In this document: positions 1 to 64,000 of the stretch, one piece after another | Numbering within the stretch: the stretch's first letter is position 1 | Layout of the letters: each line of letters starts with the position of its first letter | From: Candidatus Sungiibacteriota bacterium | GTDB taxonomy: Bacteria > Patescibacteriota > Minisyncoccia > Sungbacterales > HO2-52-23 | DNA length: 64,000 nucleotides | Direction: 5' to 3' | Assembly: GCA_016196115.1 (NCBI GenBank) | Contig: JACPYI010000023.1 | Span: 1,348-65,347 of the forward strand | Notes under the pieces: generated by a model | Told to the model about the DNA's origin: nothing | Database searches by the model: none | Seen by the model: the letters and a program-made list of their open reading frames with translations, nothing else | Made by a program: the position numbers and the translations under genes

Positions 1-218
1 CCGAACATATCGGAATCCCTGGCAAGCCGCACGTTCACGTTAAAATTCTCAAAGCAGGGCACACTGTCGTGGTAGACATGCGGGTCGTAGGCGGCCCTGA
101 GATACGGGCTTGTATCAACGATCAGATCGGTTTTCAAGCGCGAAGCAACCCCGCGCCCGAACGCGTACTGAAACAACTGATTGCCTAAGCCCCCATGTAC
201 TCTCACGATGATTGACAT
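1..218 (-). CDS. Glycosyltransferase family 11 (alpha-1,2-fucosyltransferase-like), N-terminal part; gene continues beyond the window start
   Basis: Reverse-strand translation from ATG (rc of 216-218) gives MSIIVRVHGGLGNQLFQYAFGRG..., the hallmark GT11 N-terminal motif (GGLGNQ[LM]FQYA). Not in the ORF track because it is truncated by the window edge. Confidence 0.6.
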   Translation of the reverse strand, partial: MSIIVRVHGGLGNQLFQYAFGRGVASRLKTDLIVDTSPYLRAAYDPHVYHDSVPCFENFNVNVRLARDSDMF

Positions 219-242
219 ACGTGTGCTGCGCTTGATGCGGCA

Positions 243-857
243 TCAGGCGCGTTTGGGATACAGCCGAAAGTTGTCTTTTTTCATTTCAAACAAATAATTA
301 TGGGTTCGCGCCAATTCCTGTATTCGTGCAGCCGAGGGATATCCTCCATGTCCGGTGAAGTCACGGGCATCGTCTATCAGGATCACGTGATTTTTTACCG
401 GGTGATTGAATATCTGTTCCAGTTCCTCCTCAATGGGAGTAATGGTTTTCCCTCTGACCGTGTCGCCGCGGGAATCGTGCGCATCAAGCCAAAAAATCAC
501 GGGCTCCCGTATGTGCGCCAAGATCCGCGAAAGCATCTCGCTGCTGTCGCCGTGCACGATTTCTATATGGTTTTCATCTTTGAATCTTTCCCGCGCTTTC
601 CGCCACAATTCGTCTCCCAATTCTATGGAATACGCCTTGCGAAAATGGCGCTTGACTGCATCAACCATATCTCCTTTATGGGTTCCGGTTTCAATAAATA
701 TGCCGTACGGGAAACGTTTTTGCCAGGACAAGACCGAGTTTGTGTTTTTGTTCCTGATATTTCTGACCTTTCGCGCGTCAATCCATGCCATCAGCGGGGC
801 ATGCAAGCCGAAAAACTTGAGTGTTATTTTTGCGATTGATCTGGCTGTGGCTTTCAT
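243..857 (-). CDS. Class I SAM-dependent methyltransferase (TylF/CmcI-like fold)
   Basis: ORF 243..977; motif GIFIETGTHKGD (MTase motif I-like) and WLDAHDS. The ATG at 977 overlaps the divergent + gene start, so the internal start MKATARS at 857 is preferred. Start uncertain. Confidence 0.55.
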   Translation of the reverse strand: MKATARSIAKITLKFFGLHAPLMAWIDARKVRNIRNKNTNSVLSWQKRFPYGIFIETGTHKGDMVDAVKRHFRKAYSIELGDELWRKARERFKDENHIEIVHGDSSEMLSRILAHIREPVIFWLDAHDSRGDTVRGKTITPIEEELEQIFNHPVKNHVILIDDARDFTGHGGYPSAARIQELARTHNYLFEMKKDNFRLYPKRA

Positions 858-958
858 AATAATTTTGATAATAGAAACTTTTCCTCGGCGGAAGATGTCA
901 TCGGAAATAAGTAAAAAATGCCCCTTGCATTCTTTTTTAGAGAATATATCATATCTAT

Positions 959-1954
959 ATGGAAATGAAAAGAGCATTGGTATTGGGCGCGGGCGGATTT
1001 ATCGGAGGCCATCTGGTGAAACGGCTCAAAAAAGAGGGATATTGGGTGCGGGGGGTGGATCTCAAGCGCCACGAATACGAAGAAAGTCCGGCGGATGAAT
1101 TTGTGATCGGGGATTTGCGTGATCCGCGGGTTTGCGAAAAAGTTTTGGATCAGCCGTTCGACCGGGTATATCAGCTTGCCGCGGACATGGGAGGCGCCGG
1201 TTTTATTTTTACCGGGGACAACGACGCGGCCATCATGCACAATTCCGCCCTGATCAATTTGAATATCGCGGAGCTTGCCTCGCGCATGGGCGTGAAAAAG
1301 ATTTTTTACTCGTCCTCGGCATGCATCTATCCGGAGCGCAACCAGATGGACCCGGAGAAGCCCGTATGCGCCGAAGAGTCCGCATATCCGGCGGCTCCGG
1401 ACAGCGAGTACGGCTGGGAAAAGATTTTCAGCGAACGTTTCTATCTTGCATGCGCCCGCAACTGTAAACTTCCGGTCCGCATCGCCCGCTTTCACAACGT
1501 GTTCGGTCCGGAGGGCACCTGGACCGGCAGCAGGGAAAAAGCTCCGGCTGCCATTTGCAGGAAAGTTGCGGAGGCACCCGATGGAGGCGAAATTGAAATC
1601 TGGGGAGACGGCAAGCAGACCCGCTCGTTTTTGTATATTGATGAATGTCTTGATGGCGTAGAGCGCTTGATGCGGTCCGACTTTACGGGTCCGGTCAATA
1701 TCGGTTCCGAAGAGATGGTCACGATCAACGGCCTTGCCCACATGGCAATGGAGATCGCGGGCAAGAAACTCTCCATCAAGCATGTGCCCGGGCCCCTTGG
1801 CGTGCGCGGGAGGAATTCCGACAACCGCCTCATCCTTGAAAAGCTCGGCTGGGCTCCTTCGCTGCCGCTCAAAGAGGGACTTGCCAAGACCTACGCATGG
1901 ATTGCGGATCGGGTGCGGGACAATCTGGTATACGCGACCAACCCATATGGCTGA
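959..1954 (+). CDS. NAD-dependent epimerase/dehydratase (extended SDR; GDP-/UDP-sugar epimerase-like)
   Basis: N-terminal [14 protein letters not shown] Rossmann motif; typical WcaG-like length of 331 aa. Confidence 0.85.
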
Positions 1955-2738
1955 GACATTTCCCGCAACCATAGAGGGAGTCAAAGAGTATTGGAACGCC
2001 CGTCCCTGTAACATTCGCCACTCTCAGGCGCCGTTCGGAAGCAGGCAGTATTTTGACGAGGTGGAGAATCGGAAATATTTTGTGGAATATCATATTCCCG
2101 GGTTTGCAGAATTTGAAAAATGGAAAGGAAAAAATGTGTTGGAGATCGGATGCGGGATCGGCACCGATTCCATCAATTTCGCCCGGGCGGGCGCCAAACT
2201 TACTGCGACAGAACTTTCCGAAGAAAGTATCGGGGTATGCGAGAAGCGATTTGACGTGTATGGCCTTTCCGCGAAGTTTCTTACCGGAGACGCAGAAAAG
2301 TTGTCGTCGTTCGTCCCGGTCAAGCGCTACGACCTGGTGTATTCGTTTGGCGTGATCCACCACTCGCCGAATCCGGAGCTGATCGTAAAAGAGATCAAAA
2401 AATATATGGGGTCCGAATCCGAGTTGCGCATCATGCTTTATTCCAAGTATTCAACGAAAAATTTTTTGATCCGGCTCGGGCTCATGCAGCCCGAAGCGCA
2501 AACCGGGTGTCCTGTTGCCTATACCTACAGCGTGAAAGACATTAAAAAACTTCTCGACGGTTTTGACATAATCTCCATCCGCAAAGAGCATATTTTCCCC
2601 TATCGCATCGAACCCTACAAACGGTACGAATACCAAAAATCATTCCCGTGGAATATCCTCCCTCGCCCCGTATTCCGCTGGCTCGAACACCGCCTGGGCT
2701 GGCATACGCTTGTACGCGCGAAATTAAAATTGGCATAA
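1947..2738 (+). CDS. Class I SAM-dependent methyltransferase
   Basis: In-frame ATG at 1947 overlaps the upstream stop (ATGGCTGA). Motif [13 protein letters not shown]; acidic motif LTATELSEE. Confidence 0.8.
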
Positions 2739-2751
2739 CAAAAATCTCTCT

Positions 2752-3486
2752 ATGAAAATTGTCTGCCTCAACATTTGGAAGGGTAAGCTCTTGCCGGAAC
2801 TGGTCGCTTTTATCCAAAGCCATGCTCCCACAACGGACATTTTTTGTTTCCAGGAAATGGTTACCTCGCTTGATTCGTCTGGAGAGCGCGTTGATGTTTT
2901 CGGGATCATCGCGAAGTCGCTCCCCGGTTTTCAAGGATTTTTTGAAGCGGCCCAGGATTATGAAAGCGGGCTTGTTGAAGAAGGGCTTGCAATATTCGTA
3001 AAAAGGAGCGATCCCATCGACAAAGAAGGCGACTTCTTCGTGTATCGCACGAGAAATGCGATGATCAACGATGACGGGCGCACCTTGGGCAGAAATATCC
3101 AATTTATGCAGTTTTCCAAATCCGGAAAAGAGTTTGCGATCATCAACTTTCACGGCCTGTGGACCGGAGACGGCAGGGGCGATACGCCCGAGCGCATCGG
3201 CCAGTCGCAAAAACTGAAAGCATTTCTTAATCTGATCCAGTCGGCCAAAATCGTATGCGGCGATTTCAATTTGTCGCGCGATACCCAAAGCATGGCGATC
3301 ATTGAGGCGGGCATGAAAAATCTGATCAAAGAACACCACATCACCTCCACCCGCAACCGCTTCTTTGAGTATCCGGATAAATTCGCCGGCTACATCCTGG
3401 TTGATCCTGACGTGAACATAACAAACTTCCAAGTAATCCAAAACGAGGTCTCGGACCATCTGCCTCTGGTGCTTGAGTTTGAATAA
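2752..3486 (+). CDS. Endonuclease/exonuclease/phosphatase (EEP) family protein
   Basis: Conserved EEP catalytic motifs FCFQEM, CGDFN, SDHLPLVLEF. Confidence 0.75.
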   Translation: MKIVCLNIWKGKLLPELVAFIQSHAPTTDIFCFQEMVTSLDSSGERVDVFGIIAKSLPGFQGFFEAAQDYESGLVEEGLAIFVKRSDPIDKEGDFFVYRTRNAMINDDGRTLGRNIQFMQFSKSGKEFAIINFHGLWTGDGRGDTPERIGQSQKLKAFLNLIQSAKIVCGDFNLSRDTQSMAIIEAGMKNLIKEHHITSTRNRFFEYPDKFAGYILVDPDVNITNFQVIQNEVSDHLPLVLEFE

Positions 3487-3523
3487 AAATTATGGGTTCG
3501 TCTGTACGTATGTACCCGCGCGT

Positions 3524-3560
3524 TTCCGTATGGGGTGCGCGGATTTTGATTTGACTGGGC
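3524..3560 (+). terminator. Weak hairpin (CCGCGC...GCGCGG) followed by T-rich tract after the EEP gene
   Basis: 6-bp GC stem with long loop, then ATTTTGATTT. Marginal. Confidence 0.3.
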
Positions 3561-3628
3561 TTTACAAGATTAGTTTTGGGTGATAGGCTTCTTTCAAGAA
3601 GTAGCTTTACAAAAGAAGGAGGAAGGCA

Positions 3629-4399
3629 ATGATGACTGTCACGAGCAACGCTTTTCACGCGTATTTAGCGAATCTGACGGCAACTCTGATTTCCCACTAC
3701 ACGCCGCCCAATACCGGGGTGGGGTATGATTACAATCACATCTACGAGATGCTGATGTGGGGGCCCAAAATCAAGGCACTTGAACCGTACCGACACCTTG
3801 ATCTGAACGAATTCGTAATTGCGGTGTGGCTCCACAACACCGATCGGCCGGCTTTACTCAAAAAGGAAATCGGTTTTGTAGCGGATAGAAGAATGTCCGC
3901 CGGGGAATTCGCAACTGTATGGGCTGCATATCTGCACAAACTTCTTGTTGACAGTCCTTTTGACGAAGCAACCCGGGATCGGATCGTGGATGCCGTGATC
4001 CAGCATCCGAAAAAGTTCGATGAGCCCGGTGATTCAGTCCTTCTGACTACTTTGCGGATTGCGGACAAGATCGTGAGATTTGGTCCCTTGGGCATGATTG
4101 GACAACCGGCCAATAATCGCGGACATATGTTTTATGACCCGAAGAAACCTTTCGGATTCGGCTCAACGCGAGAGAGCGATCTGCAAACGGTCTATGACGA
4201 CTTTATGCGCGTTTTGGAATGGTACGGCATTCTGCCTTCCGACGAGGCGCGTTCACTTGTTCCCATATCCTGGATAAAAGCCGTGCTGGCTTTCTTGCGG
4301 GTCATGGGGGAGCAGATCGCCATGTACACCGGTAAAGAAAATTTGATTGAGTTGGATCTTAAAAAAGCACTCGGTGCCTATTACGAAAAGTTCGCATAA
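3629..4399 (+). CDS. Hypothetical protein, no confident family assignment
   Basis: 256-aa ORF preceded by strong RBS AAGGAGGAAGG (3616-3626). Confidence 0.55.
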   Translation: MMTVTSNAFHAYLANLTATLISHYTPPNTGVGYDYNHIYEMLMWGPKIKALEPYRHLDLNEFVIAVWLHNTDRPALLKKEIGFVADRRMSAGEFATVWAAYLHKLLVDSPFDEATRDRIVDAVIQHPKKFDEPGDSVLLTTLRIADKIVRFGPLGMIGQPANNRGHMFYDPKKPFGFGSTRESDLQTVYDDFMRVLEWYGILPSDEARSLVPISWIKAVLAFLRVMGEQIAMYTGKENLIELDLKKALGAYYEKFA

Positions 4400-4413
4400 C
4401 AAATCTAAAGCTC

Positions 4414-4452
4414 CATCTCCGGATGGGGCTGTTCTAATTTTTGCTTTTTTAT
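4414..4452 (+). terminator. Putative rho-independent terminator (short CCATC-tccg-GATGG hairpin plus long T-rich tail) between convergent genes
   Basis: Hairpin 4414-4427 followed by tgttctaatttttgctttttta. Confidence 0.4.
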
Positions 4453-5808
4453 TTAGGTTAGTCGGGGATCGTTCTTCAGTGGTGTTCTGCCGAGTGAAAT
4501 ATAAGTAACGTGTTTGGGAAATTGATCTTGGCGGAACATGCCCCAGGGGTCTATGATGGTTTTTTTGGCTGTACTTTTGTTGAAAGCATGGGGCAGGCGG
4601 GCGAACAAGGGATCCGGGTTTGAGACGAGCATGACGTGGCTTTTGTCGAGCAAATCCTGAAAGGACGCGGCGTAGGTTACGGTGTTGTGCAGGATTTCTT
4701 TGGCGTGGTCGTGTCCCATGTGCTCAAAGAGCGTGACACGGTAATTTTTTTTGAGCAACTGCTGCGTTATTTTTAGTGCCTGCGATTCCTCGAAGTGCGT
4801 TGTTTTCGGTTTATAGCTTATGCCAAGGATGCCGATCCGGTGTTTCTTGCGTTGCGAGACCGAAGCGATAAACCTGCTCACTTTTGCCGGGATCAATTCG
4901 TTGAGCGTATGCGTGGCAAGGGCAAGAGGGGTTTTGATGCCGCGCCGCATCGCCATATTGGCAAATGCGAAGTTGTCCCGCGGAAAGCATGGTCCGCCGT
5001 ATCCGAGGCCGCTCCGGAAGTATCTCTGGCCGATGCGTTTGTCTTTGCCCAGAGCGCCGGTAATGTCGTCTACGTTTGCGTGGGGAAGGCGCGAACATAT
5101 CTCGCCCAAAATATTGGCAAACGTGATTTTCATGGTGACATAGGAATTCAAACTGATCTTTGCAAGCTCGGCGCTCTCAACGCTCATGCGCTCGATCGGC
5201 GCCGCGCCGCCATAGATGTCTTGATATATCTCCTCAAGCATATTGCCGGATTTTTTGTCATACGCGCCGAGAAAGAGAAAGTCAGGATTGCGCAAATTGC
5301 CGATGATGTCGCCAATGGCGATCAAGCTCGGGCTGTAGCAGTATCCGAAATCAACCCCGCATTTTTTCCCGGAATATTTTTCCAGCGCCGGAATAATTGC
5401 GTTTCGCGAATCTTCGGGCAGGACCGTGCTGACCAGCACCAGCAGGTGATAGCCCTTCTTTGTGCGAAGCGCCGGCCCTATCTTTTTTGCAACGTCAACG
5501 ACATAGGCGGTGGAAAACGATCCGTCTTTTTTGCTTGGTGTAGGCACGACGATAAAGGTGACGTCGCTCATGCCGATCAATTTTTCTGGATCGCTGGCCG
5601 CGGAGATCCGCTTCCGGTTGGCCGCAATAAGTTCGGCAAGTTCCGGCTCTTGCACCGGCGCTCGGCCCTCGTTGACGGCCTGAACGTGCTCCTCTTTGAC
5701 ATCAAAGCCGATGATCTGATATCCCTTGCTTGCATAAAAGGCAGCGTAGCAGGCCCCGAGCTTGCCCAGGCCCATGACCGATAGTTTTGCCTTAGTAATT
5801 TTTTTCAT
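4453..5808 (-). CDS. Nucleotide-sugar dehydrogenase (UDP-glucose/GDP-mannose 6-dehydrogenase family)
   Basis: N-terminal VMGLGKLGA NAD-binding motif and catalytic GGPCFPRD motif (GGxCxxKD type). Confidence 0.85.
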   Translation of the reverse strand: MKKITKAKLSVMGLGKLGACYAAFYASKGYQIIGFDVKEEHVQAVNEGRAPVQEPELAELIAANRKRISAASDPEKLIGMSDVTFIVVPTPSKKDGSFSTAYVVDVAKKIGPALRTKKGYHLLVLVSTVLPEDSRNAIIPALEKYSGKKCGVDFGYCYSPSLIAIGDIIGNLRNPDFLFLGAYDKKSGNMLEEIYQDIYGGAAPIERMSVESAELAKISLNSYVTMKITFANILGEICSRLPHANVDDITGALGKDKRIGQRYFRSGLGYGGPCFPRDNFAFANMAMRRGIKTPLALATHTLNELIPAKVSRFIASVSQRKKHRIGILGISYKPKTTHFEESQALKITQQLLKKNYRVTLFEHMGHDHAKEILHNTVTYAASFQDLLDKSHVMLVSNPDPLFARLPHAFNKSTAKKTIIDPWGMFRQDQFPKHVTYISLGRTPLKNDPRLT

Positions 5809-5814
5809 GTGGAC

Positions 5815-6822
5815 TTAAGTTAAGTATTTTAAGTACTTTTCGAAAAACCGCTGCGTCGTGTACTCGGCCATAAATTTTTTATGCGCGTTTTCGATCACGG
5901 GCTCATATTTCTTGAAGTCGGATAAAATTTCCCGCACCTTTTCCTCCAATTTGCCCGGCTCGTAGTAGATGAATTCCTTGCCCGGCTCAAAAAAGCGCTC
6001 AATGAGATTCCACGGATCGCGCCGGCACAAGATCAGCGAACGGCAGAGCGCCGCCTCAAAAGCTCTGGTCTTTAACTGCGGCGCCGTGAATGTCTTGCCG
6101 CGGATGCGGTCGAAGAAATTTGTGATGATTCCACGCGCGCTTGGTCGCGGAAATAAGGCGAATGCCCCGTTATCTTCCCACCCCTTGGTCCGCCAGACGT
6201 TCGTAACGCCCGCGGCATTGCAGGGAACGGTGTTTTGGAGAAGCGTGATTTTGGTCTGCGCCATGATCTTCCATTTTTCAAGATGCGGGATGTTTTGCTC
6301 GGTGATATAGCGCGCTCCGGCCTCCAGGAATTTCATACTGGGGAACAGGTGTCTCATCTTTCGTACGATTCGGAGATTGGGGATCGTTTTGTAGGTGAGG
6401 ATACCATTGTGGGCGATAAACCTATAATTGAATCGTGATATTGTTTTGACATCCTCAAATATCTCCTTGCTGTGCAGGCCGCCGCTGTAGATGATGTCAT
6501 ATATTTTTTCCATTTTGGGCGGTCCCAGTTCCGGATCAATCGGATAAAAAACAGGAATGCGCCGTTGAGCGCCTTGTTGCTTGTTCAGCCACGCGGCCGT
6601 GAACGGACAGATGGTCAGAATTTTATAAAAATAGTACTCGTACTCGTCCCGTCTGAAAACAGGATCGCTCAAGAAAAATCGGTTTGGCTCCTCAAGCTCG
6701 GCATACACTATTTTCCTGCCCTTGAGCGCCGGGCCCAGCAGCCCTTTGAAATTGATTCGCACCTCCAGATAGACAAAGTCCCCGGCCAGATGGGCGAATT
6801 TGTCCATATTGGTAAACGACAT
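5815..6822 (-). CDS. CgeB-like / GT1-related glycosyltransferase-like protein
   Basis: C-terminal region FEAALCRSLILCRRDP...GKEFIYYEPGKLEEKV resembles the glycosyltransferase group-1 C-terminal (CgeB/DUF3880-type). Start chosen at MSFTN (6822) because of the upstream GAGGAG RBS. Confidence 0.5.
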   Translation of the reverse strand: MSFTNMDKFAHLAGDFVYLEVRINFKGLLGPALKGRKIVYAELEEPNRFFLSDPVFRRDEYEYYFYKILTICPFTAAWLNKQQGAQRRIPVFYPIDPELGPPKMEKIYDIIYSGGLHSKEIFEDVKTISRFNYRFIAHNGILTYKTIPNLRIVRKMRHLFPSMKFLEAGARYITEQNIPHLEKWKIMAQTKITLLQNTVPCNAAGVTNVWRTKGWEDNGAFALFPRPSARGIITNFFDRIRGKTFTAPQLKTRAFEAALCRSLILCRRDPWNLIERFFEPGKEFIYYEPGKLEEKVREILSDFKKYEPVIENAHKKFMAEYTTQRFFEKYLKYLT

Positions 6823-6870
6823 GATCCACTCCTCTGGATATTTTCTTCCCCCGGTGTGCACTTCCATATA

Positions 6871-7716
6871 TTATGAGCGTTGATGTGCCGGTTTTTCTTT
6901 GATCTTTTGCCCGTTTTCCTCAAGACCGGGAGGCAGCGGTTTATAGCGGAGCAATTTTACCACGCTTCCGGTGTTCATATGAAATTCGGTTATCGGGATG
7001 ATTCGGCGCGACCATTCCGCATCTTCCCCTTCGCCCCAGCGCAGGTTTTCGTCCAGTGGATTTTCCGCATAGAAATTTCTTTTCACCGCAAAGTACGTGC
7101 CGCTTATGTATTGATGTTCGGTATGCTTCGCGTCATAGGGGATCAGAGCAAACTTCATGGTGGAAACATCAAACTTGATCCAGTCCTTCCATCTGGCGCC
7201 GTCGGTGTTTATGATCCTGTTCATACACACGTCAAAATCGGATCCGAATTCGTCAAATCCCTTTTTCCATCCGGGTTCAAGGGCAAGATAATCGTGCGTG
7301 AGTACGACTTTGTCGTAGCGCGCGAGTGCCACCCCCATGTTTTTTTTCTTGGTGATCCAGCCGGATGCGAGGTTTAGCTCGCGGTAGGGGACATGCCGCA
7401 CCCCAGCCATAAACGCCTCGCGTGCGAGCCGAGGCGGTCCCACGACAATGATCTCAAACGGAGTTCCCTTAAGTTCGCGCGTCATGGATTGGATGGCCTG
7501 TTGCAGCAGATTGTTTGACTTGCCGTCGGTGATAATCACGATTGACCATCCGACTTTCACATCTATAGGCAGGAGGTTTGTTTTTGGGTTTATGATGTTT
7601 TCATACCTCTGGGAAACAAAGCGCAACAAAGATGCGCGAAGCCGCACCAAAAAAACTCTTCCCATGCCCAGCTTTTCGTACAAGCCGGGATACTTTTTTT
7701 TCAGCGCGCGTTTCAT
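6871..7716 (-). CDS. Putative GT-A-fold glycosyltransferase-like protein
   Basis: GT2-like N-terminal pattern SIVIITDGKSNNLLQQAIQSM...FEIIVVG. Weak assignment. Confidence 0.4.
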   Translation of the reverse strand: MKRALKKKYPGLYEKLGMGRVFLVRLRASLLRFVSQRYENIINPKTNLLPIDVKVGWSIVIITDGKSNNLLQQAIQSMTRELKGTPFEIIVVGPPRLAREAFMAGVRHVPYRELNLASGWITKKKNMGVALARYDKVVLTHDYLALEPGWKKGFDEFGSDFDVCMNRIINTDGARWKDWIKFDVSTMKFALIPYDAKHTEHQYISGTYFAVKRNFYAENPLDENLRWGEGEDAEWSRRIIPITEFHMNTGSVVKLLRYKPLPPGLEENGQKIKEKPAHQRS

Positions 7717-8468
7717 ACCGTTATCTTCTTGTCCTCAAGCCCCCTGATAAAAAGCTCCAAGTCCTCGGGCGTGCCGAGACCATGCATCTTTTCTGCGGCA
7801 GTAGTGCGCGCATAGATATTTTTATTTCCCAAAATAAGCTCGTTGTATACGGGACAGACATAAAACTCGTTATTGTGCCGGATGTTTTTGCGGATCATGG
7901 ATTGCGCCGCCTCGACAAAATCACTGCCTTTCTGAAAATAGTAAATCCCGGCGGTTGCGTTATTGGAAATAACCCTTTTCTCCGCGGTTTCAAGAACCTT
8001 TCCGGAAGAATCAACCCGCGCATAGCTCCATTTCGGATGGCTGGCATGAAAGGTCAGGATCAGCCCGTCTTTTTCGTGCTCGCGGGCACTGGCGATGAAA
8101 TCATTGATGTCAAACTCGATATATTGATCCGAGTTCGCAATGATCAGTTCCTCGCCGGTGTTGATGTGGTGGCTGGCGCATAGAACCGTGCATGCCGCTC
8201 CTTCAGTGATGCCGCCAATAGGCACGATCTCAAATTTATTGTTGGTCGCGTTTTTCAGAATATTGTAGAGATCGTATTTTTCCTGAAGCTCTTTCCTGCA
8301 TACAAAAATAAATTTGTGATCCGTCTGCGGGCGCAGATTATTGACCACGACCTCGATCATGGTCTTTCCTTTGATATCAATGAGGGGCTTGGGAAATGCA
8401 TAGCCCGCATCCTTAAACGGAGCGCCTTGTCCGGCCATGGGGATCACGATGTTGAGCATTTTTTCCAT
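7713..8468 (-). CDS. Sugar-phosphate nucleotidyltransferase (LicC/MobA-like GT-A NTP-transferase)
   Basis: N-terminal IVIPMAGQGAPF; C-terminal GLGTPEDL. Start at MEKML (8468); the upstream in-frame stretch looks non-coding. Confidence 0.65.
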   Translation of the reverse strand: MEKMLNIVIPMAGQGAPFKDAGYAFPKPLIDIKGKTMIEVVVNNLRPQTDHKFIFVCRKELQEKYDLYNILKNATNNKFEIVPIGGITEGAACTVLCASHHINTGEELIIANSDQYIEFDINDFIASAREHEKDGLILTFHASHPKWSYARVDSSGKVLETAEKRVISNNATAGIYYFQKGSDFVEAAQSMIRKNIRHNNEFYVCPVYNELILGNKNIYARTTAAEKMHGLGTPEDLELFIRGLEDKKITV

Positions 8469-8478
8469 ACATGTATGC

Positions 8479-9300
8479 TTAGGGGAGTTTTGTGTCGCAA
8501 TGCTGCAAGAAATATTCCAAGTCCGCGGGCGTGCCAAGTCCCCACACGATCGGCGTGATTGCGGCCTGTATTTTCATGCCCTTGGAGATGAGTTCCTGAT
8601 AAATGGGCGCCACGTAAAATTCTTTTTTCCCTTCGTCGCCGGTGGTGCGGTTGGCCGCGATCGCCTCTTCCACCGCATCAAAAAAATAATGCGCTTTGGT
8701 AAAACAGTATGCGCCGATATTTGCGTACGCGCCCCGCTCCATAAGCGCGCGATCTTTTTCGCCGACTTGCTCGATCACGGTTGAGCCGGATTTTACCAGC
8801 GCATAACTCCAGCGCGGGATACGGTCGTCGGGCGCCGAGAACACCGGAATCATGCCGGCGGTGTCCGGGTCTTTATGTTCAAGCATGGCGGCAAGATAGC
8901 TGCCGTCAAAAAAGTGATCCGAGTCCGAGATAATTATTTGCTCGTCCGGATCAACAAACGGCCGTGTCTGATACGCGGTCTCGGCCGCTCCGCGCGTAAC
9001 CGCATCAAGCGAGATCACGTGGATGTCGTTTGAATATATTTTTTTCAGTTCGCTCGTGATCGCGTGGCTCTTGTCGTGTTCTTTGAGTACGATGAAAATC
9101 ATATCTTTGGGCGTGACCCGCAACGGCGATACCACGTGCTGTCCCGGATGCTCCAAAAACGGCAGCGAGCCGGTTGCCCAGCGCACCATAGGAAAGCCCC
9201 GCACCGAAATAAGCGGCTTTGGTTTGGTATATTCGGGATTTTGGTCCGCGACCTTCTGAAACCGCGTCCCCAGCCCCGCCATAGGCACGATAATTTTCAT
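8479..9300 (-). CDS. Sugar-phosphate nucleotidyltransferase, paralog of 7713..8468
   Basis: KIIVPMAGLGTRF and GLGTPADLEYF; aligns along its length with the neighbouring gene. ATG at 9300; the ORF-track M at 9309 is a TTG. Confidence 0.65.
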   Translation of the reverse strand: MKIIVPMAGLGTRFQKVADQNPEYTKPKPLISVRGFPMVRWATGSLPFLEHPGQHVVSPLRVTPKDMIFIVLKEHDKSHAITSELKKIYSNDIHVISLDAVTRGAAETAYQTRPFVDPDEQIIISDSDHFFDGSYLAAMLEHKDPDTAGMIPVFSAPDDRIPRWSYALVKSGSTVIEQVGEKDRALMERGAYANIGAYCFTKAHYFFDAVEEAIAANRTTGDEGKKEFYVAPIYQELISKGMKIQAAITPIVWGLGTPADLEYFLQHCDTKLP

Positions 9301-9420
9301 GTGTCCCAATCTTATGATCTATAACGTAGCACACATCATAAAAAGTTTCCACTTGTTTTCTCGCCGTAAAAATAAGAGCGATCTTTCGCGTATTCGCAAA
9401 AGTCGCTCATGTCATGATGC

Positions 9421-10086
9421 CTACCGTGCCGACAACGTCAGCAGTTGGTAGGCGGTTCCGCAGAATAGCCGTTTAATGTTTAGATCTACAGGAGTCGCGA
9501 GGATGGCCTCACGCACCTCGAGAATGTGGTTGATATATTTCTTTGGCCGGAAACGTTTCGGAAGCGTCCGGATTCGGGCGAGCGTACAGTGCAAAATGTC
9601 TTCCATGGGCAATGGTCGGATACCGCGCTGCTCGTAGTATGCCGACAGTTGTTGCCGGGCATTGATAATCTCATCCGGCACATACGCTGCGTTTAGGAGC
9701 ACATTGCCGCAGTCAATGAGAAGCTGAGAATAAACGATTGTGGTAGCAGACAAAACTTGCTCGATCCTGCGGACAAGCTCCACACCCTCGGCATCAAAGA
9801 AAAGATCCGGCTCCGCCGCAACTCCTTCCTGAAGCGTACAGTGCCAAGGATAATCTCGCCCCACAAGGAAAAATTTCACACCCGTATCTTGTTCAATGTT
9901 ATCAAAGATAAGGGTTAGGGTAACTGGTGCCAACGAGTCATTCATGAAGCCGATGGACGTATTGAGCCGCATCCGCAATTCTTCCGGCACGGATGGGAAC
10001 AAAGGAATGTTGCCGCTTCTTACCGCCGCCATTCCCGCCTCGTGAATCCGATTACATTTTTCAAGAACTGGGTTTGGATTGCTCAC
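9421..10086 (-). CDS. 2H phosphoesterase superfamily protein (LigT / 2'-5' RNA ligase-like)
   Basis: Two H-x-T-x motifs (WHCTL near residue 82 and LHCTL near residue 167) about 85 aa apart, the defining 2H signature. Confidence 0.5.
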   Translation of the reverse strand: MSNPNPVLEKCNRIHEAGMAAVRSGNIPLFPSVPEELRMRLNTSIGFMNDSLAPVTLTLIFDNIEQDTGVKFFLVGRDYPWHCTLQEGVAAEPDLFFDAEGVELVRRIEQVLSATTIVYSQLLIDCGNVLLNAAYVPDEIINARQQLSAYYEQRGIRPLPMEDILHCTLARIRTLPKRFRPKKYINHILEVREAILATPVDLNIKRLFCGTAYQLLTLSAR

Positions 10087-10214
10087 TGTGCACCCCTTTC
10101 ATTGGTTGTTTGTGAAGCAATATGTAGGAGAAGCGTATACTTTATTTGCGATTTTGTCAAAAGGTATGCGTTAAGGTTGTAAAAGATGTCCTTTTAGAAT
10201 ATAAAGGAGAATAT

Positions 10215-11027
10215 ATGCTTATCTTCAGCCATCGGGGACTAAAATTGGAACAACCCGAAAACACACTTGAAGCATTTTGCGCTGCGGCCGCAGCGGGTTT
10301 TGGCGTTGAACTGGATATCCGGCTTACCAAAGACGGGGATCTGGTCTGTATTCATGATCGAAATCCGGCGCGAGTGGCCGGGACTTCTGCGGTTCAGGAT
10401 GTTCGCGAACATACCGTGGTTGAGCTCCAAGCGCTCGATGTGGCAAATAGTTTCTGGCAGTGGCGCGATGCCAGCCGCATACCGAGATTTTTTGATGTTG
10501 CCCAGCAGGTGATTGCGAAGTTTGGTCCAGACCGGCGTGCCGCAGTGCACGTGAAGGCCGAAGAACAAGGGGATCAGCAGATCGGCCTGCTTGTATCCAC
10601 GTTTCAGAAATATAATCTCTACGCGCAAGCTTTTTTGTTTGACCTGACCTTGGAGACGGCCGCACAGGTTCGCGCTATGGATCCTAACATACAGATATTT
10701 ATATCAGTGGGTGAAGAGCGCTACGGCCCCTCGATCTATCTGTGGGAAGACCTGAAAGATCACGGAGCCATCTATGACGGCGTGTGGTGGGATGAATGGA
10801 AAATTCTTGGAGGCGAGTATACGCAAGAGCGTGCCGCCCAAATCAAAGCAGCCGGAAAATTGAATTATGCGATCTCGCCCGAGCTGCATCTTGATCACGC
10901 GAATCCGCACGCGCTCGTCGGCTACTACCAGGAGTGGGAGCGCTTCATCGCATGGAACATTGACGGCGTGTGCACCGCATTCCCACGTGCATTTCAGGAG
11001 TTTTTAGCAGCGCGTAAGATAGCATAA
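10215..11027 (+). CDS. Glycerophosphodiester phosphodiesterase (GDPD) family protein
   Basis: Classic GDPD N-terminal motifs FSHRG...ENTLEAF...GVELDIRLTKDGDLVCIHD. ATG 10215 with AAGGAG RBS 5 nt upstream. Confidence 0.85.
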   Translation: MLIFSHRGLKLEQPENTLEAFCAAAAAGFGVELDIRLTKDGDLVCIHDRNPARVAGTSAVQDVREHTVVELQALDVANSFWQWRDASRIPRFFDVAQQVIAKFGPDRRAAVHVKAEEQGDQQIGLLVSTFQKYNLYAQAFLFDLTLETAAQVRAMDPNIQIFISVGEERYGPSIYLWEDLKDHGAIYDGVWWDEWKILGGEYTQERAAQIKAAGKLNYAISPELHLDHANPHALVGYYQEWERFIAWNIDGVCTAFPRAFQEFLAARKIA

Positions 11028-11048
11028 TACATTCAAAAATCATATCTC

Positions 11049-11078
11049 AAGGCCTCACCCAAAGGCCTTGACTTTTTT
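11049..11078 (+). terminator. Rho-independent terminator after the GDPD gene
   Basis: AAGGCCT-cacccaa-AGGCCTT 7-bp stem-loop followed by gaCTTTTTT. Confidence 0.6.
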
Positions 11079-11137
11079 GCTGCAAAGCATAGGATTGTAC
11101 CATTCTTGTTTCTTTGACAGAACAGAGGAGGAAAGAA

Positions 11138-12028
11138 ATGGATCAGCACGATAATGACATTCTCCCTATTTTATTGGATGCATTAGAGGCTTCAATGGAG
11201 GTGGTGGGCACATATCAGGGTGGTCATCTACCGAGTGACATCGAGCATAAAGCGGATAATACTATTGTCACAGTTGCGGACAAAGCAAGTGAATCGGCGG
11301 CTGCCGCTATTCTGCAGGAACGATTAACGGGATTTGATTTCCATTTTGAAGAGCGCGGACAAGTCGGCAATGCAGAATCCAGATACAGCGTATGGGTGGA
11401 TCCGCTTGACGGCACTGCTCCGTTTGCCAATGGGGCAAACACCTCAACGGTTATTATTGCGGTCAATGATAATGAAAGAAAACGCGTTACGCACTGCTTG
11501 GTTGGAGAGCCGGGGGTAACTGGTAAAATCTGGTATGCGATTGAAGGTCAAGGAACAGAGATAATTGATCGGTTGGATTTTTCCGACCAGGATCATCCTG
11601 CAAGAGTTTGGGATGGCACGCTCAATCCAAAATCCGGCGTTCTGCTTGATCTCTACCCCGACTTTCGCGGAAAAGGGTATGAGGCGCTCTCAAACGAAGA
11701 ACAGCATAAACTTTTCAGTTTGCTTTTTGGAAAAGCGCAAATCAGGATGTTGGGGTCTAACGGCTATCACCACGCCTTGGTTGCAAACGGCGGCGAAGGC
11801 ATGGCTGGAGCCATTACGGTTGCCTACGGCGGTCCGTGGGATTGCGCCCCGGTGCTTTTAGTGCTTGAGGCAGGAGGCGCTGCTCGGGCTTTTTCAACAG
11901 ACGGCCAATATTTTATCGAACAACATCCGCTTGATGTGATGAGCTATCGTTTTCTCGTAACAGGTAATAATCAGGAAACCGTGGACACACTCTCGACTGC
12001 TCTTTTCGAGCTTCGGCCATTGAAATAA
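11138..12028 (+). CDS. Inositol monophosphatase family protein (IMPase/FBPase fold)
   Basis: Signature WVDPLDGT; second motif region ALVANGGEGMAG. ATG 11138 with GAGGAGG RBS. Confidence 0.8.
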   Translation: MDQHDNDILPILLDALEASMEVVGTYQGGHLPSDIEHKADNTIVTVADKASESAAAAILQERLTGFDFHFEERGQVGNAESRYSVWVDPLDGTAPFANGANTSTVIIAVNDNERKRVTHCLVGEPGVTGKIWYAIEGQGTEIIDRLDFSDQDHPARVWDGTLNPKSGVLLDLYPDFRGKGYEALSNEEQHKLFSLLFGKAQIRMLGSNGYHHALVANGGEGMAGAITVAYGGPWDCAPVLLVLEAGGAARAFSTDGQYFIEQHPLDVMSYRFLVTGNNQETVDTLSTALFELRPLK

Positions 12029-12039
12029 GGAGGAGTGTT

Positions 12040-12258
12040 ATGAGATTCAGACAGAGAAAACTTAGAAAGTTGTTGAGCGATATACGAACAAGCAGATGGT
12101 TTTGGAATGTCGTGACTGGTGCGCAGGCGTGCGCTCTGATCCTCATAATTTTTGTGCCAAAGCCATGGAACAATGCTCTCGTGTTAGGCATCGCTGCTAT
12201 TTTGCTTACTGGCATGGTGTGCTCGATCTGTCAAATTCCCCAAAAGAAATCGTCCTAA
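12040..12258 (+). CDS. Small hydrophobic protein (72 aa, one or two predicted TM segments)
   Basis: Strong GGAGGAG RBS 6 nt upstream and hydrophobic core ALILIIFVPKPWNNALVLGIAAILLTGMV. No homology assignable. Confidence 0.45.
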   Translation: MRFRQRKLRKLLSDIRTSRWFWNVVTGAQACALILIIFVPKPWNNALVLGIAAILLTGMVCSICQIPQKKSS

Positions 12259-12273
12259 AATGGATCACGGCAG

Positions 12274-12310
12274 GCCCTTCTCTCACAAGAAAGAAGGGCT
12301 GTTCTATTTA
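12274..12310 (+). terminator. Putative terminator hairpin GCCCTTCT...AGAAGGGC followed by T-rich tract
   Basis: 8-bp stem, then tgttctattt. Confidence 0.4.
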
Positions 12311-12576
12311 CCCCACCAAATACTTGTCTCCTTTTGCCGAGGGGATTTTTATGACGGCGCTGTAGCCGTCCTCAATGCACGTGAAGCGGGAGACCTCGTT
12401 GGGGTGGAGGCGGACAAAATCTTTTGGCATGTCAAAGTCAAACACAAATTTATATCACTATCTTGTTCGATCGGTCAGAACAGTGTTACAAAAATTGACC
12501 TTATTTTTCTTGACCAATCAAAGATGTTTTGTTACCGTTTAGTCAGGTTGCTGTGTTTCTGATAAGGAGAAGAGAT

Positions 12577-12858
12577 ATGATCAACACGGTTATATTCGAT
12601 CTAGACGGGGTTATCTGCGATACGGAGCGTTCCCGCTTTGATTTGTCTGCGCTGCATCAGTTGAACATGCCCGTTGAAGAATGTATTGCGATTGAAGATA
12701 CTCCACTGGGAATTCAATCGGCACAATCTGCGGGATTGATCTGTATCGCAGTGACCCATACTCACTCTCGGGATGAACTGGCTGGTGCGGATGCTATCAT
12801 TGACGGTCTCCCTGAATTCACCGGTGAATTTATCAGTCGCTTACAGATAAGAGAATAG
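12577..12858 (+). pseudogene. Internally deleted HAD-superfamily hydrolase remnant (93 codons)
   Basis: Has HAD motif I (VIFDLDGVI) and motif IV-like EDTPLGIQSAQSAGL, but the cap domain and motifs II/III are absent. RBS AAGGAGAAG is present. Confidence 0.5.
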
Positions 12859-12915
12859 CTCGCATCGCGCGAGCTTTTTGTTGCACTTTTATTGCCCTCT
12901 TTTTGTCATGGACAA

Positions 12916-13542
12916 TTATACCAAGATCGGATCAAACAGCGCCAGGTGCACGTCTTCGCAGCCGCGCACCGGGATTACGCTCGCGCCGCTGGCGCGGGCC
13001 GCGGCAATGCCGTGCGGGGCGTCTTCCACGATCACGGCCTCATGCGGCTCAATCCCGAGTTTTTTGAACGCGGTGAGGTAGATTTCCGGATGAGGCTTTG
13101 GGTTTTCTATCTCGTCGTTGCCCAGGATCACATCAAAGTAGTCAAAGAGGTGCGCGGATTTGAGCATGAGGTGAAGGGTCTCGCGGATGGAATTTGAGCA
13201 GCAGGCAAGTTTGTAGCCGCGGTCTTTGAGATGGCGCATGAGAATGATTTTTGAATAATCCGGCGCGCAGTATTTCGGGATGATGTCTTTGGTATGCTGC
13301 TGCTTGACGTCGTTGATAAATTCGCGCAATCCCGGCGGCAGCCGCTCGAGCCGCTCGAGCTCCTCGAGTTTTTTTCTCGTGGGCAGGCCGTTGAAATGTC
13401 CGAAGTGCTCGTCCTCTTCAATGCGCGCGCCAAAAAGCGCCAAGGCGCGGTTGAGCGCCTCAAAATGGCCCTTGGGCATGTCCACCAGCACGCCGTCGAG
13501 GTCAAACAAGATCGCTTTATAACTTGGTTTTTGTTCAGTCAT
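12916..13542 (-). CDS. HAD-superfamily hydrolase (beta-phosphoglucomutase-like subfamily IA)
   Basis: ILFDLDGVLVD (motif I), CSNS (motif II), KPHPE (K motif), VEDAPHGIAAARASG (motif IV). Start MTEQKPS at 13542. Confidence 0.8.
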   Translation of the reverse strand: MTEQKPSYKAILFDLDGVLVDMPKGHFEALNRALALFGARIEEDEHFGHFNGLPTRKKLEELERLERLPPGLREFINDVKQQHTKDIIPKYCAPDYSKIILMRHLKDRGYKLACCSNSIRETLHLMLKSAHLFDYFDVILGNDEIENPKPHPEIYLTAFKKLGIEPHEAVIVEDAPHGIAAARASGASVIPVRGCEDVHLALFDPILV

Positions 13543-14806
13543 GCTGTTGTTCCTGCGCCCACGCGGGCCTAAAAAAACTTGAACGGCCTTTTCCGTGCGG
13601 AAGAGGAAAGCGCAAGCCAAGTCCGGCTATCTGCTCCACCGTAAACACAAGCTGTCCCTCATCCTGCACGATGCGTTTTACTTCGTGTATGCCGATATCC
13701 GGCTCGATGCGGTACGTTCCGTGGCTGAGCGTGTTGGCGGGAATAATAAATTTTTTGATAAACGGTCCCTGTTCAACGGTCGGCGGCAAAGAATTTTCGG
13801 CATCGTCATAGAGCGTGTATGCAAGTTCGTAACCGAATTCGGAAAACAAGGTAAAGCCGAAAATCAGGCCGCGCACGGGCTGAAGAATGTCCGCAGTGAT
13901 CTCGATTTCAATGGGCGCTGCGGTGTGGAATCTTCCGGCCGGCTCCATGCTTCTCACCCGCGTATGCGTGAGCCGCACGTGCTCGTCGCCGGCCAGTCCC
14001 TCCCACTCCACTTTTTCGGTTTCGACATAATCGTACAGGTACGCGCGCACGACTTTTTCGGTCGGGCCGATCATTTTGATCTTACCCCGCTCGAGCAGAA
14101 TCGTTTGCTTGCACAGTTGCTGAACCGCCACCATATTGTGACTCACGAACAGAATCGTGCGGCCGTCTTTTTTCGTAACCTCTTCCATTTTGCCCAGGCA
14201 TTTTTTTTGGAACTCGGCGTCGCCCACCGCAAGCACCTCATCAACCAAAAGGATGTCCGGCTCCAGATGCGCGGCGACGGAAAAGGCAAGCCGCACATAC
14301 ATGCCGCTGGAGTAGTATTTGACCGGCGTGTCAAGAAACTGCTCCACGCCGGCAAATTCGACAATGGCGTCAAAATTTTTCGCCATGTCGGCCCGGGACA
14401 TGCCCAGGATCGCGCCGTTGAGGAAAATGTTTTCGCGGCCGGTAAGTTCCGGATGAAACCCGGTGCCGACCTCCAAAAGGGACGAGACCCGGCCAGCCAT
14501 GACAGCCTCGCCCGCCGTAGGAGGGGTAATGCCGGTAAGAATTTTTAACAGGGTAGATTTGCCGGCGCCGTTCCTTCCGATGATGCCTACCACGTCTCCG
14601 GCGTTGACACGAAAGCTGATATCCTTGAGCGCCCAAAATTCTTCTTTAGTCACAGTGCCGATGGCGGTTTTCATTTTGGCTTTGGCGAATCGGAGCGGGC
14701 GTCTGGCAATGGTGGCAATCACGTCGCGCAACGCAACATAGCCGCCCCGCTGGTGGGCAATATCGTATTTTTTGCTCAAGTTTTTGACTTGGATGATTGG
14801 GGGCAT
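13535..14806 (-). CDS. wzt: Polysaccharide ABC transporter ATP-binding protein with C-terminal extension (Wzt-like)
   Basis: Walker A GRNGAGKST, signature YSSGM, Walker B LLVDEVLAVGD, plus about 180 extra C-terminal residues as in Wzt carbohydrate-binding domains. Start at ATG 14806. Confidence 0.8.
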   Translation of the reverse strand: MPPIIQVKNLSKKYDIAHQRGGYVALRDVIATIARRPLRFAKAKMKTAIGTVTKEEFWALKDISFRVNAGDVVGIIGRNGAGKSTLLKILTGITPPTAGEAVMAGRVSSLLEVGTGFHPELTGRENIFLNGAILGMSRADMAKNFDAIVEFAGVEQFLDTPVKYYSSGMYVRLAFSVAAHLEPDILLVDEVLAVGDAEFQKKCLGKMEEVTKKDGRTILFVSHNMVAVQQLCKQTILLERGKIKMIGPTEKVVRAYLYDYVETEKVEWEGLAGDEHVRLTHTRVRSMEPAGRFHTAAPIEIEITADILQPVRGLIFGFTLFSEFGYELAYTLYDDAENSLPPTVEQGPFIKKFIIPANTLSHGTYRIEPDIGIHEVKRIVQDEGQLVFTVEQIAGLGLRFPLPHGKGRSSFFRPAWAQEQQHD

Positions 14807-14810
14807 ACGG

Positions 14811-15629
14811 TCAAATAATGTCGGCGAAATAACGTTCAACGGTTTTGAAATAAGCGGTGCCGATGACCAGCGCCGCGAGGCACGCGAACGACGAGATCGC
14901 AAGCAGCGTCCAATTGATGGGCGTGGTGCCCAGGATCGCTGCCCGGGCTGCCTGGATCACGCCAGTCATGGGGTTGAGCGCGAGGAGCCGCGAGTACTTG
15001 CCGGCGATGCTCGCCGGGTAGATCACGGGGGTGAGAAAGAGCATGATCTGTATGAAAAACGGAAGCACGTACCGCACATCGCGGTATCTTACGTTGAGGG
15101 CGGCAAGAAACAGACCCATTCCCACGGCTGCCATAAAGGTAATAAGCAGCAGCAACGGGAGGATGGCAAGCCCCATAAGGCGCGGCACGTATCCATAATA
15201 GATCATCATGCCGATTAAAATAAGTGATGCGACGGCAAAGTCAATGAATTTGGTCATGACTGCCGAGAGCGGCAGGATCAGGCGCGGAAAATATACTTTA
15301 GTGATAATCGCCTGATTGCCGATCAGGGTTGAACTCGTCTCGGAAAGCGCTCCGGAAAAGAATTGCCAGAAAAGCAGGCCCACGTACACAAAAATAGGAT
15401 AGGGGACGCTGTCCGATGGGATATGCGCGAGTTTGCCGAAAAACACGCTGAAGACGATCATCGTGACAAACGGCTGGAAAAGGGCCCACCCGACCCCGAT
15501 CACGGTCTGCTTGTAGCGCACTTTGAGATCGCGCCACGTAAAAAAATAAAGCAGCTCGCGATAACGCCACAATTCCCGCGCGTCTTCAATGCTTATTTTT
15601 TTCTTGGGCCTGATAATGATTGATTGCAT
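14811..15629 (-). CDS. wzm: ABC-2 type polysaccharide export permease (Wzm-like)
   Basis: Six predicted TM segments and ABC-2 family pattern; adjacent to and co-oriented with the ATPase. Start MQSIII at 15629. Confidence 0.8.
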   Translation of the reverse strand: MQSIIIRPKKKISIEDARELWRYRELLYFFTWRDLKVRYKQTVIGVGWALFQPFVTMIVFSVFFGKLAHIPSDSVPYPIFVYVGLLFWQFFSGALSETSSTLIGNQAIITKVYFPRLILPLSAVMTKFIDFAVASLILIGMMIYYGYVPRLMGLAILPLLLLITFMAAVGMGLFLAALNVRYRDVRYVLPFFIQIMLFLTPVIYPASIAGKYSRLLALNPMTGVIQAARAAILGTTPINWTLLAISSFACLAALVIGTAYFKTVERYFADII

Positions 15630-15636
15630 ACCATAG

Positions 15637-16542
15637 TTATGATAGAGTTGCCCGAAAGGGATTTCGCCGGTATGTGTGGAGCGACCACACACCGTCCGCA
15701 AATGAATCGAATTCGACGGTTCGGTGATAAAAAGAGTTTAAGAGGGGGATTTGCAGATAGAGTTTATTCGGGATGTTGCGCAGCAAGGGTTTTCCCAGAC
15801 GGAGGATTCGGTATGCCATGGCCAGAGTCCGATCCCTGGAGGAAACCGAGTCATAGAGTTCTTTGAGCGCCTTCTCGGTATGCTCTTCAAATACCGCACG
15901 GTCCCGCACGCTTTGGCCGGACGGAACTTTGCGGTATGTGCCTACAAGAGTCGTGAGATGGTATAATTCCGCTTCCTGAAAAAATTTTATCCATAAGCCG
16001 GTGTCGAAACTCCATGGGTATTTCTCGGACAGCGCACCGCCGGTCCGCTCCCAGAGCGAGCGTCGGAAGAACGTTGATTCCTGCTGAATGGTGCGCCAAT
16101 CGCGGATCAGAAAATCATATTTATTTTTTCGCAACGAAGATACTTTTACTACTCTTCCATAATCATCCAAGACGCTCGCAAGGCCGGTCAGCCATTCGAT
16201 TTCAGGAAATGATCCGAACGCGTCGGCGACGCTAAAAAGACTTTTCGGCAGGAGCGTATTTTTCGTGTTCAGCCAGCCCAATATCTCGCCGCCTGCAAAA
16301 GAAAAGCCGCGGTTGATTGCCGGAACCGGCGTGGTGCGCATACCGGGAAATTGCTCACAGCGCGCGAGATCATGCGCATAGCGCTGAATGATTTCCCAGC
16401 TCTTATCGGTGGAACCGTCATCGATCACGATGTACTCGAGATTCGGATATTGCTGCGAGAGCACGGATTCGATGGTCTGGGCAATATAGCGTTCCCGATT
16501 GAATACTTGGGTAACGAGAGAAATTTTTGGGTAGGCGTTCAT
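15637..16542 (-). CDS. Glycosyltransferase family 2
   Basis: ISLVTQVFNRERYIAQTIESVLSQQYPNLEYIVIDDGSTD (GT2 N-terminal DXD region). Confidence 0.8.
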   Translation of the reverse strand: MNAYPKISLVTQVFNRERYIAQTIESVLSQQYPNLEYIVIDDGSTDKSWEIIQRYAHDLARCEQFPGMRTTPVPAINRGFSFAGGEILGWLNTKNTLLPKSLFSVADAFGSFPEIEWLTGLASVLDDYGRVVKVSSLRKNKYDFLIRDWRTIQQESTFFRRSLWERTGGALSEKYPWSFDTGLWIKFFQEAELYHLTTLVGTYRKVPSGQSVRDRAVFEEHTEKALKELYDSVSSRDRTLAMAYRILRLGKPLLRNIPNKLYLQIPLLNSFYHRTVEFDSFADGVWSLHTYRRNPFRATLS

Positions 16543-17390
16543 TCTGTTTGGTTATGCCCGTCTCCGATACAAGCTAATCGCCTGCGCCGCTCGCGCACGA
16601 ATTTTGCATTCTGTCGCTCGCGCTGTTCCGGGGCGGCATAGGCATCAGATATGCGGAATATGCCGGTCTCGCGGACAAAGGCGACGTCTGCCTGACAGAG
16701 TGCCCCATCCAAAGGACGGTACGATATGCCCGCAATATCGTATGCCACAAACCCCGTGTCCTTCATGAACGCCGTAACTTCATGGAACAGGGGGGCGGTA
16801 CGGATCGCGCGAAAAAACGAAACTTCAAGAATGACCATGTCAGTCCTTGCGAGCGTGCGTTTACCGCCCCGAAGCGCTTCAAGTTCCGCGCCCTGGAGAT
16901 CCAGCTTGAGCAAAAAAGGCGGCAGCTCATCCGCGCAGAGATCATCAAGCGTGTATGCCGGAACCACGCGCTTTTCCTGCACGAGGGTCTCTTCGTCCTC
17001 GACCTCTTCAAAGATTGAAGAGCCGACCAGATCTTTATGGACATTGATGGCAATTTGGCTGGTGTCCGGTCCTGCTGCGGCGCCGGATATCAGTCGGGAA
17101 GATTTGAGGGATTGGCATACCGCCTCAAGGACCGGCCGGTATTCGGTCAGGGGCTCTATGAGCACATATCGCGCGTCGGGAAATACGGAGTGGGCGCATG
17201 CGGTCCAATCGCCGAATGCGGCGCCTGCGTCAACGAGCGTGGCAGGCGAGAAACCGATTCTTTTTGCGTGCCGCAAAACGCTGCGCATAGACATGCGCTG
17301 CCACTCGCCTTTCTTGCGGATTTCCAGGCCGAAACAGGCGAACGATATGGCAATAATTCTTTTCACCCAGTTGGAAAATCTCATAAACAT
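16539..17390 (-). CDS. FkbM-family methyltransferase
   Basis: VDAGAAFGDWT (motif I) and LLKLDLQGAELEAL (FkbM signature, compare IKIDVEGAE). Confidence 0.7.
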   Translation of the reverse strand: MFMRFSNWVKRIIAISFACFGLEIRKKGEWQRMSMRSVLRHAKRIGFSPATLVDAGAAFGDWTACAHSVFPDARYVLIEPLTEYRPVLEAVCQSLKSSRLISGAAAGPDTSQIAINVHKDLVGSSIFEEVEDEETLVQEKRVVPAYTLDDLCADELPPFLLKLDLQGAELEALRGGKRTLARTDMVILEVSFFRAIRTAPLFHEVTAFMKDTGFVAYDIAGISYRPLDGALCQADVAFVRETGIFRISDAYAAPEQRERQNAKFVRERRRRLACIGDGHNQTE

Positions 17391-17400
17391 TGTCGCTGCG

Positions 17401-18378
17401 TCACGCGAATTCGCGGTTATGCTGCTGCTCCGTGAAAGTCGGCGGCCGCCTGCCCCGATACCACGCTATAGTTTTTTCCAAGCCGGTCTCGAAATCGGTT
17501 GACGCGTGAAAGCCGAATTCTTTTTTTGCGCGGCTCACGTCAAGCATACGGCGCGGCTGGCCGTCGGGCTTGGAGGGGTCCCAGCGTATGCCGCCACTGA
17601 AATCCATAAGTCGGCATATCATCTCCACCAGATTTTTTATGGAAATCTCTGTGCCTGATCCTAGGTTTACCGGCTCCGGCTTGTCGTAGTTCTCGGCGGC
17701 CGCGATAATCCCTTTGGCGCCGTCCTCGACGTAAAAAAACTCCCGTGTAGCAGAGCCGCTTCCCCATACGTCAATAAAGGTCTTGCCGGAACGCTTGGCA
17801 TCATCGACTTTTTTGATCAAAGCAGGGATCACGTGCGATGCGGACGGATCAAAATTATCTCCCGGACCGTAGAGATTTACCGGAATCACGTAAATACTGT
17901 TCATGCCGTACTGCCGACGGTATGCCTGCGCCTGCACCAGCATCATCCGCTTTGCCAGGCCGTACGGCGCATTAGTCTCTTCCGGGTAGCCGTTCCAGAG
18001 GTCTTGTTCTTTGAACGGCATCGGCGCGAATTTCGGATACGCGCATACCGTGCCGACGCCGACGAATTTTTGAACTCCTTCCTGCCGCGCCGCCTCCATC
18101 ATCTGTATGCCCATCATGGCGTTATCGTAAAAAATTTCCCCGGGCTTCTCGCGGTTGAATCCGATGCCGCCGACTTTCGCCGCCAGATGGATAACAATAT
18201 CTTGCCCCGCCGCAACCCGCATGCAGTTTTCCCAGACGCGGAGATCGCATTCGCTTGAGTGCGGAACAGTGATCTGCGATTCGGGAACTCCGCGTTCGCG
18301 CAGTTTTTTCACCACAAAACCGCCCAGGAATCCGGCGCCCCCGGTGACCAGTATTTTTTTATCGGCAAGGTTGATCAT
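17401..18378 (-). CDS. fcl: GDP-L-fucose synthase (GDP-4-keto-6-deoxy-D-mannose 3,5-epimerase/4-reductase)
   Basis: [18 protein letters not shown] (YxxxK) and high overall similarity to the WcaG/Fcl pattern. ATGA overlap with gmd. Confidence 0.85.
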
Positions 18379-19364
18379 CTCAAAGGTTTTAAGTCCTCGT
18401 CAACCATGATTTTCACGAGTTCGGAAAAAGTGGTTTTCGGCGCCCAGCCCAGCTTCTCGCGCGCTTTGGCGGTATCCGCCATCAAATGTTCCACTTCGGC
18501 CGGCCGGAAGTAGCGCGGGTCGATCTCGACGTAGTCCCGCCAGTTTTCAATGTCGGCATGGCGGAATGCGGTCTCCAGAAATTCCCGCACCGAATGGCTT
18601 ATCCCCGTGCCGATCACGTAGTCCTCCGCCTCATTCTGCTGCATCATCCGCCATGCGGCCTCCATGTATTCGGGCGCGTAGCCCCAGTCGCGCCGCGCGT
18701 CAAGATTGCCCAGATAAATTTTCTTGTCGAGTCCCGCGATGATCCGCGCGATGCCCCGCGTGATCTTTTTGGTCACGAACGTGCCGCCGCGCCGGGGGCT
18801 CTCGTGGTTAAACAAAATGCCGTTGACCGCGAACATGCCGTGCGCTTCGCGATAATTTACGGTCGCGTGGTACGCGAATACTTTCGCGATCGCATACGGG
18901 CTCCGGGGATGGAACGGCGTTGACTCGTTCTGCGGCGGGGGCGCCGCGCCGAACATCTCCGACGAGGACGCCTGGTAATATTTTATTTTCTTGCCCGTGT
19001 GCTCTTCAAAGTCCTTGATTGCCTCGAGAATTCGCAGGGTACCCATGCCTGTGGTGTCGGCCGTGTATTCAGGAATGTCAAACGACACGCGCACATGCGA
19101 CTGCGCCGCCAGATTGTATATTTCGTCCGGCTTGATTTTATAGATGAGTTTGCGAAGAATGCCCGCGTCAGACAGGTCGCCATAGTGGAGGTGCAGGCGC
19201 GAGCCGCTCGCGTGCGGGTCCTGGTACAGATGCTCGATCCGCGCCGTATTGAACGTAGACGCGCGGCGGATCATGCCGTGCACCTCGTATCCTTTTTCAA
19301 GCAAAAGCTCCGCCAGGTACGAACCGTCTTGTCCGGTGATGCCGGTGATGAGCGCTTTTTTCAT
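18375..19364 (-). CDS. gmd: GDP-mannose 4,6-dehydratase
   Basis: [30 protein letters not shown]..., [16 protein letters not shown]; canonical Gmd. Start at ATG 19364; the upstream in-frame stretch is not protein-like. Confidence 0.9.
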
Positions 19365-19470
19365 AGTGGTCGTTTCGCGATCATTATGCACGAAAACAGG
19401 AAAAAAAGCAAGATATGGCGCGTGCGACAAAATAGTACTAAGATGCGTTTGATAGGTATAGGCCATCGGC

Positions 19471-21234
19471 ATGTGCGGCATAATTGCTCTTGCAGGTAAA
19501 AAAATTGCGGACATCTCGCCGAATCGTATTGACGCGATGCTGGATTCGCTTGCGCGCCGCGGACCCGACGATCGCGGGGTTTTGTCTTTCCCCTCCTGCG
19601 TGCTCGGCCAGACACGGCTTTCCATTCTTGACCTTTCCGGCGGACACCAGCCAATGCGAGACAACCAAAAAAACATCGCGGTCACGTTCAACGGCGAGAT
19701 TTACAACTACCGGGAATTAAAAAAAGATCTCGAACGGAAGGGGCACGTCTTCTCGACAAAATCTGACACTGAGGCGATCCTCAAGTGCTATCGCGAATAC
19801 GGCGCCGACTGCCCGAAATATCTTGACGGCATGTTTGCATTTATCGTCTGGGACGACGAAAAGCAGATGCTTTTTGCGGCGCGCGACCGGTTTGGCAAGA
19901 AACCGCTCTACTATGGGTTTGACGGCCATGGCACGCTCTTCATGGCATCGGAAATCAAAGCGCTTGCGCGGGCAGGCATTCGCGGAGTCATTGATCCTGA
20001 AGCGATCGACAATTACCTCACGCTCATGTACATACCGCCGTGGAAAAGCGTGTACGCAAATATCCATGTGATTCCGCCCGCATACAGCGCTTCGTTCAAG
20101 ATCGGCTGGAACACGCCGGCTTTTTCCCGCTACTGGCGGCTCGAATCCAATCCCCTTTCGGTCTCGTACGCTGATGCGAAAAAAGAAATCAAGCGGCTTT
20201 TTCTGGATTCAGTGCGCAAACGCATGATCGCGGATGTCGAGATAGGCGCATTGCTCTCGGGAGGCGTTGATTCCACGCTGGTATGCGCGTACGCGCAAAA
20301 GTTTTCCCGCCATCCGTTAAAGACATTCACTGTCGGCTATGAGCATTATATCAATGAGCTGCCCTATGCCCGCGAGGCATCCGAGACGATCGGCACGGAT
20401 CATTATACCCTGCAGGCAACAAGCGATCTGACGCATGAACTTACCAGCGTAATCGGCTACATGGATGAACCGCATGCCGATTCGTCCAACTTTCCCCAGC
20501 ATCTTGTCTCAAGGCTCGCTGCATCAAAAGTAAAGGTTGCGCTTTCCGGCGACGGCGCGGACGAATTGTTCATGGGCTACGGGTGGTACTGGAAATATCG
20601 GAATGTGCGCAAGGTCACGCAGATCAAAAACGCGCTGATTTCAAATCCATTTCAGGAGCACCTGAAGCTCATATCCGTTTTCCAGCCGCATGAACGCCGC
20701 AAACTCTGGAAAAACCCGGATGCGGTGAACGGCGACATTGTCGGAGAACAGGCGGAAGCATGCAAAAAAAATAATACGCAAAAGATCAATTTATTCGATC
20801 TGACCGCCTATCTTCCCGGACGGCTTTTAACTAAAGTGGACCGCACCAGTATGATGCATTCCCTGGAGGTGCGCTGCCCGTTTCTTGACTACCGGCTTGC
20901 CGAGTATGTATACAACTTGCCAGAAAAGTATAAAATGGACGGGGCGAGCGGAAAAATCATTTTGAAGGACATGCTCCGCGAGATCATGCCCGAAGAATTC
21001 GTGTACCGGCGCAAGCAGGGTTTTGGCGCGCCCGTAAGCGACTGGCTGAAAACCGATGCCATGAAAAAACTGGTGCATGAAAAACTCGGCGGCGCTGCGA
21101 TGATCTATGAATTTCTTAATAAAGAAGCAGTTACGGATTATCTGCGCGATTTCTACAGCCGTGACCATGTCAAAACGCATTACAAGATTTGGGTGCTGCT
21201 CTGTCTGGAGCTTTGGCTGGAGACCAGGCAATAA
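19471..21234 (+). CDS. asnB: Asparagine synthase (glutamine-hydrolysing) family amidotransferase
   Basis: N-terminal MCGIIAL (Cys2 nucleophile) and PP-loop SGGVDST. Within a polysaccharide locus it is probably a sugar-acid amidotransferase (WbpS-like) rather than housekeeping AsnB. Confidence 0.85.
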
Positions 21235-21336
21235 AACAAAAACGGAGGCATATGAGAAATTCTCGCCGTTGACAAGCGGCGACCCGTACGATATCGTCGA
21301 AGACAGCATGAACAGTTAAGAGGATAAAACAATCAT

Positions 21337-22332
21337 ATGAAAATACTCGTTACCGGCGGCGCCGGATTCATCGGTCATCATATCGTTCAATATTTTCTCG
21401 AAAAAACTGACTGGGACATCATCGTGCTTGACCGGCTTGATATTTCGGGAAATCTGAATCGCCTGGCCGACCTACCAAATTGGGAATCAGGCAAAACCAG
21501 GGTACAATTCGTCTATCACGATTTCAAAGCTCCCATCACTGAATTTATCAGCAGGCAAATCGGCGATGTGGAGTATATTCTTCATCTCGGCGGGTCAACC
21601 CATGTCGATCGCAGTATTGAGGATCCTGCCTCTTTCGCGATGGACAATGTGCTTGGCACGACCAACATGCTTAATTATGCGAGGACGCTCAAGAATCTCA
21701 AACGATTTATAAATTTTTCAACCGATGAGGTATTCGGACCGGCGCCAGAGGGCTATGCGCATAAGGAAAGCGACCCTTATCGTCCGTCAAATCCCTATTC
21801 GGCATCAAAAGCCGGAGCGTCTGCAATGGGGTACGCCTTTTTCATTACCTACGGCCTGCCGGTCGTTACTACGTATGCGATGAATAACTTCGGCGAGCGG
21901 CAACATCCGGAGAAACTCATACCCAAAATAATCCGCGCCGTCATGGAGCAAAAACCGATGCCGATTTTTGCAGCCGTGGATCCGGCAACCGGCCGCATGA
22001 CTTCTATCGGAAGCAGATGCTGGCTTCATTGCCGCAATACCGCCTCGGCGCTCTATTTGCTTTTGGAACACGGCGTACCGGGAGAATCGTATGCTATTAT
22101 CGGTTTTGATGAACTTTCGAATCTTGAGATTGCCCAAAAGATCGCGGCATATGCCGGTAAGCCCCTTATCCCGCATCTTATTGATTTTCATGCCATACGG
22201 CCCGGTCATGACGCGCGCTACGCTCTTGACGGATCAAAGATGAAAAAAATGGGGTGGGTTCCCGAAATTGACTTTGACACCTCGCTCAAACAGACGGTTG
22301 AGTTCGCCCTGCACAATCCCCAATGGAGCTAA
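21337..22332 (+). CDS. dTDP-glucose 4,6-dehydratase-like NAD-dependent epimerase/dehydratase
   Basis: [30 protein letters not shown] (YxxxK). RBS AAGAGGA. Confidence 0.8.
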   Translation: MKILVTGGAGFIGHHIVQYFLEKTDWDIIVLDRLDISGNLNRLADLPNWESGKTRVQFVYHDFKAPITEFISRQIGDVEYILHLGGSTHVDRSIEDPASFAMDNVLGTTNMLNYARTLKNLKRFINFSTDEVFGPAPEGYAHKESDPYRPSNPYSASKAGASAMGYAFFITYGLPVVTTYAMNNFGERQHPEKLIPKIIRAVMEQKPMPIFAAVDPATGRMTSIGSRCWLHCRNTASALYLLLEHGVPGESYAIIGFDELSNLEIAQKIAAYAGKPLIPHLIDFHAIRPGHDARYALDGSKMKKMGWVPEIDFDTSLKQTVEFALHNPQWS

Positions 22333-23048
22333 AAGGAATCATTCTTGCGGGAGGAAAAGGAACGCGGCTTATGCCGGCGACTTTGGTTATGAATAAGCAC
22401 CTTATTCCCGTCCTGAATAAACCGATGATCCTGTATCCGCTGGAAACGCTTACCAAAGTATTCGGCATAAAAGAGATTATGCTTATTTCATCCGGCGAGC
22501 ATATCGGCCAATTTGCGAATTTTCTCGGTGATGGATCGGCATATGGATGTTCGCTTACCTATAGAGTACAAAAAGATGCGGGCGGTATTGCCCAAGCGCT
22601 TGGTCTCGCGCGCAATTTCGCGGATACGAGCAGATCCATTGTCATTTTAGGCGACAATATTTTTGATAATGGGCAACTTGCAAAAGATGCAGGTGATTTC
22701 AGTCCGAAAGATGATGCGTGCGTATTTTTAAAAGAAGTTGAAGATGCTCACCAATTCGGCGTGCCTACTTTTTCGTCCGATATGGCCATAGACCTCATCA
22801 CCGAAAAGCCGGCTCATCCCAGTTGCAATGTTGCGGTTGTCGGTCTGTATTCCTTTCCGCCGGATGTTTTTGAGATTATTAAAACTTTGAAACCTTCTCA
22901 ACGCGGCGAGCTTGAAATAACGGAAGTCAATAACTCGTATGCAAAAAGGGGAAAACTTACTCATAAAATCCTGACCGGATTTTGGTCTGATGCCGGCACG
23001 CAAGAATCTCTTGCACGCACCACCAAGTGGGCTTTTTCAAACTTATAA
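22323..23048 (+). CDS. Sugar-1-phosphate nucleotidyltransferase (short RmlA-like)
   Basis: GIILAGGKGTRLMPAT and VILGDNIFD motifs; overlaps the upstream gene stop. Confidence 0.8.
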   Translation: MELKGIILAGGKGTRLMPATLVMNKHLIPVLNKPMILYPLETLTKVFGIKEIMLISSGEHIGQFANFLGDGSAYGCSLTYRVQKDAGGIAQALGLARNFADTSRSIVILGDNIFDNGQLAKDAGDFSPKDDACVFLKEVEDAHQFGVPTFSSDMAIDLITEKPAHPSCNVAVVGLYSFPPDVFEIIKTLKPSQRGELEITEVNNSYAKRGKLTHKILTGFWSDAGTQESLARTTKWAFSNL

Positions 23049-23081
23049 CGGGCTGCGCGCAAAACGCGTGGAAAGAAAAAT

Positions 23082-24098
23082 ATGAGTACGAAAAATCAAA
23101 AGCTTTTCATAAGCGGCGGATCCGGGTTTATAGGGCACCACGTCATTGATTATGCGCTAAAAAACACTGCATGGGATATTGTTTCCATCGACATGCCGAT
23201 GCGAGCAAGGAATCCTGCTCGGCTGGCTGAAATACTTACCGGCAAAAACAAAAAACGAGTATCTATTATCTACTACGACCTTCAAAAACCTCTGGAAGAA
23301 AATCTGCGGAAAAAGATAGGAAATCCCGACTACATGTTACACCTCGCGGCTTCTTCCAGCGTACCTCAAAGCATCGGGAATCCGCTGCCTTTCGTCATGA
23401 ACAACGTGCTGGCGACGATGAATATTCTTGAATACGCACGAGCGCTGACAAAAAACCATACATTAAAAAAGTTCATCAATTTTTCTACGGTCGAGGTTTT
23501 CGGTCCGGCAAGAAACGGTTACTCGCATAAAGAAGAAGACGCATATAACCCATCAAACCCGTATGCCGCATCAAAAGCAAGCCAGGCGTCTCTTGGCCGC
23601 GCCTATGCGACCAGCTTTGAACTGCCCGTCATAACAACCTTTACCATGAATACCTTCGGAGAACGCCAATACCCGGAGAAATTCATACCGACAGTAATCC
23701 GCTCCGTAAGAGAAGGCAAAGCCGTCCCCATCTTTGCCGAACTGGATGATAGAGGCAAACTCAAAACTATCGGTTCGCGCTATTGGATATATGCCCAAAA
23801 TACCGCCTCGGCGCTTTTATTTTTACTCAAAAAAGGGAAAAACGGCGAATCTTACAATATCGTCGGATTTGACGAATACAATAATCTTGAAATCGCCCAA
23901 AAAATATCCGGCATTATCGGCATGCCGCTCCGTCATGAATTCGTGGACTACCGGAAGCATAACCCGGGCCATGAAAACAGGTATGCGCTTGACGGGACAA
24001 AAATCAAAAATATGGGGTGGTCCCCGGAAATCACTTTTGACAAGGCCATGGAGCGGGTTGTAACATTTACGCTTCACAATCCCGAATGGCTTGCATAA
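23082..24098 (+). CDS. dTDP-glucose 4,6-dehydratase-like NAD-dependent epimerase/dehydratase, paralog of 21337..22332
   Basis: LFISGGSGFIGHH, STVEVFG, YAASKASQAS. Roughly 50-55% identity by eye to the gene two positions upstream. Confidence 0.8.
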   Translation: MSTKNQKLFISGGSGFIGHHVIDYALKNTAWDIVSIDMPMRARNPARLAEILTGKNKKRVSIIYYDLQKPLEENLRKKIGNPDYMLHLAASSSVPQSIGNPLPFVMNNVLATMNILEYARALTKNHTLKKFINFSTVEVFGPARNGYSHKEEDAYNPSNPYAASKASQASLGRAYATSFELPVITTFTMNTFGERQYPEKFIPTVIRSVREGKAVPIFAELDDRGKLKTIGSRYWIYAQNTASALLFLLKKGKNGESYNIVGFDEYNNLEIAQKISGIIGMPLRHEFVDYRKHNPGHENRYALDGTKIKNMGWSPEITFDKAMERVVTFTLHNPEWLA

Positions 24099-24102
24099 CA
24101 TC

Positions 24103-25248
24103 ATGTTAAAAAAAATATATTGGGCATACAAAAATAAGATAGCGAATAAACTTTTTGGAGTTGTGCGCATGCCGGCACAAGGAAAAAAGAAGGGGGATGT
24201 CCTGCTATCCTATATTACCGAGCCCTTCACTCATGCTCCGTGGGAACCGCTTTCAAACTTCCACACCATGTATTGGGAGTGTTATGAGACCGCCCGTCTT
24301 TTGAGCGAAAAAGGATACGGTTGCGATATTGTCAATGCATTAGATAACAGTTTTATACCGAGGAAACCATACCGGGTATGCATAGATTCCGAAAATAATC
24401 TGGAAAGATTCTTGCCCCATCTTCCCAAAAACTGCATCAAGGTATTTTTCATCTTTATTTCCCATTGGGAAGCATACAATACAGCCGAGGAATCGAGGCT
24501 CGCAGACCTGGAAAAAAGGCGCGGCGTCCGTCTTGTGCCGAGACGAAAAGTAAAATCGTCGCGAAATGCGGAAATCGCCGATTGTATCATCGGATTCGGG
24601 AATAAAACGGTCTTCAATACATTTCATAAATTTAAAAAAACTATTTTTTATATTCCGATTTCCTCCGTAATCCAATTTGATTCTCCGGAAAAAAAGGATT
24701 TCGCCTCTGCGCGCAACCATTTTACGTGGATGGGAGGAGGCGGGGCAGTATTGAAAGGCCTGGACATCACGCTTGAGGCATTCAGCAAGATGCCGGATTT
24801 CCATTTGCACGTATGCGGACCGGTATCCGCTGAAAAGGATTTTGTCCGGGAATATAAAAAGGAGCTTGAGGAAACTCCGAATATCCATGTCTATGGGCGG
24901 ATTGATGTCACCGGCAGCAAATTTTCCGCAATACTGAACAGGTGTTCGGCGGTCGTCTATCCGTCAGCCGGAGAAGGTTCATCCGGAACCATAGTGCTTG
25001 CCATGCATGCCGGACTTATACCGATTATCTCCCACGAAACCGGCATACAGGAAGATTCCGGATATATCCCGCTGGTAAACTCGACTCCCGAATCAATCAT
25101 AAAAACAGTAACGGAATTTTCCAAGATGCCGGAAGAAAGTATGCGCCAATTCTCAAAAAAAATATGGGCGTACGCGCGAACGCATTATACAAAAAAGCAA
25201 TACACGGCCGCTTGCACGCGCTTCATTGAAGACGTATTACACCTATGA
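24103..25248 (+). CDS. Glycosyltransferase family 4 (GT-B, group 1)
   Basis: C-terminal region SAVVYPSAGEGSSGTIVLAMHAGLIPII (E-x7-E type motif). ATG 24103 is 5 nt after the upstream stop; the ORF-track start at 24091 is a TTG. Confidence 0.75.
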   Translation: MLKKIYWAYKNKIANKLFGVVRMPAQGKKKGDVLLSYITEPFTHAPWEPLSNFHTMYWECYETARLLSEKGYGCDIVNALDNSFIPRKPYRVCIDSENNLERFLPHLPKNCIKVFFIFISHWEAYNTAEESRLADLEKRRGVRLVPRRKVKSSRNAEIADCIIGFGNKTVFNTFHKFKKTIFYIPISSVIQFDSPEKKDFASARNHFTWMGGGGAVLKGLDITLEAFSKMPDFHLHVCGPVSAEKDFVREYKKELEETPNIHVYGRIDVTGSKFSAILNRCSAVVYPSAGEGSSGTIVLAMHAGLIPIISHETGIQEDSGYIPLVNSTPESIIKTVTEFSKMPEESMRQFSKKIWAYARTHYTKKQYTAACTRFIEDVLHL

Positions 25249-26084
25249 CACGTCCTCTCATCAGTGTCGTGATTCCGGTCTATAACTGTGAAAAAACCGT
25301 TGCTGCGGCTATTCGCTCAATCTTGGATCAAACATACGGAAATATTGAAATTATCGTCGTGAACGACAACAGCACCGACACCACTAGGCATATCATGGAA
25401 CACGTCGCAGCCACAGATAGCCGCATCACATTGGTAGACGCGCCGGACGATCCGTATCGCTTTGATGCCAGCATCAACCGCAATGTAAACGCCGGATGGT
25501 CGGCCCGCAATACCGGCTTCGCGCACGTTCAAGGAGAACTTATCACGTTTCAGGATGCGGATGACGCGTCGCTTCCCAACCGCATCGAGGTCCAATATAA
25601 TCTCCTGACCAGATACAACGCAACGCACGCGACCATTGACTGGGTGCAATTTGATGAAAAATATCTTGGCACACAATTGGATGTCACGTCCTATCTGAAG
25701 AATTTAAAAATGCTCGGCCCCAAAGAATTGTACGCCATGTCCCAACGGTCAAAAGGCCTGGTCGCAAAAATATCGCCGGCACTGAATCGCGCGATCCCCT
25801 TTCATCTGAAACGAAAACGGATCATCAATAAACTTTTTTTTGGCTCGCTTGAAAATTATCCCGGCCAGGGAAACTGCCCCCTGTTCCGCCGCGAAGTTAT
25901 CGAAAAAGTCCGATTCCGCAACCTCCGCGACCGCGTCTGGCCATCTTTCATGGGCCGCGGCGCGGACAAGGACTTCAATTTCCAAGTCGCCGAGACATTC
26001 AAACAGAGCTATGTATTCTTCATCCCGCTCTACATGTGGCGCGTACAAGACCAGAATCCGCGCTATCCGGACGGCATTGATTGA
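25245..26084 (+). CDS. Glycosyltransferase family 2
   Basis: ISVVIPVYNCEKTVAAAIRSILDQTYGNIEIIVVNDNSTD and FQDADD (DXD). ATGA overlap with the upstream gene. Confidence 0.8.
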   Translation: MTRPLISVVIPVYNCEKTVAAAIRSILDQTYGNIEIIVVNDNSTDTTRHIMEHVAATDSRITLVDAPDDPYRFDASINRNVNAGWSARNTGFAHVQGELITFQDADDASLPNRIEVQYNLLTRYNATHATIDWVQFDEKYLGTQLDVTSYLKNLKMLGPKELYAMSQRSKGLVAKISPALNRAIPFHLKRKRIINKLFFGSLENYPGQGNCPLFRREVIEKVRFRNLRDRVWPSFMGRGADKDFNFQVAETFKQSYVFFIPLYMWRVQDQNPRYPDGID

Positions 26085-26100
26085 TTCGTTGTATGAATAC

Positions 26101-27198
26101 TTAAAATGGCTCTTTAAGGATTTGTTTTTTGAGCTCCGCAATATCCGCGTAGGGGGCCAGGGCGGGTTCGCGGGCCGTCAGATAGAGGAGGAGGCGGAGC
26201 GTGCCTTTTTCGGTCAGATGGCCGGCATCGTATAATTCCGCGTCTGATGAGCCAATGGTTTCGAGATTGCGCAGATCATGGAAATGATACTGGTATCGCT
26301 CAAAGAGCGCGGCAAGTGTGGCGGGCGCTGCGCGGAATTCTTCTCCATGCAAATCGCGCAAGGACCAAATGGCGCGATAAATTTCCAGAGCATAGGGCGA
26401 GAAATATCCGATCACAACTATGTTTCTTTCGCGGGCGAGCGCAAGGAACTTTTTAACTTCCGCAAGATTGCGCAGCGATACGGCAGAGAATTTGTCGATC
26501 TCGGGAATATTGTCCGCAACCTGCAGAGCCATGGGGAGCGCGTTTTTTCTCATATCCAGAATTTCCGGAAGAGTCCCCCGGCTTAAACTGCCGTCCGCGC
26601 GGAATCCGGCGTGGTGCATGAGTGCGACAAGACCGATGGACTCCGTGGTTTTTCTTTCGCGCATCAGCCCACGAACGGAAAATTTTCCTGCCGCATAATC
26701 AAGATATGCGGCCCGCCACCCGGAAGAAAGGAACGCGCGGAGCATATCAGAAGCGCTTGCCTGCTGGTGCTCATCTTGGACAGCGGCATCATAGAGCAGA
26801 TTCGTAGCGTCAAAAAGAATTACGGCCAGGTTGTTGTCATGCGGCAGCGCGTTGAGGTAATGGGACAGATCTGCGGCGCTATACACTCCCCTGCCCGCAT
26901 TGTAAAACGCATCTTCGCGTCTGAAAAAACGGGCGCGGAATGTCAGCGATTGAGACAATCCCAGCGCTACGATCTGCGGGTTTCTCGCGATGGTTGAAAG
27001 AAGTTTATACGGCTTTTCGGTATACGAGGTAAATGCGGATTGGTACAAGATGTCTTGTCCCGGGTTTTGCTGCTGGCGGCTGACTATCGCGGATACGGGC
27101 AGCAATTCGCGCCCCAATATAAATACGGCGAGCGGAAATATAAAAATCCCGAGCACCGGAATACTGAATAGGGCGCATTTGAGGAGAAATCGTGCCAT
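26101..27198 (-). CDS. AlgJ/AlgX/DltD-like extracytoplasmic O-acyltransferase partner protein (N-terminal membrane anchor)
   Basis: N-terminal TM helix (FSIPVLGIFIFPLAVFIL). Size and genomic context (immediately downstream of an MBOAT) are typical of the AlgJ/AlgX/DltD family. ATG 27198 is 6 nt after the MBOAT stop. Confidence 0.6.
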   Translation of the reverse strand: MARFLLKCALFSIPVLGIFIFPLAVFILGRELLPVSAIVSRQQQNPGQDILYQSAFTSYTEKPYKLLSTIARNPQIVALGLSQSLTFRARFFRREDAFYNAGRGVYSAADLSHYLNALPHDNNLAVILFDATNLLYDAAVQDEHQQASASDMLRAFLSSGWRAAYLDYAAGKFSVRGLMRERKTTESIGLVALMHHAGFRADGSLSRGTLPEILDMRKNALPMALQVADNIPEIDKFSAVSLRNLAEVKKFLALARERNIVVIGYFSPYALEIYRAIWSLRDLHGEEFRAAPATLAALFERYQYHFHDLRNLETIGSSDAELYDAGHLTEKGTLRLLLYLTAREPALAPYADIAELKKQILKEPF

Positions 27199-27204
27199 GG
27201 CCAA

Positions 27205-28680
27205 TTAAAATTTAAAATAGATGAACGGCTGCGCGCCAAAATATCCCAAAAAAAGCGTACCGAAAATAAGCGCGTAGTACCAACTCCAGCGAACGGCGCG
27301 GCTCTTCTTTTCAAAAATAAATACTGTATTGAGTTTGGCCTGCGCGTATTGGACACACTCGAGAAAACATATCCCGATTACGATAGCCCCCGCCGATCTG
27401 AAGCCGAAATTGCCGGATGCAAACAGAGATTGCCAGCGCGTGAGCGCTGTGGGCAGATGCAGGAACGCGGATTTTGTTTTCGCCAATACATACAGCGCTT
27501 GCGCGACAGTCGCTGCCCGAAAAAATACAAAACTTACGCAAACCAGCGCAAAAACGGCAAGGGTCTGCCATGTTTTGAGCAAGGCCGGGTAAGCGGAAAA
27601 TCCAATGAACGCCGCCGTGCGCTTTCGCGCATCCGCAGTCCAGAGCGCAAGCACCAGATAGCCGCCATGCAACGAGCCGAACACCACATATGTCCAGTTT
27701 GCGCCATGCCACAACCCGATCAGTATAAAGGTGATGAAAAGACCGGCGTAGAGGCGCGTCTTCGTTACCTTTTTTCCGGCGAACGCAAGCGGATAATAGA
27801 GATAATCGCGCAGCCAGCTTGAAAGCGAGATATGCCACCGCCGCCAGAATTCCGCGATGGAGCGAGACGCATACGGACGATTAAAATTATTCGTTACATC
27901 ATAGCCGAACACGAGAGCCGATCCGACCGCAATATCGGAGTACCCGGAAAAATCACAATAGATCTGGTAGGAAAACAGTATGGCCGCAAGAAAAATCGCA
28001 AGGTCGCTTGATGCGCCTAAATTTCCATACACATGGTTTACCAGCAAAGCAATCCGGTCGGCTATGACCAGTTTTTTAAAAAATCCCCAGAGCATCAGTT
28101 CAAGTCCCTGCCGCACCCGCACTGCGTCAAAGACGTGCGGCTCGTGGAATTGATGCAGCATGTGCTGCGGACGCTCTATAGGTCCGGCAACGAGCTGGGG
28201 AAAAAACATCACGTAGAGGGCATAGACACCGAAGTGGCGCTCGGGCTTTTGTTTGCCGCGGTATGCTTCGATCACATAACTCAAACTCTGAAACACGTGG
28301 AATGACAGGCCAAGCGGCAGCAGAATATGCAGCAGCGCCGGGGAATAATTCCAATGGATCGCGCGTGCAAGAACCGCGATGTTCTCATTGAAGAAGTTGA
28401 AATATTTAAAAAAGAAAAGCGTGCCGAGATTGGCGATGACGCTCCCGACAAGAAACATTTTTCGCCGCACGCCCCTTGAGCGCGCGATAGAGAGCCCCAG
28501 AAAATAGTCGACCGTAATGAGAAAAAATAAAACAAGAATGAACGCCGGCACAAATGCCATGTAAAAATAGCAGCTCCCGGCAAGCAATAATATCCAGCGG
28601 TATCGGTCCGGAACGACCGCGTAATACGCGAGAAAAACCGCGGCGAAGAAGATGAGAAATTGCAGCGAGTTGAATAGCAT
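27205..28680 (-). CDS. MBOAT-family membrane-bound O-acyltransferase (AlgI/DltB-like)
   Basis: Multi-pass membrane protein with the conserved MBOAT core ...WRRWHISLSSWLRDYLYYPL...GLWHGANW (invariant His). Confidence 0.85.
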   Translation of the reverse strand: MLFNSLQFLIFFAAVFLAYYAVVPDRYRWILLLAGSCYFYMAFVPAFILVLFFLITVDYFLGLSIARSRGVRRKMFLVGSVIANLGTLFFFKYFNFFNENIAVLARAIHWNYSPALLHILLPLGLSFHVFQSLSYVIEAYRGKQKPERHFGVYALYVMFFPQLVAGPIERPQHMLHQFHEPHVFDAVRVRQGLELMLWGFFKKLVIADRIALLVNHVYGNLGASSDLAIFLAAILFSYQIYCDFSGYSDIAVGSALVFGYDVTNNFNRPYASRSIAEFWRRWHISLSSWLRDYLYYPLAFAGKKVTKTRLYAGLFITFILIGLWHGANWTYVVFGSLHGGYLVLALWTADARKRTAAFIGFSAYPALLKTWQTLAVFALVCVSFVFFRAATVAQALYVLAKTKSAFLHLPTALTRWQSLFASGNFGFRSAGAIVIGICFLECVQYAQAKLNTVFIFEKKSRAVRWSWYYALIFGTLFLGYFGAQPFIYFKF

Positions 28681-29447
28681 TACGATAACGCGCCGGATTC
28701 CGGGGCGACGAGCAGCGTAAGATTGCTCACATGAACCGCATGATCAGAACAGAGAAACGACACTGCATCTGCCACGTCATCGGCCGAAGCGAATTTTTTA
28801 GCCGGACTTTTTTCGCGCGCCATATCCACGAATGCCTGCGGTATATCGAGGTTCATGCCGCCAGACATAAAGCCGGGAGCCACAGAGTACACGCGCACGT
28901 GATGCGGGGCAAGCTCTTGGCGGAGCATGGCAAGCATGCCCTGCAGCGCATATTTTGCCGGCACATATGCGCCGAGACCTTGCCCCGCTTCCGAGATCAG
29001 CACGGCCGATGTGGTAATGCCGATAATGACGCCTGCCGTGCGTTCTTTCATGGCAAGGGCGCAGGCCGAGAGAAAATGAAAACCGCCGGAGACGGTTACG
29101 CTCAACTGATCGCGCAGGTCTTGGGACGAGGAGCGGAGCAACGACCCGCGGTGCGGTCCGATCCCTGCCGCATGCACGGATATGCCGATCTGCCCCATGT
29201 CGCGTTCGATTTTTGCAATCGTTTCGGCAACTTGTCCGGCATCTTCAAGATCGCATTGGTATGCGCAGTGTCCCGATCCCGGCAGCAGAGTTATCATATC
29301 GTTTACGGTTTTTTCCGGAGTACGATGATAGAGCAGAGCCACGCGCATCCCGTCGGCCGCGAGTTTTCGGGCGATAGCCGAGCCGACATATCCGGACCCG
29401 CCTGAGATCGCCGCAACTTTTCCATTTTCTGTTTGTGCGTCAGTCAT
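28680..29447 (-). CDS. SDR-family oxidoreductase (3-oxoacyl-ACP reductase-like)
   Basis: AAISGGSGYVGSAIARKL (TGxxxGxG-like), YVPAKYAL (YxxxK). Confidence 0.8.
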   Translation of the reverse strand: MTDAQTENGKVAAISGGSGYVGSAIARKLAADGMRVALLYHRTPEKTVNDMITLLPGSGHCAYQCDLEDAGQVAETIAKIERDMGQIGISVHAAGIGPHRGSLLRSSSQDLRDQLSVTVSGGFHFLSACALAMKERTAGVIIGITTSAVLISEAGQGLGAYVPAKYALQGMLAMLRQELAPHHVRVYSVAPGFMSGGMNLDIPQAFVDMAREKSPAKKFASADDVADAVSFLCSDHAVHVSNLTLLVAPESGALS

Positions 29448-29460
29448 GGTCTATGCATCG

Positions 29461-29883
29461 TCATATAAGCACCTGCACCGTTGCGATGCCCGTGAGAACT
29501 TCCTCATCATCTTTGGTGATCGAGACCCCGATCTCAAGCACTCCGGTTGATTCGCTCTTGGCCCGTACCACGCCCTGAACTACGACCGTATCGCCGATAA
29601 AAACCGGTTTGCGGAAGAAAAGCGTCTGCGAAAGATATAGGCATCTTTTCCCCGGCAGATACATGCCTACCAGCGTAGAGCATAAAGAACCCACGAGCAT
29701 ACCGTGCGCCAGCCGGCGTCCGAATCGCGTTGTCCGGGCATACGCCTCATCAAGATGAAGCGGGTTTTGATCCCCGCTCAATCGGGCGAACGCCAGCACG
29801 TCATTCCGGGTAAATATCCGGGAAAAGGACGCGGTATCGCCGACCGAGATGTCTTTGAGGAGCAGATCCTTGGGGTTAACCAT
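29461..29883 (-). CDS. MaoC-like (R)-specific enoyl/hydroxyacyl thioester dehydratase, hotdog fold
   Basis: FARLSGDQNPLHLDEAYA (MaoC signature D-x-N-P-[LI]-H). Start ATG 29883 overlaps the carrier-protein stop. Confidence 0.75.
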   Translation of the reverse strand: MVNPKDLLLKDISVGDTASFSRIFTRNDVLAFARLSGDQNPLHLDEAYARTTRFGRRLAHGMLVGSLCSTLVGMYLPGKRCLYLSQTLFFRKPVFIGDTVVVQGVVRAKSESTGVLEIGVSITKDDEEVLTGIATVQVLI

Positions 29884-30109
29884 GTTTTTTCCCCCGCGCT
29901 TCAATGATCCCGCGGATATCGCCAAGGCATTGCGTGGTCATAACCTCATCCATGCTGAACGACAGATCGAATTCTTTTTCAAGCTCCGCGACAAAAAGCA
30001 GATAGTTCATCGAATCCCATTCAGGAATATCTTTCGAAGAAAGGCCATCGTGGATTTCCGCATCGGATATCTTGAAGACCTCGGCTACAATGTTATTGAA
30101 TGTCCTCAT
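29876..30109 (-). CDS. Stand-alone acyl/peptidyl carrier protein
   Basis: 78 aa; phosphopantetheine-attachment motif EWDSMNYLLFVAELE (D-S-[LM] with conserved Ser). ATGA overlap with the upstream FkbH-like gene. Confidence 0.75.
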   Translation of the reverse strand: MRTFNNIVAEVFKISDAEIHDGLSSKDIPEWDSMNYLLFVAELEKEFDLSFSMDEVMTTQCLGDIRGIIEARGKKHG

Positions 30110-31149
30110 AGTTCGCGCACCGTTATCCATGAAGGGAACTCGGGCGTTTTTGGCACGGGACGGGAGTGGTCGAAAAATCGCGTCTCGACAAACTCGCGGG
30201 CAGGTTCGTTTTTCAACGTCTCGTGAAATGCGATCGTCATGCGCCGGGCTCCGGCTTCATGCGCGCGCTTCAGCATCACGCCAAGCATCGCATCCTCCAC
30301 GCCGCGCCCGAATACGCGGCAGCTCATGAGCAAAGAACGGATATGCCATTGGTCTTTCTTTTTATCCACCAATGCGAACGCAATCACGCCATGATCCCCG
30401 AACTTATCCTGAAGCCGCGCATGGAAAACCGCGCTATCCGGACTGGCCATGGCCTTGGCAATTTCGGTTTCCGTAAAAGGCATCTTGTTGGTATTGAATT
30501 GATTCGTTTTTTCCGTCAGCTGCGCCAGACGCGGCATGCAGGATCCGTCGTCTTCATGCACGAAAAGCTCGAGTGCCAGGCCGTGCAAAAAATCTTCTTT
30601 GTTCCCGTGCTTCTTTTCCTCTTCTTTGCGGAGACGCTCGGTAACGTAAAAATTTCCGCGCATCGTATCCTCGTCGGTTATCGCATGAGACGCGAAACAG
30701 TTGAGTGAATTCAAAAAACTGGCGTATTGGGACGGATCATGCGGCATATCCGGCGTTTCAACCTCGGGCACCAGCGCGCGCGCAAGTTCACGGTTGGTCG
30801 GGTCGTCGTCGAGAAACACCATCGCATCAAGGCCGATGTTCAGTTCCCGAGCAAGCTCACGCAAATTTTCGGCTTTGTCGTTCCAATTAATGCGGGCAGC
30901 CGCAAAATGATTTTCTTTTAAAATCATGTTGGGATGCTTCCGAATGACTTCCCATGCCTCATCCGGATTATTCCTGCTATTGATGGCCAAAATAACGCCC
31001 CGATGATAATGATCGAGAATCGCCTGCTGAAAAGCGATAAAGCCGCTGCCCGGAGGATCAAGCGAGAGCGCGATGTTTTTCATCCCGTCTTCGCCGACCA
31101 CGCCTCCCCACAGCGTATTATCAAGATCCAACACGAGACATTTCTTCAT
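30106..31149 (-). CDS. FkbH-like HAD-IIIC phosphatase/acyltransferase (carrier-protein loading enzyme)
   Basis: HAD-IIIC motif I LVLDLDNTLWGG, VFLDDDPTN (motif IV), plus about 150-aa C-terminal domain as in FkbH/OzmB-type glyceryl-ACP-forming enzymes. Confidence 0.7.
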   Translation of the reverse strand: MKKCLVLDLDNTLWGGVVGEDGMKNIALSLDPPGSGFIAFQQAILDHYHRGVILAINSRNNPDEAWEVIRKHPNMILKENHFAAARINWNDKAENLRELARELNIGLDAMVFLDDDPTNRELARALVPEVETPDMPHDPSQYASFLNSLNCFASHAITDEDTMRGNFYVTERLRKEEEKKHGNKEDFLHGLALELFVHEDDGSCMPRLAQLTEKTNQFNTNKMPFTETEIAKAMASPDSAVFHARLQDKFGDHGVIAFALVDKKKDQWHIRSLLMSCRVFGRGVEDAMLGVMLKRAHEAGARRMTIAFHETLKNEPAREFVETRFFDHSRPVPKTPEFPSWITVREL

Positions 31150-31173
31150 GGCATTGTCATGGTAACGCACATG

Positions 31174-31539
31174 TTAGCGCATTGCAACAGCCGCAGCCAT
31201 GGTGCGAGTATGGGCGATTGAAACCCGCACGGGAAGCTTGCGGCCGTTTTTCCACACATGCGGCGTGCCGTCTTTCGCATGGCGAATTTCCAGCTCCGCA
31301 AAAGGAAAGCGCGCCGTACCCAGCGCCTTGCTTGCCGCTTCCTTTGCCGCAAAAATACCGGCCAGGTGGATGCTTGGTTTTTTATATTGAAAACAATAGA
31401 GAATTTCACGCGCGGAAAAGACTTTTTTTAAGAACGCATGCCGCGGATTGCGGCTGAACCGGCGGAATCGGGAAACATCCACCAGGTCAATCCCGATGTT
31501 GCATGTTCCTTGCGCGGTGCGGCCTGACTGTGTAGCCAT
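31174..31539 (-). CDS. acpS: Holo-[acyl-carrier-protein] synthase (4'-phosphopantetheinyl transferase, AcpS type)
   Basis: IGIDLVDVSRF and FAAKEAASKALG, canonical AcpS motifs; about 120 aa. Confidence 0.8.
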   Translation of the reverse strand: MATQSGRTAQGTCNIGIDLVDVSRFRRFSRNPRHAFLKKVFSAREILYCFQYKKPSIHLAGIFAAKEAASKALGTARFPFAELEIRHAKDGTPHVWKNGRKLPVRVSIAHTRTMAAAVAMR

Positions 31540-31543
31540 ACGA

Positions 31544-32569
31544 TCACCGATGAAAACTTTTCTGCCACTCAATGGTACGCGAGAGGCCTTCCGAAAACGG
31601 CGTAAAGGTCATTGTTTTCATTTCCCGCTTTATTTTGGTGAGGTTGAGTTTTACAAACCCCGGGTCTTTTCCGATGTGGATCAAGGAGGAGGAGCGGGAA
31701 GGGACACGATAGGGCACCCTGCATTGTTGTGCAATTTTTTTTGCAAGATTACGCACAGAGATGCTCTCTTGGCCTCCCACATTGTACACCATATCGCGGC
31801 CGTGCAATGCCACAAAAAGGATCATGGCAACGCTGTCGGCAACATAGCCGTATGTCTTGACTGATTTTCCCGCATCAAGCAGCGTGATATTTTTTTCGGT
31901 CAGGGCTTTGTGTATAAACTCGCTCATCACGCGCTTGTCTCCGGGCGGAAGCCCGGGGCCGTAGCTATGCGAGATGCGGACGATCTTGACATCCGCACCT
32001 TTGTCTCGCGTGTATGCCGCGCACAGCGCCTCGCCAAGCCGTTTTGATTCCGCATAGACGGACCGGGGCTTGTGCAGGGGGCAGTTACCGTTGAAATCCT
32101 CGCGAGTCGGGCGAAACTGCGCAGGGATATCGCCGTAGATTTCCGCAGAGCTGAAAAATAGAAATGTGGCGCGAGGCGATCCGTCCAATAATCTTTGCAC
32201 CGCGTCGGTGTTGACCGCGATCGTTGACCCTGGATCCGCAATGAACCGCGCGGGCTGACCATAGCCGGCAGCGTGAAAAATATAATCGTACCCGCTCAGA
32301 CGAAAAGGGCGCGACATGTCAATGCGCCGGTAGGAAATGCGCGGATCATCGGCGAGCAAATCCTTGAGGATTGATTTTGGCGCATGCAGGCCAACAGCAT
32401 GGATGGTGCAGTGCAGCTCCATTTCACGGTTGGCAAGCGAGAGTGTACTTACGATATGCTGCCCGAGAAATCCGCTTGCGCCGGTAATGAGAATCTTTTT
32501 ATTCCGAATTTTTTTGACATCCACCCGGCGCAAAATGTCGCGGCAATCGCGCTCAATAATGCTATTCAT
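31544..32569 (-). CDS. NAD-dependent epimerase/dehydratase (UDP-sugar decarboxylase/dehydratase-like SDR)
   Basis: KILITGASGFLGQHIV, YAESKRLGE (YxxxK). 8-bp overlap with the upstream TPP-enzyme gene. Confidence 0.8.
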   Translation of the reverse strand: MNSIIERDCRDILRRVDVKKIRNKKILITGASGFLGQHIVSTLSLANREMELHCTIHAVGLHAPKSILKDLLADDPRISYRRIDMSRPFRLSGYDYIFHAAGYGQPARFIADPGSTIAVNTDAVQRLLDGSPRATFLFFSSAEIYGDIPAQFRPTREDFNGNCPLHKPRSVYAESKRLGEALCAAYTRDKGADVKIVRISHSYGPGLPPGDKRVMSEFIHKALTEKNITLLDAGKSVKTYGYVADSVAMILFVALHGRDMVYNVGGQESISVRNLAKKIAQQCRVPYRVPSRSSSLIHIGKDPGFVKLNLTKIKREMKTMTFTPFSEGLSRTIEWQKSFHR

Positions 32570-34403
32570 GCGTTTCGGTTTTTTCGATTTTTGCATCGCC
32601 GCCCGGAAGCGGAGGGTTTTCCCATCCCTCGACCGGCTCTATGATCATATTTGTGCGAAATTCATCGCGGGGCAGGTACGGATACATGTCTTCAATGGGG
32701 GTGGCCCATCCGAACACGCGTGGCTCATAGGCATACCAGTCGCCGCAGTCAACATCGCAGATCAGAGGGCCGTCATAGGCAAGCGCTTCCTGGATCATCT
32801 TTCGCGCTTCATCGTTTCCGGTGAGCCGCCGGGCGGAAATGCCATATGCATCAACGATTTTTACAAAATCCGGAGTAACGTATCCTTTGGGGCCGGATGC
32901 CTCATAACGCCCCTCCACATTTGTTTCCTGAAACGCCCTGATGATGCCGTACATATGGTTATTCATGATAAACGTCTTCACCTTGATGCCGTAGGTACGC
33001 AGGGTCTGCACCTCCTGAATGTTCATGGTAAAACCGCCGTCTCCGATAATGCAGACGACATTTTGTTTTTTATCGGACGCAAACCACGCGCCCATGGCCC
33101 CACAGAAAGAAAAACCCATCGGTGAATTACCGTTGTTGGTGATATAGCGCTGCCCGTTTTTCGTCTCAAACGCATGATTGCCTGTTACGATATTTCCGCC
33201 GCAATCGGCAACAAGAATATCCCGTGCCTGCATCTCCTGCGACAAGATCCTCATGAACGCGTACGGATTCACGTGCTCATGAGACGCAAAAAATTCAGGA
33301 CGCACCGGATCATACTTGTCCTTCCATTCCAAGACCCGATTCGTCCACGACGATACGTCAGGCAGGGCAATACCGGTAAGTTTCTTTTCAAGGCGCTCAA
33401 GAAAAATTCTTGCATCGCATAAGATGCTCACGTCAAAAGGCACTTGCTGGAGTTTTTTCTGCACAAGTGCGGGATCAACATCCACCACGTATTTTTTTGC
33501 CGCGCGCGCAAATGTCTTTAGATTTCCTCCGGTGATGCGCCCCGATATCCGGCTACCCACCGCAAGCAGAAGATCGCTGTTTTGAAGGCCGAAATTACGC
33601 CCCCGTCCGCCGTATGTACCCACGCGCCCGCCGTAATACTCATAATCGGAAGGTACGACATCAAGCGCGTTCCATGTCGGAAACACGGGAATTTTGAGCA
33701 TGCGCCCCACCCGCTGCAGAAGCGCTTGGGCATGCGCAATGCCCACTCCTCCGCCGATCAGCATAACCGGACGTTTTGATTGCTGCAGATCGCTCAACAA
33801 CTCGTCTATCTTTTTATCAACCATCGCGATATCGTATGCTCCGCGGACTGCCTCGGCGTCAAATCCGACCATTTTTTCAGGATCCACCTCCACTTTCTGG
33901 AAATTCTGGGGAATATCAAGCAGCACCGGGCCGGGCCGGCCGTTGGTTGCAAAAAACATGGCTTTTTCGAGCTCATATTTTATGTCCTCTGGTCTGGCGA
34001 TAAGTTTTGCATACTTGGTGATGGGAGAGACGATTGCGACAATATCCGTCTCCTGGAATCCCACCTGGCGGATGGACGGATCCGAGCGCAGAAATTCCGA
34101 GTTGATCTGACCGGTTATGAAAATTGCCGGAACCGAGTCGTAGTAACAATTGCCGATGGGAGTTACCAAGTTCATGCCGCCGGGTCCGCTTGTTGCAATC
34201 GCAACTCCGGGCAGACCCTTGATCTTGGCATACCCTTCGGCCGCAAATCCGGCTGCCTGCTCGTGCATCGTTGCCACATATTGGGTTTTGTCCGTGCGCG
34301 TGAACGCGTCAATAAGGTACGCGTTGGCCGCGCCCGATACGACAAACATTTTGTCTATTCCGGCCTCTGCCAAATAGGTAATGACAAAATCGGCAAGTTT
34401 CAT
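32562..34403 (-). CDS. Thiamine-diphosphate-dependent enzyme, acetolactate-synthase-like (IlvB/YerE-like)
   Basis: 613 aa with all three TPP-enzyme domains; GDGGF TPP-binding motif (IGDGGFTMNIQE) and N-terminal Pyr domain. Confidence 0.8.
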   Translation of the reverse strand: MKLADFVITYLAEAGIDKMFVVSGAANAYLIDAFTRTDKTQYVATMHEQAAGFAAEGYAKIKGLPGVAIATSGPGGMNLVTPIGNCYYDSVPAIFITGQINSEFLRSDPSIRQVGFQETDIVAIVSPITKYAKLIARPEDIKYELEKAMFFATNGRPGPVLLDIPQNFQKVEVDPEKMVGFDAEAVRGAYDIAMVDKKIDELLSDLQQSKRPVMLIGGGVGIAHAQALLQRVGRMLKIPVFPTWNALDVVPSDYEYYGGRVGTYGGRGRNFGLQNSDLLLAVGSRISGRITGGNLKTFARAAKKYVVDVDPALVQKKLQQVPFDVSILCDARIFLERLEKKLTGIALPDVSSWTNRVLEWKDKYDPVRPEFFASHEHVNPYAFMRILSQEMQARDILVADCGGNIVTGNHAFETKNGQRYITNNGNSPMGFSFCGAMGAWFASDKKQNVVCIIGDGGFTMNIQEVQTLRTYGIKVKTFIMNNHMYGIIRAFQETNVEGRYEASGPKGYVTPDFVKIVDAYGISARRLTGNDEARKMIQEALAYDGPLICDVDCGDWYAYEPRVFGWATPIEDMYPYLPRDEFRTNMIIEPVEGWENPPLPGGDAKIEKTETHE

Positions 34404-34407
34404 ATGA

Positions 34408-35622
34408 TCATACTATGCTACCGCACAATGCGGCTTTGCGCAATCTCTGGCATCCTTCGCGGAGATTTTTTTCGGTGTTTGCGTAGCAGATCCGAACATA
34501 ATTTTTTCCGCAGGGACCGAATCCGGAACCCGGACATACGACCACGCCGTGTTCCTCCATGGCGTATTCCGTAAATGTATCTCCGTCCATGCCGGTCTTG
34601 GATACGTTGATCATCAGATAAAAAGCTCCGGCCGGTTTTGAAAATTCAAATTGCTTGATTTCTTCCAGCTCACCACAGGCAATATCGCGCAGCTTTTTAT
34701 ATTCCGCAAGGTACCGTCGGCTGAACTCGCGGCGGCGCTCAAGCGCGATCACGCATGCATCCTGCAAAAAAGGCGGGACGCACGAGACAATGGTCTGGGA
34801 GAGCAGAATTATTTTCTCAATCACCCGCTCCGGCCCCACGGCATATCCCACGCGCCATCCGGTCATGGCAAAGGGCTTTGAAAAACCATTGGTCACAATC
34901 ACGCGCTCGGCGCACGCATCAAGCACGCCGGGAGAAAAATGCGCGCCCTCGTATACCAGGCGCGAGTAGATCTCATCACTCAATATAAAAAGGTTATGAT
35001 CTTTGGCAAGCGCATATACTTTCGCAATGTCGCTTTTGGCGTATACGGCGCCGGTCGGATTTGCCGGAGAATTAAGCACGATCAGGCGCGTGTTGGGCGT
35101 GATACGTTTCTCAATCTCGGCCGGATCAAAGCGAAAATTATTTGTGTGCGTGACAGGCACGCGCACACCCTTGATCTTGAGCATCGCAAGCACGGCATTG
35201 TACGTGACAAACGCGGGATCGGTCAAAATCACCTCCTCTCCCGGATTCACGAGCACGGCAAGCGCATAATAAATCAAGGGGTTTGCGCCGGAGGTCACCA
35301 CGATTTGCGAAAGGGACGGGGTGAATTTAAAGTCCTCCTTCACTGCCTTTTGTATTGCCAGGCGCAGCGCGTATTCTCCGGACGAATCGCCGTAGTGAGT
35401 GCGCCCGGCTTTGAGCGCCGCAATCGCGCTTTTTTTCACTTCCGGCGGCATTTCAAGATGCGTGTCGCCTATTTCAAAATGGATCAGGTCTTTCCCCTGC
35501 CGCTCCAGATCCTTTGCCATTGCCAAAATCCGAAACATGGACTGTCCCGAAATCCTTTGCGCAAACCGTGAGAGCGGTATGGGTTCGTTTCTTTTCCGGA
35601 GATGCTTCATTGCCGATAGCAT
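34408..35622 (-). CDS. PLP-dependent aminotransferase, class I/II (aspartate-aminotransferase fold)
   Basis: SKPFAMTGWRVGY (PLP-lysine region SK..TGWR[VI]GY) and NPTG substrate loop. Start uncertain: ATG at 35622 or 35610; the ORF-track start is a TTG. Confidence 0.75.
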   Translation of the reverse strand: MLSAMKHLRKRNEPIPLSRFAQRISGQSMFRILAMAKDLERQGKDLIHFEIGDTHLEMPPEVKKSAIAALKAGRTHYGDSSGEYALRLAIQKAVKEDFKFTPSLSQIVVTSGANPLIYYALAVLVNPGEEVILTDPAFVTYNAVLAMLKIKGVRVPVTHTNNFRFDPAEIEKRITPNTRLIVLNSPANPTGAVYAKSDIAKVYALAKDHNLFILSDEIYSRLVYEGAHFSPGVLDACAERVIVTNGFSKPFAMTGWRVGYAVGPERVIEKIILLSQTIVSCVPPFLQDACVIALERRREFSRRYLAEYKKLRDIACGELEEIKQFEFSKPAGAFYLMINVSKTGMDGDTFTEYAMEEHGVVVCPGSGFGPCGKNYVRICYANTEKNLREGCQRLRKAALCGSIV

Positions 35623-35770
35623 ACTATGATTCCCGTCAATAATCAAACGATCAAAAAACCGGAAAAGTTACTTTTCCGGCATATCCTCTCCCAAAAAATA
35701 ACATAGAATCGCGGAAAAGGCAAATGACTCGAATCTTGTCACACTCGGCAGGTTGCGATACAATTGTCTG

Positions 35771-36544
35771 ATGTGGTATGCATTTTCAGTGCGGATGCGC
35801 AACAATTCATTTTTCAAACGGGTCATACGCAAGGGCAGAAAGTTAGCCGGGCTCAAATATGACGATGCCGATAACGCAGAATTGGTAAAGAGATATGCGC
35901 CCGGAAAATCGTTTGCCGATATCGGCTGCATGTGGGGAGTGGACGGATTTTTTTCCTTTCTTGCCCAAGATCACGGCGCGGTAAGAGTGGTGGCGGTGGA
36001 TGTCTATCCGGAAAGCACGAAGTTTGCGGAAGAGCGGGCCAAGCGAAACTCCCGGATACGGTTCGTGCGGGGCGATATCAATCTCCCCGAGATAACGGAC
36101 GCGATAGGCGTATGCGACGTGGTGTTTTGTTCGGGCGTGTTATACCATACGCCGGATCCGGTTCATCTGCTCACGCGCCTGCGCGCAATATGCAGCCAGA
36201 CCCTTATCCTTAATACCGCCTCTATTCCGGAAATGCCGGGCATCAGAAACGGGGCTGTCTTTTACCCATTTGTTGATGAGAGACAGAGAAAAATGTGGAA
36301 TAAAGGCATCGGCAGCCAAAAAGCCATTACCGGACCGTACGAGCCGGAAAGCGGTTACGGAAATTGGTTTTGGGGCATGACGCCAAGCGCCATTGAGTCA
36401 ATGCTCCGGTGCGCCGGATTTGAAGCAGTGGAGCGTTATGTCTCTCCGTTCCACTGCGTATTGGTCTGCCGGACAACTCCGATCAAATTCGTCGCCGCAT
36501 CCGGAGAGTGGACCACCCCAAAAAGCGGCAACTCCCTGAGATAA
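35771..36544 (+). CDS. Class I SAM-dependent methyltransferase
   Basis: FADIGCMWGVDG (motif I) and LILNTASIPE. Start uncertain: ATG 35771 or 35795; the ORF-track start is a TTG. Confidence 0.6.
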   Translation: MWYAFSVRMRNNSFFKRVIRKGRKLAGLKYDDADNAELVKRYAPGKSFADIGCMWGVDGFFSFLAQDHGAVRVVAVDVYPESTKFAEERAKRNSRIRFVRGDINLPEITDAIGVCDVVFCSGVLYHTPDPVHLLTRLRAICSQTLILNTASIPEMPGIRNGAVFYPFVDERQRKMWNKGIGSQKAITGPYEPESGYGNWFWGMTPSAIESMLRCAGFEAVERYVSPFHCVLVCRTTPIKFVAASGEWTTPKSGNSLR

Positions 36545-37371
36545 TGAGACAATTGATAAAAAATATTACCCCGCCAGTCGTCTACGCGTTTTTAAGGCGT
36601 ATGTTGCTCAAGCCAAAAGAATTCTCGCCCGTATGGAATACCCTCGCGTATGCGCCGATGGAAGGTATCCGGATCTTTTTTGATCCTGCCGGCCCATGGC
36701 AAAAAAAGATTATCGATAATACGTACGACTCGTTTCTTTTCGAACGATTGCATGCCGAGAATCTGCAGGGAAAGGTCATCTTTGACATCGGGGCGCACGT
36801 GGGGTTTCACTCTCTTTATTTTAGCCGGCTCGTCGGGCCCGAAGGAAAGGTCTGCGCATTTGAGCCCAATCCAAAAAATGTTGAACGGCTGAAATTGATC
36901 CGAGACGCGAATGAAGACGTAAAAAATATCATTTCCATCTTTGACGTTGCCGTGTCAGACTTCCCGGGTACCGAAAAGTTCAGTATGAACGAAGAGGTGG
37001 AAAGCGGGAGAAGTTCCGGGGGATTTATTGACACGGCTGATACTATATGGCCCAGACAGACATTTACACAAAGAGGGTTCACCGAGACAAACGTAAGAAC
37101 CGTCCCCATTGATCTTTTGAAAGAGGAGCTTGGAATTCCGGAAGCTCCGGACATTATCAAAATAGACGTTGAAGGCGCCGAACACCTTGTCCTCTCCGGC
37201 GCAAAGCATACGCTCGCAACAAAAAAACCGATTCTTTTTTTAGAAATTCACTCCATGCTCAATATGTTTTATGTCGTGTCGCTGCTCTCTTCACTTTCGT
37301 ACGAATTAAAAATCCTGAAACAGGAAAGCGATGGACGATGCTTTTTGGAAGCCCGCCCGAGAAACATATGA
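36544..37371 (+). CDS. FkbM-family methyltransferase
   Basis: IFDIGAHVGFHS (motif I) and IIKIDVEGAEHLVL (FkbM signature). TAATG overlap with the upstream gene. Confidence 0.75.
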   Translation: MRQLIKNITPPVVYAFLRRMLLKPKEFSPVWNTLAYAPMEGIRIFFDPAGPWQKKIIDNTYDSFLFERLHAENLQGKVIFDIGAHVGFHSLYFSRLVGPEGKVCAFEPNPKNVERLKLIRDANEDVKNIISIFDVAVSDFPGTEKFSMNEEVESGRSSGGFIDTADTIWPRQTFTQRGFTETNVRTVPIDLLKEELGIPEAPDIIKIDVEGAEHLVLSGAKHTLATKKPILFLEIHSMLNMFYVVSLLSSLSYELKILKQESDGRCFLEARPRNI

Positions 37372-38300
37372 GAAAAGCAGTAATTCTGAACGCCTCCGGC
37401 AATGAGCTTGCCAACCAACTGTGGAACTACGCAAGCATATACGCCTATACGCTTGAGCGCGGTCTTGTGCTTGAAAACCCCTCTTTTTTCGAATACGGCA
37501 ATTATTTTACTATGCCCCCGCCGAATATTTTTTTCAAATTGGCTTTTTTTCTTCCATTCACCGATTACACGAAACGCAAGCAATCTTTCAAACGGCGGCT
37601 CTGGAGAAAGTTCTACCGTTGGTATTCAAAAGCAATTACCTACGCACACAAAACAGCAGTCATCACTTCCGACAATAAGGACAAACTTCCGTTCTATCTC
37701 GCTCCGACACGCGAGAACGAAAAACTTTCACGCCTTGAACAGTCCGCCGACACCATTTATTTTGACGGGTGGCTCTTCAGAAATCCCGTTGGCCTGCAGA
37801 AATACAGAAAAGAAATAACGGAATACTTCAAACCGCGCACAGACATTGAAAAAGCGGCGGAAACCACGATAAAAAATCTGCGAGAAACATTTAAGAATAT
37901 CATTGGTGTTCATATCCGCCAAGGCGACTATGCCACATGGCGGGGAGGCACCTATTTTATTCCCCAGACACGAGTACGGGAAATTATGGACGAATATCTC
38001 GCGATAACCGATAAAAACGCATCAGAAGCATGCTTTGTCATCACATCAGACGGAATCATTGATACTTCCTTATTCAATAGATTACATATTTCAGTAAGCA
38101 GGAAAAACGCCGCGCATGATCTGTTGCTCCTTTCCAAAACCGACATCATTATCGGATCAAACAGCACATTCGGCGCTTTTGCCTCCTACTACGGAAATAG
38201 AGCATACGCAGTAATGCAGAAAGGGCCGATGGACTGGAATTATTATAAGGATAAAAAGAACTATTTTGAGAATAAATATGCGACTTTCGTCTATTATTGA
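37368..38300 (+). CDS. GT11-like fucosyltransferase family glycosyltransferase
   Basis: N-terminal GNELANQLWNYASIYAYTLERG (compare GNQMFQYAF) and HIRQGDY (compare the GT11/FUT HxRRGDY motif). ATGA overlap with the upstream gene. Confidence 0.6.
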   Translation: MRKAVILNASGNELANQLWNYASIYAYTLERGLVLENPSFFEYGNYFTMPPPNIFFKLAFFLPFTDYTKRKQSFKRRLWRKFYRWYSKAITYAHKTAVITSDNKDKLPFYLAPTRENEKLSRLEQSADTIYFDGWLFRNPVGLQKYRKEITEYFKPRTDIEKAAETTIKNLRETFKNIIGVHIRQGDYATWRGGTYFIPQTRVREIMDEYLAITDKNASEACFVITSDGIIDTSLFNRLHISVSRKNAAHDLLLLSKTDIIIGSNSTFGAFASYYGNRAYAVMQKGPMDWNYYKDKKNYFENKYATFVYY

Positions 38301-38411
38301 TTTTGTGGCATGGCTGGCACCTTTATCTTCTCATAAGCAGACAAAAAAATCAAAAAAACGGCCTTGCCATGCGGTCGCGGCAAGGATATACTGAGAGACA
38401 AGCATACATTC

Positions 38412-40676
38412 ATGCTCACGAGAATCCGCGTATACGGCCATTCCCATGCATATTACCCTCTTCTTGGGGGAGCCGCATTGTGTTTCTTTCTGATGGCATG
38501 GATACTGGTGTCATTCGGCGCCTCCCGGCTTCACGCATTCGGGCCAACAGCAACAATTTATTTTGATGCTCTCAAAAACGGGCTGATCATTGCAACGGCG
38601 TTTCTCACGGCATCGCTTGTTTTTTTTATATCCCTTGACAAACGTCTGGAGAGCATGGGTTTGCGTTTGCGCGATGCGTATGCGTCTCTCGGGAGCCGTG
38701 GGCAAAACATGTGTATGCTTGCCGTGTGCGCAGTTTTCTCTTTTGCGAGCCATGCGAACAACATCTTGCGCGGTTATTTTTATCTCGATGATTTCGAAGT
38801 CATGGAGGTAGCCCGCGCCAATTCGTTTCTGCGCTCTCTCCTGATACCTCATGGCGAAGACCACATATTGCCGCTTTTCAGAATTGAAATGAAAATACTT
38901 GATACGTTCTTTGGAACCAATCCAACGCCCTATAACATTTTTGTTTTTATTATTTTCGCGCTGACTTCATTTTTTACCTATCTTGCATTCAAGCGACTGA
39001 AGCTGCCCGTGGGGAGCTTTATAATATTTTTGGTTCTCTTTAGCGGAACTCCGGCCTGGTCGGAAATACTTACCGGCTACTATACGATCTCCATATATCT
39101 GCAGATATCTTTCTTCTTTGCCGTCATGCTATGGGCATACGCGGCATGGATGCACGTGAACCGGCGGCGGTACCTGGCGATATTTGCCATCGCGCTGGCA
39201 GGCGCCGTTACGGTTGATAATACGGGAGTGTGGGTGGTACCGGCCATCATCATAGCCATGGCGGCCACATACCGACGATTCGATCGCGCGCCAACCGCGC
39301 CGCAAAGAAGATTGCGACATTTTTTTCTTCAGAACCGCTATCCCCTGTCCATCGTCGTCATCGTCGGAACGCTCTATGCGGCATTCTTTGCGATTTCATT
39401 TTTGGTGCTGCAGCCCGGCACGTTTCTATCCTCGTCGCACACGAACATACCGCACATGGCAAAGGACGGCATCTCCGTCATATCCTCCGGGCTGACTCTC
39501 GCGGCTTTTGCTCCCCATACGCCAAAACTCCTTGCCCATCCCGTATTAATAACCTCCATAGGTCGGCTATGGCCATCCTTTGAATACGCGCTGTTTTTCC
39601 TTAATCTGCTGTTCTTTTGGTGCGCCCGCAGAAATGCCGCCCGACACGAAAGAACTTTTTTAATGGGTTGTGCGGGAATCTTGTTGCTCACTATTTTTAT
39701 GGTAGTGCGCGCACGACCCGGAGCCGGCTTGATTCCTGACTTCAATTTTAAGCATGTCGGCATGTTGTTTTATTTTTATTGCGCAGTACTCGCGATTGGT
39801 ATCAACAGTATCGTAACATCAAAACGACTGAGTTGGGTCAAAACCGCCTTGCCTTTTCTCATCGTGACCGTTGCGGCGCAGCAGGCCTTCAGCTTTCATG
39901 CAATTCGATTACGCGAAGAGGCAATAAGCAGAAGAACGGCGACTGAACTGGTTCAGACACGCCTCATCTCTGAACTCAAAAAACTTTCCCAAACCGACGG
40001 CACGGCTCTTCGCGTGCCAAATCTTAGCGGTTCGTACATATACGAACCGCAAGCAGGAATCAGTCTGACCGATTATGTGCAATTTTTTAATGCGCCGATC
40101 CCGATTGCATTCCTCCAAAACGGTGCAATGCCGCCGCATGTGAAAACTCATACGGTTACCACCGTACCGAGTTTGCGCGCCGCGACGAGCCGCGAGTTTA
40201 AAGACGCGCTGAAAACTTCCGCGCGCCTGCAGCAATACTATACGGCGCCGACTCTGGTGGGCTACCAAGCCGAACTTATTTCGCGCGATTCGGCCCCTGC
40301 GCCCCATTCCCCGCAAGACCGCATCATGGCAAGACGCGGCGGTGACGCCGCCCATGCTTCCATTCTCATTGATAGCCGCGCATCCTTTGACCCTGAAAAA
40401 TTCCATCGGCTTTCTCTGGAATTGGTAACCGATGATATCCCCGGCAATATTGAGCTCCCGCTCGCCTTCACCAATGACTTCGTAAAAAAGAGCGCCGCGC
40501 GCGTGCGGATTGACGACTTTACGCCATACGTGCTGGCGGAAAATAAACGGCGTTATGCCCTTACGGCCGACTTGCTGCAGATCTATATCTATGCGCTTTC
40601 GGAACGTGTCGGGAATCTCATGCTTGAATTCCCGCCCAGAAAAAACATCAAACTCACATCCATGAGCTTTGAGTGA
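38412..40676 (+). CDS. Large polytopic membrane protein, GT-C-fold glycosyltransferase-like (12 or more TM helices plus a roughly 300-aa C-terminal extracytoplasmic domain)
   Basis: Hydrophobic N-terminal two-thirds with a DD-containing first loop (YFYLDDFEV), as in ArnT/PMT/GtrC-type GT-C enzymes; it lies immediately upstream of a polyprenyl-phosphate GT2. Confidence 0.5.
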   Translation: MLTRIRVYGHSHAYYPLLGGAALCFFLMAWILVSFGASRLHAFGPTATIYFDALKNGLIIATAFLTASLVFFISLDKRLESMGLRLRDAYASLGSRGQNMCMLAVCAVFSFASHANNILRGYFYLDDFEVMEVARANSFLRSLLIPHGEDHILPLFRIEMKILDTFFGTNPTPYNIFVFIIFALTSFFTYLAFKRLKLPVGSFIIFLVLFSGTPAWSEILTGYYTISIYLQISFFFAVMLWAYAAWMHVNRRRYLAIFAIALAGAVTVDNTGVWVVPAIIIAMAATYRRFDRAPTAPQRRLRHFFLQNRYPLSIVVIVGTLYAAFFAISFLVLQPGTFLSSSHTNIPHMAKDGISVISSGLTLAAFAPHTPKLLAHPVLITSIGRLWPSFEYALFFLNLLFFWCARRNAARHERTFLMGCAGILLLTIFMVVRARPGAGLIPDFNFKHVGMLFYFYCAVLAIGINSIVTSKRLSWVKTALPFLIVTVAAQQAFSFHAIRLREEAISRRTATELVQTRLISELKKLSQTDGTALRVPNLSGSYIYEPQAGISLTDYVQFFNAPIPIAFLQNGAMPPHVKTHTVTTVPSLRAATSREFKDALKTSARLQQYYTAPTLVGYQAELISRDSAPAPHSPQDRIMARRGGDAAHASILIDSRASFDPEKFHRLSLELVTDDIPGNIELPLAFTNDFVKKSAARVRIDDFTPYVLAENKRRYALTADLLQIYIYALSERVGNLMLEFPPRKNIKLTSMSFE

Positions 40677-40694
40677 TCACGAAAACATACTATC

Positions 40695-41642
40695 ATGATT
40701 CCTATGCCCGAACTATCCATAATCATACCTGTATATAACGAACACGAGACAATTCCCGAACTCGTCGGACGGCTGTTGAAAACGGCTGTCCTGCTCAACA
40801 TCTCATGCGAGATGCTTTTTGTGGACGACGGCTCCACAGATCAGACACCCGCACTGCTTTATGAATACGCCGCCAAAGACATGCGGATCAAAATTATCAG
40901 TTTTTCAAGGAACTTCGGACACCAAGCGGCGGTTTCAGCAGGCCTTACCTACGCCCGGGGAAATGCGATCGCGGTTATGGACGGCGATCTCCAGGATCCG
41001 CCGGAGTTCCTCCCATCTCTTTACGCTCTCTATAAAGAAGGAAACGATGTCGTCTATGCGGTACGAACGTCGCGTAAAGAAGGGTTTATCAAACGCTGCG
41101 CCTATTTCTTATTTTATCGGATTGCGCGCGCAACCGGTGACGGCATTGCCCTTCCCCTCCATGCCGGAGATTTTTCACTCATGTCCCGCCGCGTCGTTGA
41201 CCACATCAATCGTTTTCCCGAACGAGGCCGCTATGTCCGCGGCTTGCGCTCGTGGGTCGGCTTCCGGCAAGTTGGCCTGTCTTATGAGCGCGACGAGCGG
41301 CACGACGGCGTATCAAAATACAGTATCTTCAAGCTCTTTCGGCTCGCCTACGACTGTTTCTTCGGCTTTACCCGGCTGCCGCTTTTGATCATCAACGTGC
41401 TTGCCTTTGTATTTTCCCTGCTGTCCTGCTTGGGCATAGCAGTCATATTTGGCTTGCGCTTATTTACGCATGCGTATATTCCCGGGTTCGCGTCAACGGC
41501 GATTTTGATACTTTTTACCGGCGGCATACAGCTTTTTATGCTGGGCATTGTCGGCGAATACATGAAGCGTCTCTACGATGAAGTGCGGCAGCGGCCTTTG
41601 TACCTTGTGGACAAAAAAATAAACTTTGACCGTGAGAGCTGA
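40695..41642 (+). CDS. Polyprenyl-phosphate glycosyltransferase, GT2 (ArnC/GtrB/DPM1-like) with C-terminal 2-TM anchor
   Basis: LSIIIPVYNEHETI, LFVDDGSTD, VMDGDLQDPPE and C-terminal TM pair. Classic GtrB/ArnC architecture. Confidence 0.85.
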   Translation: MIPMPELSIIIPVYNEHETIPELVGRLLKTAVLLNISCEMLFVDDGSTDQTPALLYEYAAKDMRIKIISFSRNFGHQAAVSAGLTYARGNAIAVMDGDLQDPPEFLPSLYALYKEGNDVVYAVRTSRKEGFIKRCAYFLFYRIARATGDGIALPLHAGDFSLMSRRVVDHINRFPERGRYVRGLRSWVGFRQVGLSYERDERHDGVSKYSIFKLFRLAYDCFFGFTRLPLLIINVLAFVFSLLSCLGIAVIFGLRLFTHAYIPGFASTAILILFTGGIQLFMLGIVGEYMKRLYDEVRQRPLYLVDKKINFDRES

Positions 41643-42363
41643 CCTCTACGAAACATTTTGCGCAAAGGAAACAACGCACTGGTGGTTTGTGGCACGCCGG
41701 AATATATTGCAGAGTTTGATCGGCCGATATATCCCGATGAAAGTCCAGACAGCGCTGGATATCGGAAGCGGGCCCGGCATCAATATACCGCTCATCCGGA
41801 CATACGCAAAAAAAATAACATGTCTTGAGGCATCCGATACGGCGGTCGCCATGGCCCAACGCAAGTTTCCCGATCTTACGATCGTGTCCGGCTCGTTTCC
41901 ACAAACCGTTCCCGGCGGAAATTTCGATCTCATCACCATGTTCGATGTCTTGGAGCATATTGAGGAACACGCCGAAGCCCTTCAAACCGTCCGGTCTTTA
42001 CTCAAGACCGGAGGATATCTTATGCTTACGGTTCCCGCTTTTATGTTTCTTTGGTCGGCGCACGATGACCACGTCCACCATAAACGGCGTTACACCCGCA
42101 GACAGATTTGTTCCCTGCTCGCCGATGCCGGCTTCCGCATTGAGCGGGCAACATACTTTAATACCTTATTATTCCCGGCCATTGCCGGAGTGCGGCTATT
42201 CCAGCGCACACTCAAGATACGAACGACAAAAACTGATTTTGACATGGAGCCGCCCCGGTGGCTGAACTCCGTTCTGACCCGCATCTTCGGGAGTGAACGC
42301 TTTATGTTGCACTACGGAAATTTGCCGGTTGGGGTATCAATTTTTTGTGTCGCAAAAAAATAA
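41626..42363 (+). CDS. Class I SAM-dependent methyltransferase (type 11/12)
   Basis: LDIGSGPGIN (motif I), MFDVLEHI. No ATG before motif I; it probably starts at TTG 41626 or GTG 41632, overlapping the upstream gene end. First ATG is at 41734. Confidence 0.6.
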   Translation: MTVRADLYETFCAKETTHWWFVARRNILQSLIGRYIPMKVQTALDIGSGPGINIPLIRTYAKKITCLEASDTAVAMAQRKFPDLTIVSGSFPQTVPGGNFDLITMFDVLEHIEEHAEALQTVRSLLKTGGYLMLTVPAFMFLWSAHDDHVHHKRRYTRRQICSLLADAGFRIERATYFNTLLFPAIAGVRLFQRTLKIRTTKTDFDMEPPRWLNSVLTRIFGSERFMLHYGNLPVGVSIFCVAKK

Positions 42364-42369
42364 GACACT

Positions 42370-43068
42370 TCAGCCGGTAGTACGAAATATGCATAGTCGT
42401 ATGATGGTCTTGAGGCCATGCCGATATTTCATTTTCTTGCCGTCATCTCCTTTCCGGGGATGATATGATACCGGCACTTCCGCAATGCGGTAACCTTCTT
42501 TGAGCAGTCGCGCGATGAAAAGCACTTCCGACTCAAAACCGCCGGCGTCAAAATAGCTGAACGCGGCTTTGGGAAAAAGCTTATAGCACATAAGCACGTC
42601 AGTAAGAGAAGATCCGTACAGAAGATTGACCAGTTTCGTTATCGACAATGCTCCAATTCTGGACAAGAGCAATTTTTTTGGGTTTTTTTCGTATGATTCC
42701 CGTGACCCCATAACAGCGATTTTTGTCCCCGGGGCAATATCACGAAGCGGTTCCAACAATCTTGGCACCTCTTCGGGTTCACACTCAAGGTCCGCATCTT
42801 GAATGATGGCAAAGTCTCCGGCTGCCGACTCGAGACCCCTTTTCACCGCGCTACCCTTGCCGCTGTTTTGAGGAAGATGGATTACGGTGACCCGGGAAGC
42901 AAAATTATCCAACACGGAAGCGGTGCCGTCCGTTGAGCCGTCGTTCACCACAATGACCTCAACAGTCCATCCGGAGAAAGGGACGGCGAGTACCCGACGC
43001 ATGACCTCCCCGACAGTTTTTTCTTCATTAAACACCGGAACAATAAGGGATAATTTGGGAACGTTCAT
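42370..43068 (-). CDS. Glycosyltransferase family 2 (polyprenyl-phosphate sugar synthase-like, soluble)
   Basis: LSLIVPVFNEEKTV, VVNDGSTDGT, IQDADLECEPEE. Confidence 0.8.
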   Translation of the reverse strand: MNVPKLSLIVPVFNEEKTVGEVMRRVLAVPFSGWTVEVIVVNDGSTDGTASVLDNFASRVTVIHLPQNSGKGSAVKRGLESAAGDFAIIQDADLECEPEEVPRLLEPLRDIAPGTKIAVMGSRESYEKNPKKLLLSRIGALSITKLVNLLYGSSLTDVLMCYKLFPKAAFSYFDAGGFESEVLFIARLLKEGYRIAEVPVSYHPRKGDDGKKMKYRHGLKTIIRLCIFRTTG

Positions 43069-43069
43069 C

Positions 43070-43675
43070 TTATTTTTCCAATATAAAATATCTGGTCCAC
43101 GCGCTCTCATTTGGAATAAAGCTGCTGGCGATTTTCAAGCCGCTTTTTTCTATCTCTTTGGCAACTTTCCGAAACGGGAAATCAATATTTCCCATTTCCC
43201 AAAAATGTCCGCAGGGAGTCCAATATTTTTTATTATTCACGGCCGGAATCCGTATCTGTATGCCTTTTTCTTTCATCCAAGGAATCTTGAAGGTTACGCG
43301 CAGCAATGATTTGGCGTGATCGGGAACGGAAATGAACACATTTTTTTTTGCCACCCGTTTCATTTCCCCCAATGCCGCGGCGAACGACGAAAACGGCAGA
43401 TGTTCCAATATTTCAAAACCGGCAACCACGTCAAAGGCGTCGTCTTCAAAAGGAAGATGCAACACATCCCCCACCACATCGGGATTGGTTTCTGGGTTGT
43501 TATCAAGAGTGATAACTTTTACGTTATTGTCTCTGAGCACCTTGGTAGCAAGCCCGTTTCCGATCCCAACCTCAAGAACGCTTTGGGCATTGAGATTAAA
43601 AATACTCTGGTACTGATAATAATAACTAACCCACCGAGGTCTGTGATTATACTCTTTTGAGCTGTATGGATTCAT
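43070..43675 (-). CDS. Class I SAM-dependent methyltransferase
   Basis: VLEVGIGNGLAT (motif I), FEILEHL. ATGA overlap with the upstream GT-C gene. Confidence 0.75.
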   Translation of the reverse strand: MNPYSSKEYNHRPRWVSYYYQYQSIFNLNAQSVLEVGIGNGLATKVLRDNNVKVITLDNNPETNPDVVGDVLHLPFEDDAFDVVAGFEILEHLPFSSFAAALGEMKRVAKKNVFISVPDHAKSLLRVTFKIPWMKEKGIQIRIPAVNNKKYWTPCGHFWEMGNIDFPFRKVAKEIEKSGLKIASSFIPNESAWTRYFILEK

Positions 43676-45057
43676 ACGTGTATATTTCCGTCAATCTTAA
43701 GATTTTTTCTAAAATGGCGAATGGAAAAGTACCCTGCATACGCTACCCCAAATATAATCGGTTCAACAGGCATGCGAAATCTGGCATTCACGGTTAATCC
43801 GTTGATCATCGTCGTCAGCATAAAATAAACGACTACAATCATGCAAAACAGCACCTGGGCAGAAAAAAGACCTGAGCGCCAAAGATGATACAAGCCCGAT
43901 CCAAACAATACAGTCACGGCAATCCAGAAAAGGCGTCCTAAAAATACGGATGCCATGATCGTATGCATATACAACCGCGCAATCTTTAAAAACGACAGCG
44001 GCGCGGTCAAAAACAGCACGAGCGCGGGCTTCCCGATATATGCGCCCCGTTGAACCCCGGCAGCTTGCAAAAACGTCAGCATGCCGTCATGCGTGAAAAA
44101 AGTAACGGCATTCAGCGCTGAAAGTTTAACCAAGGCAACGGGGTGACGGGATATTTCAGTTATTGCCATACGCGAAATTGATCTTGGCGCATTGACATAA
44201 AGATCCGCAGATTGAACCGGTAATTTCTGCTGCTCCGCCGCAAAGCTCGTTTGATTCTCTATGGCAAGAACCGACGGCAATAAAACTTCATAGAGATTAA
44301 AAGGCATCTGTGAGCCCAGATTAATCATATTGAAAGTCCGGTAATTGCGGTATACCCACGGCGATAAGACCGTCAGAAAGAGCAAGAAGAAACATCCCGC
44401 TTTGAGCAGGATATCCCTTGGTACCTCACTACGAAGACGCCACCATGCAAACACAACCGCCAGTATCGCCAGATATTGAACAGTCGGCTTGGTAAGCGTG
44501 GCCAATCCAAGAAATAATCCGGCCAAGACCGCAAACCGAATTGACGGAGTTTTCAGAAAATTCAGAAATAGGATGAGAAATATTCCAAAAAGAGCAGTAA
44601 ACAAAACTTCCGTATAGAAAATAAAAGAGAAAAGAATCTGATAGGGCGCAAGGGCAAGCAGGATGCCGACCGCAAGCGGGGCACGATCGTATGTCGGCAC
44701 GATGAGCCGGCTAAGATACATGCCCAAGACGGGAATGAACGCCCCGAGTACCAGCTGGATCATGGCCGTCGCGGCATAGCTCCCGGTCGCCCACAACAGG
44801 AAAAATAAAAAGAACGGGTAGCCGGGAACTCCGTATGAATAGGGAGAAAACGGCGGGGTCTGATTTATGCTGAAACCGTTGCCTAAAAGCAGATTCCTGC
44901 TTATGTCAAAATAGCCGTCCTGCCCATGGATTGTATTTTCCACGTTTCCTCCATTGGCGTACAAACAGACAAAGAAGAAAGCCATCCTTGCCAATATTGC
45001 AAGAAAAAAAACAATGAGTTCTGTCTTATGCCGTTCAATGAATCTCATCATGCGCAA
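43672..45057 (-). CDS. GT-C-fold membrane glycosyltransferase (PMT_2 / ArnT-like, GT39/GT83 type)
   Basis: About 11 TM helices; N-terminal loop HGQDGYFDISRNLLLGNGF (DE/DG loop of PMT-like enzymes). Typical length of 461 aa. Confidence 0.65.
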   Translation of the reverse strand: MRMMRFIERHKTELIVFFLAILARMAFFFVCLYANGGNVENTIHGQDGYFDISRNLLLGNGFSINQTPPFSPYSYGVPGYPFFLFFLLWATGSYAATAMIQLVLGAFIPVLGMYLSRLIVPTYDRAPLAVGILLALAPYQILFSFIFYTEVLFTALFGIFLILFLNFLKTPSIRFAVLAGLFLGLATLTKPTVQYLAILAVVFAWWRLRSEVPRDILLKAGCFFLLFLTVLSPWVYRNYRTFNMINLGSQMPFNLYEVLLPSVLAIENQTSFAAEQQKLPVQSADLYVNAPRSISRMAITEISRHPVALVKLSALNAVTFFTHDGMLTFLQAAGVQRGAYIGKPALVLFLTAPLSFLKIARLYMHTIMASVFLGRLFWIAVTVLFGSGLYHLWRSGLFSAQVLFCMIVVVYFMLTTMINGLTVNARFRMPVEPIIFGVAYAGYFSIRHFRKNLKIDGNIHV

Positions 45058-46615
45058 ATATGATAAAACGATATGCTGCCAAGCTCCAGAGAGCTATGAT
45101 GGCGGCGGAAAATATTTGCGATACCATATAGGAAATATGCAGCAGCCCAACGAAAGAATACATGAATACTCCGTTTGCGCCCATATTCATTAAAGCAAGA
45201 ATAATACATAAGGTCAACTGGTACGGCATGCGGGCCCGCGACCTATCGCGGAATGTGATAAATTTCTGGGCGAGAAAACTGATCACAACCGATATGATAA
45301 AAGCATCCGTTGAGGCGTAGAGATACCATACCCGGAAGTACTCTGTAAGTATAAAGAGTACCAGCAGGTTTACCGCAAACGCCAAAATGCCGGAAAGCAG
45401 ATAACGAGCCAGAAACAAAAATCTCGCCGCGCCGAAGACAGACACAGAAGGAAAACCAACGCGATCCATAAAAGAAACGACGCGTTGCGCCCGCATAGTC
45501 CACGTGAATTCCATGACTTTCGCGCGGCCGCGTCGCGCCCGCATCGCGCCTTCGTCCCCATCCGTCGCTGCTTTCTGTATCGCTTCGGCAAATGACCGGG
45601 CATGATCGGCTTCGGCAAAAAAAACTTCTTGCTCCGTAACAATCTCCTCGATTGAAGGAACTCGCGAAGCGACTATCGGGACGCCGCTTGCCATATATTC
45701 GAAAAGTTTCATGGGTGAAGTGTAATATTTGGAAATATCCTCTTTTGCCGTATTCGGAAGAACTAAAATGTCAGCCGCTTTTTGCCAGAGAGCAATTTCG
45801 GTATGAGGCCTCCATCCTACTATTGAAATATTTGAGATATGCCCATACGACCCCTTAAATCTTTTCAGATCTTCCGGTGTACCACCCACAAAAACCACAA
45901 GATAATCCCCAGGAAGCTTCCGTGCCGATTCCGCCAGTGTATCTACGCCTTTCCATGAGTATAAATGACCCGTGTAGATGATTATTTTTTTGTCAGAGGG
46001 CAGGGAGAGTCGGGCGCGCGCCTCGGCCTTTGACTGCGCGATGCTGAACTCATCAACATCAACGGCATTTGGCTCGGTAATAATCTTATTTCTTGAAACA
46101 CCAAACCGTTTTACCGCGTGTTCGGTTTTCCAATAATTATGAATGATGAGTCCCCTCATCCGCCGGAGAAAGATGCCAAAAAGAATAAATTTGCTCTCCG
46201 GAAAATCATGCATCTCATAAAACGTTGCCGGAAAAAAGAAAGAAGCCAGCAAAAGAGGCAGGATCTCGTTGGAATATATAATATCAGACCGGCAAGCAAC
46301 AACTGCCAGATAACAAAAACAACTTATGGAGAATGAGACGGAACTTAACCAAAATGTTAATTTCTTACCGAATGGAACGAAATTTAAGTCAATAACCGGC
46401 AGATATACGACTCGAAAATTATTTTTGATGTGATAAAATGCGTAGGGATCCGTTCTTATTCTGCCGATTCTGCGCGGCACGGTCAAAACCACTTCCATGC
46501 TTGTACCGGCAAACGCTTCCGCATTTTTAGCCGCGAAGATTGATGCCGCTTTTTCGCTTGGAAAACGCCCATGGAAAATGATGAAAAAACTTTTAGACGG
46601 CATGGGTACCACCAT
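45035..46615 (-). CDS. Fusion protein: N-terminal GT4 glycosyltransferase plus C-terminal GtrA-like 4-TM domain
   Basis: GT4 core (IIYTGHLYSWKG...PMKLFEYMASGVPIVAS) followed by about 130 C-terminal residues with four TM helices (LLSGILAFAVNLLVLFIL...FLAQKFITF) matching the GtrA family. Confidence 0.7.
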   Translation of the reverse strand: MVVPMPSKSFFIIFHGRFPSEKAASIFAAKNAEAFAGTSMEVVLTVPRRIGRIRTDPYAFYHIKNNFRVVYLPVIDLNFVPFGKKLTFWLSSVSFSISCFCYLAVVACRSDIIYSNEILPLLLASFFFPATFYEMHDFPESKFILFGIFLRRMRGLIIHNYWKTEHAVKRFGVSRNKIITEPNAVDVDEFSIAQSKAEARARLSLPSDKKIIIYTGHLYSWKGVDTLAESARKLPGDYLVVFVGGTPEDLKRFKGSYGHISNISIVGWRPHTEIALWQKAADILVLPNTAKEDISKYYTSPMKLFEYMASGVPIVASRVPSIEEIVTEQEVFFAEADHARSFAEAIQKAATDGDEGAMRARRGRAKVMEFTWTMRAQRVVSFMDRVGFPSVSVFGAARFLFLARYLLSGILAFAVNLLVLFILTEYFRVWYLYASTDAFIISVVISFLAQKFITFRDRSRARMPYQLTLCIILALMNMGANGVFMYSFVGLLHISYMVSQIFSAAIIALWSLAAYRFIIFAHDEIH

Positions 46616-46620
46616 ATCTT

Positions 46621-46690
46621 TGATATAATTGCGTCACTCGGGAAAAGTGCGAGCAAGCTCTCACTTTCTCCCTCGCTCGCAATTATAACA
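46621..46690. promoter_or_regulatory. About 64-bp imperfect palindrome in a divergent intergenic region, carrying TATAAT boxes on both strands
   Basis: TATAATTGCGtcactcGGGAAAAGTGcGAG-caag-CTCtCACTTTcTCCCtcgctCGCAATTATA. TATAAT at 46624-46629 (+) and at 46682-46687 (-). Confidence 0.5.
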
Positions 46691-46716
46691 CATGTTGTGC
46701 TATACTGGAAGACAAG

Positions 46717-47757
46717 ATGAAATTCTTCCTCATACGCACCGAGAATAGCTATGCCTCGGACAAACATCTCATAGACGGACTGAAAGAAAATGGGCATGAT
46801 GTTTTTGAATTGGTTGAAAAGGACCAAAATTCCGGAAAATATATTCGTTTTGCAACACGTTTCCGGAAAGAACGGCGTACATATGATGCCGTGATTGTAG
46901 GTTTTGCATTGCCGATTTTGGTGCCTATCGTCCGATGCGTATCGTTGAAGAAAGTCATTTTTAACGCAGTATACTCGCAGTATGAGGCGAATATCGTGTC
47001 CAGAAATATCAACAGCCCGCGGTCTCTGGCGGCTCTGAAATGGTGGTGCATAGATTTCCTTTCGTTCCATTGCTCATCGTGGGTGCTTGTCGAGAGCAAC
47101 GCCCAAATCAACTTCATACGCAGTTTTTTTCTTGTCCCGAAAAGGAAACTGATAAGATCGTGGATGGGGGTTGACGAAAAAGTCTTTTTTCGCGATCCTG
47201 CGATACGAAAAAACAGAAAGTTTACCATACTTTTCCGGGGCAGATTCCTCCCGGAGTCGGGAATACTGACGGTTATAGAAACGGCGAAAAAACTTGAGCG
47301 CAAGAATATACAATTCCTTATTATCGGCCATGGTTTCCTGTACCGGGAAGTGAACGCCTGCATGGAAAAACTAAAACCGAAAAATATCGAAATGATAGCC
47401 GAAAAAATGCCTGAAAAAGAATTGAGAAATCGCATGCTTTCATGCCATATCAGCCTGGGCCAGCTTGCAAGCCATCCACGACTCCTCCGCACTCTTCCTG
47501 CTAAGCTTTTTGAGAGTCTGGCGCTCGGCCTCCCCTACCTTACGGCCCGAAACGCCGGCGTATTTGAACTCCTCACGGAAGACGAGAATTGCATGGCGAT
47601 AACTCCCGGAGATTCGAACGACCTCGCCCAAAAAATAACGTATCTCAAAGAACACCCTGAAATTCTTGAGAGAATCGCGCAGGCCGGACATGATCTCTAT
47701 AGAAAAAAACTTACGTCAAAAATACTTGCAAAGGAAGTCATATCGGCTCTATGTTAA
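46717..47757 (+). CDS. Glycosyltransferase family 4
   Basis: C-terminal AKLFESLALGLPYLTARNAGVFELL (E-x7-E region) and GT-B length. Confidence 0.7.
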   Translation: MKFFLIRTENSYASDKHLIDGLKENGHDVFELVEKDQNSGKYIRFATRFRKERRTYDAVIVGFALPILVPIVRCVSLKKVIFNAVYSQYEANIVSRNINSPRSLAALKWWCIDFLSFHCSSWVLVESNAQINFIRSFFLVPKRKLIRSWMGVDEKVFFRDPAIRKNRKFTILFRGRFLPESGILTVIETAKKLERKNIQFLIIGHGFLYREVNACMEKLKPKNIEMIAEKMPEKELRNRMLSCHISLGQLASHPRLLRTLPAKLFESLALGLPYLTARNAGVFELLTEDENCMAITPGDSNDLAQKITYLKEHPEILERIAQAGHDLYRKKLTSKILAKEVISALC

Positions 47758-47767
47758 TCAAAAACTC

Positions 47768-48715
47768 ATGAAATGCGATTTCTGCACATTAACCGATAAA
47801 AACTACGTATATAAATGGCTGGCGCTTTGTAATTCCATCGAAACACATATCTCAAGGTATACAATATGGGTACTGTGCCTTGACGATGAGTCGGAAATAC
47901 TCATACGAAGGTTGGATAAAAAGAACGTGGAGATCGTGAATCTGTCGCATCTCCGCGACACGGAACTGGAAAGGGTCAGATCCTCCAGAACAAAACAGGA
48001 GTTTGCGTGGACATGCAAACCCTCGATCATGAGCTATATTCTGGGAGAAAAGAACGTGGCAGCGATGATATTTGTAGACGCCGATATGCTTTTTTATTCC
48101 TCGCCCGAACCTCTGTTTCAAAAATATACGGACGCGTCAATCATGATCACTTCGCATAAATTCTCGGAGAAAAAACAGTACATCGCGGACATCGTCGGCT
48201 ACTACAATTCAGGATTCATCATATTCAGAAACGACGGGACGAGCAGGGCATGCGTCCGAAGATGGAAAAATCAATGCATAGAGTGGTGCTACAATTTTCA
48301 CGACAAAGGCAGGCATGGCGATCAATCCTACCTGAAAAGCTGGCCGCAGGATTTTAAAAATGTAGAGGAGATATCAGAAAAAGGGGCGAACCTTGGCACA
48401 TGGAACCTTGAACGGTATACCGTAAGGAAAAAACGGGGCGAATTTTACATTGACGATGAAAAACTTATCTGCTACCATTTCCACGGACTGGTTGTATATC
48501 TGGAGAAACACGGTATTCTAAAACCATATCCCGCCACTGTCCACCAAAAAGAAATATACAAAATCTATCTCAAAGAACTCCAAAAAGCGTATAATGAAAT
48601 TATTGCCGTAGATCCTTCGTGGCATTATGGTTTTGCGGGAAAGCTTTCTCTTCTACGCAGGATTAAACAGCAACTTACCCAAAACACCAGAATCGTATGG
48701 CAATACATCCACTAA
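47768..48715 (+). CDS. Putative GT-A-fold nucleotide-diphospho-sugar transferase (DxD motif)
   Basis: IFVDADMLF (DXD) and YNSGFIIF, reminiscent of GT8/GT-A transferases. Start at ATG 47768. Confidence 0.45.
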   Translation: MKCDFCTLTDKNYVYKWLALCNSIETHISRYTIWVLCLDDESEILIRRLDKKNVEIVNLSHLRDTELERVRSSRTKQEFAWTCKPSIMSYILGEKNVAAMIFVDADMLFYSSPEPLFQKYTDASIMITSHKFSEKKQYIADIVGYYNSGFIIFRNDGTSRACVRRWKNQCIEWCYNFHDKGRHGDQSYLKSWPQDFKNVEEISEKGANLGTWNLERYTVRKKRGEFYIDDEKLICYHFHGLVVYLEKHGILKPYPATVHQKEIYKIYLKELQKAYNEIIAVDPSWHYGFAGKLSLLRRIKQQLTQNTRIVWQYIH

Positions 48716-49410
48716 GAAAACTGCTGTGGAAAACCGGCTTTGACGTTCGCCGCTACAGGCCGGAGCCGGATCAGCTTTTATGGCTCAAAGAAATCGGCAT
48801 ACAGACGATTGTTGACGTCGGTGCCAATATCGGGCAGTTTGCTCAAGACATCCGCTCTGCTCTCCCGGATGCGTATATCTATTCTTTTGAGCCGCTCAAA
48901 GATTGTTACGATGATCTTTTAATTGCGATGAAAAATGATAAAAAATTCAAAGCATTTAATGTGGCGCTTGGCGCTTTGAGCGAAGAGGTCACCATGCACC
49001 GCAATGATTACTCGGCCAGTTCGTCAATATTGGATATGGCGCAATCCCATAAAGACTTATATCCTTACACAAAAAATACTCATGACGAAAAAATCGTCGT
49101 GCGGCGGCTTGACGATATGCGCGAGCTGCATCCGGACAATCTTAAAAAAGAAATACTGATCAAGATAGATACCCAGGGTTATGAAGATCGGGTGATCAGG
49201 GGCGGAATCGAGTTTTTGAAAAATACGAAAGTAATCATTATCGAGACCTCTTTTATTACTCTCTATGAAGAACAACTATTATTTGCCGAAATATACAAAA
49301 TGCTTACTCTTCTCGGTTTCGTGTATAAGGGTTCCCTGCGCCGAAAATTTAATTTGAAAAATGGCGGGAATTTATACGAAGATTCCATTTTCGTGCACAA
49401 GTCAGAATGA
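48697..49410 (+). CDS. FkbM-family methyltransferase
   Basis: IVDVGANIGQF (motif I) and ILIKIDTQGYEDRV (FkbM signature). Confidence 0.75.
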   Translation: MAIHPLRKLLWKTGFDVRRYRPEPDQLLWLKEIGIQTIVDVGANIGQFAQDIRSALPDAYIYSFEPLKDCYDDLLIAMKNDKKFKAFNVALGALSEEVTMHRNDYSASSSILDMAQSHKDLYPYTKNTHDEKIVVRRLDDMRELHPDNLKKEILIKIDTQGYEDRVIRGGIEFLKNTKVIIIETSFITLYEEQLLFAEIYKMLTLLGFVYKGSLRRKFNLKNGGNLYEDSIFVHKSE

Positions 49411-49442
49411 GTAATTTCATAAGGCATATGATGCGAAAACGC

Positions 49443-50138
49443 TTACTGATGAGAAAACCAATCTCCCAGCAACACAAGTAACGCCCATATGCCATCACGA
49501 TACCGGATTTTCTTTCCTTGAGAGCTCGAGCGCGGATGATGCGAAATGGGAATCTCACCAATTGACAAGCCCCGGCGCGCAAGCGCCGCGGTAAAGAGAA
49601 GCTCGGCCTCAAATCCCCCAATGGGAAAATCACCAGCCACGCCAATGGGAAAAAGTTTGTAGCATGTCCATGCGTCGGTCAGCGAAAGGCCATACAGCAG
49701 GTTGAGCAGTTTGGTAATTATCCACACCCCCAAACGAGGTATAAAAAGCTCTGTCAGCTTCCGTCTCTTTAACAGATTGCGTGAACCGTATATGACATCC
49801 CCTTTGCCTTGTTCCAGACCATGTATCAGCCCACCAATTTCGTTCGTATCATACTCGAGATCCGCATCCTGGATTAAACAATAATCCCCGGTTGCCTCCT
49901 GAAGCCCGCGTTGCACACTCCATCCCTTTCCTTGATTCTTCTCCTGCAAAATAACTCTGATGCGATAGGTACAGTTTTGGAGCAGTTCTTTGGTGCCGTC
50001 GTCTGATCCGTCATCAACCACGATGATTTCTTTCTCCCAGTATTCGGGCAGCCGCGCCTGCTCCACCCGGCGAAGCAGCTCTTGGACGGTTTCTCGTTCA
50101 TTAAAGACCGGAATAATAATAGAAAGTTTTCGGGGCAT
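49443..50138 (-). CDS. Glycosyltransferase family 2 (short, DPM1-like)
   Basis: LSIIIPVFNERETV, VVDDGSDDGT, IQDADLEYD. Confidence 0.8.
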   Translation of the reverse strand: MPRKLSIIIPVFNERETVQELLRRVEQARLPEYWEKEIIVVDDGSDDGTKELLQNCTYRIRVILQEKNQGKGWSVQRGLQEATGDYCLIQDADLEYDTNEIGGLIHGLEQGKGDVIYGSRNLLKRRKLTELFIPRLGVWIITKLLNLLYGLSLTDAWTCYKLFPIGVAGDFPIGGFEAELLFTAALARRGLSIGEIPISHHPRSSSQGKKIRYRDGIWALLVLLGDWFSHQ

Positions 50139-50167
50139 ACATATCCTGTCGAGCTCATGGCACTACG

Positions 50168-51010
50168 TTAAAGAGTTTGTACGAGTTTTGCAAGAGCTTT
50201 TTGATCGTTCACCGGAAGCCAGCATCGTCCCGGAATACCATAGGAATAGAGTTTTTGTTCTTCTGCCAAGAGAGGAAACAGCACGTTTTCAAAATCTATT
50301 TTTTTTGAGAGATCAAACAGCCGCGGGAAGTATTCATACGCCGCGGGTGAAAACACGGTCACGCCGACGTGCGCCGGAATCGGAACGTGGGGATACATCT
50401 CGGTTTGCGCAACCACTCCGTCTGCGATCTTCATGCCGGTAAACGCGTACGGGGTGCCGTCGGCCACCACCGCAGTCGCGATCATGCCGCGCTTCAAACC
50501 GGCAAGATGCGCGGCAACCGCATCGCGGGCAAAGTCCCCTTCATAGTTGATGATCTGATCATCGGGATTGTGCACGATGCAGCTTTTGTCCGCGGGGATC
50601 GATCCGTTCTCAAGGGCATTGCGCATGGCACCCCCCTTGCCGACCGGATGTTCCGGATCATGGCTATATGCGATATTGACGCCGAGCCGGCTGCCATCGC
50701 CCAGCAGATCCTTGATGGAACCGGCATTATGGAAAACGAGCGCGACAAAATTCTGAAAGCCGGCGTCATGATACATCCGGATTATGCGCTCGATCATGGT
50801 ATCGCCGTTCGGCAGCACAACGGAATTTTTTTGCAGATGGTGGGGATCGGAAATCGTCTTGAAACGCGATCCCTCTCCGCCAGCCATGAGCGCCACCACG
50901 CAATTTCGCGTGAACGCAGCCCATTGGGCATCATCGATTTTCTCCCGGCTTCCTTCGTTGTATATTTCCTTTTGTAATCTTTTGAGCGCGTCTTTCATAG
51001 AGATAACCAT
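50168..51010 (-). CDS. Sugar-phosphate nucleotidyltransferase
   Basis: VALMAGGEGSRF (G-x-G-[TS]-R nucleotidyltransferase motif) and GMKIADG. Alternative start at 50998. Confidence 0.65.
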   Translation of the reverse strand: MVISMKDALKRLQKEIYNEGSREKIDDAQWAAFTRNCVVALMAGGEGSRFKTISDPHHLQKNSVVLPNGDTMIERIIRMYHDAGFQNFVALVFHNAGSIKDLLGDGSRLGVNIAYSHDPEHPVGKGGAMRNALENGSIPADKSCIVHNPDDQIINYEGDFARDAVAAHLAGLKRGMIATAVVADGTPYAFTGMKIADGVVAQTEMYPHVPIPAHVGVTVFSPAAYEYFPRLFDLSKKIDFENVLFPLLAEEQKLYSYGIPGRCWLPVNDQKALAKLVQTL

Positions 51011-51051
51011 AAATCACTTATGTCAGAGATGCAAGCGAAATCATCGTATGC

Positions 51052-52101
51052 CTATGACGCGAGAATTGCAATAATTTTTTCAACCAGCCCCTCGATGCGG
51101 TGATGCTCCACTACGATCGCGCGCATGGATTGGCAAAGGCGGGTGCGGGATGGGGCGTCCATATGCAGCAAAACAGGAAGTTTTTTGGCGAGATCGGCCG
51201 GATTCTTTTTTTGAAACATCAACAGATCGCGATAATCACCGAGCACGCCGTCGTACGCTTCGTTGCACGTCAACATCGAAAGACCGGTCGCCATGGCTTC
51301 AAGCCCGGCCTTGTCTAAACTTCCGGTCAAGCCCGGGTTTACGAAAATATCGGCCTGCCGCAGATGTTTCAGAATCTCTCTATGCGGCACACCGCCGACA
51401 AATTTAATAAAGCTGCCTAGTTTTTTCTCCTCAACCATATGATAGAGCGACTCTGCGTACGATTTTTGCTCCGGCGTACCTGCGCTCCCGACAATATCGG
51501 CTTGAAATTTTTTGCCCTCATGCATTAGTATTTCGAGCGCTTGGATGAGCGTGGCCTGATCTTTTGCCGGAGAGAGCCTGCCGATCATGATGATTTTTGG
51601 CACAGGATTTTCCGGACGCGCACTAGGGGCAAAATAATCCGTATCGATCCCCTGCCCTACAATACGCACTTTCGGACTCTGAATTCTGAAGCCGCTAGCG
51701 GTCGAGGTGAATATAATGCCCGACATCTTCTCCGCGAGGCGCAATGATGCGCTCACGGCCCCATGCGCGTACCACAGCGATATTTTTTTTCCAAGCAATT
51801 GCCATACCGGCCATCCCAGCAACACATAAATCTGATTCATGTGCACGAATATGGCGTCATAGGCAACCCGTTCACGCCAAATAAAATACCAAAAGCGCAG
51901 CACATATAGGATGCGGGAACGCCTATGTTCTTTTCCCAAAGAAAATATCCGAACATTCGACGGCAAGTGATGAGCTCCTTCCTCAAGGCAAATAACCGTA
52001 ATCGCCTCGCAGTGCTTGGCGAATTCCTCGATCCATCGGTGCATAAACCCAAGCACCTCGTCTCGCTCATCAACTTTTTGTGTGATAATGAGAAGTTTCA
52101 T
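51052..52101 (-). CDS. Glycosyltransferase family 4
   Basis: MKLLIITQKV start; GRLSPAKDQATLIQALEIL...FVNPGLTGSLDKAGLEAMATG (GT4 C-domain). Confidence 0.75.
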   Translation of the reverse strand: MKLLIITQKVDERDEVLGFMHRWIEEFAKHCEAITVICLEEGAHHLPSNVRIFSLGKEHRRSRILYVLRFWYFIWRERVAYDAIFVHMNQIYVLLGWPVWQLLGKKISLWYAHGAVSASLRLAEKMSGIIFTSTASGFRIQSPKVRIVGQGIDTDYFAPSARPENPVPKIIMIGRLSPAKDQATLIQALEILMHEGKKFQADIVGSAGTPEQKSYAESLYHMVEEKKLGSFIKFVGGVPHREILKHLRQADIFVNPGLTGSLDKAGLEAMATGLSMLTCNEAYDGVLGDYRDLLMFQKKNPADLAKKLPVLLHMDAPSRTRLCQSMRAIVVEHHRIEGLVEKIIAILAS

Positions 52102-52228
52102 AATATGCAGGAAATGTACGTCTTTGATATGTAACAATCTGCTTTCATTGATCAAGAAGTAACTTATGTATGGCTTTTGAAAACTCTTTTGAAGATTTGA
52201 ATCGTACCATCACAGCTTCTTATAGTTT

Positions 52229-53401
52229 TTATATTATACACCGCTCAAAACCTTTACGGTACAGCTGGAGGTACTCGCTCTCGCTGTGCGGTTTCATTTC
52301 GGCAAGCGTGTGGCGCGCCGCGTCGGCAAACGCATGGCGTTTTTCCGGGTGCTCGTATAGATCCAGAACCCCAGCAAGAAAGGCATCGCGGTCTCCCATC
52401 GGCACCACGCGGCCATTCACGCCGTCCCGCACTATTTCTCCGGCCAAGCCAACGTCGGTCATCACAAGCGGGACTCCGGCAGCCATTGCTTCCATCGCAA
52501 CCAATCCCCACCCCTCGTAATTCGACGAGATCAGAGATACATCAAAGCACTTGTAGAAAGAGGCAAGATCATTGCGCCACGGTTCGATCACGACGTTTTT
52601 GTTCAGTCCAAACCGCACAACTTTCTTTTGATAATTCGCCTTGTCCGGCCCGTCACCGACCAGGAAAAGAACGGCTGTGGGTTCCTGTTTTACAAAATCA
52701 GCCATCATCTTGATCAACATACTGAAATTTTTCTCTTTATCCACGAATCGTCCCACCGCGATCATCCGAAACGCATATTTTTTGAGACGCGTCAAATCTT
52801 CCGGCTTGGGAAACGAATCGCGGAGCGGTTCGAGATCGGTGAATATCGGCAAGACAAAAATTTTTGATTCCGGAATCCGAAGTTCGGCAACCAATGAGCG
52901 TTTGATCCGCTCGCTTACGACGCGCATGCAATCCGCGCGCGGGAGCAGAAATTGCGCGAGCAGCGCACGAAGATATTCTTTCCGCGAGGCGCGCCCATAC
53001 CGCGGACTCAACACATCAGTATGCACTTGCAATTGCAGCTTTATATTGAAACGGCGGGCAATGCGGTACGCAATCAGCCCGACTTCATCCGGTGCTTGGC
53101 TGGTGATGACGTCGAAACGGACGCGGCTCACAAGCTTCCTTGCTATGCGATACATGCGCCACCGCTGCAGCAACGGATTGCCTGCAGCCGGATAAAGGAA
53201 GAGGCGGCCGTTTTGCTCGTCCGGCGAGCGTGGAGTTTCACCAGAGCAAAAAAGTGATTGGGGTTCTCGTGCTTTGAAACTGGCGGTCATGACTATGATA
53301 TGCAGCTCGTCAAAAAGCTCCGCATAGCGCTTCATGCGTTTGCGCGCGCTGCTTCCGACAACGCAGATATTCGGATCTTGGGCAAGCATTAAAATTTTCA
53401 T
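52229..53401 (-). CDS. Glycosyltransferase family 4
   Basis: MKILMLAQDP; VGRFVDKEKNFSMLI...LISSNYEGWGLVAMEAMAAGVPLVMTDVGLAGEIV. Confidence 0.8.
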   Translation of the reverse strand: MKILMLAQDPNICVVGSSARKRMKRYAELFDELHIIVMTASFKAREPQSLFCSGETPRSPDEQNGRLFLYPAAGNPLLQRWRMYRIARKLVSRVRFDVITSQAPDEVGLIAYRIARRFNIKLQLQVHTDVLSPRYGRASRKEYLRALLAQFLLPRADCMRVVSERIKRSLVAELRIPESKIFVLPIFTDLEPLRDSFPKPEDLTRLKKYAFRMIAVGRFVDKEKNFSMLIKMMADFVKQEPTAVLFLVGDGPDKANYQKKVVRFGLNKNVVIEPWRNDLASFYKCFDVSLISSNYEGWGLVAMEAMAAGVPLVMTDVGLAGEIVRDGVNGRVVPMGDRDAFLAGVLDLYEHPEKRHAFADAARHTLAEMKPHSESEYLQLYRKGFERCII

Positions 53402-55710
53402 GCGTTTTTGAGCAGTGCCGTGATCTCATTCAGCATTCGTTGGGCCGAGAATGATCCTGCTTTTTCCCGCGCGCGCTCTGATAATCTACGGGTAAAATCA
53501 TGATCGTTCAGAAGCCGCATAACTGCAGCTTGCATCTGATTAATATTGTTCCAATCGAAAAACAAACCGGTTTCTCCATCCTGAATGAGCTCGATATTTC
53601 CTCCCGCGCGCGTCGTACAGACCGGAATTCCCAGAGCCATGGCTTCCAGTATAGCATGAGAGAAACCTTCGTATTTTGTATTGAGTATAAATATGTCACC
53701 GGCAATCAGTGATGTGAGAACGTCTTCATGCGATAAACTACCCGCTAACTCAATGACGAAGCCCGGTTCAGGAGCGCGTATTACATCTTCAACATGAACG
53801 GGACCACTACCAATAATTCTTAAACGAATATCGCGATCCGGGACATCTGCTCTTAATTTTTGCACGAGTTCAATCACGGCCTCAAACCCTTTCCACGGCA
53901 CGAGCCGACCGACGGAAATGAGCACAGTTCCCGAAAAACCGAGTTTTTCTCGCGCTTCGTTTTTGGTTAACATCCTGATAGGCGGATCAAAAGCGTTATA
54001 GATTACGGTAATGCGATCCCGGGGAACACCCCACCGCGTCACGACGCCACGCAGATATTCGCTCGGAACCACGATGCTGTCGGCACGACATGCTACCCAT
54101 CGCTCAAGCCGGCGAAGCATTTCCACCTTCCAGTCATATTTTTTCTCCAGAAACTCATCGAGTGGATCCGCAACGCCGAATCGCTGGCTGCCCTGTTCCC
54201 ATGCATAGTCCCCCACGATCTTGAGCACGAATTTTTTGCGGGTCAGCATGGCGGCTAAGGCAGCCGGGGCCCCGACCGAAACGGGATCCTGCGCGAAAAT
54301 AACGTCGGCGGCCAGGCCTCTCCAAAATATGTTCCAGAAATACGCGCCGTGGCGGATCAATTTTGGAAGATGGCGCACGGAACGGAACGGCAACACCGTC
54401 ACGACAAACCCGGATTTGGGCAACTCATCCTGCAGCAGTTTGCTGTACGTCGCGGGACCTCCGATTTCAGGCGGGAAAAGGCCGGTGGCGACAAGAATCC
54501 GGCAAGATAAGACCCGGTCAAAAACTTCTTCGTATTGTCCGGCAATCGAATCCCAAAGAAAGCGCTCGCGGATCATTTTTTTGCCGTTCTCGACGATTGA
54601 CCGGCTTAATCCAGGATCCTGCAGAAGGCGCATGATTTTCTCCGCGGCATCGCCCGGATCGTCAACTTTCGCGAACAACCCTGTTACCCCGTCCGTGATA
54701 ATATCAGGAATCCCGCCGACCCGAGTCCCGATAATGGGAACGCCGGCGGCAAGCGCTTCAACAAAAGAAACCCCCATCCCCTCGGAACGCGAAAGACGGA
54801 TAAAGATTGTTGCCTGATGCAGATGCGCCGGGATTTTTTCGAACGGGACGCTCCCGAAAAATTTGATCTCATGTTCAACCCCAAGCTCTTTGGCAAGAAA
54901 TCCAAGAGCGGACCTGTCCGGCCCGTCTCCGAGAATATGACATTGGAGCGGCTTCCCTTTATTCTTGAGAACGGCTATGGCACGGACAAGGGTATCAATG
55001 CCATTCTTTTCCACCAAGCGCGAGGTAGTGATGATAATTGGGGCATGCTCTATGTCATTCCCGACTTGATCGGGAATCCAGTCAGTACTGATTCTTGATT
55101 CCCGCTTTCGCGGGAATGACAGCAGACCATTTGCGCTTTTGTCGCGAAGACCGAAAAGATCTGCGTTAACTCCATTATGAATAAGTACGCACCGGCCGTG
55201 ATACCCGTATGCAGCCGCAACTTCCCCGAGATACGATGAGATCACGGTTACCTCATCCGCAAGCCAGAGCATCAGCCGGAGCGCCGCGCCGATCATGCCG
55301 AGCCGACCCGATGCAAGGCGGCTATCTCCGTACCCATACTGGATGTTGAGGACAAACGGATGCCGGGGCCGCAGTATTTTACAAAAAAAGGCAGCTACGG
55401 AGCCCTGCGAAATATCAACTCCCCACAGTATCGCCCTACCTTCCCCGCCGATGTTCCGCAGCGCCACAATGCAACCGAAAAACGGCAGGAGCCATTTATC
55501 GAATCCCCGACCAATACCCACCCGAATCACTTTTCCTTCGGGACGGATCTCGCACTTCGGAAGACGCCGGGAGAACCGACTCGTCACGATACGGACGTCA
55601 AAACGCCGGTTCAGCCTCCGACCGATTTCTTGAATCGCGGTTTCCACCCCTCCGACAAACGGATAATACGAGGTCGTGAAAATAATAAGTCTTGTTTTTT
55701 CCATCATCAC
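53398..55710 (-). CDS. Tandem double GT4 glycosyltransferase (two complete GT-B units in one 770-aa polypeptide) with a palindromic-element insertion in the first unit
   Basis: Unit 1: RLIIFTTSYYPFVGGVE...FIRLSRSEGMGVSFVEALAAGVPIIGT. Unit 2: RILVATGLFPPEIGGPA...FILNTKYEGFSHAILEAMALGIPVCTT. Confidence 0.75.
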   Translation of the reverse strand: MMMEKTRLIIFTTSYYPFVGGVETAIQEIGRRLNRRFDVRIVTSRFSRRLPKCEIRPEGKVIRVGIGRGFDKWLLPFFGCIVALRNIGGEGRAILWGVDISQGSVAAFFCKILRPRHPFVLNIQYGYGDSRLASGRLGMIGAALRLMLWLADEVTVISSYLGEVAAAYGYHGRCVLIHNGVNADLFGLRDKSANGLLSFPRKRESRISTDWIPDQVGNDIEHAPIIITTSRLVEKNGIDTLVRAIAVLKNKGKPLQCHILGDGPDRSALGFLAKELGVEHEIKFFGSVPFEKIPAHLHQATIFIRLSRSEGMGVSFVEALAAGVPIIGTRVGGIPDIITDGVTGLFAKVDDPGDAAEKIMRLLQDPGLSRSIVENGKKMIRERFLWDSIAGQYEEVFDRVLSCRILVATGLFPPEIGGPATYSKLLQDELPKSGFVVTVLPFRSVRHLPKLIRHGAYFWNIFWRGLAADVIFAQDPVSVGAPAALAAMLTRKKFVLKIVGDYAWEQGSQRFGVADPLDEFLEKKYDWKVEMLRRLERWVACRADSIVVPSEYLRGVVTRWGVPRDRITVIYNAFDPPIRMLTKNEAREKLGFSGTVLISVGRLVPWKGFEAVIELVQKLRADVPDRDIRLRIIGSGPVHVEDVIRAPEPGFVIELAGSLSHEDVLTSLIAGDIFILNTKYEGFSHAILEAMALGIPVCTTRAGGNIELIQDGETGLFFDWNNINQMQAAVMRLLNDHDFTRRLSERAREKAGSFSAQRMLNEITALLKNA
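55054..55120. repeat. Composite palindromic repeat element (two ATTCCC-N8/9-GGGAAT inverted repeats) embedded in-frame in the GT4 coding sequence
   Basis: gtcATTCCCGActtgaTCGGGAATccag...ATTCCCGCtttcGCGGGAATgac. It is the reverse complement of the element at 63662..63738, with a different central spacer. It encodes ...SFPRKRESRISTDWIPDQVGND... in the gene. Confidence 0.8.
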
Positions 55711-57038
55711 GTCAAAAAATGTTTCAGCACGAAAAAACCCAGCGCCCCAAGCGCGCTTAATCCGACTGCGCCGGCAAAAAGAACCCGGGAAGAAATTGAA
55801 AGTTTTCCCGGCAGCGCCGCAAGATTTGTACGCAGCGAGTTCATATCTTCTTTTGTATTGCTTGAGCTGTGAGAACCGAAAGGCGGGTTTCTTTTTGAAA
55901 ATGAGCGCGCAGGTTTTGTTTTCCCTGCAAAACCTTGTTCCGGGTTCGAGACGGGCGATGACGAACCGACTTGCGCCGCGACCGGTACGGACACTGCCCG
56001 GGAACTTGACGTTCCCGCAGGAACATAGGTAAACGCAACCGTGCCATTCGGATATTGAACAGTAAGCGGATAGAGCGCATTATCCGTCTGCAAAAGCCCT
56101 GTTACTGCATTGGAAAATGAAATTTCAGCACCCGGCGCAACCTTTGTTTTCGACGGCACAAAAAATTTCTTCTCTGTTGCGTCCTGAATGACCCAATCCC
56201 CTATGTCGCTCTCTACTGGAAGAGGGTTCAAAAACCGCAGGTATCCCTCCCTTCCTTCTACAACGCTCACCACCCGCATTTGGTTCGCAAGCACATGCAC
56301 CGTTGCATAATCCGATGCCCCATATTCACCGGAGTTCATATGCAATCCCACGATATACGTGCCCGGGATACGAAAAACATGGGTAATAAATTTCCCTTCC
56401 TGCGTTTCGCCATCGCCGAAATTCCACCAAAAACGCCCATTTTCCAGCGGTTCTTTTTTGAGCCCGACGGCGCTTCCGTTGAAACCCGCTGTCGAACCCG
56501 CAGGTACTGTCTGATCCGGTCCTGCGTCAACATTGATATTCACACTCGAAGAACCTCCTGATGGCAGGGGCGGCGGCGAAGGCGGCGGTGGCAGTGCCGC
56601 AGGAACAGGAGTGTTGCTTGACGCAGAAACGCCGGAGACGTTGATCGTCTGGCTCGCAATCCATGATGTTCCCGAATCCCGACCCCGTGTTTTTATGTTG
56701 ATCGTGTGAAGCCCCGCGACAGAATCCAGATAGTAGAACGTAAAATTCGCCGTGCCTTTGTTCATCCATGTTCTGGCGGGACTTGAGCTCGCGTTTAAAA
56801 ATTTTCCAGTCAGGGATGTTGACGAAAACTCCACGTCAATGGTCTCCTCGGTTTTGATCTCCTTATTATTCGCGTCTTGCGCCTGAATTTTCAGAACGCC
56901 GGAGAGTTCTCCGGGACGTACGGTCTGCGGATCTGTCGTAAATACAAAACGAGCGATTCCCGAGGCAGCCAAGACACTTCCTGTAAAAAACAGGACGCCG
57001 ACAAAAAGGAGAACGAGATTATTTCGCATTACGTTCAT
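55707..57038 (-). CDS. Secreted or membrane-anchored protein with PKD-like domain and C-terminal TM anchor
   Basis: N-terminal signal-like LVLLFVGVLFFTGSVLA; PKD signature DAGPDQTV...F.GS...WNFGDG; Pro-rich linker PPPPSPPPLP; C-terminal hydrophobic anchor VLFAGAVGLSALGALGFFVL. Confidence 0.65.
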   Translation of the reverse strand: MNVMRNNLVLLFVGVLFFTGSVLAASGIARFVFTTDPQTVRPGELSGVLKIQAQDANNKEIKTEETIDVEFSSTSLTGKFLNASSSPARTWMNKGTANFTFYYLDSVAGLHTINIKTRGRDSGTSWIASQTINVSGVSASSNTPVPAALPPPPSPPPLPSGGSSSVNINVDAGPDQTVPAGSTAGFNGSAVGLKKEPLENGRFWWNFGDGETQEGKFITHVFRIPGTYIVGLHMNSGEYGASDYATVHVLANQMRVVSVVEGREGYLRFLNPLPVESDIGDWVIQDATEKKFFVPSKTKVAPGAEISFSNAVTGLLQTDNALYPLTVQYPNGTVAFTYVPAGTSSSRAVSVPVAAQVGSSSPVSNPEQGFAGKTKPARSFSKRNPPFGSHSSSNTKEDMNSLRTNLAALPGKLSISSRVLFAGAVGLSALGALGFFVLKHFLT

Positions 57039-57729
57039 ACAGACGGCTGAGTGCATGCGCAAGATTTACATCACCGGGATTGGCCGCAATGCCTTCCTTC
57101 AAGACACCCTCGGCCTGCGCTTTTTTCTCTTTCAAGAAAAAAACATACAGATCGGATAGCCCGAGATATCCCATGACGTTCTTGGGATCCGCCTTGATCG
57201 CACCCCCATAACTTGCTTCCGCTTTTGGATAATCTTTCACATAGTTGGTGTAAAGATCCCCCAGGTTGAGAAACGCGGTTGCCTCATGCGGATGTATGAC
57301 ACTTTTATACAGCCAAATATCGCGGCTGCCTTCGTAATCGCCGATCGCTTTTTTGAGAAGCGCCAACTCCAGCCACGCCGCGGTATATTCCGGAGTTTCC
57401 TTGACCATCTTGGCATATTTCCGGACGTTTGCGGAGAGTTTATCTTTGTGTTCTCCGCTCATTGTCTCGAGTATTTCCGGCCTGAATTTTATCTCATCAA
57501 GAGGCCGGCCATGGTACGCGGACAGAGGTTTGGCGGGCTGGTTTTGGTTTGGGGTAAGAAGGTTTTCCGGATTCTGCGCATGAGGCGGCGAAGATGTCGC
57601 TGCTTCATTGCCCACCGGCGCAGATTGCGGCATCTCCGGGACGGAATGGAAAATTTTTTCCCGAAAGGCAATGCCGACCACGACCAGAAGCGCAACAATG
57701 ATTCCCACTACGATTTCCTTGTATGGCAT
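57019..57729 (-). CDS. Tetratricopeptide-repeat protein with N-terminal TM helix
   Basis: N-terminal IVVGIIVALLVVVGIAF; TPR-like helices (AWLELALLKKAIGDYEGS..., AFLNLGDLYTN..., GYLGLSDLYVF...). Confidence 0.6.
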   Translation of the reverse strand: MPYKEIVVGIIVALLVVVGIAFREKIFHSVPEMPQSAPVGNEAATSSPPHAQNPENLLTPNQNQPAKPLSAYHGRPLDEIKFRPEILETMSGEHKDKLSANVRKYAKMVKETPEYTAAWLELALLKKAIGDYEGSRDIWLYKSVIHPHEATAFLNLGDLYTNYVKDYPKAEASYGGAIKADPKNVMGYLGLSDLYVFFLKEKKAQAEGVLKEGIAANPGDVNLAHALSRLYERNAK

Positions 57730-57776
57730 ATATCACCACCATAGCATAGTCAATCCGCGGTGGTCAACCATAAATC

Positions 57777-57801
57777 AAAACCCCCCTGATCGGGGGGTTT
57801 T
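57777..57801 (-). terminator. Strong bidirectional rho-independent terminator (10-bp stem AAAACCCCCC/GGGGGGTTTT, loop TGATC)
   Basis: Perfect hairpin flanked by A/T runs, located 32 nt after the stop of the large surface-protein gene. Confidence 0.8.
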
Positions 57802-57832
57802 GACACTCGCTACACAAGGAGATTACGAGACT

Positions 57833-60800
57833 TTACTGCGATGACAAGCTCTCCTGGGTTGTCCCAAGTGCGGGCAGACCCATAACCTGATACCCGTTGG
57901 TAAAGTCAAGATCCTGAATCGTGTTCTGCGTCGTGGTGGAGATCGGCGACCAGATGAACTGGTTGTTCGTATCCGCATCAACCGAACTCGTTACTGCCGC
58001 GCCGCTTGCCGCTCCGGGAGCCGGGGCTCCTGCCTTTGACATCAGCGTTGCCGTGTTCACCGGATATGCCGCGCTACCATTCAAGTTAACCGTAATGGTA
58101 TCCTTGCTGGTGGTAATCGTAGACACATTGGCCGCAGTTGCGCGAAGCTGGAAGTACCGGGTCAAGCCGTTGGGCACGATATAGGTCGTGGTTGCCGTGC
58201 TGTTGCACGAGGTCTTGTCAGGATAGATGGAGACCGTCTGCGGACCGGCTGCCGTTGAGGAACGTCCATTAAAGCACGTGCCTGCGTTGATCAAACCAGT
58301 CGAGGAGAATGTCGAATCAATGATCGAGAATCCGGAATCGGTGAAGGCATACAGCGCATACGCGGAGGTTGTTGCAACACTGCCAGAGAGCGTGGATGAA
58401 CCGATCGCAAACTGGAACTTATAAAACGCCACATCGCCGCTCTTTGCCTGAACGCTGAACTTGTAGAGAATATTGTTCGCCTTGCTGGTGAGAATTTTCT
58501 CCGTGGAAGTCAATGGAATGTAGGTGACAATCGGATATGACCTCATGATCCTCACGCCGGCTGAACTGTTGTTGGCGCTGCTGCCTGTCGGGGTGATCGT
58601 GGCGCCCGATGCGACTCCGGTGCCGTAGGTGCCGGTCAAGCCCGTGTTCACTGTGTCGTAGTCAACAATCAGGTTATCTCCGGATCTGGTCAGGTTTGCA
58701 GTCGGACCGATTGCGGACATATCGCCCTTGATGACCAAGGTCTTTGATCCACCCTTCGGTACGCGGAATGCGCCAGACGTAATCAAGGATGAAGTTGCAT
58801 TGCCCGTGGAGTTGATGACCGCGGTACCGACCGCTACCATAGTATCTGCGTCGTACAGCGTCACCATGTTGTTCACCAGGTCATTCTGGGTGTTGGAAGC
58901 CGTGCCGGTCAGTTTCAAGGCGATCTGCTTGACGTCAATGTCTTCGTTGAGCGCGCTGAATTTGGTCCGTCCAAGCTCAACCCCGGTGGTGCCTGCCGCA
59001 ACAATCACGTAGCCGGGACTGTTGGTGTCAAGTACTGCCGAGAGAGACCCGCCGGATGATGCCGTCATCTGCTGACCCGCTGCCGTAGTAACTGTTTCCG
59101 AAATGGTCTGTCCGCTGCCAAGACCGGTTACTCCGGTCCAGCTGTTGGAAGATCCGCCTTGGAGGTTGTCAATACCCCACTGGTACACTCCGGTTGATCC
59201 GCTTCGCACATCGCACTTCATTGAGAGCGTCTTTGAGGCGCCTTTGGACAGCACCAAACCGGTTCCGTCAAAGGTAATGCTCGTTGAAGATGCAGTATCC
59301 GTGGACGCCGGATTTTTCTTGGTGTTGGTATTGAGCGACGTTGCCCCGTCGTACAACTGGCAGTTGGTCAGATCGTTTCTGTTACCCGATACCGCGTTGA
59401 AGTAGAGCGGGACAGATGATACACGCACATCTTCTCCGGATGCGGTCGTGTCAAAGTTGTACCTGGCAAACTCAAACTGAAGCGCTCCTGCGATTACGGT
59501 CTGCGCAACCGGTACGCTTTGCACGCTTACCGTGAGCGCACCCGTCTTTACCGTCATGGTGTTCATCGAGATTGCCGCTGCCGGTGATGGGGTAATGGAA
59601 TTGCCGCTGTTCTGACCTTTTGCTGATGCAAAGTCAGCGCTCGGCGTGGTTGATGCCTGGATTGTCGTGTTGTTGAGCAGATCAGATCCTACCCTGCCCT
59701 TGAGGGTATAGGTATGAAGACCAACCGGAAACGTAATACTCGTTGAGAAGACGAATACACCATTGGACGCTCCAGTTGTGTCGGTGGTATCTACTGCGCC
59801 TCCGTCAACCGGACCCGCAATCACGCTGCCATTCTCATCAACCAAGGTTACGTTGGTAAGGTCATTGACGCACGGGTTACTTGCAACCGCATCGCTGGCC
59901 ACACAACTATAGGCAGCGCCAGCGGGACGAACCAAAGCAACATTGAATGCTACTTTGTTTACGGTGATGGGCTCACCCCTTACATCAGCGGTAAATGCTC
60001 CCAATGGTACGTTTGGCACGTTGACCGCAATATTCTGTGCCGCCACCGAATTTGAGGAGCTGATGCTGATCGTGCCTGCCGATACGGTTACGGTACCGCC
60101 GGCATACCACGGATCCTCGCTTGAGGTGAAGTTCGGGCTGGTATGATCGGCAGCAGCCGTACCGGTTTGCGGAGGCAAGATGCCGAATCCGTAGGTCTGG
60201 CCATTTACGCCAATGTCAATTTTCTTTGCGATGTCAAAGATAACGGTACGGCCTGATCCGCCGGTAATATCGCCTTTAATCGATAGCTCCTTTGAGAATC
60301 CTTTATCAACCAGAATCCCCTGGCCGCTGTTATCGGTGAAGGTCGTGACATAATACTTGCCGTCCGAGCTGACAACCGTATCATAGGCGGTTCCGTCTAC
60401 ATATGTCTTGATATTTGCGAGGTCACCCGAGGCAACCGATCCGGTCTGATTCCAGCGGATGTACTTCAGATATACCTTTTCTGCAGATCCTGCAGTTAAG
60501 CGGATTGCCGAAAATGTATAGCCAAGCTGGCCGATGTTTTTCGTTACTGCCACGCCCGGATCAGTTGATCCGCGCTGCATGGTAACGGTGCCGATCGAAA
60601 CCGTGCTGTTATAGGTCTGGCCGTTGCCCACCAGCGGCGCTGTCGCAGAAACACCCGTTACTGCAGTGGTTCCTGCGTTCACGCCCACAAGAGCAAGCTG
60701 GATAACCTGACCGTTATAGGTACTGACTGCCGCGGTCATGTTGCCCGCAATGGTTAGTGTTCGTGTTGTTCCGGCCGCTACTTTCACCGGTTCATTCAAC

Positions 60801-61591
60801 AATACCTGATGAAGGGAGTTCAAGGTCTTGGAAAGACCGAGCTGCGCTCCGTTCTCATCCAGCAAGACCACGCTGTCAAGCGCCGCATCGTTGGACGGGC
60901 CCTTGCGTTCTGCCGTAAAACCGGTAATCATCACATCCCCGTCTGCCGATGCGGTAAACTTCACCCGCGTAAACGGTACACGGGCAGCTCCGCCCGGAGC
61001 AAGATTTGCCACTGGCTGATTCGCATCAAGCATAACCGTCAGCCCTGATGCTACCGGTGCCGCTGGTGTTGCTGGGGTGCCCGGCGTTGCCGGAGTTGCA
61101 GGTGTTACCGGAGTTGCTGGGGTGCCCGGCGTTGCCGGAGTTGCAGGTGTTGCAGCTACCTGCGAGCTGTATGCTGCGCGGGATTTTAGTCCGAAGTATC
61201 CGGATGTCGGGGAAACGCCGGCTGCTCTCTGCCATGCCACTACCCCGGCTTTGGTTAACGAGCCAAAATACCCGGTTGCAGTCACATTCAGGTATCCTCC
61301 TTCGATCAGAGCATTCTGAAGGCATGTGACATCATCCCCCCTTGACCCAACTTTGAGATTCCGGGCAAAGGTGCACCCGCCTGTTGCTGACGCTACGGCC
61401 GTTGAGCCGCCGTGCAGCGCATTGATCTGCGCCTGGAGCGCTGCGATCTGCGCCATCAACGAGTCAATGCTTGATGTCTGCGCGACTGCAGCCAACGGAA
61501 CAATGATCGCCGCTCCGGAAATCGTGATGGCTGTTGCCAGTGCCGCAACTTTCTTAAAACGACCGCCACCACTTAAGGGTAATATATTCAT
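57833..61591 (-). CDS. Large secreted cell-surface protein: signal peptide, peptidoglycan-binding domain, Thr-Pro-Ala repeat linker, then about 1000 aa of beta-rich (Ig-like) repeats
   Basis: Start MNILPLSGGG...; signal/anchor AALATAITISGAAIIVPLAAVA; PG_binding_1-like LKVGSRGDDVTCLQNALIEGGYL...GYFGSLTKAGVVAWQ; TPATPATPGTPATPVTPATPATPGTPATPAAP linker; Thr/Ser/Gly/Val-rich remainder. Confidence 0.8.
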   Translation of the reverse strand: MNILPLSGGGRFKKVAALATAITISGAAIIVPLAAVAQTSSIDSLMAQIAALQAQINALHGGSTAVASATGGCTFARNLKVGSRGDDVTCLQNALIEGGYLNVTATGYFGSLTKAGVVAWQRAAGVSPTSGYFGLKSRAAYSSQVAATPATPATPGTPATPVTPATPATPGTPATPAAPVASGLTVMLDANQPVANLAPGGAARVPFTRVKFTASADGDVMITGFTAERKGPSNDAALDSVVLLDENGAQLGLSKTLNSLHQVLLNEPVKVAAGTTRTLTIAGNMTAAVSTYNGQVIQLALVGVNAGTTAVTGVSATAPLVGNGQTYNSTVSIGTVTMQRGSTDPGVAVTKNIGQLGYTFSAIRLTAGSAEKVYLKYIRWNQTGSVASGDLANIKTYVDGTAYDTVVSSDGKYYVTTFTDNSGQGILVDKGFSKELSIKGDITGGSGRTVIFDIAKKIDIGVNGQTYGFGILPPQTGTAAADHTSPNFTSSEDPWYAGGTVTVSAGTISISSSNSVAAQNIAVNVPNVPLGAFTADVRGEPITVNKVAFNVALVRPAGAAYSCVASDAVASNPCVNDLTNVTLVDENGSVIAGPVDGGAVDTTDTTGASNGVFVFSTSITFPVGLHTYTLKGRVGSDLLNNTTIQASTTPSADFASAKGQNSGNSITPSPAAAISMNTMTVKTGALTVSVQSVPVAQTVIAGALQFEFARYNFDTTASGEDVRVSSVPLYFNAVSGNRNDLTNCQLYDGATSLNTNTKKNPASTDTASSTSITFDGTGLVLSKGASKTLSMKCDVRSGSTGVYQWGIDNLQGGSSNSWTGVTGLGSGQTISETVTTAAGQQMTASSGGSLSAVLDTNSPGYVIVAAGTTGVELGRTKFSALNEDIDVKQIALKLTGTASNTQNDLVNNMVTLYDADTMVAVGTAVINSTGNATSSLITSGAFRVPKGGSKTLVIKGDMSAIGPTANLTRSGDNLIVDYDTVNTGLTGTYGTGVASGATITPTGSSANNSSAGVRIMRSYPIVTYIPLTSTEKILTSKANNILYKFSVQAKSGDVAFYKFQFAIGSSTLSGSVATTSAYALYAFTDSGFSIIDSTFSSTGLINAGTCFNGRSSTAAGPQTVSIYPDKTSCNSTATTTYIVPNGLTRYFQLRATAANVSTITTSKDTITVNLNGSAAYPVNTATLMSKAGAPAPGAASGAAVTSSVDADTNNQFIWSPISTTTQNTIQDLDFTNGYQVMGLPALGTTQESLSSQ
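61060..61150. repeat. Tandem DNA repeats of about 39-45 bp encoding the (T-P-A/G) linker of the surface protein
   Basis: gttgctggggtgcccggcgttgccggagttgcaggtgtt occurs twice in tandem with partial flanking copies. Confidence 0.7.
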
Positions 61592-62098
61592 AATGTTTTT
61601 AATGTTTTTATTACTCACCGAAAATTTTCTGAACGCCTCACTTCTTACCCTTGTCGACGAACCGGGTAAGTAAAAGGCGTATTTTGATTTGAATAAATAA
61701 TGAAGAAGAATGCTTATGAAGCTCAAGTTCCCCTCATCCGTACCCCGCTTTCTGATATCTGACTTCTGATATCCGACATCAGAAAGCGGAGCACGGGCTT
61801 AAGGAGATCGACCGAATCTTGAAACTCCACGTGTAAAGAAACCTTCAAACTATGTTCAATATCGCACATCATTCTTTCAATTGTCAACGTCCTCTCCCAT
61901 CAGAAATAATCAGGGATCCCACATACGTTATAGCATAAGTATACTGTTCTCGCAAGAACACGCAAGTACACTTATCCACATCATGTATAGTATAGAACTG
62001 CCTGCACTGTTACACAAGTACCCCCCTGTGGATAACCGTGCCTAGTAACTAATACGCCAGCTTTTCAAGCATAGTTGCACAACATGGGCCAGCATACA

Positions 62099-62971
62099 CT
62101 ATATATCGAGTTTTTTCAAGTACCGCCGAAATTGTCGGCCAATCTCGCGATGCTTAAGCCCGACCCGCACCACTGCCTTGGCAAACCCGAGTTTTTCACC
62201 GCAGTCATAGAGCACTCCCTCATATTCATAGCCATACATCTCTCCTCCTTGTTTCAGATAGAGCTGGAAGGCGCCGGTCGCAAAAAGCTCTCCTCCGGGA
62301 CCCGGTTTCATAACGGCAAGGAGATCGAGCACCTCCGGAGTATAGATATATTTGCCGCGCGAGACAAGATTGGACGGGGCCTCCTCGATCTTTGGCTTCT
62401 CAATCATATCGGTCACCCTATATGTCCGATTGGAAATCTTCTGTACCCCCACAATACCATATCTTGAGACCATTTTTCTTGGAACCCGGTCAAGAGCAAG
62501 CACGGGTTTTTGATAGGTACCAAAAACATGCATCAATTGTTTCAGACACGGAACTTTAGCGTCAACCACGTCATCTTCGTATAGGACAGCGACCGGCTCG
62601 TCATGTCCGATAAGATGCCGCGCCTGCAACACGGCATGTCCTGGCCCGAGCGGTTCGCTTTCACGGACATACGTAAACCTGGCAAGCGACGAGATGGCGC
62701 GTATGCGGTCTGCAAGTTCGCTTCTCCCCCGATTGCGGAGAAAATACTCAAGCTCCGGAGAATAATCAAAATGGTCCTCTATGGCTCTTTTTCCCCGGCC
62801 TGTCACAAAAATTATGTCAGTGATACCGGAAGCAACCGCTTCTTCGACCAGAAACTGTATGACCGGCTTATCGATCAGAGGCAGCATGGCCTTTGGCTGC
62901 GCTTTGGTGGCAGGAAGGAATCGCGTGCCAAGGCCGGCAACCGGAATAATGACTTTGGTAAGAGGTCTCAT
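62099..62971 (-). CDS. galU: UTP--glucose-1-phosphate uridylyltransferase
   Basis: KVIIPVAGLGTRFLPATKAQPKAMLPLIDKPVIQFLVEEA and VEKP motifs; canonical GalU length. Confidence 0.85.
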   Translation of the reverse strand: MRPLTKVIIPVAGLGTRFLPATKAQPKAMLPLIDKPVIQFLVEEAVASGITDIIFVTGRGKRAIEDHFDYSPELEYFLRNRGRSELADRIRAISSLARFTYVRESEPLGPGHAVLQARHLIGHDEPVAVLYEDDVVDAKVPCLKQLMHVFGTYQKPVLALDRVPRKMVSRYGIVGVQKISNRTYRVTDMIEKPKIEEAPSNLVSRGKYIYTPEVLDLLAVMKPGPGGELFATGAFQLYLKQGGEMYGYEYEGVLYDCGEKLGFAKAVVRVGLKHREIGRQFRRYLKKLDI

Positions 62972-63558
62972 AGTAAGGAGTAACTGGTCCAGCGCTTTCG
63001 GCCGTCTTTTTTGAGAATATTCTTTTGCACCAGATCGTGCAAATCGCGCTGGATGGTTTTGGCGCTTACGCCGGTGAGTAAGGCGTAAAAATCGCTGATT
63101 TTCGCCTGTGACACTTTTTCCACAAACGTAAGTATCTTTTTCTGGCGATCCGTCATACGAGCATCTTCGCCGGCAATACGCAGTTTGGTTTTGTTTCCGG
63201 AAACATCCTGCTCTTGTTCATCATACGAAACATGATTCCCGGTAAGTTCCTGCCTGAAAAAATGTTCAAGAAATTCATACTCGCGCTCAAGAATCGTCAG
63301 ATTGATCGGCCGGACAAACCGCATGGAGCGGCTCACGCGCAAATACCCCTTGATGGTCTCAACCCTGCCAAGTAACGTGAGTGTCTCCTGCTCGTGGCGG
63401 TCGGTATATCCGTATTCAGTCACGCAACCAAAAATCTCATTGGCCTTCTCGCGCAGCTGGCGCTTGAGCGCCTCCCCCTGCGGAAAAAAATCAGTCACGC
63501 GATAGAGCGCCAAGGTCAGCTCAAATGTTTTTCGATGCAATTCTTGCGAGGTCTTCAT
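62968..63558 (-). CDS. Putative transcriptional regulator: N-terminal four-helix-bundle domain plus C-terminal DeoR-type HTH
   Basis: C-terminal ILTFVEKVSQAKISDFYALLTGVSAKTIQRDLHDLVQKNIL (DeoR-like HTH). ATGA overlap with galU. Confidence 0.55.
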   Translation of the reverse strand: MKTSQELHRKTFELTLALYRVTDFFPQGEALKRQLREKANEIFGCVTEYGYTDRHEQETLTLLGRVETIKGYLRVSRSMRFVRPINLTILEREYEFLEHFFRQELTGNHVSYDEQEQDVSGNKTKLRIAGEDARMTDRQKKILTFVEKVSQAKISDFYALLTGVSAKTIQRDLHDLVQKNILKKDGRKRWTSYSLL

Positions 63559-63646
63559 GGTATACTGCTTGTCATACCAATAACTTCCCCGACTGTCAAT
63601 TTTCGTTTTTGCGAATGAGATATAAATTTGTTAAAGTACCCATAAG

Positions 63647-63738
63647 ATTCCCGCTACTTTTGTCATTCCCGCGAAAGCGGGAATCCAGCATGCTCATGGG
63701 GTAGGCAATTCTGGATTCCCGATCAAGTCGGGAATGAC
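63647..63738. repeat. Intergenic composite palindromic repeat element (ATTCCCGC-GAAA-GCGGGAAT and ATTCCCGA-TCAAG-TCGGGAAT) plus an extra ATTCCCGC half-site
   Basis: gtcATTCCCGCgaaaGCGGGAATccag (63662-63688), ctggATTCCCGAtcaagTCGGGAATgac (63711-63738) and attcccgc at 63647-63654. Same element family as 55054..55120. Confidence 0.8.
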
Positions 63739-63750
63739 GGAAAACAAACT

Positions 63751-64000
63751 ATGAAAAAAGAAACTCTGCCGCAAAAACAAAACCGCGCTAAAAATATTTT
63801 TACTCGACTCAAGCGGATATACCCGCAGGCCGGCATGATTCTCCGATTTTCCAACCCGTGGGAGCTTTTGGTCGCCGTGATCCTCTCGGCACAGTGCACC
63901 GACAAAAAAGTGAATGAGGTCACGGAAAAACTTTTCAAAAAATACCGCATGCTCGACGATTACATCCGAGCGTCAGCCAGCGAACGCGCAGAAAAAGAAT
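63751..64000 (+). CDS. nth: Endonuclease III (Nth), N-terminal part; gene continues beyond the window end
   Basis: Translation from ATG 63751: MKKETLPQKQNRAKNIFTRLKRIYPQAGMILRFSNPWELLVAVILSAQCTDKKVNEVTEKLFKKY..., the canonical Nth N-terminus (NPFELL[IV]A.ILSAQ.TD). Confidence 0.7.
   Translation, partial: MKKETLPQKQNRAKNIFTRLKRIYPQAGMILRFSNPWELLVAVILSAQCTDKKVNEVTEKLFKKYRMLDDYIRASASERAEKE

Follow-up and report, generated by a model that had tools for sequence, protein, structure and literature searches.

The locus studied here raises the question of why a composite palindromic element lies between the gene for an HTH regulator and nth, the divergently transcribed gene for endonuclease III: whether it is a regulatory site that belongs to these genes or a repeat that was inserted between them and, if the latter, to which repeat family it belongs and how that family spreads. 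The original prediction, made from the 64-kb stretch of DNA analysed here (the window), had described a three-part element with an additional half-site and a second copy inside a gene, and had likened it to the Correia and dRS3 elements of Neisseria.

Direct reading of the sequence confirmed a composite at 63662..63738 in which two hairpin palindromes are arranged in inverted orientation, tail-to-tail, around a 22-bp centre, and the three-part layout and the orphan half-site could be read at 63640..63760 as they had been described. Arm 1 (GTCATTCCCGCGAAAGCGGGAATCCAG, 63662..63688) is forward on the plus strand and, together with the base that precedes it (63661..63688, plus strand), reads tGTC-ATTCCCGC-GAAA-GCGGGAAT-CCAG, a hairpin of the NTS or Ssn-related-motif (SRM) type. 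It is followed by the variable centre (catgctcatggggtaggcaatt, 22 nt, 63689..63710) and by arm 2 (CTGGATTCCCGATCAAGTCGGGAATGAC, 63711..63738), which is forward on the minus strand and is laid out as cGTC-ATTCCCGA-CTTGA-TCGGGAAT-CCAG. The doublet is polar, with the GTC ends pointing outward, the CCAG ends pointing inward and the short variable centre between them; one arm carries a GCGAAAGC mini-hairpin loop and the other a GACTTGATC loop. The orphan 5' half-site, ATTCCCGC, lies on the plus strand at 63647..63654, its end being 7 nt from the GTC of arm 1 and 10 nt from the next ATTCCCGC.

A second doublet, the only other one in the window, is found at 55054..55120, within an uninterrupted 770-codon ORF (53398..55710, minus strand) that encodes a glycosyltransferase with two GT4 modules, as the original prediction of an intragenic copy had implied. 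Here arm 2 (55054..55081) is forward on the plus strand and identical at 28/28 positions to 63711..63738, the centre (tcagtactgatt, 55082..55093) has 12 nt, and arm 1 (55094..55120) is forward on the minus strand and identical at 26/27 positions to 63662..63688. The unit, 67 bp in this gene and 77 bp in the spacer, is thus inverted relative to the intergenic copy, and its 12-nt centre is unrelated in sequence to the 22-nt one, both of which had been predicted. The further claim that the arms match exactly is accurate for the palindromic cores and for arm 2 but has to be corrected for one flank base of arm 1, because the intragenic flank is CAAG and not CCAG. The element is translated in frame as ...LLSFPRKRESRISTDWIPDQVGNDIEH..., and the ORF product is a 100% match to a GT4 protein of Candidatus Sungbacteria; the 22-23-residue in-frame insert is missing from all twelve glycosyltransferase homologues compared (52-75% identity across the aligned region). 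AlphaFold models the inserted stretch as coil between a helix (residues 181-185) and a strand (223-227), with pLDDT below 50 at residues 188-207 and averages of 35-53 for the 10-residue blocks over 191-220. The intragenic copy thus appears, from this model, to occupy a surface loop of the enzyme, in frame.

A chance origin of the hairpins is excluded. The pattern ATTCCC-N6-12-GGGAAT is present four times in the window, where shuffles predict 0.10 occurrences, and each full arm has two matches against 0.00 expected. Chance resemblance, or an artefact of assembly or chimerism, is accordingly an explanation that can hardly be credited. The source of the window is indeed a metagenome-assembled genome, and assemblers can be misled by palindromic repeats, but the independent Logan assembly of run SRR12113416 has the half-site and a portion of arm 1 in the same context, along with the regulator gene, and the element is therefore not an artefact of one assembly; moreover, the host ORF is open through the intragenic copy and conserved on both sides of it, and an in-frame doublet of the same kind is found in ileS of Sphingopyxis indica, on a complete isolate replicon. 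The 2.6-kb Logan contig with the regulator stops within arm 1, a weak sign that this sequence is repeated. Searches of the whole window with Rfam (at gathering thresholds) and with ARAGORN gave no match. A candidate extra copy, CGGGAAT..ATTCCCG at 40610..40634, has its half-sites in the wrong order and lies within coding sequence, and was judged to be due to chance.

Comparison of the spacer with that of relatives, which the original prediction had proposed, bears directly on whether the element is a regulatory site. The spacer here is 192 bp long (63559..63750, from the regulator start at 63558 on the minus strand to the nth ATG at 63751), as opposed to 43, 43, 69, 99, 105 and 105 bp in six orthologous regulator-nth spacers collected by a metagenome scan with the regulator protein, and the element is absent from all six (L120, L121, L124, L125, L126 and L132). 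By-eye alignment with L121, L124, L125, L120 and L126/L132 delimits a conserved core of 43 bp (63559..63601), directly after which nth begins in L121 and L124; these two lack the 149 bp at 63602..63750, which are made up of 60 bp of unique sequence that includes the half-site, then the 77-bp composite, and a last 12 bp leading up to the nth ATG. A metagenome scan with a conserved 29-mer of the core found no match. On the minus strand, the core contains TTGACA, 17 nt and TATGAC, and ends 12 nt before the regulator ATG; read by eye, this is likely to be the regulator promoter, and it lies outside the element, as does a small inverted repeat that is also within the core. A conserved operator of the HTH regulator was rejected, only the 43-bp core being kept at this place in the orthologues. 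Such an operator had been set against a mobile repeat as the case in which no additional copies would exist and distant relatives would have identical intergenic sequence; instead, many further copies exist in other genomes and the orthologous spacers lack the element, which is therefore an inserted repeat. Since the element is missing from the six spacers and the insert from the twelve glycosyltransferase homologues, the insertions are lineage-specific, and these alignments show both window copies to be recent arrivals specific to this Candidatus Sungbacteria lineage.

An inserted repeat could nonetheless act in cis on nth or on the regulator, either by binding a protein at its palindromes or by forming a hairpin in the leader RNA of nth. 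The element is placed between divergent genes, with 12 nt separating it from the start codon of nth downstream, and RNA folding of the intergenic region, another analysis that had been called for, gave a strong fold (-45 kcal/mol, z -4.2). In addition, the 43-bp spacers of L121 and L124 imply an nth promoter within the conserved core or upstream of it, which would place the element in a long leader where it could alter translation or stability as a side effect. We nevertheless regard a cis-regulatory role as improbable, given the six spacers that lack the element, the placement of the likely regulator promoter and the small inverted repeat outside it, and a consensus scan of the spacer in which no promoter-like or terminator-like site was called. 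The same arms are also found in frame in a gene of this window and in unrelated genes and contexts of many lineages, and doublets elsewhere have no positional preference relative to genes, tandem, convergent, divergent and intragenic placements all being seen. Finally, the published biology of the family to which the arms belong is at the level of single-stranded DNA, not of RNA or of an operator (Chenal et al., 2025; PMC11893778). As single-stranded DNA, the two copies have folding z-scores of -4.7 (copy A) and -6.2 (copy B), and the minimum-energy fold is one long hairpin in which arm 1 is paired to arm 2.

The family assignment follows from the arms themselves. The dRS3 definition, ATTCCC-N8-GGGAAT, describes arm 1 of both copies (ATTCCCGCGAAAGCGGGAAT), so that the predicted likeness to dRS3 holds at the sequence level; arm 2, with N9, falls outside it. 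NTS are defined by CGTCATTCCCGCGMAVGCGGGAATCYRG with at most one mismatch, oriented by the flanks (PMC11893778). Arm 1 of the intergenic copy (tGTCATTCCCGCGAAAGCGGGAATCCAG) conforms to this, 63661..63688 reading TGTCATTCCCGCGAAAGCGGGAATCCAG with a single mismatch at the first base; the intragenic arm 1 differs from the consensus at two positions, and the arm-2 copies fall outside the definition. The broader SRM search pattern, HGTCWYN(0-2)YYVSBRHN(0-5)WNVSBRGN(0-2)RNCYNB (PMC11893778), matches one of the four arms (63661..63688), which is its sole match in the window (0.15 expected from shuffles); the other three deviate at one or two positions, arm 2 having an interior of 9 nt. All four arms, however, have the arrangement GTC-palindrome-C, which supplies the bases that SsnA requires. 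It recurs in about 97-99% of the related hairpins, of which 205 with complete flanks were compared, drawn from the fetched loci and the window: 198 have T or C at position -1, and 203 have C at position +1. Cleavage by the single-strand nuclease SsnA depends most on the three nucleotides that precede the palindrome on its 5' side, and binding on the C just 3' of it; the enzyme neither binds nor cuts RNA or double-stranded DNA (PMC11893778). One of the loops is of a kind that has been noted for its stability, d(GCGNNAGC) having been described as an extraordinarily stable DNA mini-hairpin (PMC13037366).

Candidatus Sungbacteria (Patescibacteria) are thought to be symbionts, which would fit an enrichment of the family in such organisms. 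SRMs have indeed been reported to be enriched in symbionts. A genome with SRMs would be expected to hold many copies of the motif, far more than shuffling predicts, and an ssn gene for a cd10448 GIY-YIG protein of about 94 aa, often with the motif flanking it; it was ssnA, not a transposase, that a genome-wide screen associated with the motif (PMC11893778). In Neisseria, a specific phage recombinase reportedly targets dRS3 (introduction of PMC11893778), and the hairpins here might by analogy be attachment or recombination sites for a phage or integrase. This is very improbable: neither copy adjoins a prophage or an integrase, the neighbours being glycosyltransferase, PKD-domain, regulator and nth genes, the arm-2 core occurs once in 2.9 million viral contigs, and integration would not leave a 67-bp doublet in frame within a gene.

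Beyond the window, the 21-mer core of arm 2 was found as an exact match in at least 118 stretches of GTDB species genomes from many named lineages, with many Patescibacteria and one Sungiibacteriota among the matches listed. Among these listed matches, neighbouring hairpins no more than 70 bp apart formed 36 tail-to-tail, 12 tandem and nine head-to-head pairs, compared with the 25:50:25 expected for random orientation, and in 31 of the 36 tail-to-tail pairs arm 2 was paired with an arm of a different loop type, mostly GNRA-like as in arm 1. The distance from one palindrome core to the other (centre plus inner flanks) ranged from 8 to 66 nt among the matches listed, with variable sequence. In two Patescibacteria genomes that carry a doublet in homologous flanks, the arms are identical at 55/55 positions and the flanks at about 80%, whereas the 15-nt centre agrees at 4/15. 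Orphan 5' half-sites, often as tandem units of about 17-25 bp, precede 13 of 129 arm-2 copies elsewhere. Besides ileS, in-frame copies were found in a PMT_2 protein, a PP-loop (ATP_bind_3) protein and a methyltransferase-domain protein; a literature search with the translated repeat peptides returned no paper. No target-site duplication was seen in the 38 doublets examined, and this absence, together with the unrelated centres of the two window copies, led us to reject a simple MITE.

The lack of a target-site duplication fits single-strand transposition, and the element could accordingly be a strict REPIN, mobilised by a REP-associated tyrosine (Y1, IS200/IS605-like) transposase, the link to GIY-YIG genes being incidental. 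In a REPIN, two palindromic repeats stand in inverted orientation on either side of a short spacer, and the whole folds as a single long hairpin (PMC3116915; PMC3337134); here too the pair is inverted, the minimum-energy fold is a long hairpin and doublets are over-represented, as the 36, 12 and nine pairs indicate. One Saccharibacteria locus (L032) has a RAYT-like ORF, carrying the YHIYNRG motif, at a distance of about 700 bp from a doublet. This is, however, the only such ORF among the 118 loci listed, compared with four to five for GIY-YIG genes; a motif search of the window found no YHIYNRG-type ORF; and in L141 and L143, where RAYT-like genes lie beside regulator homologues, the upstream region examined contains no SRM. 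Together with the published association of the motif with ssnA rather than with a transposase (PMC11893778), these observations make a strict REPIN unlikely.

In four of the 118 loci listed, an arm-2 copy has a single-domain GIY-YIG ORF (about 86-106 residues) no more than 700 bp away, and in a fifth such an ORF lies within 2 kb; by a rough estimate, about 0.1 loci would be expected by chance. The assignment to GIY-YIG rests on Pfam PF01541 (E about 1e-18) for the two ORFs that were scanned, and searches of the neighbouring proteins against NCBIfam and PDB gave weak, generic GIY-YIG matches only. None of the five loci belongs to Patescibacteria, and an HMM search of the 64-kb window in six frames found no GIY-YIG gene. 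A protein search with four of the GIY-YIG ORFs returned no Patescibacteria among the named matches (the best 120 of 8000), a result that is uninformative for an ssn gene of this lineage.

Taken together, these observations favour the reading that each copy is a doublet of two SRM DNA hairpins of the dRS3/NTS family that was inserted in this lineage, acts through single-stranded DNA and is carried as a tolerated passenger, and we consider this probable. The element would act as DNA: where the region becomes single-stranded, during replication or repair or as incoming DNA, each arm could fold into a hairpin, and the strand with the forward arm would be a candidate binding site for a single-domain GIY-YIG nuclease of the Ssn family. 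We infer that such an enzyme would cut a few nucleotides 5' of GTC. The predicted cuts would fall just outside both ends of the element and on opposite strands, because a tail-to-tail doublet has exactly one forward arm per strand. This predicted geometry makes the doublet resemble a REPIN, as do the strong surplus of pairs in tail-to-tail orientation and the alternative fold as a single long hairpin; Ssn would have the role that RAYT transposases have for REPINs. For the host, the insertion is most likely a tolerated passenger that would have no designed regulatory role.

A more specific proposal is that the SRM family replicates as the tail-to-tail hetero-doublet, with one GACTTGATC loop and one GNRA-type loop. 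The doublet would then be a non-autonomous element resembling a REPIN, and Ssn GIY-YIG nucleases, cutting just outside each end on opposite strands, would move it by way of single-stranded DNA. We put this forward tentatively and as doubtful. Against the main reading as well stands the observation that the two window centres share no sequence, which simple copying of a whole doublet would not predict. In the published work as well, mobility driven by Ssn is a hypothesis only (Chenal et al., 2025; PMC11893778).

This repeat family was tied to a function, that of the Ssn single-strand nucleases, only in 2025. Our results place it in Candidatus Sungbacteria (Patescibacteria) and in many other Patescibacteria lineages, and indicate that its hairpins favour oriented hetero-doublets whose identical arms persist while the centre drifts. 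Doublets can enter genes in frame, some of them essential, without breaking them. Peptides such as SFPRKRES, WIPDQVGND, VIPAKAGIQ and LDSRFRGND in proteins are to be read as translated repeats, not as conserved protein motifs. The predicted Ssn cuts outside both ends of the doublet, on opposite strands, bear on the question of mobility. If the doublet were indeed a unit moved by Ssn, then Ssn would be a new kind of repeat-spreading nuclease in addition to a restriction factor for transforming DNA, and this would explain both the identical arms across many bacterial lineages and the colonised coding loops in small symbiont genomes.

Several known systems resemble the element in part. Correia elements (CREE) are about 100-155 bp long, with their own terminal repeats, a TA target duplication, and promoter and IHF sites. 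Like them, the element here is small and non-coding, has inverted-repeat ends and belongs to a type often found near gene starts; however, its unit is 67-77 bp and no flanking direct repeat was found in the 38 doublets, and by comparison with this description the predicted Correia likeness was rejected. NIMEs of Neisseria are RS segments flanked by dRS3, intergenic, with middles of 50-150 bp that belong to repeat families. They share with the present element a variable middle bracketed by inverted repeats of the dRS3 type, but the centres here are 12 and 22 bp long and unique. The palindromic elements of Rickettsia (RPE), reportedly described by Ogata and colleagues in 2000, are said to be about 100-150 bp long and to lie in frame in protein genes. 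In both cases palindromic repeats lie in frame in genes of a symbiont with a small genome, where the additional peptide segments at the protein surface are tolerated, although the RPE are larger and of other sequence.

The closest relatives are the NTS, dRS3 and SRM hairpins, which share the palindrome ATTCCCGC..GCGGGAAT, the 5' GTC and the 3' C(C/T)(A)G flanks, and for which small GIY-YIG genes adjoin copies of the arm-2 variant in other genomes. They differ in that arm 2 here, with its 9-nt interior and CTTGA loop, falls outside the SRM pattern, that the elements here are hetero-doublets, that one copy lies in frame in a gene while 2% of NTS are intragenic in N. meningitidis, and that the main text of Chenal et al. 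makes no mention of this host phylum (PMC11893778). In architecture, finally, the element is like REPINs or BIMEs with RAYT, which likewise combine two inverted palindromes and a short spacer, fold into a long hairpin and are biased in pair orientation, have arms far better conserved than the spacer and have as their suspected driver a single-copy, nuclease-type gene flanked by repeats (PMC3116915). In contrast to REPINs, the repeat sequence is another one, the associated gene encodes a GIY-YIG nuclease and not a Y1 transposase, the two centres in this genome are wholly unlike, and the family, where REPINs are extragenic, also occupies genes in frame (PMC3116915).

The spacer between the regulator gene and nth contains, as the original prediction had it, a composite palindrome with an extra half-site (63647..63738). 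An orphan half-site, ATTCCCGC (63647..63654), precedes arm 1, GTCATTCCCGCGAAAGCGGGAATCCAG (63662..63688), a 22-nt centre (63689..63710) and arm 2, CTGGATTCCCGATCAAGTCGGGAATGAC (63711..63738), and the nth ATG follows at 63751. The intragenic doublet at 55054..55120 is inverted relative to this one, and its 12-nt centre bears no relation to the 22-nt centre, so that the opposite orientation and differing centres described earlier were confirmed. An exact match of the arms had also been claimed; this holds for arm 2 (28/28 identical) but not for arm 1 (26/27), in which a single flank base differs. ATTCCC-N6-12-GGGAAT occurs at four sites in the 64-kb window, all within the two doublets (0.10 expected), and the distances between cores, 30 and 20 bp, are typical of related loci. 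In an independent Logan assembly, a contig with the regulator gene and the half-site runs on into arm 1 and stops within it. Rfam and tRNA scans of the whole window gave no matches.

Searching the literature with the DNA string pointed to Chenal et al. 2025 (PMC11893778), in which the Neisseria Transformation Sequence (NTS), CGTCATTCCCGCGMAVGCGGGAATCYRG, is described as including dRS3 (ATTCCC-N8-GGGAAT) and a degenerate pattern, the Ssn-related motif (SRM), is defined. Arm 1, at 63661..63688, agrees with the dRS3-containing NTS consensus except at the first base, which upholds the predicted dRS3 likeness for this arm, and it alone in the window matches the SRM pattern (0.15 expected). Judged by sequence membership, arm 1 is an NTS/SRM. 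Arm 2 has a 9-nt interior that departs from the published SRM pattern, and the same flanks as arm 1. Binding of the hairpin by SsnA, a GIY-YIG protein of 94 aa with a single domain, requires single-stranded DNA and one particular orientation, and the cut falls a few nucleotides upstream of the hairpin; cutting depends most on the triplet 5' of the palindrome, and binding on the C directly 3' of it (PMC11893778). All four window arms read GTC-palindrome-C and, at the level of sequence, carry these functional flank bases. Arm 1 further includes GCGAAAGC, a member of the GCGNNAGC sequences, which the abstract of PMC13037366 describes as extraordinarily stable DNA mini-hairpins. The window doublets are a newly found member of an already known hairpin family.

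This family is widely distributed. Among GTDB species genomes, at least 118 stretches hold an exact match to the 21-mer core of arm 2, the chance expectation being about 0.3 matches in 596 Gb by our estimate. By record titles, the matches listed include numerous groups within Patescibacteria (Saccharibacteria, Microgenomates, Peregrinibacteria, Parcubacteria and one Sungiibacteriota), Campylobacterota, Bacteroidota, Chloroflexota, Verrucomicrobiota, Fibrobacter, Zixibacteria, Alpha-, Gamma- and Zetaproteobacteria, and others. In plasmid records, blastn found matches in Neisseria, Azospirillum, Sphingomonas, Sphingopyxis and Photobacterium. A phage attachment site would be a rival explanation, against which stand the lack of a prophage and the single arm-2 core match in 2.9 million viral contigs. 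Chance or artefact was ruled out.

The anatomy of related copies is constrained in several ways. The base preceding GTC is T or C in 198/205 related hairpins with full flanks, and the palindrome is followed by C in 203/205, then mostly by C/T, A, G. Doublets are biased in orientation: at the loci listed, 36 pairs no more than 70 bp apart are tail-to-tail, 12 tandem and 9 head-to-head. Arm 2 is joined to an arm of a different loop type in 31 of the 36 tail-to-tail pairs, and its partner loops are mostly GNRA-like (GCGAAAGC, GTGAAAAC, GCGGAAGC, GCGCAAGC). Cores in related doublets lie 8-66 bp apart, with variable intervening sequence. In two Patescibacteria genomes with homologous flanks (about 80% identical), the arms agree at 55/55 positions and the centre at 4/15; this alignment shows conservation of arms over centre: selection, conversion or re-insertion keeps the arms constant, and the centre drifts. 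A head-to-head pair common to four loci of Verrucomicrobiota, Lentisphaerae and Kiritimatiellae (L012, L069, L064 and L112) has the order ATTCCCGTTTTCACGGGAATGAC, a ~22-nt centre (agaatgggtgcgcgtgcttgtc) and arm 2, and its centre, unlike those of tail-to-tail doublets, is kept across genomes. Three tandem 194-bp units in a Rikenellaceae MAG (L071 3524..3991) each hold one 80-bp tail-to-tail doublet, with the centre identical in all three.

An orphan 5' half-site lies upstream of the full hairpin in 13/129 copies, as at 63647 in the window, and orphan half-sites are often tandem, in units of ~17-25 bp. Six loci (L086, L102, L091, L089, L074 and L079) have arrays directly upstream of a complete hairpin (arm-2 copies), with units of the 5' half-site GTCATTCCCGAC plus 7-13 nt; in the isolate Limnohabitans parvus (L102) the unit is 25 bp. 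Such arrays suggest repeated duplication where Ssn reportedly cuts. No target duplication flanked any of 38 doublets. Their gene contexts span every intergenic arrangement, and 6/38 lie inside ORFs.

Comparison with relatives indicates how the intergenic copy arose. To the left of the spacer, the regulator gene, whose 196-aa product has a weak DeoR-type HTH match, precedes a nucleotidyl transferase gene; to the right lies the gene for endonuclease III (HhH-GPD in orthologous loci, with agreeing N-termini). The synteny of nth, regulator, nucleotidyl transferase, large PG-binding protein, TPR, PKD and GT is kept in L120 and L121, loci of two relatives. The spacer measures 192 bp in the window, 43 bp in L121 and L124, 69 bp in L125, 99 bp in L120 and 105 bp in L126 and L132, and the presence/absence comparison called for by the original prediction found the doublet motif in 0/6 of these relatives. 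A 43-bp core is common to the window (63559..63601) and relatives; compared with L121 and L124, 149 bp are added in the window (63602..63750), doublet included. On the regulator strand the core reads TTGACA, 17 nt, TATGAC, 12 nt, ATG, and TTGACA-17-TATGAC, read by eye, is likely the regulator promoter; a promoter scan tool made no call on the spacer. A cis-regulatory element, the alternative reading, is contradicted by its absence from the orthologous spacers and by the varied contexts of doublets elsewhere. By alignment the doublet is absent from orthologous sites, and both window doublets are lineage-specific insertions.

In the interval that separates the 43-bp core from the nth start, L120 (~1640..1690) has a different palindrome, gctgtatctttctgatacagtagc, and L126 and L132 have a longer segment with many complementary CCCCT/AGGGG runs (...ccctctaccccttcttgttaaggaggggaaaaaggggagg...). 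This spot seems to accept hairpin insertions repeatedly. The string CTTTCTGATA is common to the L120 hairpin and to an inverted repeat at window 61738..61796 (25-nt arms, 84% complementary, 9 nt apart), between a 1297-codon ORF and the nucleotidyl transferase gene. At 57775..57803, between two minus-strand ORFs, a terminator-like hairpin has a perfect stem of 12 bp (TCAAAACCCCCC / GGGGGGTTTTGA) and a loop of 5 nt.

The intragenic doublet (55054..55120) lies within an unbroken 770-codon minus-strand ORF (53398..55710), whose product matches at 100% identity a GT4 glycosyltransferase encoded on a 74,433-bp contig of a metagenome-assembled Candidatus Sungbacteria genome. Its product comprises two complete fused GT4 modules, an architecture kept in more than 100 homologues, whose source names include Sungbacteria and Giovannonibacteria. 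The stretch SFPRKRESRISTDWIPDQVGND is missing from 12 homologues (52-75% identity over the alignment). In an AlphaFold model (mean pLDDT 82), it is coil, placed in the first module after the final helix of the N-terminal half and before the strand that opens the C-terminal half, with pLDDT below 50 at residues 188-207 and averages of 35-53 in 10-residue blocks over 191-220. The orthologous gene in L121 (GCA_964371935.1) has another, different palindrome at 10677..10718, 42 bp long and perfect (19-bp stem), TCATTCCAGACTTAGTCTC-taag-GAGACTAAGTCTGGAATGA, with TCATTCC...GGAATGA at its ends; read in frame as IIPDLVSKETKSGM at another loop and missing from the other 12 aligned sequences, it looks like a hairpin with SRM-like ends that was inserted separately, as a second event. 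In ileS of Sphingopyxis indica pMC4 (L147 1504..1580), an in-frame 77-bp tail-to-tail pair of arm-1-type hairpins is read as …IRHPRESGNPERASADANMDSRFRGND… by the isoleucine-tRNA ligase, and the CDS is annotated intact on a complete isolate replicon. Other in-frame copies occur in a PMT_2 protein (L049), a PP-loop protein (L026) and a methyltransferase-domain protein (L037); in-frame insertion is therefore recurrent and not a metagenome-assembly artefact. One aligned GT homologue, P0007, has a private insert, LPTGQAG (alignment A1, columns ~603-609), between the FD motif and the next PP residues, which might be another translated repeat.

GIY-YIG genes neighbour the hairpins in other genomes. 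An HMM built from ORFs adjoining hairpins detected single-domain GIY-YIG ORFs of ~86-106 residues no more than 700 bp from an arm-2 copy at four loci (L023, L046, L062 and L098) and 2 kb away in L024, with ~0.1 such neighbours expected by chance on a rough estimate; in L023 two hairpins immediately precede the start codon. The two ORFs scanned matched Pfam PF01541 (E ~1e-18), and with neighbours assigned by this domain the published GIY-YIG association is reproduced for the arm-2 variant. The same HMM found no GIY-YIG ORF in the 64-kb window. When proteins were searched with the GIY-YIG profile, top-scoring Ssn-like matches often lay on very short contigs (~500-1500 bp), as expected if flanking repeats break assemblies. 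Mobilisation by a REP-associated tyrosine transposase (RAYT) is a rival explanation, and a RAYT-like ORF lies near the doublet at 1/118 loci listed. ORFs of 217-242 codons with NFYHIYNRGV occur in L141 and L143, divergent from regulator homologues, and in L032, ~700 bp from a doublet; we take these to resemble IS200/IS605-type or REP-associated tyrosine transposases.

As single-stranded DNA, both doublets fold much more stably than their shuffles do (z -4.7 and -6.2), the minimum-energy fold being one long hairpin with arm 1 paired with arm 2, and the alternative two local hairpins. The predicted RNA folding of the intergenic copy was likewise stable (-45 kcal/mol, z -4.2). Each arm could fold into its own hairpin in single-stranded DNA and be bound by an Ssn-family nuclease. 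Each strand of a tail-to-tail doublet would present one forward arm with GTC ends outward, and predicted cuts would consequently fall just outside both ends, on opposite strands. Simple whole-unit copying is disfavoured by the unrelated centres of the two window doublets. For the host, the doublet is most likely a tolerated passenger that might incidentally affect the nth leader.

Our results extend the main text of the 2025 paper (PMC11893778) with a Patescibacteria host, an oriented hetero-doublet with arms conserved over centre, orphan half-site arrays and recurrent in-frame insertions. The predicted cut geometry of the doublet resembles that of REPINs with RAYTs (PMC3116915, PMC3337134), and it would also fit what Chenal et al. 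suggested, an insertion-sequence-like nature of NTS-ssnA-NTS (PMC11893778).
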